Positions 1 through 64,000 of a stretch of DNA of 64,000 nucleotides are shown here, in pieces; the stretch's first letter is position 1; each line of letters begins with the position of its first letter. The notes beneath the pieces were generated by a model. The model ran no database searches. It saw nothing but the letters and a program-made list of their open reading frames with translations, and was not told the origin of the DNA. A program made the translations under genes and the position numbers. This DNA is from an uncultured Desulfobacter sp. (GTDB taxonomy: Bacteria; Desulfobacterota; Desulfobacteria; Desulfobacterales; Desulfobacteraceae). Location: contig OY762069.1 of assembly GCA_963665095.1 (NCBI GenBank), positions 1,952,001 to 2,016,000 of the forward strand, given 5' to 3'.

Positions 1-669
1 CAGTTCATCCCCGGCTCCGGACTGCCAGGCCCCGGTGCCTGCGATGACGATGGGGTTGTTCGCCGCTGCGATCATATCCATGAGCTCTGCGGCCTTACCG
101 GGATCTGCCGGTGCCGAAACAACCGTGGTGCTGGGCTTGCGCACAGCCGACATATCCACAGGGGTGTTAAGCACATCAATGGGGAACTCAAGATATACCG
201 GACCGGGCCGGCCGCTCTGGGCTGCCCTGAATGCCATGTCCACATACTCGTGTACCCGTTCCGCCTTCTGGCAGATCAGGGCTTTTTTGACCATGGGCCG
301 GATCACGTCAATCTGGGGCATATCCTGGAGATCGAGGCGCTCTTTGTTATCAAGCCCCACGCATCCTGCAATGAGTACCAGAGGTGTGTTGGAAAAATGA
401 GCCGAAGCAACCCCGGTAAGGGCATTGGTGAATCCCGGACCGGCAGTCACCATGGCAACACCGGCCCGGCGGGTCATCTTTCCGTAGGCCTCGGCCATGA
501 ACAGGGCTGACTGCTCGTGGCGGGTATCGTATATTTTTACATCAGATCCTTCAAGGTGCTGGTAAATGGGGGTGATATGCCCGCCACTCAAAGAAAAAAT
601 ATAGTCGATCTTTCTGTCAATCAGTGCCTGGGCTGCCAGTTGCGCCCCTGTAATGGTTGTGCCTTCCAT
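1..669 (-). CDS. Thiamine-diphosphate-dependent enzyme (acetolactate synthase/ILVBL-like), 3' end runs off window
   Basis: Not in ORF track. Manual translation MEGTTITGAQLAAQAL...FSLSGGHITPIY...DTRHEQSALFMAEAY...VTAGPGFTN; AAGGAG RBS upstream. Confidence 0.85.
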   Translation of the reverse strand, partial: MEGTTITGAQLAAQALIDRKIDYIFSLSGGHITPIYQHLEGSDVKIYDTRHEQSALFMAEAYGKMTRRAGVAMVTAGPGFTNALTGVASAHFSNTPLVLIAGCVGLDNKERLDLQDMPQIDVIRPMVKKALICQKAERVHEYVDMAFRAAQSGRPGPVYLEFPIDVLNTPVDMSAVRKPSTTVVSAPADPGKAAELMDMIAAANNPIVIAGTGAWQSGAGDEL

Positions 670-692
670 GTCTGCTCCTTTTTTTATATAAA

Positions 693-1526
693 TTATAATT
701 CCATCAGCTGTCCGCCGCAGATATTAAGTGCCTGACCCGTGACGTAGGAGGATGCGTCAGTGGCCAGAAAGGCAACCATGTCTGCCACTTCTTTCGGGCT
801 GCCAATACGCTGCAACGGAATAGTTTCACACATTTTTCTTTCCTGCTCTTCCACGGTGGTATTTAAAAACTGGGCTTCAAGGCCGAAGCGCCAGCGTTCA
901 AGATCCGTCATGATCTGACCGGGACAGATTGCATTCACCCGGATTTTAAACCCGGACAACTCTTTCGCCATGACTTTGGTCAGCATGATCACACCGGCTT
1001 TGGACACGGCATAGGCGCCGTTGAACAAAGGCGGTACCTTGCCGGCCCGGGAGGCGGTATTCACAATGGCCCCGCCATTGGCCTGCATCAGGGGTATTAT
1101 GGCCTTGGAAACCCGGAAAACACTATGCAGATTCACATCCACAGTCTTTATCCAGGCATCTTCAGGATAGGTCTGAATGCCGTTGGGCACGCCGAAAGTG
1201 GCACCGGCATTGTTGCAAAGAATATCCACCTGGCCGAACGCCTCTTTGACCTTGTCCGCCATGGCCGTCACCTTGGCGGTGTCTGTAACATCCAGATTGA
1301 CTGCCAAAGTGCGCACCTTGTATTCAGATGCAAGATATTCAGCGATTTCCTCCATCTCCTGAGAGGTGCCGGTTCCCACGTCTGAGCCGGAATCAGGCGC
1401 AGACCCGAGATCTGCAATCACCACATTGGCTCCCAGTGATGCCAGTTTTTCGGCAATGGCATACCCGATGCCGGTTTTTTTTCCGGAACCTGTTACAACT
1501 GCTGTTTTTTTATCCAACTCGCCCAT
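693..1526 (-). CDS. SDR family oxidoreductase
   Basis: TGSGKKTGIG, NNAG, YAVSK catalytic motif, NAICPG. Confidence 0.9.
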   Translation of the reverse strand: MGELDKKTAVVTGSGKKTGIGYAIAEKLASLGANVVIADLGSAPDSGSDVGTGTSQEMEEIAEYLASEYKVRTLAVNLDVTDTAKVTAMADKVKEAFGQVDILCNNAGATFGVPNGIQTYPEDAWIKTVDVNLHSVFRVSKAIIPLMQANGGAIVNTASRAGKVPPLFNGAYAVSKAGVIMLTKVMAKELSGFKIRVNAICPGQIMTDLERWRFGLEAQFLNTTVEEQERKMCETIPLQRIGSPKEVADMVAFLATDASSYVTGQALNICGGQLMEL

Positions 1527-1607
1527 GTTTCTTCCTTTCCCCGTCTAAGCGGTCTTTTTGGCCTGATGCCTTCGAGAAACAACCTGGTCAGGCCGTTAAA
1601 CCATATA

Positions 1608-2231
1608 TTATTGAGGTTTAAGCTGATTTATCAATTGCTCTACGCTGTAATCGTAAATACTTTTATGATCCTCATGATTTAAGATGGTCTGCTCAAATTT
1701 TTTAAACTGGGTCAGTCCGTGAAGGGTGCCCCAGAACATAACAGAGAACCTGTCCGGTTGTTCAATGTTTATAACTGCCTGCTCAATGCCTGTATGAAGA
1801 GTTTCCCTGATAATTTCCAGAATCCTGCTACCGGCAGTATCAACCTCCTGCTTTTGATCAGGAGTAAAAAATATCTTTGGAGAAGAGAGAAAATAATTAA
1901 TAATACTATAATATTCAGGCTGACTCTGGGAAAAGGCATAATAAGCATCGGCAATCTGCCGAAGTTTATCATCGCAGGGAATTTCCTGTTCCGCAACCTG
2001 CCTGATAATACCGAACAGCACAGACAGCCCTTCCTGCTGAAGGGCAATAAAAATTTCTTCTTTGTTTTTGTAATGAAAATAGATGGTGCCGACACCAAGT
2101 TCAGCCTCTTTGGCGATACCGGCAATGGAGATATTCTCTATGCCATTTAAAAAAAGCAGCTTGCGCGCGGCATCAAGAATCTGGCTGCGTCGCATCTGTT
2201 TTTCCAGCTCCCGGCGTTCCTGAACCCCCAT
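1608..2231 (-). CDS. TetR/AcrR family regulator
   Basis: N-terminal HTH IAKEAELGVGTIYFHYKNKEE; start set at MGVQERR after GAGGTG. Confidence 0.9.
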   Translation of the reverse strand: MGVQERRELEKQMRRSQILDAARKLLFLNGIENISIAGIAKEAELGVGTIYFHYKNKEEIFIALQQEGLSVLFGIIRQVAEQEIPCDDKLRQIADAYYAFSQSQPEYYSIINYFLSSPKIFFTPDQKQEVDTAGSRILEIIRETLHTGIEQAVINIEQPDRFSVMFWGTLHGLTQFKKFEQTILNHEDHKSIYDYSVEQLINQLKPQ

Positions 2232-2429
2232 ACTCACCTCAATCATAGAAGATTGTTTTGTTATAGAATGTCATTCGACTAATGAATAGCACTCGCTGAA
2301 CTTACGTGTCAAGAAATTTTTTTTTATTACAAAATGGTGGTTTAAACCGATAGGGATTTACAGGGGAAAGGCAGAAGGAAAACGCGCTATTTGCTGGGAT
2401 CTGCGAATTTTTACGGACTATTGAAAATA

Positions 2430-2470
2430 AACGGCAGGTTCCGGATCCAAGGCCCAAAACCTGCCGTTTA
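2430..2470 (-). terminator. Intrinsic terminator downstream of ugd
   Basis: AAACGGCAGGTT...AACCTGCCGTTT inverted repeat; T-rich tail on minus strand. Confidence 0.6.
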
Positions 2471-2494
2471 AACTTTATTTACAACGGGAATCTG

Positions 2495-3829
2495 TTATCC
2501 GATTTCCCGTCCAATGCCGTGATACTCAAATCCGGCTTCCCGGATCTCCTCGGGATCGTACTGGTTTCTGCCGTCAAAGATAACCCGGTCATTCATAATA
2601 GTGGCCATTTTTTTAAAATCCGGCTGCCGGAAAGCTTTCCATTCGGTAACCAGAATGCAGGCATCTGCATTCTCAAGGGCGGCATACTGGTCTTTTGCAA
2701 AAATAATATTCTTTTGTTCATCAGTCGGAATCTCTTTTTTTGCCTGATCCATAGCCACCGGGTCATACACGCAGACCTTTGCACCGGCTTCAACCAGGGT
2801 TTTTATCAGCACCAGGGATGAGGCTTCCCGCATATCATCTGTACCGGGTTTAAAGGCCAGCCCCCATACACAGAATGTTCTTGCTGACAAATCTTTGCCG
2901 AACCGCTGAAGGACTTTGTTGCCAAGCACCTGTTTCTGCATGTTGTTCCGAAGCTCCACGGCCTCAAGAAGGTGTGCAGAGAAATCAGCATCCTTACTGG
3001 TTTTGACCAGAGCCTTAACATCCTTGGGAAAACAGGAACCGCCATAGCCACAGCCTGGATAAATAAATGAATACCCGATGCGCGAATCAGACCCGATGCC
3101 CTTTCGTACATTTTCCACATCCACGCCCAGCCGTTCGCACAGATTGGATATTTCATTCATGAATGAAATCTTTGTGGCCAGCATGGAGTTGGCGGCATAT
3201 TTTGTCATTTCAGCATCTTTGACTTTCATGAACAAAATTTTGTCATGGTTTCTCGAAAACGGTGCGTACAGCCTGCGCATGATTTTAATGGCCCGGTCCG
3301 ATTCTGCCCCCACAATAATCCGGTCAGGTTTGAGAAAATCATGAACGGCTGCCCCCTCTTTGAGAAATTCAGGATTGGAAACCACGTCAAATTCAATATC
3401 CCTGCCCCTGGCCTCAAGTTCTTCCCGGATCGCAGCCCTGACCTTGTCCGCCGTACCCACCGGCACCGTGGACTTATCCACGATCACGGCATACTCTTCA
3501 ATCACGGTGCCAATCTGACGGGCCACCTGCAGCACATATTGAAGATCGGCAGAGCCGTCTTCCCCGGGCGGGGTACCCACGGCAATAAAAAAAACATGGC
3601 ACGCCTTTGCTGCGTCAGAAAGGGATGTTGTAAAATTTAACGTACCTTCCTTATGGTTTTCCAGCACAATGGACTCAAGCCCGGGTTCATAAATGGGCAG
3701 AATCCCATTTTTCAGATTATCAATTTTATCCTGGTCAATGTCCACGCAGGTGACATGACTTCCCATTTCGGAAAAACATGCCCCGGTGACAAGCCCCACA
3801 TAGCCGGTTCCAATAATAGTTAGTTTCAT
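2495..3829 (-). CDS. ugd: UDP-glucose 6-dehydrogenase
   Basis: GTGYVG, KSTVPVGT, NPEFLKEG, GYGGSCFPKD, AFKPGTDDMRE. Confidence 0.95.
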   Translation of the reverse strand: MKLTIIGTGYVGLVTGACFSEMGSHVTCVDIDQDKIDNLKNGILPIYEPGLESIVLENHKEGTLNFTTSLSDAAKACHVFFIAVGTPPGEDGSADLQYVLQVARQIGTVIEEYAVIVDKSTVPVGTADKVRAAIREELEARGRDIEFDVVSNPEFLKEGAAVHDFLKPDRIIVGAESDRAIKIMRRLYAPFSRNHDKILFMKVKDAEMTKYAANSMLATKISFMNEISNLCERLGVDVENVRKGIGSDSRIGYSFIYPGCGYGGSCFPKDVKALVKTSKDADFSAHLLEAVELRNNMQKQVLGNKVLQRFGKDLSARTFCVWGLAFKPGTDDMREASSLVLIKTLVEAGAKVCVYDPVAMDQAKKEIPTDEQKNIIFAKDQYAALENADACILVTEWKAFRQPDFKKMATIMNDRVIFDGRNQYDPEEIREAGFEYHGIGREIG

Positions 3830-3976
3830 TGAGCAGCAATGCCTCTCATAAATATGCCGGCATCAGACAGGAAATTCCGGCAAAGAGTTTTATCACACAA
3901 AGATTCGTGAACTTGAGTATGATAGAAAAACAATTTAGAGATGTCAATTATACCAATAATTGTTATTCCAATGCGC

Positions 3977-6757
3977 TTACTTCAATATAAGCCCTGCCGG
4001 CAGGCGTTCACCAAACTGCAGGCTTTTTTCCCTCATTCCCATCTCAGTTTTTTCTTTTATCCCAGCAAGTTTTTCAGGATCACTTCCCTGGGAAATCATC
4101 CATTGGAAGATCTTTTCAAGGGCCTCATCAGATAAATCCCTGGTCCGGTCACCTGTTTTTCTTGCCAGGGAGACAATCATTTCATGAACAGGTTCGTTTT
4201 TATGCCATTGCATTTTCATTATCTTCTGGATCCACCTGACGACCTCAGCGGCCGGAAGGACCCGGTCAGCAGAGCCGTAAAGCAGTTCCCGGGCACCAAA
4301 ACGAGATAAAGTCCACAAATGGCGATCCATCTTCTTACCCGGTTTAATCATTTTTATCAACGCCTTGGCCAGGACAATCTTATCTTTTACCAGCAGACGC
4401 TCCATATTGCCGGAAGCCATCCATAATTCGGTTTGCTCCTGGGGCGTCATTTTATTTTTTTCCGGTTTGATGAGCAATGAAGCTGTATCCTGATAAAACT
4501 GACGTTGCTGCCCTGCATTCAGGCCTGCAGCCATACGGCGGATAAAAATCCACCACTCCAGCCTGTTCTGCGGAATTTTATCGTGGGTCAGCCCGGTCAG
4601 ATAAATTTTCCACAACTGCCTGATCCGTTCCTGATCAAAGGCATCACCAAAACCAGGACGCATGCAAAATCCTGTCAGATTCAACCATCGGGCTTCACAG
4701 GCAGCAGAAGCAGTACGGGTCTGCGCGATTTTAATCAGCTTATCAGCCAGAGCACGCAAAAAAGACAAAGGCCAGTTGGCTTTTTTCTGGGCAACCACAT
4801 CTTCCAGAGATCTGACAATCGTTCTCAACTGTTCCTCATCGCCCCCAAATGCCTGGTCTAACAGGTTGAGGGCATCCTGGATCATCGCATCATCATACAC
4901 TTCACTATCAGGGGCGGCCACTGCTGCATTACCGGCCTGTCTCAACTGAAACTGCAACTTCCATTCATGGTCACTGACCTTGGACCGGCAGAACATCAAC
5001 AGGCTTCCCATTTCCGTATATTCAGCCCCGACAGTAATGGGGAGCTGTTTTTTCTCGCCCTTTTTTCCAAATTTCACAATGGTCTGAATGGGTGCCATGG
5101 ATGACAGGGTGTCATCCACCGAAATAACATCTCCGGCACTGTCTCCGGATCTGAAAGAGGAAGAGTACACATCAAACGAGACCGGCTGGTTTGCCAGAAC
5201 ATCAAAAGAGAGGTCCTGTAAATCAATTTTTGACCCCTCATCAAGTCCTCTTTCCACCAGGCAAACGGCCTTCTTTTTCTCTGAATCGACAACGGATATG
5301 CCAAGATAATAATTTCTTGGACTTCCGCTGCCCACCCTGACCCCGATACCCTGCTTGACCAGGCCATAGTAGGAGGCACCAACACCGACAGCAAGTTCAG
5401 GGCGATCATTTTCAAGAATGACCGGTTTCTGAGAATTGGACACCTTAAACCATCTGCGAATGGCCTCCTTTATCCTGGACTGCACAAGCGTTGGTTTAAG
5501 GGTGCCTCCATTAAAAAGGATAAAATCCGGCATGGGGGAATCTTTTCCCAAAACCTTTTTCACTGTGTCTTTATGATTTTCCAGGAAACAAACAATATGT
5601 TTTGTGACACTGGATTCCTTTTCAAAAGGAAGCCCGAAATCAGCAATTTGTTTCCCTGTATCCTCTTCCGTGAATTCCGAAGTGACGACATCCGCAAAAA
5701 ATTTACCCCGCAAAACACTTTCCACATCGGCCCGGGTCAGGTCTGCAGCCAGGGTGCCTGCTATCAGTGCCCGGCCCTCCCCTTTTAGGGTAATTCTTAC
5801 GGAACGCTCACCTTTGTCAAGGATCCGTTCTTTGGCATCCCGGCATCTGTGGCAAAGTGTTTTCCATTTATCCGGGGTCAATGATGTTTTGGATTGGAAC
5901 TTACCCTCCACAATTCTGGCCAGGGCCAGATCAATATTGTCCCCGCCCAGTATCAGGTGATCTCCCACGGCAACCCTTTCAAACCGTGGAGATCCGTCTG
6001 TTTTCTTCAGGGTGATCAGACTGAAGTCTGTGGTGCCCCCGCCCACATCACAAACAAGGATCAACTCCTGCTCTCCCACCCGGGTCTGCCAGTCTGATTC
6101 ATGGCGGATCAACCAGCTGTAGAAGGCAGCTAACGGCTCTTCAAGGAGTGTCACCGATGACCCGAAACCTGCCATCCGGACCGCCTCCATTGTCAGGTCC
6201 CGGGCTTCCTCATTAAAGGAAGCAGGCACAGTGATGACCACAAACTGATTTTCAAGGAATTGGTCTTCATCCTTAACAAAATGATTCCAGGCACTTCGAA
6301 TATGCCCAAGATATTCGGAGGTCGCCGTAACAGGAGAGACCTTGTCAAAGCCTTCGGATCCCCAGGGCAATATTTTTGCTTCTCTGTCAACCCCTGGGTT
6401 GCACAGCCAGCTTTTAGCGGAAGAAACAAGGCGGGAAGGTATTTTTGACCCATGATCCCTTGCAAAGGTTCCGGCAAACAGGTCTTCCCTTTTTTTCCAG
6501 GGATGCCTGAGCACCTCTTTGGAGATATCGTATTCGCCCGGAATATATAAAAAAGACGGCAGGACCGGTATTTTTGTAAACTCCCCAAGTCCTGTTAGCT
6601 GGGGCACATTGAACACTTTTATAACGGTGTCTTTATCAGGAGTATGCCGGGTTTCCGCCATTGTCTTTTTCAACGCTGCCACATCTACATATGAAACCGC
6701 TGAATTGGTCGTACCCAGATCAATGCCAATGACATACTGCTTTTCCTGAAAATCCAA
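3977..6757 (-). CDS. Atypical Hsp70-family protein with long C-terminal extension (DUF3731-like)
   Basis: GIDLGTTNS, ITVPASF, CDVGGGTTD, LGGDNID; C-terminal WLNLTGFCMRPGFG; TTG start. Confidence 0.85.
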   Translation of the reverse strand: MDFQEKQYVIGIDLGTTNSAVSYVDVAALKKTMAETRHTPDKDTVIKVFNVPQLTGLGEFTKIPVLPSFLYIPGEYDISKEVLRHPWKKREDLFAGTFARDHGSKIPSRLVSSAKSWLCNPGVDREAKILPWGSEGFDKVSPVTATSEYLGHIRSAWNHFVKDEDQFLENQFVVITVPASFNEEARDLTMEAVRMAGFGSSVTLLEEPLAAFYSWLIRHESDWQTRVGEQELILVCDVGGGTTDFSLITLKKTDGSPRFERVAVGDHLILGGDNIDLALARIVEGKFQSKTSLTPDKWKTLCHRCRDAKERILDKGERSVRITLKGEGRALIAGTLAADLTRADVESVLRGKFFADVVTSEFTEEDTGKQIADFGLPFEKESSVTKHIVCFLENHKDTVKKVLGKDSPMPDFILFNGGTLKPTLVQSRIKEAIRRWFKVSNSQKPVILENDRPELAVGVGASYYGLVKQGIGVRVGSGSPRNYYLGISVVDSEKKKAVCLVERGLDEGSKIDLQDLSFDVLANQPVSFDVYSSSFRSGDSAGDVISVDDTLSSMAPIQTIVKFGKKGEKKQLPITVGAEYTEMGSLLMFCRSKVSDHEWKLQFQLRQAGNAAVAAPDSEVYDDAMIQDALNLLDQAFGGDEEQLRTIVRSLEDVVAQKKANWPLSFLRALADKLIKIAQTRTASAACEARWLNLTGFCMRPGFGDAFDQERIRQLWKIYLTGLTHDKIPQNRLEWWIFIRRMAAGLNAGQQRQFYQDTASLLIKPEKNKMTPQEQTELWMASGNMERLLVKDKIVLAKALIKMIKPGKKMDRHLWTLSRFGARELLYGSADRVLPAAEVVRWIQKIMKMQWHKNEPVHEMIVSLARKTGDRTRDLSDEALEKIFQWMISQGSDPEKLAGIKEKTEMGMREKSLQFGERLPAGLILK

Positions 6758-6814
6758 AATTTCCCCCTGTTATACTTCTGCAGCGTTCAGTCCGTAATAG
6801 TAACCCAATCCTGC

Positions 6815-7567
6815 TTACTGAATTTCAATCTCAGCCGGGGTCATTATCCCGGGGTCCTGTACATCTGCTAACTTTGGGACATCTCTCTTTCCGGCCCGCC
6901 AACCAGGATGCCTGATGATTCCCTTAAAGGGCGGGTGTCCGGAAACATTGCCCACCAAATTTATAGCTTCCATATCAAACCCTTCCTCAACGGTAATAGG
7001 CTCACCTTCGTCCCCTTTAACCACAGGTTGGAGGTCGATATATTTTTTGACGGCTTTTTTACAGTCGGCCTGAATGCTTCTGACGGCAGCACCGATCTGG
7101 CCGTCATCATAATTGTTTAAATCTTCATCAAAAAAATCAAGCAGGCGGCCTTCGCGCTGCAAAATGGACAATGTATGAAGAAATAATCTTTGTCTTCGCT
7201 CCTGTTCTATCTTCTGATCAATAAAATCTTTTTTCTTTGTTCCTGCTGTTTCAGGCTGCCCTTTGGACGGCACGTCTTTTGTATCAATGCCGGCGGTTAA
7301 AACTGAAATACATGCCCAGATAATAAAACCTGATATCAAAAAAAAGCAAAAAATACCTGGAATGCCTAATTGGTAAAACTGACTGCCTTGTAAAAAAGAT
7401 AAAATAACAGGCACATTATCACTTAAAAGAGCCCTGCCCTGATCGGCGGGAGATTGCTTAGCCAGCTGTTGCCCTGTAAAGTAGATAGCGAATGCGGTAA
7501 GTCCGGCAGCCATTGTCATCACAGTCATGACAATCCAAAATGTTTTTCTTCGATATTGTTTATACAT
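6815..7567 (-). CDS. DUF2760-like protein with two N-terminal hydrophobic segments
   Basis: LQREGRLLDF, QIGAAVR, GPPFKG-like/HPGW motifs; adjacent to atypical Hsp70. Confidence 0.75.
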   Translation of the reverse strand: MYKQYRRKTFWIVMTVMTMAAGLTAFAIYFTGQQLAKQSPADQGRALLSDNVPVILSFLQGSQFYQLGIPGIFCFFLISGFIIWACISVLTAGIDTKDVPSKGQPETAGTKKKDFIDQKIEQERRQRLFLHTLSILQREGRLLDFFDEDLNNYDDGQIGAAVRSIQADCKKAVKKYIDLQPVVKGDEGEPITVEEGFDMEAINLVGNVSGHPPFKGIIRHPGWRAGKRDVPKLADVQDPGIMTPAEIEIQ

Positions 7568-7603
7568 GTTCTTAATTCCGCCTTATTGAAAATTCTTTTT
7601 CCC

Positions 7604-7645
7604 AGAAACAAAAGACTACCATGCCGACAAATCAGCATGGTAGTC
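7604..7645 (-). terminator. Intrinsic terminator of comEA
   Basis: GACTACCATGC/GCATGGTAGTC 11-bp stem followed by a T-rich tail on minus strand. Confidence 0.7.
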
Positions 7646-7729
7646 AATAATAATACAAAATAAAAAAGCTGCAAGTAAAGGAGACTGCAGAATCAGGAAT
7701 TAATCCAGTTTCAACCGTTTTTGATTATC

Positions 7730-8011
7730 TTACTCATCCTTGACGCAAATTATATCCTTATTTGCTTCAAACACTTTGGGTCCGATACCCTTTACGTTCA
7801 TTAGATCTTCAATGATCTGAAACGGATTTTTTTCACGATATTCAATAATCCGTTGAGCAAGTGCGTCGCCCACATATTTCAAAGTGACCAGTTGTGCTTT
7901 TGGCGCGGTATTGATGTTTACCTTGTCTACTTTTGCTACTGCCGGCATCGTATAAAATGCCATTATCAGGCAAACTGCAATAAAAGCAATCCTCTTGGTT
8001 CTTGTTTTCAT
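7730..8011 (-). CDS. comEA: ComEA family helix-hairpin-helix DNA-binding protein
   Basis: Signal peptide, VNINTA, IIEYRE, VKGIG. Confidence 0.85.
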   Translation of the reverse strand: MKTRTKRIAFIAVCLIMAFYTMPAVAKVDKVNINTAPKAQLVTLKYVGDALAQRIIEYREKNPFQIIEDLMNVKGIGPKVFEANKDIICVKDE

Positions 8012-8328
8012 GTAACCTCCTGTTTTTGATTTGAGAAATTATATTGAAACAATCCTGACCACTGCATCAGGAAAAAACGTTAACAATCAATCTGAGCTGC
8101 ATAGGAGATTGCGCAGGCAAACGAAAACAAATTCAATTTCTCTTGGACAAATTCTGAACAGATTTATAATTTGAATATTATTTACCTAACCCCAAACATA
8201 CTAAAAAATCAATAAGTTTTTGTATCTTCATTAAAAGACATTGCTTTTCCATACATGATATATAATAAAAAGCATAAAATTAAATACGCTTTAGATATTG
8301 GCAGCCTGAGCATTGCCGGGGAAAAACT

Positions 8329-9141
8329 TTGAAGACAAAACGATTTTTAATTTGCTGTGTAAACTATAACAGTGCCATGGAAACAGATCAATTCCTGAAG
8401 CATATTGACCAATTACGGGAAAGTGGAAGCAACATATTTGTATCAATTGCCGACAACAGTGATAACTTGAATATTTGTGTTCCGGACTGGTGCTGTATTG
8501 AACGGGGACATGGCAATGTCGGGTATATGTCGGGGTGTAATTTTGCATACCATGCCGGGGTGAAACAGTTTGGCAGTTTTGACTGGGTGGCGATGTCTAA
8601 CACGGATATTAAATTTTCCACAGATTTTTTCCGGGCTGATTGCTGGTTTAATGGTTCACTTAATAAATCAATACTTGCACCCCAAGTGACCAACACAAAG
8701 GGATACCAACAAAACCCGTTTAAAATCAAACCATTATCTTACAACCGAATCAGAATGAACTGGGTTATCTTTTCTAATTATTTTCTGGCAGCGGTGTATT
8801 CTATGATTTTTCGATTTAAAGCTGCGCTTGCATATAAAAAACAGATAAATGCTTTGGAGGAAAAGGTAATTGAAATATATGCCCCCCATGGTTCAATTAT
8901 ATTTTTCCCTTCATTTTTTCTGGGAATCACCCATGGGCTTAAATATATATCTTTTATGTATGGCGAAGAGCTTTATGTTGCAGAAATAGCACGTAAACAC
9001 AACATCAAAATATTGTATGTGCCTGAATTAAAGGTACAACATAATGAAAATTCTTCTACCGGGAAGATGGATTTCAAAAGAGTCTGCCGGTGGAGAGCAG
9101 ATAGTTATGCAGCCTTGCTTGAATATATGAATCGACAGTGA
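8329..9141 (+). CDS. Glycosyltransferase family 2
   Basis: VNYN, DNS, NVGY..GCN, NTD, FMYGEE motifs; AT-rich. Confidence 0.8.
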   Translation: MKTKRFLICCVNYNSAMETDQFLKHIDQLRESGSNIFVSIADNSDNLNICVPDWCCIERGHGNVGYMSGCNFAYHAGVKQFGSFDWVAMSNTDIKFSTDFFRADCWFNGSLNKSILAPQVTNTKGYQQNPFKIKPLSYNRIRMNWVIFSNYFLAAVYSMIFRFKAALAYKKQINALEEKVIEIYAPHGSIIFFPSFFLGITHGLKYISFMYGEELYVAEIARKHNIKILYVPELKVQHNENSSTGKMDFKRVCRWRADSYAALLEYMNRQ

Positions 9142-9512
9142 CAGGGATGCATAGTCTACATCTATAAATCAGAAGCGTTTTATCAATAGTCCCGCCGATA
9201 AAAACGCCAAGGCAGTAGCACTTAAATGTGCTGTTAATAAATTTCGAGCCGGTTGATTTAGAGAGCGGGATTATTGATAAAACGTTGTTGAACAATGCTG
9301 CGGCTCAGTGACCGGCATACAACTTTCTGATATGGGGTTTATATCGTGTGCCCTTTTATGGTGCAACGATAATTTGGCAGGATTTTTAGAAATATTTTTT
9401 AAAAAAGTGGGTTGCATCGATAACCTGTTCCCTGACTTTTTGATTTTCTTGGGCGAGCCGCCTGATAACACCGTTTTTGGACGTACCTATCCGGTATGAC
9501 TGTTTGTGTCAT

Positions 9513-11450
9513 TGCAAAAAAAACGGATTTTTTAGCCAGCGTCAAAATTTCAGGAAAAAAGGAACTGTGTTAACCTCTGAGGTGCTTGAGCAAGCCCAGG
9601 GTCTCTTGAATGAGGGGCAGCCAAGAACCGAAATTGCACAAAAACTTGATGTAAAGCCGGACACCCTGCGCAAGGCCATTAATGACGGCCGCCTTCAAGA
9701 ATTGAAAAAGCCTGCAAAAATAACTGTTAAATCATCTCGAACAGAAATTGATGCTGCAGAGTCTGATCGGCTGGGAACAGCCTGTACCCGTATAGAAGAA
9801 AGGACCCTTGCAGCCTTTGGCGCCATTCAGGGGGTACCTGTTAATTTTGAGCCCTGCATGGATGTTCCCAAAGGAGGCGTTTTAACCTCTCTGCCAGCCC
9901 TGCTTGCTAATGGACTTATGGAAGGGGTTCATAGTTTTGCAATAAAAATAACGGGGTATTATACGGCTTTCCATGTGCTGCTGCTATTGGCTTTGATGGC
10001 TTTATGCCGAATAAAAACTGTTGAAAGAATCCGAGGAGAATCAGCAGGCGAGTTTGGAAAAATTATGGGGCTTGACCGCATCCCTGAAGTAAGATGCTTT
10101 CTGCAGGCACCCTTTATATTGATGGACACGTTCGGTTATATCATGGTGAGCTGACCAAACTGCCCCGCAGGTATGTATCCCGAGAAAGATTATGTTTAAG
10201 GGGAACAACTGACTATTGGGTTAATGATGCAGTAGGGCGACCATTTTTTGTTGTAGAGAAGACCGTCGATCCCGGCCTTTTACAAATATTACGCTCTGAT
10301 ATTGTCCCAAGACTGTTGAATGACATCCCAAACCAACCAACTGAATCTGAGTTACAATTAAACCCATATTTAAGCCGGTTTATTTTGGTGTTTGATCGTG
10401 AAGGGTACAGTCCTGCATTTTTTCAGGAAATGTGGAAGAATCACAGGATCAGTTGCATGACCTACCATAAACACCCAGGCAACGATTGGCCTGAAGAATG
10501 GTTTGAGCAAGTTGACGTTTCGATGCCCAATGGCGAGACCGTTACAATGAAGCTGGCTGAAATGGGTAGCCTGGTGGGAACGGGTAAAGACGCTACCTGG
10601 ATGCGGGAAATCCGGAAGCTGACGAAATCCGGTCATCAAACCAGTTTGATCAGTACAGAATATCAGCTTGACCACACCCGGTTAGGGGCCAGGATGTTCA
10701 GTCGATGGTGTCAGGAAAATTTTTTTAGATATATGATGGAACACTTTGCTATTGACCTTCTTCAGGAGTATGGGACCCAGGATCTTCCTGCTACCGAAAA
10801 GGTAATTAATCCGGTGTGGAGAGAGTTTAACCGGTCTCGTGCATCAATCCAGAGCAAATTGACATATAGAAGAGCTCGTTTGGGTGAAATGACCATGCAT
10901 CCGACATCAAAAGACAATGTAAACAATATGAAAAATGGCTTGAAAAAAAAGCAGAGCTATTTGAACAGATAGAGCAATACGAAAAACAGCTGGAGGAAAT
11001 AAAAGCCGAGCTGAAGAATACAAAAAAACACATTGCATGGGAGAGATTGGACGAAAAAGATCAATTCTTTCAACTTCTCCCGGGCCGAAGACGCCTTATG
11101 GATACAAGAAAAATGATCGCATACAGGGCAGAGACGTCAATGGGAACTTTGCTCAAAGATAAGACAACTGATATGGCAGCAGCCAGGAGGTTTCTACAGG
11201 ATCTCTATGTTACTGAAGCAGATATCTTGCCTAAACCGGAAAAAAGCCGACTGCTTGTACGAATCCATAATGCACCCAGGCCAGCAGCAAATAAAAAAAT
11301 ACAAAAACTGCTTGAGCATCTAAATGATACCGAAATAAATTTTCCCGGCACACAATTCAGGCTGCATTATGAACTGGCCAGCAAAGAACTTTGGGACGAG
11401 AACTCACGCCTTGAAGTGTCATGATTTTTCCTCCAAGTAAGGAGTCCTGA
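9513..11450 (+). pseudogene. Fragmented large transposase (three ORF pieces 9477-10154, 10094-10972, 11047-11424)
   Basis: HTH then DGHVRLYHG, VFDREGYS, RWCQENFF DDE-like motifs; frame breaks and missing 5' part. Confidence 0.7.
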
Positions 11451-11855
11451 TTTTATAGAAAAAATTCTGCGTCACCTGGGCTTATGGGATATTCACAACC
11501 ATGATCCACCGCAGGCGGTTATTTCTGAGCCCATTCCTGAGTTGGTTTATGACTTTTCAGACTCTCAAATTCCGGCGGTTGAGTATTGGAATTGATTTTC
11601 ACTGTACGCGGGGTTTCTGGTGAGGTGCGCTTAAAATCAGCTTAAATTTTGGAATTTTCATATTTGCTTTGGAGATTTCTGATACAGGCTGTTCTTTTCC
11701 CTCTGTCCTGCTACATCCCTTTTTTCGGCGAATGCCCCCGCCGGGCCACAGGCACAACATGTTGTGGCTGTGCCCGGTTGGGACCATATTCCAAACTTAA
11801 TCATCTTTGTCAAACGTTCGTCATACTTTGCTTCACAAAAAGCGTCTCCTATCCT
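11451..11855 (+). mobile_element. IS91-family remnant: transposase C-terminus (11451-11595) plus probable end
   Basis: FIEKILRHLGLWDIHNHDPP resembles IS91/ISCR C-terminus; AAAAGCGTCTCCTATCC resembles oriIS ends. Confidence 0.5.
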
Positions 11856-11993
11856 ATTTGATTTCAGCCTTGAAGGAATCGTTTTTATCAAGGGCCGATG
11901 AAAGCCCTACCTCAAAGCCCATACTTGTTCTTGTTCATGAGATGAGCGGTACGGTCTCACTATACAACATCAGCAATTGACCCAATAAGCATT

Positions 11994-12085
11994 AAAATTT
12001 TTGGGCTCCTTGAAAAATGATATCAAGGAGCCCAAATGACTTGTTTTTCAATTTCCCAAACGACAGAACCCTGAATTTTAAGGTT
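11994..12085 (+). mobile_element. Decayed 5' fragment of the IS4 type found at 15156
   Basis: AAAATTTTTGGGCTCCTTGAAAAATGATATCAAGGAGCCCAAATGAC closely matches 15241-15287. Confidence 0.65.
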
Positions 12086-12133
12086 CTCCTGTCCACTGAA
12101 AAACAATCCTCCTACCGGGTCTATGCACGGGCT

Positions 12134-13384
12134 TTAATCTGCCTCATTAAATTCAACAAATTTTTCACAGAATTCATCCCATGAGGTATTAAGGGCAAAG
12201 GGGACATTCTGCTTGTAATAGTCAAAATCAATATCCAGCTCTTCCTGGCTTTTGGGCCAGTAAATGCTTAAACCGTGGGCATTGTCATACTCCGGAGAAG
12301 CAGTGTTATGCCATTCATAGAGAACAACTGTGTCCATGGCATCCATCACGGCCTGGCATTTATCCTGGATATCTGCGTCGCCAACGTTTTGCTGGATGTT
12401 GTATACAGCATCATACAGGTCAATATTGGTTTCCCAAACATCGGTATCATACCCGTAACTGAAGTGCTGGGTGGCATACCGTGCTGTGACAAGTGATGGG
12501 TAATAGGTATCTATCCCGTCAACCAGAGCCTTTGCCAATTCGTCCACGGCACTGACCAACGTTTCCATATCTGACCCCATAGAAACTGCAGAGGCGGTCA
12601 ACTCGGAATCATGAACACCTATACTTTCGGCAATTTTAACGCCTGTATCCTGGGCCGACATATCCGGATCATCCTGCAACGCCGATATCACCTCGGCATA
12701 ATCAACTCCATCCCAGTCAATCCACTCCTGGGATGCGGCCATAATATCCACATTATTTTTAAAAGCATCAGCCGCCTCAATCCACTGGGACTCACAGGCA
12801 TCAAAAGCCACCACATCAACATGACCAATGGAGTCAAACGCATCCGCCATTTCATCCAAATCCATGGTATCTTCGTCATTGGTTTCATCATACATATTGT
12901 ACCATGGCCGCCAGCCTGCGCCATGCCCCCAAAAGAAAACGGCATAATGATCTGCCGGATAATTTTCTTTGGTCCATTCCACGAACTTGACCAAAGTCTC
13001 TGGATCCGCCATATTCATTTCACCCCAGTTTTCAACGGCATTGTCCTTTGTAGCCGTCATATTCTTGGTGACGTGAAACAGCAGCGTGTCTGTCCAGTCT
13101 GTGTTCTCATCGGTTTCAGTCTCGTCATCGGCATAGCTCATCCGGTCAGCCAGGGCGATGACCTGCACCTCTTCATTGGACCCCAGTACGGCAAGTTCTT
13201 CTTCAAGGTCCTTGACAACATACTCTTCAAGATCGTTGTCACCGCTCATGTAGACCATCAGCGTCCATTTGGCCTGGGTATCTTCGGTGTTATCTGATGA
13301 ATCGCCACAGCCTGACAGTGCAAATAATGTGATAAATACTGCGGTAATCCGTATGCATAATCGCAAGCCTGACTTGAAATACAT
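12134..13384 (-). CDS. Clostripain-like (peptidase C11) lipoprotein
   Basis: Lipobox LSGC, WTLMVYMSGDNDLE, WGHGAGW (His), FDAC (Cys), GLSIY. Confidence 0.85.
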   Translation of the reverse strand: MYFKSGLRLCIRITAVFITLFALSGCGDSSDNTEDTQAKWTLMVYMSGDNDLEEYVVKDLEEELAVLGSNEEVQVIALADRMSYADDETETDENTDWTDTLLFHVTKNMTATKDNAVENWGEMNMADPETLVKFVEWTKENYPADHYAVFFWGHGAGWRPWYNMYDETNDEDTMDLDEMADAFDSIGHVDVVAFDACESQWIEAADAFKNNVDIMAASQEWIDWDGVDYAEVISALQDDPDMSAQDTGVKIAESIGVHDSELTASAVSMGSDMETLVSAVDELAKALVDGIDTYYPSLVTARYATQHFSYGYDTDVWETNIDLYDAVYNIQQNVGDADIQDKCQAVMDAMDTVVLYEWHNTASPEYDNAHGLSIYWPKSQEELDIDFDYYKQNVPFALNTSWDEFCEKFVEFNEAD

Positions 13385-13641
13385 GCTTTCCCTCCCTGTT
13401 TTAATGTTCAACAATTTCTATTTACCAACTGAATGCAAATAAAAAAGTAATGGCACATCTTCAGGTATCGAACCACCTGATATTCTTTGTACCAAACAGG
13501 TATTTCTTGTACCCAGCAGATGATTTCAGGCGTTGCTGACAAAAAGAAAAAAAAACGGCAACAACAATGACGGTCATACAACCTAAGGGCAGCTTTTTTG
13601 TTTTCTTATTCCCCGACAAAAAGACAGACAAGGAGGTATTA

Positions 13642-14070
13642 ATGGAAAACAGTCAGACCGATCCATACGCGGCCCTGGATCAGCCCCGGTGCTGCAGTTT
13701 CTGTTTCACCCACGACAGGATTACCCAAAGGAAACAGCATCAGACAGGGACCACCTTATTCCGGTTGACCAGGATATTGATGTGGGGGCGGCCTTTCACC
13801 TTGCAGCCCCCTCATTTCCCAAAACCCTTTTTTTTCACGGCAACGGCGAGATCGTATCTGACTACGATGACCTGGGCCCCATTTTCAATGGCCTTGGATT
13901 CAATTTTATTGTGGCCGACTTCCGGGGATACGGCAGGTCATCCGGCACGCCGACGGTCTCCTCTATGCTGATGGACTGCCATACTATTCTTGACTATGTG
14001 GTCAACGAACTTGAAAAACGTCAATTTACAGGTCCTCTTTCAGTCATGGGCCGCTCACTTGGCAGTGCTG
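13642..14070 (+). pseudogene. Alpha/beta hydrolase, frameshifted near 13685 and 3'-truncated
   Basis: AGGAGG RBS; FFHGNGE, DFRGYG, GRSLG nucleophile motif; ends right after the nucleophile. Confidence 0.75.
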
Positions 14071-14456
14071 CCCGATACCATTGACAACTGTCCGAATATT
14101 CCCAACACAAATCAGTGGGACATGGACGGGGATGCCAGAGGCGATCTTTGTGGCAACTGCCCTGGAACTGCGAATCCGGATCAGACAGACCTGGATCTTG
14201 ACGGACTTGGGGACGCATGCGATAGCTGTCCCCAGTCAGAGCCGGGGCAGATCATTGACGAATCCGGATGTACACCCGTCTCTGAGCCAGGTGACCTGGA
14301 CAAAAACGGAGATGTGGACAGCAATGATCTAAGAGTGTTTGCAGCTACTTTCGGCGATAGGGAAGGTAACGGTGATTTTTTTATCCACCAGCGGATGATG
14401 AACCGGACGGTGATATTGACGGCAGAGATTTATATCATGCGGCAGGTAATTTTTAA
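14071..14456 (+). pseudogene. C-terminal fragment of a thrombospondin type-3 repeat / dockerin-like Ca-binding protein
   Basis: DNCPNIPNTNQ.D.DGD..GD.C repeats; GDLDKNGDVDSNDL and, in another frame, ADDEPDGDIDGRDL. Confidence 0.7.
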
Positions 14457-14701
14457 CGCCTCATAAAAGATGGTTCAGGAGGGTAAAGCCCCTCCTCATG
14501 AAATATCAGGCAGAAAAACAGGGGGCTTGTTTTTGAAATTAATCAGGGTGCTTACACCTATACTCTTGGGGTTCCGAAAAACGTCGATGATGAATGTAAA
14601 GGCTCATCACCCAAAGGTTTTCTTTTAAGCGTAAAAGAAAACCGGCTTTTGCTTAATTTGCATAATGCTTCTGTCAAAATTTGCGTTGAATTGCAGGGAA
14701 G

Positions 14702-15080
14702 TTAAATAGGCGTTTTCTGGAGGTCTCGGACATATACGGATACCGGTTTATTCCATCCTTTGACCATGATTGGGGCATCACAAGGCAGGATGGATAATAC
14801 TCCGGGGTCCTGTTTCAGGTTGGAAATGGTCTGCTGGGAAATGATCATGGCCACATCCAGGTCCCGGGTTTTTGCCTGGAGGCGTGAGGCCAGGTTCACC
14901 GTGTCCCCCACCAGAAGGTATGAGAGCCGGTTGGGGCTGCCGATATTGGCGGCCAGGACCTGGCCTGTGTGGATGCCGATGCCGTGGGAGAGGCTGGGAA
15001 GCTGTTTTTCTTTGAACCTTTTGTTGAGTTCAGCAAGGCGAGATTCCATATCCAGGGCGGCACTCACCGCATTGGACGCA
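14702..15080 (-). pseudogene. Class III adenylate/guanylate cyclase, 3' part (continues at 19498-19560)
   Basis: GIGIHTG, GDTVNLASRL; joins FLGDEIYAVFGAPVSDPRDA across the transposon. Confidence 0.85.
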
Positions 15081-15155
15081 TGTAGATTCCCGAAATAATC
15101 TGAACAAAAACCCGCCAAATTTTTCATATTAAATTGACAAAGTTCCATTTTTCTC

Positions 15156-16465
15156 CAGTAGTGTCCGGTTAGGTTGTTGCATATAAAAAATATCTAAAAT
15201 TATTCAAAAAACGTCATTTTTATGTTGACAAATGTGCGTAAAAATTTTTGCGCGCCTTGAAAAATTTTATCAAGGAGCCCAAATGACGCGCATTTCAATT
15301 ACCAAAGCCATAATATCGTCCCTGAATTTTGACAAGTTCCGTAACCCTCTGATAAGGTCGCTTCCACAAGCACCAGAATTGCAATCTCGAGGAGACCGAC
15401 CTTTAAAAATGACATTCGAAGACCAGATAAATGCCCTGATTTATTTTCATCTGCAGGAACACAAATCAGCCCGGCATTTAGTCCAAGATCTCAAGGAAAA
15501 TATTTTTGCCAAAGAACATATTGCTCCGGAAGGCGGTATCAGCCGCAGCAGCTTTTGTGAAGCAGTCAACCACCGAGGGCTTGAACAACTGCAATTTGTC
15601 TTCGAAGATCTTTATAAACAGGCTGTTGGGTGCCTGCCAAAGGAGCATGCCGAGTTGGGCGATCTGGTTTCCATTGACGGCAGCCTTATAAATGCCGTCC
15701 TTTCAATGCATTGGGCAAACTACAGGAAAGGAAGTAAAAAAGCCAAAGCGCATTGCGGATTTGACATAAATCACGGCATTCCAAACAAAATATTCCTGAC
15801 AGAAGGCAACGGCGGGGAGCGCCCTTTTGTCCCAAAGATACTTACCGAGGGGCAAACAGGTGTTATGGACCGTGGCTATCAATCACATCACGATTTTGAC
15901 TTGCTACAGGCACAAGGCAAGCATTTTGTTTGCCGTATAAAAGCCAAAACAACCAGAACGGTAATTGAGACTCACGAGGTCAACTATGGCAGCTACATTT
16001 TCTATGATGCTCTGGTCTTCCTTGGCACTCCGAACCTGAACCAGACAAAAACTCCCGTCCGGGTTGTTGGCTATAAAATTGCCGGCGTGAAATACTATGT
16101 AGCAACTGACAGGCATGATTTAACGGCAGAGCAAATAGCAACCATATATAAGCTCCGGTGGACCATTGAAGATTTTTTCAAATGGTGGAAAGGACACCTG
16201 AAAGTTTACCACCTCATTGCCCGCAGCGAATATGGCCTTATGGTGCAAATCCTTAGCGGCCTCATCACGTATCTGTTGCTTGCAATCTACTGTCGAAACG
16301 AGTTTAATGAAAAGGTTACTATTAAAAGGGTTCGGCAGTTACGAACAGCCATCTTGAATGATCTGATTGAGAGCAACAATGATGCTTTTCACGGTTCAAA
16401 CAGAGACAATATTGTCAAAGATCAAAAAATTACTGAGCAAGCAAAAACCTAACCGGACACTACTG
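15156..16465 (+). mobile_element. IS4 family element
   Basis: Perfect 20-bp IR CAGTAGTGTCCGGTTAGGTT; 9-bp duplication ATTTTTCTC (15147-15155, 16466-16474). Confidence 0.95.
15283..16452 (+). CDS. IS4 family transposase
   Basis: IDGS, MDRGY, YKLRWTIEDFFK (YREK); AAGGAG RBS. Confidence 0.92.
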   Translation: MTRISITKAIISSLNFDKFRNPLIRSLPQAPELQSRGDRPLKMTFEDQINALIYFHLQEHKSARHLVQDLKENIFAKEHIAPEGGISRSSFCEAVNHRGLEQLQFVFEDLYKQAVGCLPKEHAELGDLVSIDGSLINAVLSMHWANYRKGSKKAKAHCGFDINHGIPNKIFLTEGNGGERPFVPKILTEGQTGVMDRGYQSHHDFDLLQAQGKHFVCRIKAKTTRTVIETHEVNYGSYIFYDALVFLGTPNLNQTKTPVRVVGYKIAGVKYYVATDRHDLTAEQIATIYKLRWTIEDFFKWWKGHLKVYHLIARSEYGLMVQILSGLITYLLLAIYCRNEFNEKVTIKRVRQLRTAILNDLIESNNDAFHGSNRDNIVKDQKITEQAKT

Positions 16466-16591
16466 ATTTTTCTCAAATTATCCTGTACAGGTTCTGATCA
16501 AAGCATTCTGACAAAAATGAAAAGGGCGAAAAGCTTTGCAGAGCCTCGCCCTTAAGACCGGGATTTATAAAATCCCAAAACAACCATAAAA

Positions 16592-17038
16592 ATGATAATA
16601 AAGGTCAAAGCTGATATCAAGCAAATTTTCAAGCAGGGCAAAAATTTTACATGGCCAAAACCGTCACGATGTCCACATTGCAACGACTCCAGGCTGTGGG
16701 GACACGGCTTTGTACTCTCCTTTTTTGATGGATTTGATCAAGGGGTGTATTTGAAGCGATATCGCTGCCCCTATTGCAAAACCGTATTCAAATTGAAGCC
16801 ATATGGTTTTTTCAAGAGGTTCCAGGCCAGTATCTGGCAAATCCTTACCAGCATTATGAGTCGTCTATACACAGACCGGTATCTGCCGGAACTCTCCTGG
16901 AGTCGACAGCATTTTTGGTTTACTGCATTGAAACGAAATATAGCGGCCTACCTGTCCAACAGTTGGGACAAAGGTGTGGTTGCTGGTTTTATCAAGCTAA
17001 TCGGTATGGGTAAAATCCCGGTTACCAGTTCAATTTAA
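16592..17038 (+). CDS. Transposon accessory Zn-ribbon protein (DUF6431-like)
   Basis: CPHC..LWGHG...RYRCPYC. Confidence 0.7.
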   Translation: MIIKVKADIKQIFKQGKNFTWPKPSRCPHCNDSRLWGHGFVLSFFDGFDQGVYLKRYRCPYCKTVFKLKPYGFFKRFQASIWQILTSIMSRLYTDRYLPELSWSRQHFWFTALKRNIAAYLSNSWDKGVVAGFIKLIGMGKIPVTSSI

Positions 17039-17141
17039 CCATGGGGCTGGATCAGGTTTAAACCACCCTACCGAAGGCTGTGATTTACCGAAGGATCATA
17101 CTGTCATACAAGCCCTTAGAACCAAATTTTAAGGAGGAAGT

Positions 17142-18398
17142 ATGACAGAAAATCAGAAAAAAGAGGTTGCCGTGTTCAGGTTTGGGGTCATTTGTGAATT
17201 TGTGACCGGAATAAATTTTGATTACGGTGAAAAAGAACGAATTTTACAGCAGAAGTGCGCCCGCAAATGGTCCATCCCGTATTCTGGAAGGACCAGGCTT
17301 TCCAGAAGTACGATTCTGGGATGGGTCCGGCAGTATAACGGTCGAATAGAGTCTCTTTACCCCAAAGACCGTTCAGACCAGGGAAAATCAAGGGTATTCG
17401 ATGACGAGACTGCATCTCAACTAATCAAACTCCGGTTAGACCAGCCTGATGCGACAGTCGATACATTGATCTGTTCACTTCAAAAAACTACATGCCAGAC
17501 ATACAGTCCATCCAGTGTATACCGTTTTTTACGCGGCCGGGGGCTAATGAACACGGCCCGGCCAGAGGATAGAAGAAAGTTTGAAGCCCCGCACCCCAAT
17601 GATATGTGGCAAAGCGACGTCATGCACGGCCCTACAGTCCTGGTTCAGGATAAGCAAAGAAAAACGTACCTGATTGCCATTATGGACGATCATTCCAGGC
17701 TGGTTACGGCTGCAGGTTTTTATTTATCTGAGAATCTGAAGACCTATCTTATGGTGCTGGAGCAGGCTTTTTTGAGCCGTGGGCTTCCCCGCAAGCTGTA
17801 TGTAGATAACGGTCCTGCGTTCAGATCCCATCATTTAAAATATGTAGCAGCGTCTCTGTCCATCGCTTTAATCCATGCAAGGCCATATAAGCCCCAGGGG
17901 AAAGGTAAAATCGAGCGCTGGTTCAGAACGGTTCGGCTTCAGTTTCTGCAAAGATTTACAGGTAAGACCCTGGATGATCTGAATGGGGCATTTGAGAAGT
18001 GGCTTCATAATGAGTACCATCAGCGTAAACACAGCTCCACAGGCGAATCACCGTTTAAAAGATTTACCTCGGCCATGGAGTGCATCCGTACCGCCCCACC
18101 GGATCTGAAAGACCACTTCCGCAAAACCGCCCGGCGCAAGGTGGCAAAGGACCGAACCATCACCCTTGACGGCAACATGTTTGAGGCCCCGGTTGCGCTG
18201 ATCGGCAGACATGTGGATGTAAAGTACCATGAGGACACCCCTTTGCAGGCTGAAGTTATCTATAAAGCAAAGTCTTATGGCTTGTTAACCCCGGTGGACC
18301 TTGCTGTGAACTGTCGGGTCAAGCGGCACCGCTGGAACGAAAATGATATCCGGATTATGCCTGAACCCTCAAATTACAAGGGAGGGCAACTGTTATGA
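17142..18398 (+). CDS. DDE integrase/transposase (IS481/Mu-like)
   Basis: WQSD, DDHSR, LYVDNG, PQGKGKIERWF. Confidence 0.92.
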   Translation: MTENQKKEVAVFRFGVICEFVTGINFDYGEKERILQQKCARKWSIPYSGRTRLSRSTILGWVRQYNGRIESLYPKDRSDQGKSRVFDDETASQLIKLRLDQPDATVDTLICSLQKTTCQTYSPSSVYRFLRGRGLMNTARPEDRRKFEAPHPNDMWQSDVMHGPTVLVQDKQRKTYLIAIMDDHSRLVTAAGFYLSENLKTYLMVLEQAFLSRGLPRKLYVDNGPAFRSHHLKYVAASLSIALIHARPYKPQGKGKIERWFRTVRLQFLQRFTGKTLDDLNGAFEKWLHNEYHQRKHSSTGESPFKRFTSAMECIRTAPPDLKDHFRKTARRKVAKDRTITLDGNMFEAPVALIGRHVDVKYHEDTPLQAEVIYKAKSYGLLTPVDLAVNCRVKRHRWNENDIRIMPEPSNYKGGQLL

Positions 18399-19204
18399 GT
18401 GAAATGTATCGTACCTTTTTTGGCTTATATAGGGAGGCCTTCCCGGCGCAGATAGAAATCAATGATATCCTGGTCACCCCGGAGGTCTCGGGCGTTAAAA
18501 ATCGGATTGATTATTCCTTAAGACTTGGCTGCAGTGCGGTTATCACAGGGGATGTGGGCAGCGGAAAGTCCACCGCCTTAAGGTATGCCGCCTCATCCCT
18601 ACACCCTTCGGAATACAAAGTCTTTTATGTTACGGCCTCAAGCGGTTCCATCATGGAACTTTACCGGCAGATTGTTGAAGAACTGGGCATAGAGCGGACA
18701 TCGACGTCCCGCGCTGTTATGATCTCCATTATTAAAAATGAAATACGTGAATTCGTCCTGGGAAAAAAGATCAAAACCGTTTTGATTATAGATGAGGCAT
18801 CTCTGCTTCGCATGGAAGTCTTTGCCGAACTTCACACCCTGGTTCAATTTGAAAAAGACGCCATGCCCTGGCTGCCTGTGATCCTTGCAGGTCAGCCGAC
18901 ATTGATAGATAAGCTTCAGTACCGGACGTCAATCCCGTTTGCATCCAGGATTGTGGCTAAAAGCCATCTGGATGGTCTGGATGTGGCTGGAATGAAAACT
19001 TACCTGATCCATCATTTAAAACTATGCGGCGTTGACACCAACTTTTTTTCTGACCAGGCGGTGACTGCGATTCATCAAGGCTCCGGCGGCCTTTTACGAA
19101 AGGCGAATAATCTTGCCAGAGGCTCATTGATTGCTGCTGCGGCAGAAAAATCAATGACGGTATCTGCAGAGCATGTCCGCATTGCTTCATCGGAGATTTT
19201 TTAA
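18395..19204 (+). CDS. ExeA/TniB-like AAA+ ATPase
   Basis: GDVGSGKS, LIIDEA; ATGA overlap with transposase. Confidence 0.88.
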   Translation: MSEMYRTFFGLYREAFPAQIEINDILVTPEVSGVKNRIDYSLRLGCSAVITGDVGSGKSTALRYAASSLHPSEYKVFYVTASSGSIMELYRQIVEELGIERTSTSRAVMISIIKNEIREFVLGKKIKTVLIIDEASLLRMEVFAELHTLVQFEKDAMPWLPVILAGQPTLIDKLQYRTSIPFASRIVAKSHLDGLDVAGMKTYLIHHLKLCGVDTNFFSDQAVTAIHQGSGGLLRKANNLARGSLIAAAAEKSMTVSAEHVRIASSEIF

Positions 19205-19240
19205 GAAAAAACAGCCATAGAGCAGAATATTACGATTTCG

Positions 19241-19409
19241 GTGAAACGGAGCCGGGCTCTGCTGAGGAGCAACCTGGTAAGGGATAGCCGGAAGCAGGCA
19301 GCATTGAATAATGCGCCAGGGGAAGTGGGGATTACCTGCTTCCCCTTTCTGCTTTATTCAAGCTGTTCTGCCTATGCCTTAAAAACCTACTGAGAAGGAG
19401 CGCAGCGAC
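19241..19409 (+). ncRNA. Candidate structured RNA/DNA element, copy A
   Basis: Conserved with 23655-23830; two stem-loops; no ORF start. Confidence 0.5.
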
Positions 19410-19497
19410 TTCTGTAGCTGTCTTAAATAATATGGAAAAGATTTAATCTGTTCAAAATAATTAGAAAATTTAAGTCAGGATAAAATGCGACTCAACA

Positions 19498-19560
19498 ACG
19501 CATCCCTGGGGTCAGACACAGGTGCGCCAAATACCGCATAAATTTCATCACCTAAGAATT
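19498..19560 (-). pseudogene. Cyclase middle fragment
   Basis: FLGDEIYAVFGAPVSDPRDA. Confidence 0.8.
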
Positions 19561-20032
19561 ATATTACCGCAAAAAAGCTTCATGAAATGCTTTCACAAAA
19601 AGGTCTGATTGGAGACCCGCCCATCCATTACAATACACTGCTGTGTATCGTTAAAGAAGAGCAGTTACTGGCTTTCGGGAACAAACGCCGGGATGTGCGG
19701 ACCAGCTTTGAAACCGATCATGTCAACTGCCTTTGGATCGGCGATTTCATGCATGGTCCCCTGGTGACTATAAACCGGAAAATGCACAAGGCCATATTAT
19801 GTGCGATTATAGATGACCACAGCCGGATGATTGTGGGACACGCCTTTGCCTCCACAGAGACAGTCCTTTCCCTGACCCTGGTATTGAAAGATGCCTTTCT
19901 GGCTTTTGGATTTCCGGAACGTCTTTATGTGGACAATGGAGCATCTTTCAGCTCTGATTTTCTGGCCAAAACCTGCGCCTTGTCCGGCATATCACTGATT
20001 CACTCCAAACCCTATGATTCACCTTCCCGAGG
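19561..20032 (+). pseudogene. Internal fragment of a third IS481/Mu-like transposase
   Basis: WIGDFMHGP, DDHSR, LYVDNG, KPYDSPSRG; stops before the KIER motif. Confidence 0.8.
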
Positions 20033-20312
20033 TTATGGAAAGTTAGCTGTTATGTAAAGTTGAATAGAAAGAGCTGCTTGGGATATAGGCGACAGCATTG
20101 AGTTACTTTTCATAATAATCCGATCTAATTTTAGGTGATTAACCCAAAATAGATAGGAGATTATGAAATGGAAACAAAACAATTACCGGCGTCAGAGCTA
20201 TTCAAGCTCAGTAAACATCCTGGCCCTGAGGGCCAGGCTTTGGACTGCCCCTAAAAGGGGCTTAGTATGCCTTGCCTCCTGAGGAGGCAAGGACGGTTGT
20301 CCCCACCGTTTA

Positions 20313-20372
20313 TTATTTATTGAACAAATCTCTTTGTTCGGCTCTTCTCTCTTTATTCTCTTGGTGCTTTAC
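20313..20372 (-). pseudogene. tnpA: IS200 TnpA C-terminus (VKHQENKERRAEQRDLFNK*)
   Basis: In frame with 23914-24297 after removing transposon B. Confidence 0.85.
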
Positions 20373-20510
20373 TGAGAATGATCACAAAAAATCATGGAAA
20401 AATTAAAGATAATTTGCAAGATATGCCAGGGATGAGGCAGAAGCTCCCCCGTTTATCTCGCAAATAATCAATGGAACTTCTGCCCCTATTACCCTAACAG
20501 GGCAGGAGAT

Positions 20511-21086
20511 ATGCTATCAGAACTTATTAAAAACAAAAATCTTTTTTTCCATCTTTACGAAATCGATAAAAATACAGCAAAACAGTACAGACAGTTGCCT
20601 TGTCCGCATTGTGGAGGCCCCTTATATTTCAGCAATTACATGCGCAAGCCCCGGGGAGAGCCTGAGGGCGTGCCGGAGGAATTCTTTATTCAGTTCAGCC
20701 TATGTTGTGGAACCGAAGGGTGTCGCAAAAGATTGATGCCGCCGTCCTGCCGTTTTCTGGGGAGAAAAGTCTACTGGTTTGCAGTTATTCTGTGTGTTTT
20801 AACAGACTGGCAAAATACCAATGAAAAAATCACCGTTTATGATTTGTCCATACGAACTGGCATTAGCCGGAACACAATAAACCGCTGGCTTGCCTTTTTT
20901 CAGGATACATTTCCAGTGAGCCGAACCTGGCGAAGGCTTCGGGGGCAGATATCCGCTGGTGTCAGTAACAGCCGTCTGCCGTCAAGTTTCATCAATTATT
21001 GCCGGGCGGTGAAATCCAACGCCGAAAACGCACTTGTATCAAGCCTGATAATCTTATCAGGCGGGTCCAAAATCAGGGCCGGATAA
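20511..21086 (+). CDS. Transposon accessory Zn-ribbon/HTH protein
   Basis: CPHCGG, CC...CRKR, GISRNTINRW. Confidence 0.7.
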   Translation: MLSELIKNKNLFFHLYEIDKNTAKQYRQLPCPHCGGPLYFSNYMRKPRGEPEGVPEEFFIQFSLCCGTEGCRKRLMPPSCRFLGRKVYWFAVILCVLTDWQNTNEKITVYDLSIRTGISRNTINRWLAFFQDTFPVSRTWRRLRGQISAGVSNSRLPSSFINYCRAVKSNAENALVSSLIILSGGSKIRAG

Positions 21087-21192
21087 TCTCGCGCAGAGGA
21101 TGAACATAGACAAATATATGCAGGCTGTTTTACCACCTGATTTCAGACGTTGATCCGAAATTTTAACCTGAAATTAAAAAGGAGCCTGATTT

Positions 21193-22638
21193 ATGAGTGG
21201 TAAAACACAGCACCCGGCAGACCTGTGGGCATTATTTCGCTTTTCGGTTATCGGCGGTTTACTGGCACGCCCTCCGGCAAAGGGAGAGTTGCAAAATGAA
21301 CTGACCCGGCTCGCAGGTCAAATCTATTCTCATCCTGTGACGAACAAACCGACCTGTTTTCATTTTTCCACAATTGAGGCCTGGTATTACAGGGCAAAAA
21401 ATTGCCAGGACCCAATTCTGGCTCTGGGCCGTAAAGTTCGTTCAGATATGGGCAAATCCACAGCATTGAATGCTGAATTGATCCGCCTTCTTGGTGTCCA
21501 GTACAACACTTATCCGCAATGGAGCTATCAGCTTCATTGCGACAACCTGGCAGCTGAAATCGCTGAACAGGGCCTGTGTGAGAATCCGCCGTCCTATGCA
21601 AGTGTGAGAAGGCGTATGGTTGAACGGGGTTGGAGAAAAAAGGCTTCCAAGAACAAAAATCAAACATCCGGACAGAAATCAGCTTTTAAGCGATTAGAAA
21701 CGTATGAAGTCCGTAGTTATGAAACCGAAAACATCCATGAATTATGGCATCTGGACTTTCACGAATGCAGCAGGCGCGTGGTGGACGAAAAAGGTCAGTG
21801 GCATACGCCCAAGGCATTGTGCATTCTTGATGATCGCTCCCGTCTGTGTTGTCATATTCAATGGTATTTGAATGAAACGGCAGAGGTTTTGATCCACGGC
21901 TTGTCCCAGGCGTTTTACAAAAGAGGGCTTCCCAGAGCCTTGATGACAGATAATGGTTCTGCCATGATTGCTCATGAAACCGGCAACGGACTTAAACGAT
22001 TGGGCGTCAGTCATGAGACCACGTTGCCATACTCGCCCTATCAAAATGGGAAGCAGGAAGCCTTTTGGGGTACACTTGAAGGCCGTTTGATCGCCATGCT
22101 GAGCCGGATGGATTCTTTGACCCTGGTATATTTAAATCAGGTCTCCCAGGCCTGGATCGAGATGGAATACAACAAGTCAACCCATGATGAAATTCATATG
22201 TCGCCATTGCAATGCGCCCTTGACGGCAAGGATGTGTCACGTCCTGCACCGGAACCTGAACAGCTTCAATTTTCGTTTACAGCCTGTGAATCCAGAAAAC
22301 AGCGTCTGTCCGATGGTACCATCTCTTTGATGGGCATCCGGTTTGAAATCCCTTCACGGTTTAATCATATCCAGCGTCTTCATGTCTGTTTTTGCTCCTG
22401 GGATAAATCGGTTGCCTGGCTGATAGATAAACGAACCGGAAATAAGCTTGCCGCAATTTATCCCCAGGACAAGACAAAGAATGCTTCAGCAATCCGTCGT
22501 ATCAAATCCACTCCGGATGAAATTAACCCTGGCCATGAAACCCTGTCCGGATCAGAACCGGCCCTGCTTAAAAAGCTCTTGTCCGATTATGCAGCAACCG
22601 GAATGCCTTGTGCCTACTTGCCAATGGAGGAAAAGTGA
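21193..22638 (+). CDS. DDE integrase/transposase (IS481/Mu-like)
   Basis: WHLD, DDRSR, MTDNG, PYQNGKQE. Confidence 0.92.
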   Translation: MSGKTQHPADLWALFRFSVIGGLLARPPAKGELQNELTRLAGQIYSHPVTNKPTCFHFSTIEAWYYRAKNCQDPILALGRKVRSDMGKSTALNAELIRLLGVQYNTYPQWSYQLHCDNLAAEIAEQGLCENPPSYASVRRRMVERGWRKKASKNKNQTSGQKSAFKRLETYEVRSYETENIHELWHLDFHECSRRVVDEKGQWHTPKALCILDDRSRLCCHIQWYLNETAEVLIHGLSQAFYKRGLPRALMTDNGSAMIAHETGNGLKRLGVSHETTLPYSPYQNGKQEAFWGTLEGRLIAMLSRMDSLTLVYLNQVSQAWIEMEYNKSTHDEIHMSPLQCALDGKDVSRPAPEPEQLQFSFTACESRKQRLSDGTISLMGIRFEIPSRFNHIQRLHVCFCSWDKSVAWLIDKRTGNKLAAIYPQDKTKNASAIRRIKSTPDEINPGHETLSGSEPALLKKLLSDYAATGMPCAYLPMEEK

Positions 22639-23462
22639 TGAACAGCAAACGATTATTGGCTTATTATGGATTGAAGTACAATCCTTTTTTACCAAATATT
22701 CCTGTGGACTCATTATGGCATCCACCCCGGATGGAGGCATTTATTACACGCCTTGAAAATATGACCATGAACGGTGGATTTGCATTAATCGCCGGTGAAC
22801 CCGGTCTTGGCAAATCCAAGACACTACAGGCGATTGCCCATCAGCTTGGCAAGCTTGATGAAGTCGTTGTCGGCGTTATGGAGCGCCCCCAAAGCAGCGT
22901 GGCCGATTTCTATCGGGAAATGGGGACACTGTTTGGTGTCAATTTGAGTCCGGCCAACCGTTACGGAGGGTTCAAAGATCTGCGGCAACGATGGAAAAAT
23001 CATATTAAAACAACCCTGTTCAGACCCGTCCTGCTCATTGATGAGGCTCAGGAAATGCTTACCGGATGCCTGAATGAGCTTCGGTTGCTCAACAGTATGG
23101 ATTTTGACTCCCAGAATTTATTGACCACCATTATCTGTGGTGATACCCGGCTGCCGGAACGGTTCAGAACCAGTGCATTGGTAGCCCTGGGGAGTCGACT
23201 CCGGTTCCGGTTAAAATTGGATCCTTATACCCGGGAAGAATTGTTGGATTATATAGCGCATTGCCTAAATCAGGCCGGAGCTCCTCAACTCATGACAAAA
23301 CCTTTAATCACCGCTTTGGTAGAGCACTGTACAGGAAACTTACGGGTCCTCAATAATATGTCGGCAGAACTGCTTGAAGTGGGCGTTCAAAGAGAGCTGC
23401 CGCAACTGGATGAGAAACTTTTCATAGAGCTTTTTTCACTGAAACCGTCGCCAACCAGATAA
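22638..23462 (+). CDS. ExeA/TniB-like AAA+ ATPase
   Basis: GEPGLGKS, LLIDEAQ; TGATG coupling, GGAGG RBS. Confidence 0.88.
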   Translation: MNSKRLLAYYGLKYNPFLPNIPVDSLWHPPRMEAFITRLENMTMNGGFALIAGEPGLGKSKTLQAIAHQLGKLDEVVVGVMERPQSSVADFYREMGTLFGVNLSPANRYGGFKDLRQRWKNHIKTTLFRPVLLIDEAQEMLTGCLNELRLLNSMDFDSQNLLTTIICGDTRLPERFRTSALVALGSRLRFRLKLDPYTREELLDYIAHCLNQAGAPQLMTKPLITALVEHCTGNLRVLNNMSAELLEVGVQRELPQLDEKLFIELFSLKPSPTR

Positions 23463-23473
23463 GAGGTATAAAA

Positions 23474-23716
23474 ATGACAATCAATGAAACACAACTTGAA
23501 AAAACAATGGCTGAAATTGTCGACGAGCTGGGCAATCTGGTCATGGAGTTGATCCTTGTCAGTTTAAAAAAAATAAACTCGGAAAATCATCTTTTGACAG
23601 AATTGCTGGAGATCAAACAAGAGGAACAAAGAGAAAATGAATTTTATGGTTTTGGTGAAACGGAGCCGGGACATCCTGGGGAGGAAACCCGGCAAGGGAT
23701 AGCCAAAAGCAGGTAG
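23474..23716 (+). CDS. Small acidic hypothetical protein in transposon B
   Basis: GAGGT RBS right after the ATPase stop; 80 aa. Confidence 0.5.
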   Translation: MTINETQLEKTMAEIVDELGNLVMELILVSLKKINSENHLLTELLEIKQEEQRENEFYGFGETEPGHPGEETRQGIAKSR

Positions 23717-23830
23717 CATTGAATAATGCGCCGGGGGAAGCGGGGTTGACCTGCTTCCCCTTTCTGTATTATTCAAGCTTTCCTGCTCATGCCTTAAAAA
23801 ACCCAATAAAATCAGTCGGAGCGCAGCGAC
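23655..23830 (+). ncRNA. Candidate structured RNA/DNA element, copy B
   Basis: Conserved with 19241-19409; substitutions keep pairing. Confidence 0.5.
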
Positions 23831-23913
23831 ATCTGCTAATCATTGAAAATACAGTTATGCCTTTCCCTGATTTATCCTGATTGTCGCTCCATTGATTATC
23901 GTGCTTCCTCTCA

Positions 23914-24297
23914 CTTTACATATTTTCTAATCATCTCAGAATCCAAACCAACTGTATCGACACAATACCCTCGTGCCCAAAATTTGTTACCCCAATAGGG
24001 CTTAGACTTCAGCTGCCTGAATTTACTGAACACCCTTATTGCAGTTCTGCCCTTCAGAGTCCCAACGTAATCTGATATCGACCCCTTCGGTGGAACCATT
24101 GCGAGCAAATGAACGTGATCTGTTTGCACATTCAGTTCCATAACCTGGCACCCCTTCTGCTCCGAAAAGGCTCTGATACAGTTTCCCACCTCATGCCCTA
24201 CTTCCCCTGTTAGTATCCGAAATCTATATTTCGGAACCCATACGATATGGTACTGACAATGCCATATCGTTTGTGATAATTTCTGAAATCGGCTCAT
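23914..24297 (-). pseudogene. tnpA: IS200/IS605 Y1 transposase, N-terminal part
   Basis: YHIVWVPKYR, DHVH (HUH), FWARGY, IRKYV. Confidence 0.92.
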
Positions 24298-24418
24298 TTG
24301 TTACTCCTTGATCTTCTGTTGTGGGGACAACTTGATCTTTGAGTAACATTGAGCCATACAGAGGGCAAAGCCTCTGCACTCTGACCTGGTCCTGAGGACC
24401 AGGGTTTCTACGCTGGAC

Positions 24419-24888
24419 TAAAAGCTGGTCAACAAACTGCAGTTCTTCATCCACAATTTCAGGATATGGTTTTCTTAGCCGGTCGAAATCAAACAGGTTA
24501 TCAGAATGGAAGTTATCAATATAAATAGCCATTTCCTGAAGATTGCGAATTCCCCCAGACGGGCTTTGATCTTCAATGCCCGTAAGCTTTTCGATGGGAA
24601 GACCCAATTCTTGGGAGTAATCATAATTATCCACAACCTCAATCATGATTTCTCTGGTCAGTTCTTTCTTGGACTTCCTGGTCATATTTTTCCAGTTCGG
24701 AAAATCTTTTTTCAATTGATTTGTAATGATTCGCCTGATATTTTTCTCGTGCATAAAGCCTCTGTTTTTGTGTTTTGTTTTTTGAATTAAACGCTTAAAA
24801 TAATACACTTAAACAGAGTTTTTTCAAGGCTTAACTAATTGAATTTTAAATAAATTTTGCTAATTTTTCGCTATTGACTTCAACACCC
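24419..24888 (-). mobile_element. Truncated IS (ISNCY/IS5-like); transposase N-terminus 24419-24754
   Basis: MHEKNIRRII...NWK ORF breaks next to the IS200 LE; end-like GGGTGTTGAAGTCAATAG. Family recalled, not verified. Confidence 0.5.
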
Positions 24889-24894
24889 TTTATT

Positions 24895-25641
24895 ATGGAT
24901 ATTTTTAAGGAAGCCGCCCAAAAAATTGTTAATTCAAATTATACGGTGGCATTTACAGGCGCGGGCATTTCCGTTGAAAGTGGTGTCCCGCCGTTCAGAG
25001 GCAGGCACGGGCTTTGGAACAAATACGACCCCAAAACCTTTGATATTGACTATTTTATGCAGGATTCCGGCCATGCCTGGGAAGTTCTCCGGGACATATT
25101 CTATGATCTGTTCGGCACGGTTCTGCCCAATGCCGCCCATTATGCGCTGGCTGAGATGGAACATACAGGCATGCTGCGCTCGGTGATTACTCAGAACATT
25201 GACAACCTGCACTCAGATGCCGGCAATAAAACTGTTTTTGAATTTCACGGGTCATTAAAAAAAATTCTTTGCATGAACTGCCATCGCAGAATCGGCGTCA
25301 ATGAGGTGAATATGCATCGTCTGCCGCCGGTATGTCCTGAATGCGGGGGACTTTTGAAGCCGGATGTGGTCTTTTTCGGTGAAGCCATCCCGGAAGCTGT
25401 GGCCTCCGGTGCCATGAACGCGGCACAAAAAGCGGACTGCATGATCCTTATCGGTACCACCGGCACTGTGGCCCCGGCCAATATGATCCCCCCCCAGGCC
25501 AAATCAAACGGCGCCACCATTATTGAAATCAACCCCTCTCCTTCTGAATACACCCGGGGGGTCACGGATATTTTTCTTCAGGATAAAGCCACAGTCGCCA
25601 TGGAACGACTGATGGATGAGATTGATTCTTTAAAACCATAA
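24895..25641 (+). CDS. cobB: NAD-dependent protein deacylase (sirtuin)
   Basis: TGAGISVESG, TQNIDNLH, HG, CxxC pairs, KPDVVFFGE. Confidence 0.93.
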   Translation: MDIFKEAAQKIVNSNYTVAFTGAGISVESGVPPFRGRHGLWNKYDPKTFDIDYFMQDSGHAWEVLRDIFYDLFGTVLPNAAHYALAEMEHTGMLRSVITQNIDNLHSDAGNKTVFEFHGSLKKILCMNCHRRIGVNEVNMHRLPPVCPECGGLLKPDVVFFGEAIPEAVASGAMNAAQKADCMILIGTTGTVAPANMIPPQAKSNGATIIEINPSPSEYTRGVTDIFLQDKATVAMERLMDEIDSLKP

Positions 25642-25669
25642 GAAGAATTCTAAAAAAGGGAAAAACATC

Positions 25670-25999
25670 ATGGAAAACTGTTTGTTCTGCAAAATCGCCA
25701 ACAAGGAACTTCCCAGCGAGATGCTGTATGAAGATGACAATTATGTGGTGTTCAGGGACATCAATCCCCATGCACCGGTTCATCTTCTTATTGTACCTAA
25801 AACCCATATCCGCAGTGTTAATGATCTTGACCCGTCCCATACTCAGATTGTGGGCGGCCTGTTTCCTTTGGCTGCCAAGATGGCGGAACAGGAAGGGGTT
25901 AACAAGTCAGGGTATAAACTGCTGTTTAATGTGGAAAAAGGCGGGGGACAGGTTATCTTTCATCTTCATCTGCACCTGATGGGCGGCTGGGACCATTAA
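25670..25999 (+). CDS. hinT: Histidine triad nucleotide-binding protein
   Basis: CLFCKI, DINP.AP.H, HLHLH. Confidence 0.9.
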   Translation: MENCLFCKIANKELPSEMLYEDDNYVVFRDINPHAPVHLLIVPKTHIRSVNDLDPSHTQIVGGLFPLAAKMAEQEGVNKSGYKLLFNVEKGGGQVIFHLHLHLMGGWDH

Positions 26000-26351
26000 T
26001 GTTTGGACTGAAAGTCTCCCACCTGCGCCTGCATCTGGGCAACTTTTAACCCAAACGTCAAAGAGCGTTTTGACACCACATAACGCCTTGTCCCAAACAC
26101 TATTTTTTAACATTATCCGGGCAGATATTTTTTATCTTTATTTTTTTATATATGGAAAAACAAAAACATTTCAAAAGAATCTATACTTTATTTATCCTGA
26201 GATTGAACAAAGTTAAGCGGTTTTTCGTTCAGACAAAATAATTTGGGTTTGGGGCTGAAACAGCTGAGTTTATGGGGTCTTGACTTGGGAAATGCTTAGC
26301 TGTAAAAAGCCATGGTGTTTTGAATTAATAAACTTAAGGTGAAACTGAAAG

Positions 26352-26429
26352 ATGAAAATTTTTAAAACTGATTTTTTCTTTTTTAGCTTTGGACGCTTCT
26401 TCTTTTTTAGAGGCGTTCATCCGGTTTAG
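26352..26429 (+). CDS. Phe-rich attenuator leader peptide MKIFKTDFFFFSFGRFFFFRGVHPV
   Basis: 10 Phe in 25 codons, upstream of aroF-pheA fusion. Confidence 0.85.
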   Translation: MKIFKTDFFFFSFGRFFFFRGVHPV

Positions 26430-26495
26430 CCTTATGTCATAATTTGACTGTCAAGCCCCGGGTGGACGGTAAACCACCCGGGGTTTTTTGTTTTT
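26391..26495 (+). promoter_or_regulatory. Transcription attenuator (1:2, 2:3, 3:4)
   Basis: 26391-400/26409-418; 26415-424/26458-467; terminator 26456-465/26474-483 plus T-run. Confidence 0.85.
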
Positions 26496-26502
26496 GCGCC
26501 TG

Positions 26503-26540
26503 ATGCCCCGGGGGAAACCTTCGGGGCATTTCTTTTTTTT
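26503..26540 (+). terminator. Second terminator-like hairpin before aroF-pheA
   Basis: ATGCCCCGGGG-GAAA-CCTTCGGGGCAT followed by T-run. Confidence 0.6.
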
Positions 26541-26591
26541 AATGGACTAAAGGCGTAAAAAAGTCGCCGTAAGGCAAAGGAGAATTCAGCA

Positions 26592-28463
26592 ATGAAACTA
26601 ATCTTAGAACCCGCCATAACGAACCCGCAACTGGCACAGATTCAGGCTGCGCTTGATGCCGATGGCTGCATCACCAGCCGGATTGTGGATGCCGGTGCTC
26701 AAGTTATCTGCATCACCGGAGCAAAGGTAAAACAGCCCTGCAATCATTATATCGGACTTGACGGTGTGGCCAAAGCCATTCCCATCACCACCGCCTATAA
26801 ACTTGTCAGCCGGGAGTTTAAAACCGAAGATACCCGGGTAAAAGTAGGCCCTGTCACCGTGGGCGGCGACCGCATTGCCATTGTGGCAGGACCCTGTGCC
26901 GTGGAAAGCCGGGAACAGGCCATGGCCATCGCCCGGGAGGTCAAAAAGTACGGGGCGGTCCTGTTCCGGGGCGGAGCATATAAGCCAAGGTCCTCGCCCT
27001 ACTCTTTTCAGGGCCTTGAGGAAGAGGGGTTGGAAATTCTGGCTGAAGTCAGGGAAGAGACAGGCTTGGGCGTGGTCACTGAAATGACCTCCCCTGCCCA
27101 GGCGGAACTTATGGAAAAATATGTGGATGTAGTCCAGATCGGCGCCAGAAACATGCAGAACTTTGAACTTTTAAAGTGTGCCGGAAAAATGAGCAAGCCT
27201 GTTGTTTTGAAACGGGGCCTTGCCGCCACAATCCAGGAGTGGCTAATGTCGGCCGAATATATTGCCGCAGGGGGAAACACCAATATCATTTTATGCGAAC
27301 GCGGCATCCGCACCTTTGAACCCTATACCCGGAATACACTGGATCTTTCCGCCATTCCGGTACTCAAACAGCTTACTCACCTGCCCATTATTATTGATCC
27401 CAGCCATGCCACGGGCATCCGGGAAAAGGTTGCCCCCATGGCCAGAGCGGCAGTGGCTGCCGGTGCCGATGCCTTGATGATAGAGGTTCACAACGATCCG
27501 GACCATGCATTGTCTGACGGTCCCCAAAGCCTTTATCCCGAACAGTTCGGCAACCTTGCCCGGGATATCTATGTTATTGCCCCTGTGGTTGGAAAACAGC
27601 TCGACTTTGATTATCTGAAAAAAAGCCAGATCGTGAATGACTGCCAGACAAAAGAGGCGGGGACCTGCGCCTTTACCGGCGAGGCTGGGGCCGACTCACA
27701 CAAGGCCTGCCTCTCCTATTTTGGAGATGATGTAACACCTGTTTCCATGCCGGGATTCAAGGATATCTTCGCGGCAGTTGAGGGTGGTACCGCAGCCTAC
27801 GGGGTGGTGCCCATGGAAAATTCCCTGTCCGGATCCATCCATGAAAATTACGATCTCCTGCAGGAACATGACCTCAAAATTGTGGGAGAGGTGACCATCC
27901 GCATCAAACATGCCCTGATCACCCATCCGGGAGCAGATGTCAACTCTGTGACCAGGCTGATGGTCCCGGCCCAAACCATTGCGCGGTGCCGTAACGTGCT
28001 TGACCAGATGCAGCACATGGACATCATCCCTGTCAGGGAAGGCGTCTCTGCCGTCAGGGTGGCAAAGGAGACCGGAGACCCCATGGCAGGAGCCATTGGA
28101 CCGGCAATGGCGGCCGGCATCTACGACATGACAGTTGCCGACGAATCCATTGAAGACAATCCCATGAACTTCACCCGGTTTGCCGTCATTGCCAAAGACT
28201 TGAAGGGTAAACGCAAGGCCCATAAAACCAGCATCATCTTTTCAGCCGGAAACCAGCCCGGTGCGCTTTTAGAGGTGATGCAGATATTCAGTGACCACCA
28301 CATCAACCTGGTCAAGCTTGAATCCCGGCCTATTTCGGGAAAACCCTGGGAATATCTGTTCTATGCGGACCTTGAAGCGGATCTTGATGATACAGGTGAT
28401 GATCCTGTGATGGCGGACCTGGAAAAGAAGGTGGAGACACTTCGGGTCATAGGCCGCTATTAG
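26592..28463 (+). CDS. aroF: DAHP synthase (type I-beta) fused to prephenate dehydratase-ACT
   Basis: [30 protein letters not shown]; then VPMENS..GS, NFTRF, KLESRP. Confidence 0.9.
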
Positions 28464-28669
28464 AAACCAGCTTAAAAAAGCTTTTGACTGGTTTATAGCA
28501 GACCACCTCGAACAGGGCCGCCATCAATTATCATATTTTTTAAGATTAAGATGACGGTTCTGTTCCTATTTTATTTCCTTCTCCCCCATTTGGGTGATGT
28601 TTCTATTTGATTTTTATTCAAAAATAGATACTATCACATAACTTTTTCTTTTGAGGAGAAGAATAAGCC

Positions 28670-29302
28670 ATGTCCCAGCAAGCAGAAATTTTCAAAACGC
28701 ACTATCATAACTATCTGACAAAAATCGGGGAGATCAATCCTGACACAGTCAAAGAGACCCTGGGCCTTAAAACCCGGGCAGATCACTTTCTTGTACCGTT
28801 CCTGGGAAACGTTTATCAGGTCTCGGCAAGGGGAATATCCGATGCCCAGGGAGAGCGGCCCAGTTACGGGCTTTGTGTAATCCTTGCCAGATATCTTCTG
28901 AACTGCCCGTCGCAACTTCATAATGATACCCAGTGGGTCGCATTCCGCGAATTCAGACAGGCCTCCCATTTTACCAATGTCAATTATTTTGCCACTGACA
29001 CGGAACAGGCCCTGATAAAACATTTTTCCGGCAGAATGGCGGATCTTGTTCAGGCCTGTGAAAAAGCAGGAGGAACGGCCGATGCCGTGCAGATGCCTTA
29101 TGATCTGGCTGTCTCTTTTCAGGCCCTGCCCAGGATTGGCCTTTTGTTGCTTTTCAACGAAAAGGATGAAGAGTTCCCTGCCCAGTGCAAGGTGCTGTTT
29201 AACAAACATTCGGAATTTTATCTTGATCCGGAGGCCCTGGCCATGACCGGCGCGGCCCTGGCAAAGACCCTTAAAAATCTGGCGCCCGGCGCCTGTGGAT
29301 AG
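28670..29302 (+). CDS. DUF3786-like protein
   Basis: WVAFREF, ALPRI, DEEFPA, YLDPE. Confidence 0.7.
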   Translation: MSQQAEIFKTHYHNYLTKIGEINPDTVKETLGLKTRADHFLVPFLGNVYQVSARGISDAQGERPSYGLCVILARYLLNCPSQLHNDTQWVAFREFRQASHFTNVNYFATDTEQALIKHFSGRMADLVQACEKAGGTADAVQMPYDLAVSFQALPRIGLLLLFNEKDEEFPAQCKVLFNKHSEFYLDPEALAMTGAALAKTLKNLAPGACG

Positions 29303-29340
29303 CACCCCTAAACATCAACACTGCAATAAAAGGAGGCAAC

Positions 29341-30300
29341 ATGGCAACACCTGTGCTCAAAGAGATCGACTCGGCTGAAATCGTTGTACTAACGGACAAT
29401 TACTCCGACCTGTTCCTGACCGATACACCCCAGGCAAAACGAATGCTTGCCCCACCCCCCCTTGCCCCGATGAGCGAACCGGGCTTGTCCATTCTTATCA
29501 AGACAACATCGGGAAAGGATTCGCACACTATACTCCTGGACACCGGCATATCCGGGACCTGCCTTCTGCATAACGCCCGGGTGTTGCCCAACAGCATCCC
29601 GGCAATGACAGGCGCGGTTAAGGCCCGGCTGGAAGACATTGAATCTATTGTTTTAAGCCACGGACATTTCGATCATTATGGCGGATTGATACCTCTCTTA
29701 GAAGAGACAAAAAAATCATTTCCGGTATATCTGCACCCGGATGCCTTTGTTCCCCGGCGAGTTGCCGTTACACCGGAGTTTGCTGTACCACTTCCGGCAA
29801 TGGATGAGGCAGCCGCCCGGAAAGCAGGCGCTGAATTTATTAAAAACAAAGGACCGGTCAGCGTGGCCGCCGATTCAGTTCTGCTGTCAGGAGAAGTGCA
29901 GCGCCAGGTGGATTTTGAACAGGGCATGCCCAATACCCAGGCTCAAATCAACGGGGAATGGGTGACGGATCCTTTTCTCGATGACCAGGGGCTGGCCATT
30001 CATATCAAAGGGAAAGGCCTTGTCATCATAGGCGGATGTTCCCATTCAGGGATCATCAACACCATAAAACATTTTCAGCAGATCACAGGCGTCACCGCCA
30101 TTCATGCGGTAATGGGCGGTTTCCATCTTGCCGGAGAAAATGAAAAAATCATTGATCCCACCATCCACGAGATGAAAACATTTAATCTGGATTTTATTAT
30201 CCCCATGCACTGTACCGGATGGAACGCCATTAACCAGTTCTCCAAAGAGATGCCGGACCAGTTTATTTTAAACGGCGTTGGGACAACGTACATTTTTTAA
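29341..30300 (+). CDS. MBL-fold metallo-hydrolase
   Basis: SHGHFDH, GCSH, GGFH, PMHCTG. Confidence 0.88.
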   Translation: MATPVLKEIDSAEIVVLTDNYSDLFLTDTPQAKRMLAPPPLAPMSEPGLSILIKTTSGKDSHTILLDTGISGTCLLHNARVLPNSIPAMTGAVKARLEDIESIVLSHGHFDHYGGLIPLLEETKKSFPVYLHPDAFVPRRVAVTPEFAVPLPAMDEAAARKAGAEFIKNKGPVSVAADSVLLSGEVQRQVDFEQGMPNTQAQINGEWVTDPFLDDQGLAIHIKGKGLVIIGGCSHSGIINTIKHFQQITGVTAIHAVMGGFHLAGENEKIIDPTIHEMKTFNLDFIIPMHCTGWNAINQFSKEMPDQFILNGVGTTYIF

Positions 30301-30399
30301 TTCATTTTTCCTCGAATTCGGGGGATATAATCCCTATCCCCCGAACTTATATTTGTTATGAAACATATTCATTCAGGGCAATCCTATGTAAAATAAAAT

Positions 30400-31472
30400 G
30401 TAACTATTCAGCAAAAAAAATGCATTTGATGTTATTTTTTCCTTGACAGGGGTTTTGGCGATAAATTTGAATTTTCGGTTTCATATACAAAACCCTTCAT
30501 TGGGGAGGGTTATAACGGATATCATTAGATCCACTGGTTTTTAGCCGACAGATGCATGGCCAGCCATATCCAAAATTTAAAAATGCGTTAAAACGCCTTT
30601 ATGTTCGAAAAAAATTACCTCAAAAACCTGTGTTATAATCTCTTCATTCAAATGACCCTGGCGTTTCCCCTGCTTTGAAAAGCACCATAGAGATGTTGCT
30701 GGTATTAATCATTCTTATGATGAATCAACTGGGCCTCAACAGTCGTAACAGCAGCAAACCTCCTTCAACAGACCCTAACCGGGACAAGAAAAAGAAACCA
30801 ACGGGAGACCGCAAAGTTGGAGGACAAAAAGGACATACCGGCACTACTCTGCAACAATTTGATTCCCCGGATTTTATTGAAGATATCCCTTTGGACAGAA
30901 AAACTCTGCCGGAAGGGATGTACAAAGATGCAGGGTTTGAATCCAGACAGGGTGTCGATATTGATATTTCACGGATAGTAACCGAATACAGGGCACAAAT
31001 TCTTGAAGATGCCAATGGGAAAAAGTTCACGGCTCCATTCCTTGAAGGAGTCACCCGCCCGGTGCAATATGGCCTTAATGTGAAAGTCCATTCAGTCTAT
31101 ATGTCACAGTACCAATTGGTTCCGTATAAACGGATTGAAGAAGATTTTCAGGATCAGGTAAAGATTCCTCATTTCAAGGGGGTTCTTTGCCATGATCATT
31201 GGAAACCATATTTCAAATTAGACTGCCAGCATGCCCTGTGTAATGCTCATCACCTCAGAGAACTGGAAAGAGCCTGGGAACAGGACAAACAATCATGGGC
31301 CTATCACCTATCAACTTGCAAAAAGCATGGAATAAGAGCAACCGAAGCGTTACGCTTATTGTTCCAAGGCAAACTGCCGGATTTTATAGCTGAGTGATTC
31401 TTTTGCTTGTCAAAAAGAAAAAAGATTGTATCCCATTAAGTAATCTTGATGTTCATTGAACTGAATAGTTAC
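30400..31472 (+). mobile_element. Internally deleted IS66 (ORF 30675-31397)
   Basis: IRs GTAACTATTCAG / CTGAATAGTTAC; NSRNSSKPPSTD, GGQKGH, HALCNAHHLREL; no matching target duplication. Confidence 0.85.
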
Positions 31473-31658
31473 AGTCTGCGATGGTTGAGGAAATTACTAC
31501 AATATCATTGGAGAGTTCCGATCCTGAATGATTTATCACAGACTGAAGACATTCATTAGTTTGACTGAATCAGCCTAAACATATAATATGAATCATGTCC
31601 ATCCACCTACAAGGCTGTTATCTCACCGGACTGAAATCGTAAATAACAACAAGGGGAG

Positions 31659-31952
31659 ATGAGTATGGCTATCAAAGTATTAATCAGGCGTAAAATGTCT
31701 CAGGCAGTCGAGCAGGAACTGTCAACCCTGCTCAGAGAACTCAGGGTGTTAACCACCGGCAGGAAGGGCTATATTTCAGGAGAGACCTTCTTTCGCTGTG
31801 ACCGGGAAGGGGAAAGTCTGGTGATCAGCACCTGGCAGTCGGCTGACGACTGGAGACAGTGGGTACTTTCCGGGGAACGTCAGGCACTACAGAAAAAAAT
31901 TGATACGCTCTTAGGCGAAGAGACAATCTATGAGATATATGAATACTCATAA
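31659..31952 (+). CDS. Antibiotic-biosynthesis-monooxygenase (ABM) domain protein
   Basis: GYISGET, VISTWQS.DDW; GGGGAG RBS. Confidence 0.75.
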   Translation: MSMAIKVLIRRKMSQAVEQELSTLLRELRVLTTGRKGYISGETFFRCDREGESLVISTWQSADDWRQWVLSGERQALQKKIDTLLGEETIYEIYEYS

Positions 31953-31958
31953 AAGCCC

Positions 31959-32065
31959 TATCTGCCCCGGAACTGGTCCGGATCAATGGCATACCGTTTC
32001 ATGATCTGCTGAAGGGCCTGGCGATCCATGGCACAGCGCCTGGCCGCCTGGGTGATATTTTCCCG
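31959..32065 (-). pseudogene. Fis-type HTH C-terminal remnant, probably of a sigma54 activator
   Basis: ENITQAARRCAMDRQALQQIMKRYAI. Confidence 0.55.
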
Positions 32066-32299
32066 AGTCATGGGGAGCATGGAATTCATGGAATTCTAAT
32101 TCGAATTCGGGAGTTCGGGGGACACCTTACTTAATTCCAACAAATGAAATGCTGTGGACGAGGCGCAGATTAAGGTGAATTTACCACCCCACTCCCCGAG
32201 CCGTTGAACAAACCATTTCACTTGGACAAGCCTGTGAACTCAACAACATTAGCTACGACAGGGATTACAAAACATTCACTCTCACTTACGGGAATACAG

Positions 32300-32437
32300 A
32301 TGCAAAAAAATACACTGATTGAAAAATACTTACCTGAATACACATTCAATGAATATCATGAAATCCTCGTGGATAGCCCGATTGAAAATGTGTATGAAAT
32401 TGCAAAGAATGTCGATCTGTCAAAATCAAAAATAATC
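32300..32437 (+). pseudogene. Hypothetical gene truncated by an IS66 end
   Basis: MQKNTLIEKYLPEYTFNEYH.. runs into GTAACTATTCAG at 32438. Confidence 0.5.
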
Positions 32438-32745
32438 GTAACTATTCAGCTCCCCTGAACAAGATTATACTATCTTGAGGTACCTCGGAATCACTCATGC
32501 AGAAATCCGGCAGGCGGCCTTCAAATAAAATCCGCAACGCCTCAATTGCTCTCATTCCATGTTTTTTTTACACGTTGACAGATAACTGCGAATTCGACAA
32601 AAAATTGCAGCGCCCTCTGTTGAACGAAAACAGCCGGATATTTTTTGCTGAATTTTGTCATCCTGATGTCGTTTTCGCCCAGGTTATTGGTAAAGGGGAC
32701 ATGCTCGTCATCCATAAAGCGGAGGGTTTCTGTTTAGTAATCAAG
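32438..32745 (-). mobile_element. IS66 3' remnant
   Basis: IR at 32438; [30 protein letters not shown] with frameshifts. Confidence 0.8.
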
Positions 32746-32968
32746 CCTTCCTTCTTCCACCTGGTAAGCAAGGATCTGTGAACTTCATATTTAGATGATA
32801 ACTCCGCTACTGTGTCCTGCTCTCGAATCATTTGAATTGCAACTTTAGCTTTGAACTTTCCGGTGTAGTTTTTCCTCATGAACCTCCTTTTTCGGTAAAA
32901 ATTTGAATCGGGCTTTTAGCACCTTATGTGTAGCTTAGCAACTGGTTCAAATTCTGGGGTCCATTATA
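32746..32968 (-). mobile_element. IS3 left-end/orfA remnant
   Basis: MRKNYTGKFKAKV and an end closely similar to 34201-34328. Confidence 0.85.
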
Positions 32969-33137
32969 ATGCTGGGAAGCAACCTGAGCGCCGTGGCTGG
33001 CGACGAAGACATGGGGGCAGTATACGTTTAATGTATGCTGTCCTTCCCCCATGTTTTTGTCCTTAATGCGTTAAATCCTCGCGCCTTAGCGCGAAATCAA
33101 TACCCCGTAGGGCCGCCGGAGGCATCAGGCCTTTCCT

Positions 33138-33960
33138 TTAAGCCGCTCGATAGACCGAAAACGGCACCTTATACCCCAGGGCTGAATGAAGTCTCTCCCG
33201 ATTATAAAACCCGATAAACGCTTTTAACGATTGCTGAGCCTCTCTTACCGTTCTGTAGTCCTTCAAATAGACTTCTTCGTATTTAATCGTTCTCCACAGC
33301 CGTTCCACAAAAACGTTGTCCAAGGCTCTGCCCTTTGAATCCATGCTGATTTTGATGTTTTTAGCCTGGAGTATCTTCAAAAATTTTAATGAAGTGAACT
33401 GACTACCCTGGTCAGTGTTGAAAATCTCAGGTGTCGATACAATCAATGCCTCCTCAAGGGCCTCAATACAAAATGTATTCTCAAGGGTGTTACTGAGGCG
33501 CCATGAAAGGACATATCTGCTAAACCAATCCATAACCGCCAATAAGTACATAAATCCGTTTCCAATTCTAATGTATGTGATATCTGTACTCCATACCTGA
33601 TCTGGCCTGTCAATTACGGCATTTTTCAGCAAATAGGGGTAAACTTTATGGCTTTCATCCCTCCTTGTTGTTTTAGGTCCTGGGTAAATCGCTTCTATTC
33701 TCATCAGCTTCATCAGGCGCTGTACTCGTTTCCTGCTTACCGGATACCCCATATTGTTCAGCCAGGCTGTAAGCCTACGGCTTCCATAAAAGGGGGTTTT
33801 GGTATGCTGCTCATCAAGCAGATCCATAAGGGTTAATGTATACGGGCTTATGGCTACCGGCCTGTAATACAACGCCCCTTTTGAAACCTGAAGCAGTTCA
33901 CACTGCCGGTTAATGCTGATGGAAGGATGTTGTTTATCTATCAACCCCCTTCTGTCAGAG
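33138..33960 (-). CDS. IS3 OrfB (DDE), likely expressed via -1 frameshift
   Basis: WSTDITY, FNTDQGSQF, DNVFVERLW. Confidence 0.9.
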
Positions 33961-34239
33961 ATTGATTGTATTAACCTTTTTTTTTAACCAGTCATTCTCA
34001 ACTTCGAGCTGACCGATTTTCTTATATAATTCGTCTATTAGATTCTGAGTATCATTTGGGCTTTTCTTTTTCGCTGATGAAAACAACGTCGGAAGACCCT
34101 CTATCGCTTCTTTCTTCCATCTGTTTAACATAGTTCGATGAACCTGGTATTTGGATGACAACTCCGCAAGAGTTTCATTTTCTCGAATCACATCAACTAC
34201 AACTTTAGCTTTGAACTTTCCGGTATAATTTTTTCTCAT
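33955..34239 (-). CDS. IS3 OrfA
   Basis: HTH, LYKKIGQLEVENDWLKKK ending on a slippery A-run. Confidence 0.9.
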   Translation of the reverse strand: MRKNYTGKFKAKVVVDVIRENETLAELSSKYQVHRTMLNRWKKEAIEGLPTLFSSAKKKSPNDTQNLIDELYKKIGQLEVENDWLKKKVNTINL

Positions 34240-34603
34240 GGACCTCCTTTTTCGGTACAAATTTGAACCGGGTTTTTATCACCTCATATGTACCTTAGCA
34301 ACTGGTTCAAATTTCGGGGTCCATTATATACACACTCCCAGTCCGCCCTATATCTGTTTCTGGTGTGTGTGGCCGACAGTCAAGGCATCAGCTACTATGG
34401 AGATAAGGCGATCATGGATCGGCTGTGCATGGATTCTGATGGCCTGAAGACAGCACGTTCCGGGTTAATACAGAATGGGCTGATTGCCTGGCAGAGACCT
34501 ATTTACCAGGTGCTTGCCCTTGACCCTGCTCCTGGTAAATCAAAACGGCACGGCTCCATGCTGCGTCTTTCAGATATTCTAAAAGCAGCAGCGGAGGGCA
34601 ACC

Positions 34604-36079
34604 ATGATTGATTACGAAACCTATGTTCAAATCAGAAATTACTTTACCCGAGACGGCCTGACATACAGCCAGATTGCCAATGCCCTTGATCTGGACCCCA
34701 GGACAGTTGCCAGGTGGGCCAACCTGAAAAGGTACCAGCCCAGACAGTCAGCCCCCAGAGAAAGCAAGCTTGATCCGTATAAGAACGCCATCCTGCATAT
34801 GCTTGAAAAACATCCCTACAGTTCCCGCCAGATATTTCAACGAATCACCCAGGATGGTTTTGCCGGGGGCATCACCATTGTTGAGGATTATGTCAGGAAG
34901 GTGCGGCCGCCCAAAACAAAGGCGTATTTGAAACTGAGTTTTGCTCCGGGTGAAGCTGCCCAGGTGGACTGGGGTTCTTATAGTACAGTAAGGGTGGGCA
35001 ACACGACCCGGCGGTTGAGCTTTTTTGTGATGGTGATGTGCCACAGCCGCATGATGTACGTTGAGTTCACGGTCTCCCAGACCATGGAGCATTTTTTAGG
35101 CTGCCACCAGAATGCATTTGAGTTTTTTGGAAAGGTGCCGGAAAAGGTCATGGTGGACAATCTCAAATCCGCTGTTCTAAAAAGACTGCTGGGGAAAGCC
35201 CCGGTCTTCAACCCCAGATACCTTGATTTTGCAGATTATTACGGATTTACAATTGTTCCCTGTAATGTGCGCAAGGGTAATGAAAAAGGCCGGGTTGAAA
35301 ATGCTGTGGGCTATGTCAAAAAGAATCTGCTCAACGGTCTTGAAATCCCTGATTTTAAGATCATGGAGCCCACCTGCAAACACTGGCTTGATACTGTCGC
35401 CAATGTCAGAACCCACGGAGAGACCGGTCAAAAGCCCGCAGAGATGTATGCCCTGGAATTGCCCCACCTATACCCTCTGCCGTCAGAACCCTATGATATC
35501 GGTGTGGTAAAGCAGGTACGGGCTTCAAGACAGTACAGGGTAGTCATCGATACAAATGCTTACACAGTACCCGCCCAGCTGGCAGGGGTGGCTTTGACTG
35601 CCAAGCTTTACCCTGATCGGATCTGCTTTTACCATGAAGACAAGTTGGTTGCCCGCCATGTCAGATCCTATGGCCGCAAAAACGACCTTGAAGATCCTGA
35701 TCACTCTAAAATCCTTTTGAGCCAGCGCAAAAAGGCCAGAGACCAGGCAATTTATATGCGTTTTTTAAGCATCTCTGACAAGGCCCGGGAGTATTACAGG
35801 CAATTGCAGAACAGGCGGCTTAACGCCTCCCATCATGTACGGCAAATCGTGGCCTTGAGTGAAATCTACTCCCGGGAACAAGTTGCCATGGCCATTGAAG
35901 ATGCCTTTAAGTTCTCTGCATTCTCATGTGAATACATCGCCAACCTCCTTGAGCAGCGGGTTCGGTCTCCCCAGGAGCCCGGAGCCCTGCATGTTACACA
36001 TAAAGCAGATTTACTGAACCTGACAATCCAGGAGCCTGATCTTAATATTTATACCGCCATAGGAGATAAAAATGCCTGA
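34604..36079 (+). CDS. istA: IS21 transposase
   Basis: PGEAAQVDW, VDNLKSAV, NEKGRVE. Confidence 0.93.
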   Translation: MIDYETYVQIRNYFTRDGLTYSQIANALDLDPRTVARWANLKRYQPRQSAPRESKLDPYKNAILHMLEKHPYSSRQIFQRITQDGFAGGITIVEDYVRKVRPPKTKAYLKLSFAPGEAAQVDWGSYSTVRVGNTTRRLSFFVMVMCHSRMMYVEFTVSQTMEHFLGCHQNAFEFFGKVPEKVMVDNLKSAVLKRLLGKAPVFNPRYLDFADYYGFTIVPCNVRKGNEKGRVENAVGYVKKNLLNGLEIPDFKIMEPTCKHWLDTVANVRTHGETGQKPAEMYALELPHLYPLPSEPYDIGVVKQVRASRQYRVVIDTNAYTVPAQLAGVALTAKLYPDRICFYHEDKLVARHVRSYGRKNDLEDPDHSKILLSQRKKARDQAIYMRFLSISDKAREYYRQLQNRRLNASHHVRQIVALSEIYSREQVAMAIEDAFKFSAFSCEYIANLLEQRVRSPQEPGALHVTHKADLLNLTIQEPDLNIYTAIGDKNA

Positions 36080-36806
36080 TCTTGAGAAATGCCTGTCCCA
36101 CTTAAAACTACCTTATATCAGGGAAAACTATGAGTCAGTGGCTACCCTGGCTGCCCAGAAGCAATGGAGCCACGTTCAATATCTATCAGAGCTTGCCAGG
36201 CATGAATCACTACTGCGCCATGATAAAACCATCCAGCGCCGTATCCGTATGGCCAAGTTCCCGGTAATCAAAACCCTGGACCAGTTCAACTGGTCATGGC
36301 CCAGAAAAATCAATCAGGCTCAGATCCAGAATCTGTTCAGACTCAAGTTCATTGAAGAAAAGGGTAACATTATCGTGATCGGCCCGGTCGGTGTTGGGAA
36401 AACACATATTGCGACTGCTTTAGGTTACCAGGCCTGCCTGAAAAACCATACGGTTCTGTTCTCTTCTGCCATTGATATCGTCAACAATCTGGTGGCAGCC
36501 CAGAAGGCGGGTCAGTTAAAGCAGGAACTGAGAAAATACCTCAAGCCAACTTTGTTGATCATGGATGAACTGGGCTACCTGCCCATTGACAAGATTGGGG
36601 CAGACCTGTTGTTCCAAATTATCAGTCAGCGCTATGAGCAAGGAGCCATCATAATAACCACAAACCGGGTGTTCAAAGATTGGCCGGAGATCTTCAACAA
36701 TGACATGACATTAACATCAGCTTTGCTGGACAGGCTTCTTCACCACACCGAGCCTGTGGTCATTGAGGGTAAGAGTTTTAGAATGAAAGATGTGACGGAA
36801 GAATAA
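36072..36806 (+). CDS. istB: IS21 helper ATPase
   Basis: GPVGVGKT, DELGYLP, ALLDRLLHH. Confidence 0.95.
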   Translation: MPDLEKCLSHLKLPYIRENYESVATLAAQKQWSHVQYLSELARHESLLRHDKTIQRRIRMAKFPVIKTLDQFNWSWPRKINQAQIQNLFRLKFIEEKGNIIVIGPVGVGKTHIATALGYQACLKNHTVLFSSAIDIVNNLVAAQKAGQLKQELRKYLKPTLLIMDELGYLPIDKIGADLLFQIISQRYEQGAIIITTNRVFKDWPEIFNNDMTLTSALLDRLLHHTEPVVIEGKSFRMKDVTEE

Positions 36807-37115
36807 CAAAGCCGAGGCCGGTCTACATGCATCTGGAGGCCGGCCCTTTAATCGCCTACATTTTTAAACCGGGAGATTTATGACATGTTCACGCCCCGCC
36901 TGACACTGATCTGTTTTTGTCTGGGACGCGGAGGGTGTTGATACCGTTGTGGGCCTTCTTAAAAAATCGTCGAAAAAGCATTTTATTGCAGAAAAGTGAA
37001 CATTACAGGTACTCCAGGCCAGCTTTCGTTCTTTGAGCAGATAAGGTTAAAATTCAGAAGAATGATGAAATATTATAATGAATAATGAAAGGTGTTTTTC
37101 TTGAATACCAGGTAG

Positions 37116-38348
37116 TTATGGTCTGTTTGCGGTTTTCCGCGAAGCGGTTTTGTTCAACAGTTGAATTGCATCAACCAGCTTCTGAGCTAAAATTTCTCTA
37201 TCGTATTTTTTCTCGGCCAGCCTTCTTGCATTACGCCCCATCAGGGCAAGCTCTTCAGGATTGTTTTTCAGCAGGTCCAATTTATGAATCAATTCAGAGG
37301 GGTCTTCCGGATCCACATAAATGCCGCAATGGTTATCTTCAACCATTGTTTTTGTCCAGCCGGCAGAATTAACGATAACGGGTTTACCAGCAGAAAGAGA
37401 ATCAAACAGTTTATTGGGAGAATTGGTTCGTAAAACAGGCAGATTCAGAAATGAAGTTATTGAGACATCGCAAAGGTTAACAATTTCCCGAACAATCTTC
37501 ATAGGGTGCTCGCCTAAGAATTGGACATTATTCAGATTATATGTCCTACAATACTCTTTTAGCTCTTTTTCGGTGTATCCTGACCCTAAAAATATGAAAT
37601 GGAACTCATTTAACTGATTATCCTGAGCATATTTCGCTGCTTGAACAATGTATCCCAGACCGTTCGCCAGCCCCATTGATCCAAAGTGAATAATATTAAA
37701 CCCGGTAAGGTTAATTTTGAAGGCCTTTGCAACCGCTTCATTTTTCTTATGGGGGAAAAATTCTTTAGGTTTTGACATATTGGGAATCAGGGTGATTTTA
37801 CTTCTTGAGACTTTCTGCCTCTCAATACCCGCCTTCATGCCTGGAGATAATGCAATAATATGAATGGCGTTTTTATAAATCAATTTTTCAAAGGCATATA
37901 AAATTTTCTCAAGCCACTTAAACGGCACAGCTCCCATCTGGACAGGAAAATCAGGCCATAAATCTCTGACTTCAAAAACAAATTTTTTTCTCTTAAACCA
38001 TTTTAAAAGCAAGGCTGGCATTCCGATGGTGAGCGGGGTAGATGTCGCAAATACAAGATCAATATCTTTTTGTTTAAAACTGCATACACACGACACTACC
38101 ATGAACTTAAGGTAAGAGGCGATACGGCCCAGTTTGCCCATCGTGTTAGCATAGGGAACTTCGATATATATGACTTTCAAATTATCTATTGTTGTCTCTT
38201 CAACCCTTTTTATTTCATTTTTGGGTCGTGAAGTCAGCATGATAACGTCATGCCCTGCAGCTAACATGGCCTGGGATAAATAATAAGAGCGCGTGCCACC
38301 AGCTTGAAAAGGCGTTTTAAAATATTGGTGTAAATATAAAATTTTCAT
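37116..38348 (-). CDS. Glycosyltransferase family 4 (WbuB-like)
   Basis: EVRDLWP, SPNKLFD..AGKPV. Confidence 0.88.
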   Translation of the reverse strand: MKILYLHQYFKTPFQAGGTRSYYLSQAMLAAGHDVIMLTSRPKNEIKRVEETTIDNLKVIYIEVPYANTMGKLGRIASYLKFMVVSCVCSFKQKDIDLVFATSTPLTIGMPALLLKWFKRKKFVFEVRDLWPDFPVQMGAVPFKWLEKILYAFEKLIYKNAIHIIALSPGMKAGIERQKVSRSKITLIPNMSKPKEFFPHKKNEAVAKAFKINLTGFNIIHFGSMGLANGLGYIVQAAKYAQDNQLNEFHFIFLGSGYTEKELKEYCRTYNLNNVQFLGEHPMKIVREIVNLCDVSITSFLNLPVLRTNSPNKLFDSLSAGKPVIVNSAGWTKTMVEDNHCGIYVDPEDPSELIHKLDLLKNNPEELALMGRNARRLAEKKYDREILAQKLVDAIQLLNKTASRKTANRP

Positions 38349-38450
38349 GATCTGTTTATCAGTTCAACCGCACCCTCCACGAGCGTGCAAAGGCTATTTT
38401 TACTACACCACTCTGCACCATTGGGAATGCAAATTGAATTTCAGATAACT

Positions 38451-39635
38451 TTATCTCACAGCAGTCGCCATGACAGCTTTTACCTGATCAATTACGTAAT
38501 CGATATTTTCCCTGGTGAGGGTCGGATGAACCTGAAACATCATGGAGGTGTCTCCCAAGAGGCGGGCATTGGGCAGGGTGTCTACCTGTCTGCCTGATGC
38601 CATAAGTCTGTGGGGATATTTGCTGAATGCACTTTCAAGGTAAATTTCAGGACAAATACCTGAGTTACAGGAGATACCTTTTTCACCCAGGGCATCCAGG
38701 ATCTCCGTGCTGCCCCATCCAGCCTTTAGCGCCTCAGGTTCAACAAAAACATAATATTTATAATAGGAATGGTATATGTAATCTGGCGGGATTGTCGTTC
38801 TAAGCCCCGGCACGGTTGAAAATGCCTCATTTAACAAATCAGCGTATTCATGACGTTGTTTCACCCACCTGTCCAGTTTTCTAAGCAGCACCCGTCCAAT
38901 AGCCGCCTGAATCTCAGTCATTCGGCAATTTGTTCCAAAACGTTTGACAAGCCACTTGAAGCTAGCGCCCGGGGTACTGCTAGCTGATTCTGTATACCCT
39001 TTGCCGTGATCTTTGAGGCTCCATACCAGATCTCGAATTTTATCATTATTGGTGACCAGCAATCCGCCCTCTCCACCAGTGGTCATAATTTTATCCTGGC
39101 AAAAAGAAAAAACGCCCATGTCTCCCATGCATCCCACTTTTATCCCTTTAAAGGACGCGCCATGGGCCTGGGCACAGTCTTCGATAAAAGCAATTCCATG
39201 ATGCCTGCATACAGCCTGTATCCGGTCAAGATCACAGGGCCAGCCAGCCAGATTGACAGCAATAACCGCCTTTGTCTTATCTGTAACGGCTGCATCAATG
39301 TTGGCTGCTGTTATATTCTGGCTGTCCAGGTCCACATCAACAAAAACCGGCACGGCACCTTTCAGGCAGACACAACTGACCGAGGCAATAAAAGATCTTG
39401 GGGTGACAATCACCTCGTCCCCAACCCCGACACCAAGTGCCTCTAAAGCAAGATCCAATGCCAGACTGCCGTTTGCCAGCGCCACTGCATACCGGCTGTC
39501 TGTATACCGGGCAAACTCATTTTCAAACAGGACAACTTCCTCTCCTGTCCACTGATTCACTTTACCGGTTTTTAAAACATCTACAACGGATTGAATTTCA
39601 TCTTCCTCAAAAACCGGCCACGGTGAAAATTCCAT
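38451..39635 (-). CDS. DegT/DnrJ/EryC1 sugar aminotransferase
   Basis: EDCAQAHG, SFCQDKIMTTGGEGG. Confidence 0.92.
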   Translation of the reverse strand: MEFSPWPVFEEDEIQSVVDVLKTGKVNQWTGEEVVLFENEFARYTDSRYAVALANGSLALDLALEALGVGVGDEVIVTPRSFIASVSCVCLKGAVPVFVDVDLDSQNITAANIDAAVTDKTKAVIAVNLAGWPCDLDRIQAVCRHHGIAFIEDCAQAHGASFKGIKVGCMGDMGVFSFCQDKIMTTGGEGGLLVTNNDKIRDLVWSLKDHGKGYTESASSTPGASFKWLVKRFGTNCRMTEIQAAIGRVLLRKLDRWVKQRHEYADLLNEAFSTVPGLRTTIPPDYIYHSYYKYYVFVEPEALKAGWGSTEILDALGEKGISCNSGICPEIYLESAFSKYPHRLMASGRQVDTLPNARLLGDTSMMFQVHPTLTRENIDYVIDQVKAVMATAVR

Positions 39636-39636
39636 A

Positions 39637-40038
39637 TTATTGCTCCAGATTTTTGATAATTTTCACAGGTGAGCCAAACGCCATGACATTATCGGGCAGA
39701 TCCCTGTTTATAAAGCTGTGGGCACCCACAACTGTGTTCTCCCCAATGGTGATACCAGGCACAATGGTTGAGTGGCTCCCGATACGACAATTTTTTTTTA
39801 ACACCACCTGTCCTTTTTTGCCATCAATGGTTGAAATAGAATAAATGGCGCAATGGGAACCGATTTGAACGTAATCTTCAATTCTGACTCCGCATTTTGC
39901 ATTGATGTATGAAAATGCGCCAATATCGGTCTTATAGCCCAGTTCAAAACCATCAATATGTTGAACTACCCAGTTATAGATAGTCGGCCTGCCATCAGTT
40001 ATTTCCGGGAATGTCCATTCAGTAAATCTGTGGTCCAT
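39637..40038 (-). CDS. Hexapeptide-repeat acyltransferase
   Basis: IGSHSTIVPGITIGENTVVGA, GSPVK. Confidence 0.85.
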   Translation of the reverse strand: MDHRFTEWTFPEITDGRPTIYNWVVQHIDGFELGYKTDIGAFSYINAKCGVRIEDYVQIGSHCAIYSISTIDGKKGQVVLKKNCRIGSHSTIVPGITIGENTVVGAHSFINRDLPDNVMAFGSPVKIIKNLEQ

Positions 40039-40631
40039 TATCCGCAATCTCCCATAAACTCTTCAGCAGTGGCATGGCCTTCCTGATGAATCCCGCTGGG
40101 TTTAGTCAGCCGGGCCAGGGTTAACCATAAAATTTTCAGATCCAAAAAAAAATTATGATGATCCACATACCACACATCCAGTTCAAATTTTTTCTGCCAT
40201 GACAGCAGATTTCTGCCGTTTACCTGTGCCCATCCCGTAATCCCCGGCCTTACATCATGCCGTTTGGCCTGTTCCGTTGTATAACGATCCAGATACTGCA
40301 TGAGCAACGGCCTTGGCCCTACAAGACTCATGTCTCCTTTAATCACATTAAAAAGCTCTGGCAGCTCATCCAGGCTTAACTTCCTGAGCAAATCTCCCAG
40401 CGGTGTCATCCGGTCGGCATCCGGAAGCAATCTACCGTTCAGATCCCTTTCATATGTCAGGGTTCTGAACTTATACATAACAAAGGGCTGCCCCTTTAAT
40501 CCGGGTCTTTTCTGACAAAAAAACACAGGATACCCCAGTTTTGTTTTTACCAGCACGCCTATGACAAAGACTGCCGGCAATAAAATAACACCTGCACAAA
40601 CTGCAATTGAAAAATCAAACAGCCTTTTCAT
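40038..40631 (-). CDS. Bacterial sugar transferase (PglC-like)
   Basis: KRLFD, SLDELP, MSLVGPRP, PGITGWAQ. Confidence 0.92.
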   Translation of the reverse strand: MKRLFDFSIAVCAGVILLPAVFVIGVLVKTKLGYPVFFCQKRPGLKGQPFVMYKFRTLTYERDLNGRLLPDADRMTPLGDLLRKLSLDELPELFNVIKGDMSLVGPRPLLMQYLDRYTTEQAKRHDVRPGITGWAQVNGRNLLSWQKKFELDVWYVDHHNFFLDLKILWLTLARLTKPSGIHQEGHATAEEFMGDCG

Positions 40632-42540
40632 TTTTTTCCAGGGTTTTATAGTCAAAGGGCATATATTCAGGGATAGACTGCTTTAGAATATTCCTTATGG
40701 CATCATGATCCCGGGCGATTGCCGCATCCTTTAAGCGGCAGACCTCTTTCTCAAGGGTGTCCCCCCTGACCGGCTGACTGTTGAGTACCATTATTTTTTT
40801 ATGATCTGTGGGCACAACATCTTCCTGTGCCGTCATCAGTTCTTCATAGAGTTTTTCGCCAGGTCTTAATCCTGTATATTCAACTTTTATATCCACATCA
40901 GGTTCAAACCCGGAAAATCGAATTAAATCCCTTGCCATGCGGTCAATGTTTACAGGCGCTCCCATCTCCAAAATAAAAATCTCTCCCCCCCGCCCCATGG
41001 CACCGGCCTGGAGAATCAACTGACACGCTTCGGGGATCAGCATAAAATAACGGATCATTTCAGGATGAGTGACAGTGACCGGGCCGCCTTCTTTTATCTG
41101 CCTTTTAAACAAAGGGACAACACTGCCTACGCTGCCAATGACATTGCCAAATCGAACAATAATAAACCTTGGCAGACCATTCTTAGCGCGATTTTCCTGT
41201 TGAACCAATAGCTCGGCAAAGCGCTTGCTGGCCCCCATGACATTGGTGGGGTTCACCGCTTTGTCCGTAGAGACAAAAACAAAGCGCTCGCACTGAAATA
41301 CCCGTGCCACATTGATCAAATTATGTGTTCCGGAAATATTATTCTCAACAGCCTTCCATGGATGGGCTTCAAGCATGGGGACATGTTTGTAGGCTGCTGC
41401 ATGGAAAATAATATGCGGCCGGTATTGGGTAAACACCCGTATTAATTCATCTGAATTCTGTATATCGCCAAGAACGGGAATGATATTAATCCCTGGAAAA
41501 CTTTTTTTTAATTCCAGATCAATTTCAAACAACGGACTTTCAGCCCTTTCAAAAAGGATCACCTCTTCAGGTTGGAACCGACAGATCTGGCGACACAATC
41601 CGGTGCCGATAGAACCGCCGGCCCCGGTTATCATGACTGTTTTCCGTCCCAGGTAGCTGCCAATACTGTCCTGATCGAGTTTAACAGGCTGACGCCCTAA
41701 AAGATCCCGGTACTCAACTTCCCGGATGGCACTGATACTGATTTTCCCGTCAATTAACTCCCCCATATCGGGGACGGTTTTAAACTCAACGTTTGCCTGG
41801 CGGCACAGGGAGACAATCTGCCGCATCCGCGGCGCACTGGCGTTGGGAATGGCAATGATTACCTCATCCACGGATTTTGAACGTATGGTATGCTCAAGAT
41901 TGTCAATACCGTTAAGTACCGATACTCCGTGGATTTTCCGACCAATTTTGCTCTTATCATCATCCAGAAAACCAATTACATGGGATTTTACGTATGGATT
42001 TTCCTTAAACTCCCGGCAAATTCTCTGTCCACAGTCGCCGGCACCTACAATAATCATACGCCGGCCGTCCTGTCCCAGTTTCTTGCTAAAAATCTTTTTC
42101 AAAGCAAACCCAATGGATTTCAAGCTGATATCTTCTGTAAACTCCTCAAAACATATACGGGTAAAAATTCTGACGCTGCTCAAACCCATTACCGTCAGCC
42201 CCCAGTCAATGAGAAAGACAGACCGGGATACCCGTTCGAACCTGGTAACATAAAGAATAGAGACTATTATCAGTGTTGTAGCAAGGCTTACGGCCTTTAC
42301 AATATCAAAAAGATCTTTCAGGCCAGTATACCGCCACATTCCCCGATAGATATCAAAAAAATAAAAACAAACAAACTTGAACCCGAGCACATACATTAAG
42401 GTTTCGGTAAACCGTTGCCCGGCCCATTGGGGAAGATCAAAATCAAAACGAATTAAATGGGCAAAATAATAACAGATCGTAAGAATCGCCAGATCAACGA
42501 ACAGGATTAAAATAGACGAACCTGACAGTCTAACTTTCAC
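40615..42540 (-). CDS. NDP-sugar 4,6-dehydratase (CapD/PglF-like)
   Basis: TGAGGSIG, HAAAYKHVP, STDKAV, RFGNV, GLRPGEK. Confidence 0.92.
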   Translation of the reverse strand: MKVRLSGSSILILFVDLAILTICYYFAHLIRFDFDLPQWAGQRFTETLMYVLGFKFVCFYFFDIYRGMWRYTGLKDLFDIVKAVSLATTLIIVSILYVTRFERVSRSVFLIDWGLTVMGLSSVRIFTRICFEEFTEDISLKSIGFALKKIFSKKLGQDGRRMIIVGAGDCGQRICREFKENPYVKSHVIGFLDDDKSKIGRKIHGVSVLNGIDNLEHTIRSKSVDEVIIAIPNASAPRMRQIVSLCRQANVEFKTVPDMGELIDGKISISAIREVEYRDLLGRQPVKLDQDSIGSYLGRKTVMITGAGGSIGTGLCRQICRFQPEEVILFERAESPLFEIDLELKKSFPGINIIPVLGDIQNSDELIRVFTQYRPHIIFHAAAYKHVPMLEAHPWKAVENNISGTHNLINVARVFQCERFVFVSTDKAVNPTNVMGASKRFAELLVQQENRAKNGLPRFIIVRFGNVIGSVGSVVPLFKRQIKEGGPVTVTHPEMIRYFMLIPEACQLILQAGAMGRGGEIFILEMGAPVNIDRMARDLIRFSGFEPDVDIKVEYTGLRPGEKLYEELMTAQEDVVPTDHKKIMVLNSQPVRGDTLEKEVCRLKDAAIARDHDAIRNILKQSIPEYMPFDYKTLEKNEKAV

Positions 42541-42541
42541 T

Positions 42542-43513
42542 TTAGGCAGCCTTTCTACGCACAATCCAGGAAATCCCCAGAAAAGCGAAGATATAAACCA
42601 TGTAAACTAACAAAACAGCAACAATTCCTTTAGACTTTAACATGATAACAGATACGGCCACAATGAATTGAAAAATCCCGTAAGCCAGAGCGATAAACCA
42701 GTGTGGCTGGCCCAACTCATTGACAAGCAACTGATAAATATGCCTGCGGTGGGCAATAACCAAAGACTGCCTGTCCTTAATACGGATCACCATTGTTGAA
42801 ATTTCATCAAGATAAAACGGGAATAAAAATCCAGCCATGATGATAAAATCAATGGGATCTTGGGCTAAAAAAATTGTTAAACAAGCAAAAATAAAGCCGA
42901 TTAGAATACTGCCAACATCCCCTAAAAAAACTTTGGCACGTGGGAAATTAAAACAAAGAAATCCAAGACAGGCCGCTGTCATACAAAGACAAAATACAAT
43001 ATGGACCGAGTCAGCACCAACACGGCTGCCATACCACGCAAGTAAAGAAAATGCGACCCCTCCTGTTATTCCGGCAATACCGTCAATACCGTCCATGAAA
43101 TTATAAAAATTGGCAGTGCCGACAATAAATACCGCCAAAGGTAGAAATAAAAGTTGAAACGTCACCCCGGCCCTGATGGGCTCCATAAAAAACCATAAAA
43201 AATACAAACTGCAGCCAAAATGGATCACCAGGCGCTGCTTTACTGAGAGCTTATATTTGTCCCCCCCCCACAGGCTTGCCACAGATATCACCAGGGCGGG
43301 TACCCAGATAAAGTGCTCAACGTCCAGTAACCAGGCAGAAAGCATAAGGGCAAACAAGGTACCGATGCCGCCACCTTTGCAAACTTCGTTGTTATGGGAA
43401 CTCCTTTCATTTGGAAGATCTGTCATGCCAATCAATCTACCAAACCGAGAAAGCCCCCACGCGCCAGCAAAGCCTGAGGAAAAACTGATAAGAAATAATT
43501 CCATCTCGTTCAT
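42542..43513 (-). CDS. MraY/WecA-family glycosyl-1-phosphate transferase (WbpL-like)
   Basis: NERSSH, NFMDGIDG, FLGDVGS, HRRHIYQ. Confidence 0.9.
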   Translation of the reverse strand: MNEMELFLISFSSGFAGAWGLSRFGRLIGMTDLPNERSSHNNEVCKGGGIGTLFALMLSAWLLDVEHFIWVPALVISVASLWGGDKYKLSVKQRLVIHFGCSLYFLWFFMEPIRAGVTFQLLFLPLAVFIVGTANFYNFMDGIDGIAGITGGVAFSLLAWYGSRVGADSVHIVFCLCMTAACLGFLCFNFPRAKVFLGDVGSILIGFIFACLTIFLAQDPIDFIIMAGFLFPFYLDEISTMVIRIKDRQSLVIAHRRHIYQLLVNELGQPHWFIALAYGIFQFIVAVSVIMLKSKGIVAVLLVYMVYIFAFLGISWIVRRKAA

Positions 43514-44499
43514 CTTTGTCTCGTATTAAAAACTGATTCCAGTGAATGTACTGGTTTAAAGCCGGTCTCTAACATGCGCTGATTATTAACCACTATATCC
43601 TTAGAAAGTTTAAGGTAACAGGAGTGAATCCAAGCTTTTCTCTCAGGATAAATATATCCGAGGATATCCGCTGTAAGTTTCACGACATTTATCGGAATTG
43701 TCAACACCCGTTTCCGTCTCCCCATTTCCCTGGCATTCATAATCTCAATCAGCTTACCAAATGAAGAAGCGTCTAAATCAGAAACATTGATGACATTACA
43801 ACCACTATTCAGGCCATCAGATTTTATACGGAATCTAATGAAATCCAGCAGATTTCTTCGGGAAAGTATAGACAGCCTCTGTCTGCCGGAACCATAACGC
43901 ACATAAAACAGTTTTCCAGGGCCACAGATCCGCTTTTCCAAATTGAGTTTCCAGGTTGCACTGTAAACCGGTGCCAATCTAAGGATATCCAGCTTTCTAA
44001 TACAGCCGGATTCAAATACAGCGCTAAGCCCAAGTTCAGCGCTAAGTTTACTTTCAGCATACGCCCCATCAGGATGGCACGCCATGTTTTCATCAAAAAC
44101 TGTCCCTCCATGCTCGCCATACACGTTCATTGAGGAGAGAAAAATAAAAAACAGATTCGGATTGACGCTTCCTGCAATCTTAGCAAGTTCAACCGCAGCT
44201 TGATGGTTCACCTGGTCATATAAAAGATCAGAGCAAGGACAAAATGCCTTTTGATGGGCAATGCCGGCACAATGAATAATCACATCCGGCTGTTTGTCAT
44301 TTAGGAGCTGTTTGAGCTTCTCTGTATCCAAAATGTCAGCCTTTATGTATTCATAAGTATTACGTTTCCTTGTCTTATGGCTATCCGAACGGCCCATCCC
44401 GATGACGGTATATCCCTGACAGCTTAGCCTTTCAGCAAGAGGACTGCCAAGGATCCCTGTCACACCTGTTATAAGAACGGTTTGCATGGATGTGGTCAT
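43510..44499 (-). CDS. NAD-dependent epimerase/dehydratase
   Basis: TGVTGILG, HCAGIAH, YAESK. Confidence 0.85.
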   Translation of the reverse strand: MTTSMQTVLITGVTGILGSPLAERLSCQGYTVIGMGRSDSHKTRKRNTYEYIKADILDTEKLKQLLNDKQPDVIIHCAGIAHQKAFCPCSDLLYDQVNHQAAVELAKIAGSVNPNLFFIFLSSMNVYGEHGGTVFDENMACHPDGAYAESKLSAELGLSAVFESGCIRKLDILRLAPVYSATWKLNLEKRICGPGKLFYVRYGSGRQRLSILSRRNLLDFIRFRIKSDGLNSGCNVINVSDLDASSFGKLIEIMNAREMGRRKRVLTIPINVVKLTADILGYIYPERKAWIHSCYLKLSKDIVVNNQRMLETGFKPVHSLESVFNTRQR

Positions 44500-44890
44500 A
44501 TTCCTTTAGTTTGATTTTTAAGAAACTGCGAGCTGAGAAAAGAGGGCACCTTAAATCCGGATGGCCTGTTTTGATACCGATATGCTGTTTTTTGCGGCTT
44601 GTTTTCAAACCGCGTCGTCCATATCTGTCCGTTTTGAACAAAGCGTGATGCGAAGTGGTTCACCGTACCCAAACGGCCCATAGTGAACTGCATCATTTTC
44701 TCCGGGTTAAGTTTGGTTCATTTTTAATTTAAAAAGGTGTAGCAGTTTACATCTGATCTCATCATCAACAGATCCGCTCATGAAGTGAACTTATATGTAA
44801 TATTAGAGGGATGGTCAAGATCATAAAGAAAATTCATCTCATGCCCGCTTATGCAAGCAGATGGTATGAGATGAATGAAGTTATTGAAAT

Positions 44891-45820
44891 CTAACTGCTG
44901 AACACAATTGTTAATTGAACACGCCGCTGGAATATTTTTTTGGATGAGGGGGTTTTAGCAGCAAACTGATACTCTCCAGTGGTTCCTATTTTGAAAATAT
45001 CTGGTTTCAGGCCGTTTTTAACCATTTCATGAACTACATTGGCAGCCCGGGACGCACCTAACTCAAAATTAGAGGGATACTTTTGGGTGTGGATAGGATC
45101 TGAATCGGCAAATCCGTTAACAAATATTTTGATGTCATACGGTTTAAGAAATTGTGACAACTTTTTTAAAAACAGTTTATATTCACCAGCCAAAGCCGCG
45201 CTCCCGGATGAAAAAAGAATGGGCAGGGTATTATTAATTTTTGCACATCCACCATCTCCCCCCAAAGCCTCCACCCAATCCTCCAGGTCCGCCTTTTTAA
45301 TTGCCCGTTCAATATCTGACAGCTTTGCCTGGACAATGGATTTGTTAGGTTCCTTTATTCCACTCTTTCCTTTTGCCGCGTCTGACACCCGAATGTCCGT
45401 ATGTGTATCCGTTCCTTTTCTTATGTCATATGCTTTCTGATATATTGCAAGCGCTTTCTCCAACCGCTTTTTCCGATTTTCAAGCAGGAAAATTTTTTCT
45501 TTTTTTTGTCGAACCGAATCTGTGAGCAGATATGACACATTCCGGCCAGAATCAGATATATGGCTGATTTTTAAAACCAGCCAGTCTAAATTTTTCTGAG
45601 TATCATGGATCTGCTGATTAATCACTCTTACCTGGCTTTTGCATTCCCCAACCAACACTTTCAACTCTGTCAGGGAATATTTATCTGTATCCACTGTGTT
45701 TACATTATAGGCTCCCTTGGCAATACCAATATGATATATAAGGGCCATACATGAAACTATCAGAATAAATATTACTTTTATCCTGAATGCAGAAACCAGT
45801 GGTAAACTTGAATTCTCCAT
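44891..45820 (-). CDS. OmpA/MotB-domain membrane protein with coiled coil
   Basis: LFSSGSA, GFAD, SNFELGASRA, RRV. Confidence 0.8.
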   Translation of the reverse strand: MENSSLPLVSAFRIKVIFILIVSCMALIYHIGIAKGAYNVNTVDTDKYSLTELKVLVGECKSQVRVINQQIHDTQKNLDWLVLKISHISDSGRNVSYLLTDSVRQKKEKIFLLENRKKRLEKALAIYQKAYDIRKGTDTHTDIRVSDAAKGKSGIKEPNKSIVQAKLSDIERAIKKADLEDWVEALGGDGGCAKINNTLPILFSSGSAALAGEYKLFLKKLSQFLKPYDIKIFVNGFADSDPIHTQKYPSNFELGASRAANVVHEMVKNGLKPDIFKIGTTGEYQFAAKTPSSKKIFQRRVQLTIVFSS

Positions 45821-45852
45821 GTTTTCCTCTGTATATTATACATTTAAAAAAC

Positions 45853-46353
45853 TTAGAAACCTGCAGCCAGAGATTCTGGTTCGACATTCTCCCCTAAGCC
45901 CACAGGCCACCAGAGCATACCATCTTCAGAGAAATTAATCCGCAGTCTTAAACGGGCCTGGGTAATGCCATAATCCCCCCGGGTGATTTCCATCACCTCA
46001 GTACCACGCAACCACGACTGGGCATGTACTTGAATGGCCTCATGATCAACCGTGCCCCGACCAGCTTTCATGAATGCATCAACATAAACACCGCTGATCT
46101 TTTCAACCAGTTGCCGGTACCCGTCTGCCACGGCAGCCCGCTCCGCCATAAGCGCGGCTTCTCCCTTTGTCAGCGCGCTTTCCGGCTCCAGCCCCTTACC
46201 GGTGACATAAAAAGAGATCACTTTATGGTTATCTTGGCTTCCCCCTGCTGAATTCAAGACGCCACCAGGGGCACTTGAAACGGAATGATTGCTGCAACCA
46301 CAAAGGAACAAGACCAAAATCCCTGTTGATAAGACCATTAATTTTTTCATCAT
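45853..46353 (-). CDS. LPP20/FlgP-like lipoprotein
   Basis: Lipobox LCGC; MAERAAVADGYRQLVE.I.GV. Confidence 0.7.
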   Translation of the reverse strand: MMKKLMVLSTGILVLFLCGCSNHSVSSAPGGVLNSAGGSQDNHKVISFYVTGKGLEPESALTKGEAALMAERAAVADGYRQLVEKISGVYVDAFMKAGRGTVDHEAIQVHAQSWLRGTEVMEITRGDYGITQARLRLRINFSEDGMLWWPVGLGENVEPESLAAGF

Positions 46354-46558
46354 ACCTTTCTCCTGTTTGCTGTCGGCCAAGACATGAAATATCCTGCCCT
46401 GCCATTGATTCCCATCTTGGATTCATGATAAAAACGAATCGTCATCCACGGCTTTTAACTTTAGAAATTATGAAACGGCAACAGCATCCCTTAAGTACAA
46501 TAATACCGATTATTCACAATAAAACCGCCCATTCTGGATAAGTAAGTATACAATATTC

Positions 46559-47104
46559 ATGCCTTATTTCATTAAAAAAAAATACCCGGTAGTTACGGTA
46601 GTCGCGCTTATTTTTCTAATATTTGTGAAAAGCCTTTCAGCAGAGACAGTTGAAGGAATCACGACTTATTATATCAGGTTTGATCTTAAAAGCTCGCGCA
46701 ACAGGATCAGTGACAGCAGACTGACAATGATTCCGGCACAAAAAGATTTCAGGGCGGCAAATTTTTCTTATGTTCCTGTCTCAGGCTTTATCCAGGCCCT
46801 GCCTCAGGATAATACCCATACACTGGAAAACAGAGCGAAAAAAAATGCATTTATTCAATTGCTGGAGAAAAAAGGATTAAAATCCATCAACACACGGGAT
46901 AGTGACACCATCATCAGCTATGAAGGGTGCGTTCAGATACCTGTAGCCCTCCATATTTTCCCATACAATGATGAACAGCACGGATATCCTTATAATGCGA
47001 GGGTATTATTCTCTCCCATAAGCTTTCCGGACCAATGGGAACCCCTGTATCGCAAATTTAAATATAACGAAATTCTTGATAATTTCTTTCTTTTTTTTAA
47101 ATAG
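46559..47104 (+). CDS. Hypothetical exported protein
   Basis: 181-aa ORF with signal-like N-terminus, upstream of dacB. Confidence 0.6.
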   Translation: MPYFIKKKYPVVTVVALIFLIFVKSLSAETVEGITTYYIRFDLKSSRNRISDSRLTMIPAQKDFRAANFSYVPVSGFIQALPQDNTHTLENRAKKNAFIQLLEKKGLKSINTRDSDTIISYEGCVQIPVALHIFPYNDEQHGYPYNARVLFSPISFPDQWEPLYRKFKYNEILDNFFLFFK

Positions 47105-47116
47105 AACCTTTTTGCC

Positions 47117-48328
47117 ATGAAAACAAAATTACGATTATATGCCTGCAGGATTATTCTAACCGTTATTCTGACTATTTTACCCTATCAGTTCACATTTGCG
47201 CATTCTGCAGGCATTATCCTGTCGGATAATCAGGGACACACCCTTTACGCAAAAAATCAGGACAAGTATTATATTCCCGCATCAACGCTGAAAATACTTA
47301 CCAGTCTGGCTGCTATTAAAAATCTGAATAAAAATTTTCATTTTTCCACATGGGCCTGTTTTGATGAAACAACAAAAAACATTTATATAAAAGGATTTGG
47401 CGATCCTGTGTTTACATCGGAAGAGATTAATCGGTGTGCCCGCCAGATTGCAGAACAATTTTTTACAGGTAAAACTGAGTCTTTGTCCGGCACCGTGAAC
47501 AATATTGTTGTGGACCAGACTTATTTTGACAGCAGAATTAAGATTCCAGGGGCCGGCTCCTCGGCTAATCCCTATGACGCCACGAATGGTGCATTATGTG
47601 CCAATTTTAACACAATTTTTCTAAAATGGAAGAATAACCAGTATGTCTCCGCAGAAGCCCAGACACCTTTTCCAGAAATTATAGCCCGACAACTTAAACC
47701 TGGCACCAAGCAAACGGACAGAATTCTTTTGTCCTATGATATGCGCCGTCGCTATGCCGGCCTGCTTCTCCAGGAGTTTTTGAAAGAAATGGGCGTAAAG
47801 ATAAACGGGACTGTGCAGGAAGGGATGTTTAACACGGCCCTTAAAAACCGGATTGAGTATACTTCAACGCTTAATCTGACAGATATTATTAGAAAACTAT
47901 TAAGGTACTCTAACAATTTCATGGCAAACCAGATCATGCTCACCATGGGCGCCAGGTCTTATGGCCCACCGGCCACACTTGATAAAGGGGTAGCTATACT
48001 AAACCGATTTGCCCGGGCACAGCTTGGTTTAAGGGATTTCGCTATTGTTGAAGGCTCAGGGCTTTCCCGTCAAAACAAACTGACACCGCTTCAGATGCGG
48101 GATATCCTTCTATCCTTTATGCCCTTCTACAAACTGATGAGAAGAGATGGAAACGAATTCTACAAAACTGGCACCCTGTCGGATGTTAAAACCCGGGCCG
48201 GCTACATTAAAGGAAAAAATAACCAGCTTTATCCTTTTGTCATCATGCTCAACCAGACCGAAGGAAACAACTATGAAGCCATCAGGCGGTTCTTACACGA
48301 AAAAGTGACAAAATCCGGGAATCCTTAA
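47117..48328 (+). CDS. dacB: D-Ala-D-Ala carboxypeptidase/endopeptidase (S13)
   Basis: PASTLK, SNN, GSGLSR, KTG. Confidence 0.9.
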   Translation: MKTKLRLYACRIILTVILTILPYQFTFAHSAGIILSDNQGHTLYAKNQDKYYIPASTLKILTSLAAIKNLNKNFHFSTWACFDETTKNIYIKGFGDPVFTSEEINRCARQIAEQFFTGKTESLSGTVNNIVVDQTYFDSRIKIPGAGSSANPYDATNGALCANFNTIFLKWKNNQYVSAEAQTPFPEIIARQLKPGTKQTDRILLSYDMRRRYAGLLLQEFLKEMGVKINGTVQEGMFNTALKNRIEYTSTLNLTDIIRKLLRYSNNFMANQIMLTMGARSYGPPATLDKGVAILNRFARAQLGLRDFAIVEGSGLSRQNKLTPLQMRDILLSFMPFYKLMRRDGNEFYKTGTLSDVKTRAGYIKGKNNQLYPFVIMLNQTEGNNYEAIRRFLHEKVTKSGNP

Positions 48329-49101
48329 GACCTCTGGTGTTCAATATATGCATATGCGCTGTGGTTATGAATGGACTCAAAGTTTTCAGCACTTACTGAA
48401 AACCAGGTAATATTTGGATCTTCAATAAGCTCCTTGGCTACGTCCCTGGCTATATCTTCAACAAATTTCGGATTGTTATAGGCTTTTTCCGTGACAAATT
48501 TTTCATCCGCCCGTTTGAGTACAGAAAAAATATCACAGGAGGCAGCCTGTTCAACCAGATTGACAATATCCTCAATCCAAATGAACTTATGGAACCTTGT
48601 TGAAACAAGAACTTCTCCCCGCTGATTGTGAGCCCCGTAATCTGAAATTTCTTTGGAGCAGGGACAGACCGATGTGACAGGGACAGCCACCTTGAGCACC
48701 ATGTCCGCTCTTTTTTCACAATTTGATGAGCCGATAATCGTGCAATTATAGTCCATAAGGCCTTTGGACTGGGTGCTGGGAGATGTTTTTTCAATGAAAT
48801 AAGGGAAGGCTATTTCAATGTGTGCGGACTTCGCCCCGAGCGTTGCTTTCATATCTTCCAGAATGCTGGTTAATGATTCCAGGGATACCTGAGTCCGAAA
48901 TACATGCAAAAGTTCCACAAAACGGCTCATATGGGTTCCCTTGCACTGATGGGGCAGATCCACATACATATTTATTTCAGCCACTGTGGACTGTGATCTG
49001 CGGATTTTATCCCGGACTGTAATCGGGTATTTCAGTCCTTTAATACCGACCTTATCTATGGAAATATTCCGAAAATCCGGTTGATTCTGTATATCAATCA
49101 T
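48325..49101 (-). CDS. folE2: GTP cyclohydrolase FolE2
   Basis: KGTHMSRF, CPCSK, AHNQR, ESIHNH. Confidence 0.95.
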   Translation of the reverse strand: MIDIQNQPDFRNISIDKVGIKGLKYPITVRDKIRRSQSTVAEINMYVDLPHQCKGTHMSRFVELLHVFRTQVSLESLTSILEDMKATLGAKSAHIEIAFPYFIEKTSPSTQSKGLMDYNCTIIGSSNCEKRADMVLKVAVPVTSVCPCSKEISDYGAHNQRGEVLVSTRFHKFIWIEDIVNLVEQAASCDIFSVLKRADEKFVTEKAYNNPKFVEDIARDVAKELIEDPNITWFSVSAENFESIHNHSAYAYIEHQRS

Positions 49102-49844
49102 GATGGCGTCTTTAAAAGATAATCAGCGGCAATGTTTCCCATGGCCCTGAATATATTCCCTTTAATATGTTTATTCTGCCGGTACATCCTTTCAAGCATA
49201 TCTGCAACATCCTGCCTTCTGGTTCGACCTGCGCTCGGGCACGGATTAATAAATTCCGGCAGCTCAAAAATTTCCGACAACCGTTCTATCTCATTTTTTT
49301 CAACATAGGACAAGGGTCTTATGACATTCAGACGGCCTTTAAAAAAAGACTGATTGGGTTTCATTGTGCCGATCTTTCCGGCATAAAAAATATTTATGAA
49401 CAATGTCTCTATCAGATCATCTTTATTGTGGCCCAACGCCACTTTTCTGCAGTTGTTCTCCTTTGCCAGTTCAAACAGGCGCTTACGCCTGAGCCGGCTG
49501 CACAAAAAACAGGGATTCTCTCTGTTTTCAGCAGTATGGGCCAGCAAACCGTAATCGGTCTTTTCAACCACCAGTCCCTGATGAGCCTCCTTATACCTGC
49601 CATTGATATAATAATCCAGCTCTTTGACAAAAGAGTTGTCAAATCCCGGATCAATATGAGCAGGAATAAGATCAAATGCGACAGGCGCTTTTTTTTTAAG
49701 GGAGACAAGCAGGTGAAAAAGGGCCAGACTGTCTAAACCTCCGGAAATACCCACCAGTATCCGGTCGCCGTTCTCTATCATCTGCCATTCGCCGACGGCT
49801 TTGCCAAGCAGATGGGCCAGGCGTTTTGTCAGCCCTTTACCCAA
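49098..49844 (-). CDS. ttcA: tRNA 2-thiocytidine synthase TtcA family
   Basis: SGGLDS, CFLCSRLRR, GHNKDD, IRPL. Confidence 0.85.
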   Translation of the reverse strand: MGKGLTKRLAHLLGKAVGEWQMIENGDRILVGISGGLDSLALFHLLVSLKKKAPVAFDLIPAHIDPGFDNSFVKELDYYINGRYKEAHQGLVVEKTDYGLLAHTAENRENPCFLCSRLRRKRLFELAKENNCRKVALGHNKDDLIETLFINIFYAGKIGTMKPNQSFFKGRLNVIRPLSYVEKNEIERLSEIFELPEFINPCPSAGRTRRQDVADMLERMYRQNKHIKGNIFRAMGNIAADYLLKTPS

Positions 49845-49851
49845 ATTTAAG

Positions 49852-50061
49852 CTATTCGTCTTCTAATTTGGAATCTTTTTTAACAACGATCCGATTAGCG
49901 GCAATTTCCCGCAGAACAGTAACAACATCTTCATTCTTGGATGGCGGGACAAGAAAATCAGCCCCCTCTCTAACCTGACGGACCCGTTGTGCTGCCAGGT
50001 GTACAAGAGTAAACCGGTTATCTACGTTCTTCAAACAATCTTCAATGGTTACACGAGCCAA
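49852..50061 (-). CDS. rpoZ: RNA polymerase omega subunit
   Basis: MARVTIEDC, NRFTLV, LREIA. Confidence 0.95.
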   Translation of the reverse strand: MARVTIEDCLKNVDNRFTLVHLAAQRVRQVREGADFLVPPSKNEDVVTVLREIAANRIVVKKDSKLEDE

Positions 50062-50098
50062 AATAATTTCCTTTCCATATAACGGTTATGGACCGTTT

Positions 50099-50128
50099 AA
50101 AAAAGCCCGCTACATAGCGGCCTTTTTC
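50099..50128. terminator. Terminator-like hairpin between greA and rpoZ
   Basis: AAAAAAGCCCGCTACATAGCGGCCTTTTT. Confidence 0.55.
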
Positions 50129-50162
50129 ATGGGCTGTATTATGTATATACAAGATCTTAAAA

Positions 50163-50630
50163 TTAAAGAATATCTAAAATCTCATAAATACGTTTTCCAC
50201 CCGGGGCCTGAATTATGGCTTCATCCCCAGGTACTTTCCCGATCAGAGCTGCTCCCAGTGGAGAGGTCACTGAAATCTTTCCTTTTTTAATATCTGCTTC
50301 ATCCTCACCAACAATCATGTATTCCAGCTTATCTTCGGAATCCAAATTTTCCACAAGAACGCGACTGGCAAAACGGACTACGTCTTTAGGTACGGATTTT
50401 GGATCAATCACTTTAGCGTTCCCGATCTTATATGAAAGCTCCCCGATTCGTCCCTCAATAAAAGACTGACGCTCTTTCGCAGCATGGTACTCGGCATTCT
50501 CAGACAGATCACCATGAGCCCGGGCCACTTCAATAGCTTTTATAATATCAGGACGGTCCACGGTTTTTAATTTTTCCAGTTCTTTTTTCAAGGAGGCAAA
50601 GCCTTCTTTTGTTACAGGTATCTGATCCAA
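50163..50630 (-). CDS. greA: Transcription elongation factor GreA
   Basis: HGDLSENAEYHAAKE, SPLG. Confidence 0.95.
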   Translation of the reverse strand: MDQIPVTKEGFASLKKELEKLKTVDRPDIIKAIEVARAHGDLSENAEYHAAKERQSFIEGRIGELSYKIGNAKVIDPKSVPKDVVRFASRVLVENLDSEDKLEYMIVGEDEADIKKGKISVTSPLGAALIGKVPGDEAIIQAPGGKRIYEILDIL

Positions 50631-50699
50631 AATTTAAAATTTACTCCATTTAGTTTACAAATTTTATCGACATAAAACGCTTGGTTATATGCAAACAAA

Positions 50700-51362
50700 T
50701 CAGCACATCCGGCCGATCACACTACTTCCGGCGGCTGTTCTATCTCCGGGTTTTACCAAAATCTCAAAAGCCATGGGCAGGTATAGATCCAAACGGGACC
50801 CGAACTGAATCATCCCGTAACGGTCTCCCTTGACCACGTGCTCATGAATTTTTACGCAATTGACAATACGCCGGGCTACAAGACCTGCAATCTGAACGCA
50901 TACGTATTGACGACCGTTGTATGTTTTAATTCTTAACGCATTACGCTCATTATGTACACTTGCCTTATCAAAGGACGCGTTTACAAACTTGCCCGGATGG
51001 TACTGTACCTTCTCAATCACCCCGCTAAAGGGAATCCGGTTGACATGAACATTAAACACATTCATGAAAATACTGACTTTCTGACAGGGCCCGTCCATGT
51101 ATTCGCACTGCGCAATCCGCTGGACCACGATTACTTTCCCGTCCGCAGGAGAAACGAGCAGGTCCCCGTCTTCAGGGATCTCTCTTTCAGGGTCCCTGAA
51201 AAACCAGATCACAAACAATGTAGCCAGCAGGCAGAAAAACCCTGTTGCCAGGCACCCAAAATAAAAAAACATCCCCGTGACAAGGATGGCCGTAATAACA
51301 TATTTAACGCCTGGCATGGCAATCGGTAGCACTGCCTTTGCCGGCCATTTTGAATTATCCAT
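50700..51362 (-). CDS. psd: Phosphatidylserine decarboxylase
   Basis: FFRDPER, SPADG, HVNR, FGS. Confidence 0.92.
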   Translation of the reverse strand: MDNSKWPAKAVLPIAMPGVKYVITAILVTGMFFYFGCLATGFFCLLATLFVIWFFRDPEREIPEDGDLLVSPADGKVIVVQRIAQCEYMDGPCQKVSIFMNVFNVHVNRIPFSGVIEKVQYHPGKFVNASFDKASVHNERNALRIKTYNGRQYVCVQIAGLVARRIVNCVKIHEHVVKGDRYGMIQFGSRLDLYLPMAFEILVKPGDRTAAGSSVIGRMC

Positions 51363-51416
51363 ATTCCCCCATATTAACCAAAACCCAACTTTTATATCAA
51401 GGAAGCCAAAGAATTG

Positions 51417-52112
51417 TCAAGCATCTGTTTTTTTGGAAAAATGAATCTGCGCATCAGACTTTCTCAGATAGACCGGGGTCAGCAGGTGACGGGTAAAATC
51501 GACGCTGCCATCGGAGCGGATAGCGGAACGTACAAGTGCCGCCGCGCTGACACCATCCATGGACTCATGCGAAAAAACGGCATTGCCGTGAGTTCTCCCC
51601 AAGATCATCTCCCGATATACCTTTGACCCTGATCCTACAAACATGGCATCAGGTCCGGCGAGATCCACAGCGGTCTCCGGCGGACAGACAGCCTCTATAG
51701 ACTTTTCAATAAGCTGCCCACGGTGAAACCGATACAAAGCCGTATACACTTCTTTGCGTTTTGCATCCATCATCACGCAGACAGGCATTTCAGAACAGCT
51801 GAACCGAAAAGCTATGCCATCTAGACTGGAAATGCCTGCACTGGGCTTTGAAACAGCCATGGCCAGTCCCTTGATCATACTGATGCCGATTCGAAGCCCG
51901 GTAAAACTGCCCGGCCCCCTGGCTGCAATAAACCCGTCAATCTGCTCCACAGACAAACCTGACTGACTGTCAATGGCCTGCTGGATCATCAGTAAAAGCC
52001 CTTTTGAATGGGTCTTCCTTACCAGCAGACAGGATTCAAAAACCATGGCACCGCTCTCAAACAGTGCCATGCTGGCCCCCTGCTCTGCCGTACTCAGGGC
52101 AAAAAAATACAT
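51417..52112 (-). CDS. tsaB: t6A biosynthesis protein TsaB
   Basis: GPGSFTGLRIG, DAKRKEVY, PVYLR. Confidence 0.92.
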   Translation of the reverse strand: MYFFALSTAEQGASMALFESGAMVFESCLLVRKTHSKGLLLMIQQAIDSQSGLSVEQIDGFIAARGPGSFTGLRIGISMIKGLAMAVSKPSAGISSLDGIAFRFSCSEMPVCVMMDAKRKEVYTALYRFHRGQLIEKSIEAVCPPETAVDLAGPDAMFVGSGSKVYREMILGRTHGNAVFSHESMDGVSAAALVRSAIRSDGSVDFTRHLLTPVYLRKSDAQIHFSKKTDA

Positions 52113-52114
52113 GC

Positions 52115-54490
52115 CTAATCCTGCTCGATGGCAATATCCAGCACTTGCCTGATATCCTTAACACAGATAAATGCCAGTTTGGACTTAATTGATTTCGGAA
52201 TATCATGCAGGTCTTTTTTATTTTTTTCAGGGATGATTACTGTTTTAATGCCTGCCCTTAAGGCGCCAAGCGCCTTCTCTTTAAGCCCCCCGATGGGAAG
52301 CACCCTTCCCCGCAAAGAAATCTCCCCTGTCATACCCACTTTGTTATTCACCTTCTTACCTGTAAATGCCGACACCAGGGCTGTGGCAATGGCAATGCCG
52401 GCAGAAGGTCCGTCTTTGGGAATGGCACCAGCCGGCACATGGATATGAATGTCGTTGGCATCAAAAGCTTCCTTGTCAATGTTCAAGTCTTCCTGATGGG
52501 CCTTGGTATAGGTCAGGGCAGCCCGGGCCGACTCCTGCATCACCTCACCGATCTGACCGGTGAGCTGCAGTTCCCCTTTTCCGGGGAATAGAGAAATTTC
52601 AATATAAAGATGTTCACCGCCCACCTCAGTCCACGCAAGCCCAGTAGCAAGTCCGACCTGGCTTTCTTCCTGATCCATCTCGTTAATATACTGGGGCGGT
52701 CCGAGATACTTTGTCATATTCTGACAGGTTACCGTGAAACGCCCTTTTTTACCTTCTGCGATCTGGCGGGCAATTTTTCTACATACAGAATCCAGTTTAC
52801 GTTCAAGTTCTCTTAACCCCGCCTCCAGAGTATACTCAGATACAATGGACTCAATGGCATTGTGGCTGAATTGAATAGAACGTCGAATCAGCCCATTATC
52901 TTTTAGCTTTCGCGGCAAAAGATGTTCCTTTGCTATCACCACCTTCTCCTGGCGAGTGTACCCTGGAATATGTATCAGTTCCATTCGGTCAAGTAGTGCT
53001 GAAGGTATAGTATCTGCCATATTGGCCGTCAAAACAAACAAAACTTCTGACAAATCAAAGGGCATATTCAAATAATGATCGGAAAATTCAAAATTTTGTT
53101 CCGGATCCAACGCCTCTAGCAAAGCGGACGAAGGGTCTCCTCTAAAATCATTGCCCAATTTATCGATCTCATCCAGCATAAAAACGGGATTTTTAGTACC
53201 GCACTGACGAAGTCCCTGCAGGATTCTTCCCGGCATAGCCCCTATGTAGGTCCTGCGATGGCCTCTGATTTCAGCCTCATCCCGGATACCGCCCAAGGAG
53301 ACCCGATGAAATTTGCGTTTCATAGCTTTGGCAATGGCCCTGCCAAGAGATGTCTTGCCCACACCCGGAGGCCCCACAAAACAGATAATCTGACCTTTTT
53401 TCTTTGGATTCAGTTTTCGGACACTTAGATATTCAAGAATTCGGTCTTTGGCTTTATCCAGTCCGTAGTGATTCTGATCCAAAACCTCCTTTGCTTTTTT
53501 TATATCCAGAAAATCTTTGGTACTTTTGCTCCAGGGCAGTTCAACAATACAATCCAAATAAGTTCTGACCACTGAGGCTTCAGAGGAATCAAAGTGCATC
53601 TGCTCCAGGCGAGTGAGCTGTTTTAACGCCTCTTTTTCACATACTTCAGGCAACTTGCATTTTTTAATCTTTTCCTGAAACTCAGCTATTTCAGCAAGCT
53701 TATCATCACTTTCCCCAAGCTCCCGGTGAATGGCCTTAACCTGTTCGCGAAGATAATAGTCCCGCTGATTTTTTGAAATTTCATCTTTAACATGCGTTTG
53801 AATCTTTGCCTGGACTGCTGAAAGGTCCAGTTCCCTGGCCAACAGGTCATTCACCCGTTTTAAACGCTCGACTGTATCCGTTGTTTCCAGGATAGACTGG
53901 GCATCCTCCACTTTGAGGTTCAGGTTGGAGGCCACAAGGTCTGCCAACTTACCAGGGGAATCAATATGTGATAAAAGATCGCCCACATCACCGGAAAAAT
54001 CCCCTTTAAGCGCCAGAAGTTTTTCACTATTTTCTTTAACATTGCGCATCAAAGCTTCAATTTCAATATTGATATCATCCGGCTCGATATCTGAAAGCGT
54101 TTCGACCTTGACCTTAAAAAAGGACCGTTTCTGGACAAATTCAATCACCCTGGCCTTGGCAATACCCTGAACCAGTGCCTTAATTCGTCCGTCAGGCATT
54201 TTTATCATTTTCTGAACCCGGGCAATGGTTCCTGTTTCATAGACATCTGACGGCCCGGGCTTTTCTATTTCAGAATCCCTCTGGACAGACAGAAACACGT
54301 ATCGGTCAAACTCCACACACTCCTCAATGGCCTTAATGGATTTATCCCGACCGACAAACAGAGGAAGCAACATATCTGTAAAGACAACTACATCCCTGAC
54401 CGGCATCATGGGAAGGATATTGGGAATTTCGTCGATATTGCCTTCTTTTTCAATTATTTCGATCAGATCATCAATATCTGCTTCTGCCAT
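52115..54490 (-). CDS. lon: Lon protease
   Basis: GPPGVGKTS, HRRTYIG, PKDGPSAG. Confidence 0.97.
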   Translation of the reverse strand: MAEADIDDLIEIIEKEGNIDEIPNILPMMPVRDVVVFTDMLLPLFVGRDKSIKAIEECVEFDRYVFLSVQRDSEIEKPGPSDVYETGTIARVQKMIKMPDGRIKALVQGIAKARVIEFVQKRSFFKVKVETLSDIEPDDINIEIEALMRNVKENSEKLLALKGDFSGDVGDLLSHIDSPGKLADLVASNLNLKVEDAQSILETTDTVERLKRVNDLLARELDLSAVQAKIQTHVKDEISKNQRDYYLREQVKAIHRELGESDDKLAEIAEFQEKIKKCKLPEVCEKEALKQLTRLEQMHFDSSEASVVRTYLDCIVELPWSKSTKDFLDIKKAKEVLDQNHYGLDKAKDRILEYLSVRKLNPKKKGQIICFVGPPGVGKTSLGRAIAKAMKRKFHRVSLGGIRDEAEIRGHRRTYIGAMPGRILQGLRQCGTKNPVFMLDEIDKLGNDFRGDPSSALLEALDPEQNFEFSDHYLNMPFDLSEVLFVLTANMADTIPSALLDRMELIHIPGYTRQEKVVIAKEHLLPRKLKDNGLIRRSIQFSHNAIESIVSEYTLEAGLRELERKLDSVCRKIARQIAEGKKGRFTVTCQNMTKYLGPPQYINEMDQEESQVGLATGLAWTEVGGEHLYIEISLFPGKGELQLTGQIGEVMQESARAALTYTKAHQEDLNIDKEAFDANDIHIHVPAGAIPKDGPSAGIAIATALVSAFTGKKVNNKVGMTGEISLRGRVLPIGGLKEKALGALRAGIKTVIIPEKNKKDLHDIPKSIKSKLAFICVKDIRQVLDIAIEQD

Positions 54491-54864
54491 TTATGCTCCT
54501 TAAATTCAAACAATTGCCGCAGGTCAGTTTTAAGATCTGCCACCTTTTGGCTGCATTTGAATAAATTTTTTGGTTACCATCCTGTCATAAAAAACAGGAC
54601 CAGACCGAACGCTATCTGACATCAGAAGCCTTTCCGGATTGGTCCTCCCCGTATCTATACTGGGGTTACGCATTAAATCGTATTTAGAATAAAACAGAAA
54701 AATATTTTTACAATATCCTTGAAAAAATATTTTCAACATTAGATATTCCACAAGATGTATCAGAAAAACCTGATTATGTCAGGTACCTTTTGAACTGATT
54801 GTCCATTATTGCAACCACGACTTAAATAAATATGCCACTATTAAGAATGGCAAATAGGAACAAT

Positions 54865-55650
54865 ATGTCCCAAGTATACACCTTTATTGCTGTTATGTTT
54901 TTTATTTTTGGTGCCTGTATCGGCAGTTTCCTTAATGTAGTGATTTACAGGCTTCCCGAAAGGCAATCCATTATTTTCCCCTCTTCCCATTGCCCTTTCT
55001 GTCAACACGCCATCCCATTTTATCTTAATTTACCGATTATCAGTTTTGTGCTTTTGAAAGGCCAATGCCGATTTTGCAAAAAACCAATTTCAATACGGTA
55101 TCCAATTGTGGAAATGATCACAGGTATGCTTGGGTTAGGAATGTTCTTACGGTTTGGCCTTTCAACGACTGCCCTTTTTTATTTTATATTTGGTGCGGTG
55201 CTCATCGCCATCTCCTTTATTGACTTTGACCGCCAGATTATCCCGGACAGACTGTCCATACCCGGAATTTTTATATTTTCGCTATCATGCCTTTTGGTGC
55301 CCCACATGACAATTATGTCTGTTTTTCTGGGAATCCTGGGCGGAGGGGGGATTTTGTATGCAGTGGCCCTGTCCTATTATTATCTGCGGGGACGCCAAGG
55401 AATGGGCGGAGGGGATATTAAACTTTTGGCCATGATCGGAGCCGCCACTGGGATAGAAGGGGTATTTTTCACACTGTTTACAGGATCGGTCTTGGGAACC
55501 CTTGGCGGGGTTGCAACAATGGCCTTAGCAGGAAAATCAGAAAAAAAAACAGCCAAAATACCCTTTGGACCATTCCTTTCGGCCGGGGCACTTCTCTACA
55601 TCTTCTGGGGTGATCCACTGATCCAGTGGTATCTTGGGATCCTTGGTTAA
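54865..55650 (+). CDS. pilD: Prepilin peptidase A24
   Basis: GSFLNVVIYRLP, CxxC pairs, GMGGGDIKL, PFGP. Confidence 0.92.
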   Translation: MSQVYTFIAVMFFIFGACIGSFLNVVIYRLPERQSIIFPSSHCPFCQHAIPFYLNLPIISFVLLKGQCRFCKKPISIRYPIVEMITGMLGLGMFLRFGLSTTALFYFIFGAVLIAISFIDFDRQIIPDRLSIPGIFIFSLSCLLVPHMTIMSVFLGILGGGGILYAVALSYYYLRGRQGMGGGDIKLLAMIGAATGIEGVFFTLFTGSVLGTLGGVATMALAGKSEKKTAKIPFGPFLSAGALLYIFWGDPLIQWYLGILG

Positions 55651-55652
55651 AA

Positions 55653-56126
55653 TTAACTACTGCTATCGGAATAACAGATCTCAAGCACCACTTTGCCCTT
55701 AGTGGTTTGAAAAGGAATACTCACCACATGACTGCCGGAGGCTATGTGTGTAATTATTTCATTTCTACCTGTCACCACTTTTACGAATTTAACTTTTACC
55801 TTTTTATCCAACTCTCCGATCTTAGTAGTTACGTGCCCGGCTACCATGTTGCTGATTTCCCCAACCGCATCTGAGATCTCTTCGTTGATTTCAGTCATCT
55901 CTTCGCCGAACATGGCTGATACGATACCTAATATACTTTTCCTAGTAAAAGATATTGCAACCGTTGCCTCAAGATCCCCTTCAACCGTTAAGAGCCCTGA
56001 TATATCGCCCTGATGACTTGTATCACCCTTGAGAAAAGGTGGCTGGGGTTTTACTTTCACTAAGGCAGTAGTATCAAGAATGTGTAAAGTTCCCTCGATA
56101 AAAGGATTGACAAGCGCTACATCCAT
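55653..56126 (-). CDS. cheX: Chemotaxis phosphatase CheX
   Basis: NPFI, DAVGEISNMVAG. Confidence 0.88.
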   Translation of the reverse strand: MDVALVNPFIEGTLHILDTTALVKVKPQPPFLKGDTSHQGDISGLLTVEGDLEATVAISFTRKSILGIVSAMFGEEMTEINEEISDAVGEISNMVAGHVTTKIGELDKKVKVKFVKVVTGRNEIITHIASGSHVVSIPFQTTKGKVVLEICYSDSSS

Positions 56127-56205
56127 TTTCTCCTCCCGTTTTGAATCATTTTATGCCGCCCTGAAAAAACTGGCAACGAAATTTTTTAAAAAAAGCAATA
56201 AATAC

Positions 56206-56234
56206 TTGACACGCCCTTCTCAACGACGTAACGT
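56206..56234 (+). promoter_or_regulatory. Sigma70 promoter for HU gene
   Basis: TTGACA-17 bp-TAACGT. Confidence 0.55.
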
Positions 56235-56324
56235 ACGCAAAAAAGCTTAAATGAAAACTATTTTCATAAAAATTATATTTTAACTTATTTTTTTCCTACA
56301 AACCCCAAAAAAAGGAGTGGCACG

Positions 56325-56594
56325 ATGAACAAAGGCGATTTAATCAACAAGGTTTCAGAAGTTCTCAGCAGCAAAAAAGATGCTCAGGCGGCCGTTGACT
56401 GCATGATTCAGACAATCACTGATGCATTGGCTGCCAACGATTCTGTAACGCTCGTGGGCTTCGGCACATTTAAAACAGCTGAACGCAAAGCCAGAAAGGG
56501 CAGAAATCCCCAGACAGGCAAAGAGATTAACATCCCGGCTAGAAATGTTCCTAAGTTTGTTCCTGGCAAAGCTCTTAAAGACGCCGTTAAATAA
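56325..56594 (+). CDS. hup: DNA-binding protein HU
   Basis: [22 protein letters not shown]. Confidence 0.95.
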
Positions 56595-56618
56595 CGACAA
56601 CCCTTTTTATAAGTTCAT

Positions 56619-56666
56619 CTTCAGGCAGTATTGACAAGGGAAGTCAATGCTGCCTGAAGGGTTTTA
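56619..56666 (+). terminator. Hairpin after HU gene
   Basis: CTTCAGGCAGTATTGAC / GTCAATGCTGCCTGAAG. Confidence 0.6.
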
Positions 56667-56670
56667 TGAT

Positions 56671-57420
56671 ATGGGATTTGACGTTTCAAAGATATTTCTA
56701 CCCTCAGTCGGAGTTGATCTGGTATTAAATATGAATACCGATTTCCCCATCTCAAAATCTTCAATTATATACGACAGTAACTTTAAAAAAAGGACCATCA
56801 CAGTTGCCCAGCCCGCCACACCCATTACCCCAAACACTCAATTTGAGCAACTACACCTGACAACGCTCGTTTATCTCAATCAGCGCCGGTCCCGAATTGG
56901 CTTAAGGTGCAAGTCCGTTAAGTTCATAAATGATTATCCCATGGCCAACGGAGCCCTGACAAAAGCCCTTGTGGTTGAGTACCAGTTGCCGGCCACAGAG
57001 AGTAATATCCGTTCAGCCTTCAGACTACCTGTTGGAAGCAGATATACGGTAAAAGCCAAGCTCGTATACAATAAACAAGAGTATCGGACACCTAGTGATT
57101 TCAAAATTAAGGACATTTCTTTTTCGGGTTTAGGACTTGTCATTCTGGAAAAGAAAGGCAAAAACAATGCCCTGTATACCCTCAACCCTGGAACAGAACT
57201 TATTATGGGTTTAGCACTTGTAGACAAAGATCAACCTGGAGCGGTAGGAACCTTCCCAATTAAAATCAAGGTGGCACGGATAAACTCCAATTATTCAGAG
57301 ACGCACACGCTGATAGGTTTGCAAATTACCAGCATCACTCAGGAAAATGAATCTGTCCTCAATCAGTTTATCCACGCGGCACAAATAGACGAATTAAAAC
57401 GCATCAGCAAGAAAGGCTGA
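56671..57420 (+). CDS. PilZ-domain protein
   Basis: RSAFR and DISFSG c-di-GMP motifs. Confidence 0.75.
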   Translation: MGFDVSKIFLPSVGVDLVLNMNTDFPISKSSIIYDSNFKKRTITVAQPATPITPNTQFEQLHLTTLVYLNQRRSRIGLRCKSVKFINDYPMANGALTKALVVEYQLPATESNIRSAFRLPVGSRYTVKAKLVYNKQEYRTPSDFKIKDISFSGLGLVILEKKGKNNALYTLNPGTELIMGLALVDKDQPGAVGTFPIKIKVARINSNYSETHTLIGLQITSITQENESVLNQFIHAAQIDELKRISKKG

Positions 57421-58852
57421 CCTTCTGTTTGCGTATATACGTTTTGAGCCAGCCAACAAGATCCTTTTGATCAGAATCAAGACGATCCATGCCCTGTGCA
57501 ATTTCTTCAAGCAATGTTAAGGCACTGTCACAAGTCAATTTGGTATCATCTTTATAGCCTTTGACGGGAATGCCGGGCTGCATGCCGGTGATCCCCCTGA
57601 GATGAGACAAAAACTCAGGCACCCGTTTCAGTTTTTCATTAAAATTTCTAACCAGGACTCTTTGGGCCAATGTACGTACCCTTTTACTCTGTAACGTCGT
57701 GGAGACCTGATATTTCTTCTCAATACCAGCTTTGTGAAATGCTGCGATTTCTTTTCTATCCTGATAAGAAAAAAATCCACCCTGATAAAGATCGGCGTCA
57801 GGATCTATATCAGGCACCCTTGGATATTTAAAATCGCGATGAAACGCCACAGCTTTAGAAAATTTGGATAAAGAATCCTCACAAATTATCTTCAGATTCT
57901 GGTGACAGACTGCTTTGGTCCGATCTGGCATCTTACCCCAAAACCGGTCTAAGGCAGGCAAAATCAAAAACTGATCTCCCGGCTTTTTTCGTAATGTGAT
58001 GAAATCATAAATGCCACGCTCATCATCTATTCGGTCAAACAAATCTTCTTTGTCCAAACGAACCCAGAGCTTTTGATTTTTATAGGGAGTGGATTCCCCG
58101 ATACAGAGGACAGGAGCCAAATATCCGCAGTCAGAGCCAAATGAAACCGATACCATCAAAGCGATATCCATTCCATATTCCGATGCGATTTTTGAGGTGC
58201 CAAGGCGGGCCATTCGATCAAGATCCTTTTGCTTGTCAAAAAAGCCAAGGACATACTCCCATATGTCGTCATACCTTGAAAACGCCTTTGCAAGGCAGAC
58301 AACCGCTTCCACATCACTCATGGCCTCATGGGCTCTACCCGAAATCTGAAAACCATTTTCACGGGTCAGATACTCAAGCTTCATGGTTGTTTTTCCATCT
58401 GCCAAAACCGGCCAGGACAGGGCCTGACGACAGTACAGGTAATATATCAATGTCACCGGCAGCATATCCATTCTGCAGCATCCGCTGGCAAATTGGTGAG
58501 CATAAGGATCTAAAAGATTACGATAGAAAAGAAAACGTAAAAATTCATCATCAAACCCAAGGGAATTATATCCCATACTGATTGTGTCGGGGGTATTGAG
58601 AATGGCATGAATCTTTAGAGCAGCCTGGTATTCGCTAATCCCGGTCTCAAGTATTTGTGGACTAAGCCTGTGAGTGAGAAACGCACCGGGAGAGGGGACG
58701 ATATCGGCACGCAGCCGAACGATTATTAACTCTCTGCTTATTTCGTTCAGGGCAGTATCTGTTCGGATACATGCAAAGGTGAGTACCTGGTCAAAGGCGG
58801 GATTCAGTCCGGATGTTTCGATATCATAAAAAAGAAAAGTTTTCATTTTCAT
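57404..58852 (-). CDS. sbcB: Exodeoxyribonuclease I
   Basis: FYDIETSG, GYNSLGFDDE, AHEAMSDV. Confidence 0.85.
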   Translation of the reverse strand: MKMKTFLFYDIETSGLNPAFDQVLTFACIRTDTALNEISRELIIVRLRADIVPSPGAFLTHRLSPQILETGISEYQAALKIHAILNTPDTISMGYNSLGFDDEFLRFLFYRNLLDPYAHQFASGCCRMDMLPVTLIYYLYCRQALSWPVLADGKTTMKLEYLTRENGFQISGRAHEAMSDVEAVVCLAKAFSRYDDIWEYVLGFFDKQKDLDRMARLGTSKIASEYGMDIALMVSVSFGSDCGYLAPVLCIGESTPYKNQKLWVRLDKEDLFDRIDDERGIYDFITLRKKPGDQFLILPALDRFWGKMPDRTKAVCHQNLKIICEDSLSKFSKAVAFHRDFKYPRVPDIDPDADLYQGGFFSYQDRKEIAAFHKAGIEKKYQVSTTLQSKRVRTLAQRVLVRNFNEKLKRVPEFLSHLRGITGMQPGIPVKGYKDDTKLTCDSALTLLEEIAQGMDRLDSDQKDLVGWLKTYIRKQKVSLSC

Positions 58853-58923
58853 TAAAAAAGGGAAACAAACACCGTCTGTCCCCCTTTTTGTTTTGTGAAA
58901 CCGACCTGAAAAGCCGGAGAATA

Positions 58924-59319
58924 TTACCTTTTCGAGAACTGGAAACTGGCTCTTGCACCCTTTTTGCCATATTTCTTCCGTTCTTTCTGCCTAGAGTCCC
59001 TGGTTAAAAAACCAGCAGATTTTAGTACTCCGCGAAGATCAGGATCTGATAAAACCAGAGCTTTGGAAACACCCTGACGAATGGCGCCAGCCTGTCCACT
59101 CTGTCCGCCTCCCATCACGGTGATTTTAATATCAAATGCATCACTCTTATCGGTTAAGACAAGGGGAGAGGTGAGCAGTTCCTGGTTTACAGCAATATCA
59201 AAATACTCATCCAGTTCCCGGTTATTAACAACTATTTTCCCTGTACCAGGCATCAGCCAAACTTTGGCTACAGAATCTTTTCTCTTACCTGTTGCATAAA
59301 ATTGCGTTGTACTTTCCAT
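58924..59319 (-). CDS. rpsI: 30S ribosomal protein S9
   Basis: [20 protein letters not shown]. Confidence 0.97.
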
Positions 59320-59344
59320 TGATTGTATAAAATCCTTTTATATC

Positions 59345-59779
59345 TTAGAATTCAACAACTTGAGGCTTCTGCGCAGCATGGGGATGCTGGTCGCCTGCAT
59401 ATACGAATAATTTTTTGCCAAGTTTACGGCCCAGCCTGTTTTTAGGCAGCATACCTCGTACCGCTTTCCTTAAGACATCTTCGGGCTTTTTTTCAAGCAT
59501 CTCTTTTGCCGTCTGAGATTTTAACCCCCCCATATACCCGGAATGACGGTAATATGTTTTCTGGGTCATCTTATTGCCGGTCAGGCGAACCTTGTCGGCA
59601 TTAACGACAATAACCCAGTCCCCGGTATCCACATGAGGGGTATAAAGCGGATTATGTTTACCGCGGATTCTATACGCTATCTGGGAAGCAAGCCGCCCAA
59701 GTACCTGATCTTTTGCATCAATAACGCACCAGTTCTCTTTGTTGTCAGATCTTTTCGCACTGTATGTATATTTTTTCAA
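59345..59779 (-). CDS. rplM: 50S ribosomal protein L13
   Basis: [22 protein letters not shown] start after GGAG. Confidence 0.97.
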
Positions 59780-59852
59780 TTTTCTCCATGCTCCTCTAAA
59801 TAAACGCAATCAGGGATACTTACAGAATTTTTTTTTTGAAGTCAAGTTTTTT

Positions 59853-60275
59853 TTATAATTCAATCTGTTTTTCATCAACCTGCCGGCTTTTTGATCCACC
59901 GGGAAAGAATGATTTCTCTTTCTGAGACTGAGCCATATTGCTGGCAGTCTTGCATGCAACATCGGCATTGAGAACGCCACCATTTTCCACAATAAGATCC
60001 TGACAGACAACCTTACCTGCGCAGACACCGGACGATAGAATAATCAGCTCCTTTGAGGCATGCACCTCCCCTTCAAAACTGCCGCCAATGGTAAGGCTGG
60101 ACACTTTTGTACGTGTTGAATTTACCTGCCCGTTCTGCGCAATGATGACTACGTCCCCCTCAATGGTTCCTGTCACCTGCCCTTTGATGATTAGCTTTCC
60201 GGAACTTTCTATCGAGCCGTCAATTTTAAGCTCTTTGTCAATGATGCTTAAATTCTTTTTGCCTTTTATCCCCAC
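59853..60275 (-). CDS. Bactofilin (polymer-forming cytoskeletal protein)
   Basis: Repeating I.G.I beta-helix pattern. Confidence 0.85.
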   Translation of the reverse strand: MGIKGKKNLSIIDKELKIDGSIESSGKLIIKGQVTGTIEGDVVIIAQNGQVNSTRTKVSSLTIGGSFEGEVHASKELIILSSGVCAGKVVCQDLIVENGGVLNADVACKTASNMAQSQKEKSFFPGGSKSRQVDEKQIEL

Positions 60276-60330
60276 AGCTGTAAGTCTCCTTGCAATACAC
60301 GTAATATAAATTGAAAGTCTGTATTAGTCC

Positions 60331-61260
60331 TTATTCCTTTATGCCGGATTTAAATGAGGTCTTAAACAACAGTGTTTCTGTTTCATCAAATATATATATT
60401 GATGCAGTGGTAAACTTTTCCGGTGGCGTGACAGTCGACACTGTGAACTGTACGGGTTTAAATCGGGAAATGGAAAAATAATGCCCTTTTCTATACGGCC
60501 CTGGAATACCATCTGTCATATCAGCCTTAGGTGTAATCTCCCATTTAGAGGGATCGGTGCCTTCGGGTTTTAGTACACAAAAAATTCGACCGGATATTTC
60601 CCTGGCATTCTGGGTTGTATTTCTCAGATCAAACCGTATCACAACTTGTTGCCGGCTCTTTCCGCGGGAAAGAGAAAAATTTTCAACTGTAACAGACGCT
60701 GTATTTTCAGAAATTTGTTCAGACAATAATTTATCCTCCGGATCTGCTGGCACAGCCTGGCCTTCCTGTACCCTCTCAGTGCCCTGTTCAGAAAACAATT
60801 CCGATCCAGATTCCGTATCAGAAACGAAACTGTCAGTTTGCAGATCCGATCCATTTTTATCAATCATTCCCTGACGTTTTTCTTTACGGGGTAGCTCCGG
60901 CTCCTTCACAGCAGCCATCGTTTCAAGTTCGGAAACATTGCCAGTTACAACCAACCGGGCCATAAGAAGTTCTTTCTCACCGGTCAGGCGCTGTACTCTT
61001 TCTCCTAAAGTGTCCACGGTTGCCCTTAACTGGACGTTATGAATTTCTGCTTTGGAATAAAGCCAATAGAATCCGCCTGTACCACAGCTTGCGACTATAC
61101 TGACCACCAGAAAAAAATAAACCATCCCTTTCAGGTAATTACCTGATTTCAGCTCCCCAAAGTTATCAACAATCAGAATATTTTTCCCTTTGGGCCTGTT
61201 ATAGGGCTTTGGTTTTGTTCGGGCTATCTCCCTTTCCAGTTCTCTCGAAATATCTTCCAT
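60331..61260 (-). CDS. Hypothetical membrane protein with coiled coil
   Basis: 309-aa ORF, one TM segment, co-oriented in operon. Confidence 0.7.
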   Translation of the reverse strand: MEDISRELEREIARTKPKPYNRPKGKNILIVDNFGELKSGNYLKGMVYFFLVVSIVASCGTGGFYWLYSKAEIHNVQLRATVDTLGERVQRLTGEKELLMARLVVTGNVSELETMAAVKEPELPRKEKRQGMIDKNGSDLQTDSFVSDTESGSELFSEQGTERVQEGQAVPADPEDKLLSEQISENTASVTVENFSLSRGKSRQQVVIRFDLRNTTQNAREISGRIFCVLKPEGTDPSKWEITPKADMTDGIPGPYRKGHYFSISRFKPVQFTVSTVTPPEKFTTASIYIFDETETLLFKTSFKSGIKE

Positions 61261-62554
61261 TCCCCATCCTGTTCGACAAGTTTTAGCTGTTTTCTGCCCT
61301 GGGTTGAAAATCCACTGGATCTGTAATTCTGAACAAAACTGACCTCGTATCCGTCTCTACGCGGCACCACTTTATAATCTTTGCCGGTAACAGATATGTA
61401 ATCATACTTTTGCGCAAGCTTTTTTTTACGTTTCACCCATGCTTTTTTCCCCAGCCCGTCGCACTCAAAATTACTGGCATAAAAATCTGCATACCTGGTC
61501 ATATTTTTAGCCGACCATGCTGCCAGCCACTGTTCAACGGTTTTAACCACCGCCACATCTGCAGACTGACCCTGAAAAAGCTTCCTTGCTCCGGCAATCA
61601 AAGGCGTTTGTCCGGGATAAAGCCTTTTAGGCTTTTTTGAAAAAGATCCCCTATGATCGCTGGTCCGCTGCTGGTCTGGCGGATAAAAAGCTGGCGTTTT
61701 CCCAGATAAACGCTCTGTTCAATATCTCCTGGCGAACCAATGGCAAGGCTGATATCTGTCAGTACTACAATAACCCCGCTGTGGGCATACATTCCTGTGT
61801 TATTCAGAATAATCCATGGATTTTTCTTTTTTGCCAAACCCTTATTGCGCAGCCTGCACCAGTCCTCCCACCACGAAATGTCGGGCAGATAAACAGCATC
61901 GTAAAAAGACAGATAGTCGTGATAGTCATCTCCAGCCAGCGCCCGGGCCCAGGCAGCAATAAACCCGGATACCTGCTCTTGGATATTTTGCAACTTATCC
62001 ATTGAGGTATAATCAATCTGCTCAACAATGACCAGAGGAGTAGCATCCAGATGGATATAATCAGCCAGAGCAATAATATTTTTATTCTCAAGGGCCACGC
62101 ATCCGTTAGAATCCTTTGGCTTAAGATGCTTGTCTGTACCATGAAGCCAGATGGCCGAACCCTGTTTTCCAAGGCGCAAATCCAAAAAATTGGGATAATC
62201 GGATGTAAAGGCCTTTTTCCCGTAAACTGCTGTCAAATACCGGTCTTCAAATTCATGTTTCAGGAAATAGATCCCTTCCGGGGTTTTTTTATCTCCGGCT
62301 TTCAATTTGGGTCCAGGATTGGCACCGGTAGAGCAGGCAGACTGAAATACAGGATTTTTTGCTCCTTTCTGTGAAGAATACACATAAAGCATTTGGCTTT
62401 TTTTCTCCACAATAATAGCATTCTCGTTCTCCGGAAGCTGAATTATTGCCGCCGGTACCCCTGCTGTAAATGCCTGCCCCGAACCAGGACATACCAGAGA
62501 AACAGCCAGAACACCGATAGCTATCAAAAATATTGGTTTAAATGCGTTGATCAT
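61224..62554 (-). pseudogene. L,D-transpeptidase (YkuD) with NTF2-like domains, split by one frameshift
   Basis: GDKKTPEG, IWLHG, SNGCV; adding one base in the run at 61633-61638 joins 61598-62554 to 61224-61601. Confidence 0.7.
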
Positions 62555-63591
62555 TCACTCTCGTTTTTAAAATTTAAATGCCGGTATGCTTTTTCCGAGG
62601 CTTTTCTGCCGCTAGAAGTCCGTAATACCAGGCCGATTTTCAGCATATATGGTTCCACAACATCCACAAGGGTGTCGGTTTCTTCCTGTAAGGTAGCGGC
62701 GATGGCCTCTATTCCCACAGGCCCACCTTGATAAAAAAGGATAATGGTCTCAAGATAACTGCGGTCCAAAGGCGTCAAGCCTAAATCATCAATGCCCTCC
62801 AGAGCAAGCGCTTCGGTAACCCCGTTGGTTGTCATAAGCCCCTGGTGCTTCACCATGGAATAATCCCTGACCCGTTTAAGCAGTCTATTTGCAATTCGAG
62901 GGGTCCCCCGTGACCGCCTGGCAAGCTCTAACGCCCCCTCATCTGTTATCCGGGTCTTCAAAAGCAGGGCAGAGCGTTGAATAATGACTGTCAACTCTTC
63001 CACCGAATAAAAATCAAGGGTGCGAAATATCCCAAACCTGTCTCTCAGAGGTGCTGACAACAGCCCCACCCGTGTGGTGGCACCAATCAGCACAAATTGT
63101 TTGAGCCGGTAGCGATGACTTCTGGCATGGATCCCCTTATCAAAAACAAAATCCACGGCAAAATCTTCCATGGCAGGATAAAGGAATTCCTCCACCACCT
63201 TGGGAATTCTGTGAATTTCGTCTACAAAAAGGATATCCCCCTCACCCAAGTTGGTTAAAATCCCCACAAGGTCTCCGCCTTTTTCCAGAGTAGGACCGGA
63301 TGTGACCGTTAACTCTTTGCCCATTTCATTGGCAATAATGTGGGACACAGTTGTTTTACCAAGTCCGGGAGGTCCATGCAAAAGGATATGATCTAAAGGC
63401 TCCCTGCGCATTTTTGCCGCCTGGATAGCAATTTTAAGCGTTTCCACACAGGCTTTCTGGCCCACATACTCATCAAACCGTATTGGCCGCAGGGAAACAA
63501 TCTCAGCACACAGGTCTTCAGGCTTGGGCTGCTCTGATACCACGCCTTTTTTATCAGAGGAGTAGCTTAAAATATCTGTAGCCATGGTCAT
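62551..63591 (-). CDS. ruvB: Holliday junction helicase RuvB
   Basis: [26 protein letters not shown]. Confidence 0.97.
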
Positions 63592-64000
63592 CTATTTTCC
63601 TGGTAAATTTCGTCAAACAGGTCTTCCGCGGTAGAAATATCCGGATTTCTATCAAGGGCCTCATTAATCATCCTTTTTGCTGATGATGCGGAATGGCCGA
63701 GTTGCTCCGTAAGTACGTCCGTCACTTGCCTGACCATGTGCTCTTTTTCCTCGGACACAGGGACATCCCTGTTTTTTTCAGTCTCAGGCGTCTCGTTTTT
63801 CTGGTTACCGGCAAATGCAGTTACCTTGCCATTAAGGGTAGCCACGATCTTTTCCGCTGTCCGCTTGCCAATGCCGGATAGCTGGGATAAAAACGAGGTA
63901 TCCCTGTCTTCGATTGCCCTTGCCACCTGTGATACCGGTTTTGTCAGGGCCTTAACCGCTTTCATGGGGCCAATGGCCGCCACCGTGATAAACAATTGAA
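63588..64000 (-). CDS. ruvA: RuvA, 5' end outside window
   Basis: [11 protein letters not shown]hH; upstream of ruvB. Confidence 0.85.

Follow-up and report, generated by a model that had tools for sequence, protein, structure and literature searches.

Two neighbouring insertion elements in the window (the whole stretch analysed, 64 000 nucleotides from an uncultured Desulfobacter sp.) encode strongly diverged proteins and share a structured module near their right ends. Why should such elements have this segment in common, and what would it do there? Element A (15081..19497, + strand) is a three-gene ExeA-type insertion element with TG...CA ends and, here, a 5 bp duplication; an IS4-like element (15156-16465) is inserted within the left end of this copy. 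Its genes, all on the + strand, are a Cys-rich, zinc-ribbon-like ORF1 (16592..17038, 148 aa; no above-cut-off match in Pfam or NCBIfam), an IS481-like DDE (rve) transposase (17142..18398, 418 aa; PF00665; 208.7 bits against NF033577, under the cut-off of 224) and an ExeA-type AAA+ ATPase (18395..19204, 269 aa; PF13401, AAA_22). Element B (20373..23913, + strand), also ExeA-type, has TGAGA...TCTCA ends and a 6 bp duplication. It encodes, again on the + strand, a Cys-rich ORF1 with an HTH (20511..21086; in look-alike clusters 48-74% of the members have DUF6431, which is a lead only), a DDE (rve) transposase (21193..22638, 481 aa; PF00665) and an ExeA-type AAA+ ATPase (22635..23462, 275 aa; PF13401). 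The ends were defined by comparing the flanks of multiple copies: the window's genome holds 14 copies of A (duplication of 4-5 bp in 13) and, of B, 13 complete copies (3-7 bp in 12) plus one partial. Between A and B, ORF1 is 30%, the transposase 29% and the ATPase only 22% identical.

The two copies of the module, at 19241-19409 and 23655-23830, align as the initial annotation claimed (80.6% identity over 186 nt), and both contain the short 5' stem and the long hairpin that it described (folding z of -4.4 and -5.0 against shuffles). They lie 88 bp (A) and 83 bp (B) inside the right end, in agreement with the 80-90 bp given earlier. The conserved unit begins slightly upstream, at about 19236 (A) and 23650 (B), and its core ends at 19388 and 23804; the GGAGCGCAGCGAC hairpin that closes the module is clade-specific. 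In B an 80-codon ORF (23474..23716, +) extends into the module, whereas most other copies have no such frame. A protein-atlas search with this ORF gave no match above 0.9; its homologues lie ahead of the module in A-type relatives as well, and ahead of a primase gene in locus L506. In the window's genome the module is present in 14 A and 13 B elements, and we found none outside them.

Comparison of many copies reveals an anatomy beyond that first description, namely a helix P1, a loop-tail pseudoknot, a terminator-like hairpin and an alternative hairpin P5. The module is a cassette of ∼ 160 nt, in which a predicted RNA of ∼ 110 nt, running to the terminator-like hairpin, is followed by a tail of ∼ 35 nt; three pairing sites between RNA and tail are predicted. 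In copy A the predicted short RNA (19236..19355, +) comprises P1 (19236-42/19287-93), the conserved J1/2 GAAACGGAG (19243-51), P2, P3 with its loop (19264-67), AGGGAT (19280-85), a tail-pairing strand and the alternative hairpin P5 (from 19294), and the terminator-like P6 (19318-46) with its U tract (19347-55). The tail, a putative docking site (19354..19388, +), contains the partner strand of P4, ATGCCT (19374-79), a short linker and an A run, and the pseudoknot triplet CCT (19386-88). Copy B repeats this arrangement, with the RNA at 23650..23770 (+; P3 variant TCC/GGA, P6 at about 23734-61) and the tail at 23767..23804 (+; ATGCCT at 23789-94, triplet CCC at 23802-04). On the 3' side of each tail the sequence predicts a C(GNA)G mini-hairpin of DNA-type fold (19397..19409 and 23818..23830, both +).

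Covariation, its significance judged against a home-made tree-aware null rather than with R-scape, supports three helices and the 3 bp pseudoknot, whose P3-loop and tail-triplet positions covary. G-U wobbles are frequent in the helices. Covariation lends no support to the AGGGAU/ATGCCT helix, which hardly varies and which the tail filter that we used required. About 35 bases are near-invariant; junction and internal-loop bases stay so even in searches that leave them free. A proposed short GAG/CUC pairing across P2 was discarded since CUC varies while GGAG is constant. Nor is the ATG of the tail a start codon: a stop follows at codon 3 in 68 of 178 cases, and the ATG is absent from 26 of 204. 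Rfam 15 gave no match in the window, and only weak unrelated matches (E up to 5) at 6 + 20 further loci; suggested resemblances to RNAs of the c-di-AMP, c-di-GMP, twister, HDV and hairpin types found no support there. The initial proposal of a transposon-carried structured nucleic acid is supported by significant covariation, with no Rfam family matched. A riboswitch was rejected because the 3' strands of the pseudoknot fall beyond the terminator-like hairpin, which leaves the aptamer incomplete before the terminator, and because the ATG of the tail, with the stops just given, opens no consistent downstream gene. The full-text literature covered, which takes in few subscription journals and not the supplements of PMC5737381, contained no description of the module RNA that we could find.

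Two features suggest that the 5' part is transcribed and terminated. Downstream of P6 the strand is rich in U (mean of 4.7 in 8 nt, against 1.7 A before P6; 177 hairpins). A -10 box precedes the RNA in 86% of 21 divergent and 44% of 41 convergent arrangements but in only 13% of 61 cases where, as in A and B, the RNA follows the operon in tandem (control, 5% of 955). We count this dependence on the need for a promoter as support for a transcribed RNA. Copy A has no clear -10 box of its own; its RNA would probably form the 3' part of the transcript of the operon.

The module is not a property of one transposon family. We found 204 distinct copies in many phyla, next to ExeA-type, IS3, IS21, ISL3, IS110, IS256-type and ISNCY transposases (the ISNCY matches are, we presume, IS1202-type), and its tree requires at least 30 host-family switches. 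Host calls rest on a limited set of transposase queries. ExeA-type hosts form the largest class of classified copies (43/126, in part because ExeA-type loci were fetched directly), IS110 hosts account for 13/126, and 19 loci have no transposase. IS630, ISAzo13, IS200-type, ISAs1 and IS66 genes each occur near single copies, and on end sequences alone we read them as neighbours rather than hosts. Position and orientation within the element vary freely across host families. Three patterns gave 0, 0 and 1 match in viral contigs, phage records gave none, and the single plasmid match lies beside an IS110 gene.

This distribution bears on the suggestion that the module RNA is a scaffold or guide serving specifically the zinc-ribbon, DDE and ExeA proteins. 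In ExeA-type hosts it does follow the operon in every case, and that class is the most numerous. However, the module is patchy within the ExeA-type family, where many relatives of the two elements lack it, and adjoins six other transposase families. It has no variable guide segment either: the internal-loop bases are near-invariant and the insertion sites of A and B, inspected by eye, are heterogeneous, so a targeting role is improbable and a dedicated RNA scarcely credible. Hardly better placed is the idea of a captured host small RNA, CsrA decoy or selfish passenger without a role in transposition. Two GGA motifs do lie within junctions, and there is a precedent in Ssr9, which according to the abstract is carried by an IS110 element and is dispensable (PMC12288879). 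Yet among 151 genomes of the phylum to which the window belongs just 2 contain the module, in the window's genome it is confined to elements, the first GGA is broken in 13 of 92 copies, and the conserved tails without an RNA gene (see below) would be unexplained.

The slot of the module offers a functional lead. Among B-type loci, 14 have only the module, 11 only a RepB' primase gene (PF16793/PF22448; PDB 3h25, E 3.5e-12), 4 have neither by this test and none has both; two of those four carry a DnaG-type gene (L524 by Pfam, L523 by similarity). No locus among those examined combines module and primase gene, and 14 primase-bearing loci that we checked contain no tail. The B lineage falls inside a clade made up of 10 RepB' and 3 RNA rows (SH-aLRT 100), and one RepB' locus, L223, is surrounded on the tree by RNA rows. 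The tree indicates that the B lineage did gain the module in place of a RepB' gene; a swap of ends or module, which the initial annotation had weighed against its own proposal, thus took place in the form of a displaced primase gene. Direct primase/RNA swaps number only about two, and a recombination hot spot can account for a common slot. Neither module nor primase is essential, given 31 A-type loci that lack both. At four loci an AAA_25 gene immediately precedes the module, and the one such protein searched has the RSF1010 RepA helicase as its sole PDB match. ExeA-type elements therefore carry IncQ-like primase and helicase genes, of which we found no description in the literature searched.

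Tails also exist without an RNA gene. Solitary tails form inverted pairs in mini-elements of ∼ 220 bp that lack both RNA gene and -10 box; we found eight loci with such pairs and no RNA core in two genomes (G593 and G595), one with an 8 bp duplication. At 20 loci an inverted tail copy lies 33-72 nt before the point where the RNA begins. Intact elements have one tail each. Orphan tails keep all three pairing segments without the 5' domain; their pairing positions are retained and their linkers variable. In 24 of 27 cases the RNA that pairs best within that genome fits the pseudoknot triplet too, a fit that is partly built in as the tails were found with patterns from known ones. A -10 box precedes none of 25 orphan tails versus 11 of 12 RNA genes. 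Solitary tails imply that the RNA could act in trans. The GNA mini-hairpin follows the tail on the sense strand in 57 of 202 cases and on the antisense strand in 7 (control 25/376), so that 72% of tails lack it. Such C(GNA)G hairpins are stable in DNA, according to passages of PMC13037366, which fits a tail working as DNA.

We give an even chance to a model in which the module RNA, docked on element DNA in single-stranded form, serves to prime synthesis of the second strand in copy-out transposition. The module would then be a priming cassette in two parts, used by insertion sequences that transpose via a copied circle. The small RNA would either start at a sigma-70-type promoter of its own or form the 3' end of the transcript of the transposase operon; it would stop at the P6/U-tract hairpin, and the ∼ 35 nt tail would be its docking site on the single strand exposed in copy-out. 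The P5 loop may initiate pairing and open into a 13-18 bp helix of purine-rich RNA and pyrimidine-rich DNA, with AGGGAU and the P3 loop clamping the tail at two further points. Since the predicted 3' end of the RNA lies off the hybrid, a processing step must be assumed: trimming, for which RNase H is the obvious candidate, could yield a 3' end for the host polymerase; alternatively, the RNA might recruit host primase. Either way it would do the job of the RepB' or DnaG-type primase gene of sister elements. We hold with slightly less than even confidence the wider claim that a small RNA replaces a protein primase through three-point docking on IS circles, as a cassette exchanged between seven or more unrelated IS families, with target-only mini-elements exploiting the RNA in trans. 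Passages of bioRxiv 2023.06.07.543989 list IS3, IS21, ISL3, IS110 and IS256-type elements as circle-forming, and we count the place of these host families on that list as support for priming of a copied circle. For ExeA-type elements, copy-out would follow by analogy from their IS21-like layout; we found no abutted ends (circle junctions) in the assembly of the window's genome and no joints in contigs covering the right end of A.

An RNA-RNA system is an unlikely alternative in which the short RNA binds the tail within transcripts (read-through from the RNA gene, or host transcripts that run across the element, a tail per strand catching them in either insertion orientation) and cuts, stabilizes or anti-terminates them, possibly as a two-piece ribozyme. 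The ∼ 35 near-invariant bases, pseudoknot and A run resemble a catalytic or ligand-binding core, G-U wobbles abound and a full read-through molecule could fold in cis; but the primase-gene exclusion and the DNA-type hairpin after the tail go unexplained, orphan tails have no promoter, no second target site turned up in the window's genome and no ribozyme family of Rfam matches. More doubtful still is that the RNA binds the DNA tail for another step, such as keeping a strand open, drawing the ends together or protecting the intermediate against the abortive excision that IEE-type primase-polymerases cause. It shares with priming the evidence for trans action at the DNA level, ISL3-type tails lie 17-40 nt before the end motif (19 cases), and IEE acts on the same IS families according to passages of bioRxiv 2023.06.07.543989. 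Yet in IS3, IS21, IS110 and IS256-type hosts the tail is often directed into the element instead of towards its end, and unrelated transposases would all have to use it. Finally, covariation cannot separate RNA from single-stranded DNA, as passages of PMC5737381 make clear, and the whole module might fold as DNA in cis, an RNA-free, ssi-like signal for host primase. Such a signal would be compatible with primase exclusion and the GNA hairpin; it is nevertheless very unlikely, given a -10 box that tracks the need for transcription, a terminator-like hairpin that divides the module, and tails that retain three pairing segments without the 5' domain.

Priming of the second strand of an IS circle in copy-out is usually left to host proteins. 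If the priming model is right, the element-encoded RNA would take the place of a primase and represent a replication RNA of a new class, and the step could be tested with a 110 nt transcript and a 35 nt oligonucleotide. Even if priming is wrong, RNA and target make up an uncatalogued system of two parts that shows strong covariation, is common to unrelated transposase families and is kept by target-only parasites.

RNA II of ColE1 hybridizes in cis to the template strand at the plasmid origin. It is a folded RNA made from a promoter and cut into a DNA primer, and cutting of that kind is proposed for the module RNA, where a -10 box accompanies antisense-oriented copies but is mostly absent from tandem ones such as A and B. 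The module RNA is ∼ 110 nt long, is predicted to pair with the non-template strand at three contacts and could act in trans; the module has only the one plasmid match mentioned above. The bridge RNA or seekRNA of IS110/IS1111 serves one recombinase family and has variable guide loops. Like the module RNA, it is structured, is encoded by an IS and pairs with DNA of the element (a predicted pairing here), whereas the module is independent of family and its loops are near-invariant, with target match inspected by eye. TnpB/IscB omega RNA (HEARO) and tracrRNA:crRNA pairs resemble the module in a 3' pseudoknot and in a terminated RNA whose pairing with a short second strand is spread over several segments. 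Here, however, the tail has no set place at the end of the element and Rfam gave no match; the nearest flanking ORFs scanned include no TnpB, IscB or Cas families. Ssr9 of ISPpu9 is a small-RNA module downstream of an IS110 transposase that also occurs without transposase, but it belongs to one IS family and is dispensable for transposition, and the abstract mentions no separate docking site (PMC12288879). The IEE primase-polymerase also primes on circle-forming IS families; it is, however, a protein, its gene lies outside the IS and its effect is to promote abortive excision (passages of bioRxiv 2023.06.07.543989). Further parallels lie in ssiA/ssiB of RSF1010 (IncQ), where passages of PMC8567376 and PMC13037366 describe a site of ∼ 35-40 nt per strand, inverted, with a GNA-loop hairpin and a trans-acting partner, and whose RepB' and RepA have homologues in the module's slot in sister elements. 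Inverted sites of that type are seen here in gene-less elements, intact IS having one tail, and no module element also has a RepB' gene (0 loci with both). The partner, too, differs: here it is a predicted base-pairing RNA instead of a protein, and its setting is the insertion sequence.

The modules of elements A (15081-19497) and B (20373-23913) are 80.6% identical across 186 nt, both are far more stable than shuffled sequence, and the three proteins of the two elements share 22-30% identity. The close alignment, the folding and the divergent hosts reported in the initial annotation are all borne out; its reading, a transposon-encoded RNA or single-stranded DNA structure serving Zn-ribbon/DDE/ExeA elements, holds only in part. 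The genome contains 14 copies of A and 13 complete ones of B, with ends and duplications deduced from the flanks of every copy, and its modules lie exclusively within these elements. ATGG or CCAT is frequent in the duplicated target of the 14 A copies, and B duplications are 3 to 7 bp long. In the window, an IS4-like element (DDE_Tnp_1, 15156-16465, 9-bp duplication) sits within the left end of A, immediately past a TTGACA box; the remaining 13 A copies are intact at that site. The left end of A severs an ORF (14702-15148, minus strand) that by eye resembles the end of an adenylate/guanylate cyclase, element B breaks the 3' end of an IS200-type Y1 transposase (23911-24297, minus strand), and a truncated rve transposase fragment (19587-20057) lies between A and B. 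CRISPR-repeat-like sequence (by eye) adjoins one B copy (G000 C1 ~3464860-3468400) and the A-type relatives L021 and L035.

From its 5' end the module runs P1, the conserved GAAACGGAG, P2, P3 (with a GNNN loop), AGGGAU and P1'. A purine-rich strand follows, first folding as hairpin P5, and then P6, a GC-rich hairpin that leads into a U tract. In the tail, two free bases separate the P4 partner from ATGCCT, and three more separate ATGCCT from AAAA, after which comes a triplet that pairs with the P3 loop. Covariation, which had been proposed as a check, is significant: against a purpose-made, tree-aware null for 92 sequences, nine pairs exceed all null maxima: P2 and the loop-triplet contact contribute three each (for the latter, its full set), P1 two and P3 one. 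In 78 aligned sequences pairing is found in 95.0% of cells, compared with at most 45.9% when the alignment is slid, and double changes number 364 versus 99.9 ± 10.1 in shuffles. The AGGGAU/ATGCCT helix lacks covariation support because it hardly varies. G-T wobbles in P4 are one-sided, 209 to 20.

Scored with a hand-set matrix, a -10 box lies immediately 5' of P1 in most divergent copies (86%) and in 44% of convergent ones; for copies downstream of a transposase operon, the class to which A and B belong, the share is 13% (control 5%). A scan of the window called P6 a terminator, and when the A and B transcripts are cut short the predicted fold has P5 and P6. A promoter-like site (9/12; 19455-19427, minus strand) in the right end of A faces back over the module; it partly shares its position with subterminal repeats and may be chance. 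Structured motifs of this kind may be single-stranded DNA, according to the accessible part of PMC5737381; beside the promoter and terminator signals, we consider it very unlikely that single-stranded DNA alone is the working form here.

The core pattern matched at least 123 stretches in genome contigs, with Planctomycetota, Desulfobacterota, Bacteroidota, Acidobacteriota and others among the matches listed. Conservation held up with two more patterns, in which other positions were unconstrained; the 3' tail is present in 69/86 and 88/107 copies with sufficient downstream DNA (two patterns). After copies with no recognisable tail were discarded (242 left) and near-duplicates removed, 204 modules remained. 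A match to the chosen transposase/ATPase query set lies within 450 nt of 126: ExeA-type 43, IS3 23, IS21 18, ISL3 16, IS110 13, a zinc variant of IS256 8, ISNCY 2, rve without family 2 and ISAs1 1. For the other 19 (no query-set match) and 59 (short flanks), Pfam scans of the nearest ORFs gave further IS256, IS110, IS21 and rve matches and one gene each of IS630, ISAzo13, IS200-type and IS66, the last four of which we judge from end sequences to be probable neighbours, not hosts. Comparison of multiple copies shows the module to be part of the mobile unit. At L099 and L113 it lies on the opposite strand, directly where istB begins and seemingly between that gene and istA; at L122/L123 an inverted IS3 pair ~1 kb apart has each copy's module facing into its transposase.

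The module is therefore not a trait of the Zn-ribbon/DDE/ExeA family: it occurs beside IS3, IS21, ISL3, IS110, IS256 and ISNCY, and is patchy among relatives of A and B. Among A-ATPase relatives it is present at 84-89% identity and absent from most at 55-63%; among those of B it is absent at 74-81% and present in several at 47-69% and in those at ≥ 90%. The module tree, built from a short alignment of 123 sequences and with bootstrap values that had not converged, requires 30 IS-family changes against a minimum of six. Alongside this spread, a family-specific scaffold is scarcely to be credited. Of 151 genomes from the window's phylum, the covariance model finds the module in two, which marks it as a sporadic passenger; that it is a functionless one is highly improbable.

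The tail also behaves as a separate unit. An inverted tail copy starting 33-72 nt 5' of the RNA is present in 9/19 transposase-free and 11/59 short loci and, at that position, in none of the transposase-flanked modules, its similarity spanning the P4 partner through the triplet and ending there. Two other genomes hold 14 tail matches versus 5 recognisable RNA cores (G593) and 26 versus 9 (G595). Eight fetched loci consist of two outward-pointing tails with no RNA core between, several within ends called ISL3-like by similarity to those of ISL3-flanked copies; one (L597) is a ~220-bp element with an 8-bp duplication. In 27 orphan tails the linkers vary and the pairing positions are kept. The best partner of each is an RNA of its own genome, beating 98% or more of the full set of 204, and the triplet matches in 24/27, a pairing result that the search patterns partly impose. 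A -10 box precedes 0/25 orphan tails versus 11/12 RNA genes. A C(GNA)G hairpin lies 3' of the tail on the same strand in 57/202; hairpins of this type have unusual stability as DNA and are found at priming sites, ssiA among them (PMC13037366, accessible part).

B-type relatives that lack the module mostly carry, 3' of the ATPase, a RepB' primase gene (as in an ExeA-type element at L217, 2561-3349) or a DnaG-type primase (L524, 3240-5496, also ExeA-type, interrupted by another IS). With module-bearing loci over-represented through pattern-based sampling, B-type loci comprise 14 with the module, 11 with RepB', four with neither (two of these with a DnaG-type primase) and none with both; A-type loci comprise 26 with the module, one with a primase and 31 with neither. 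In the ATPase tree (30 B-type sequences), element B nests, together with two close relatives, within a RepB' clade, and one RepB' row stands amid RNA rows. An AAA_25 gene precedes the module in four loci, and the one searched (L154, 1952-2938, in an ExeA-type element) resembles the RSF1010 RepA helicase. In RSF1010, RepB' primes complementary strands at two inverted 40-nt sites exposed by RepA (PMC8567376, in part). That the module RNA substitutes for a primase is about an even bet.

We suggest that the RNA, terminated at P6, would dock on the tail while the tail strand is single-stranded in copy-out and would supply or recruit a primer for the complementary strand, two extra clamps keeping it on the tail once trimmed; we give this an even chance. 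Circle formation and presumed copy-out are described for IS3, IS21, IS256, IS110/IS1111, ISL3 and IS1202 (bioRxiv 2023.06.07.543989, accessible part). Docking and priming would explain why the module varies freely in position and orientation, why transcription is needed, why parasites have one tail per strand and why module and primases are swapped. Against priming, many A-type elements manage with neither module nor primase. In many of these (L016-L078) the stretch from the ATPase stop to the right end contains a lone short GC-rich hairpin, perhaps a terminator or a minimal signal for priming. The main rival, in which the RNA acts on transcripts by RNA-RNA pairing or as a ribozyme, is unlikely, and another DNA-level role for the module quite unlikely.

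A new two-part system of RNA and docking site is well supported. The module matched no Rfam family, in the window or at further loci, and full-text literature yielded no description of its RNA, although a motif given only in supplements could have escaped. It lies outside the riboswitches and outside the bridge and omega RNAs as these are usually described. It may work like RepB'/ssi or ColE1 RNA II, but belongs to neither. The nearest IS-borne small RNA is that of PMC12288879, judged by the accessible part of that source.
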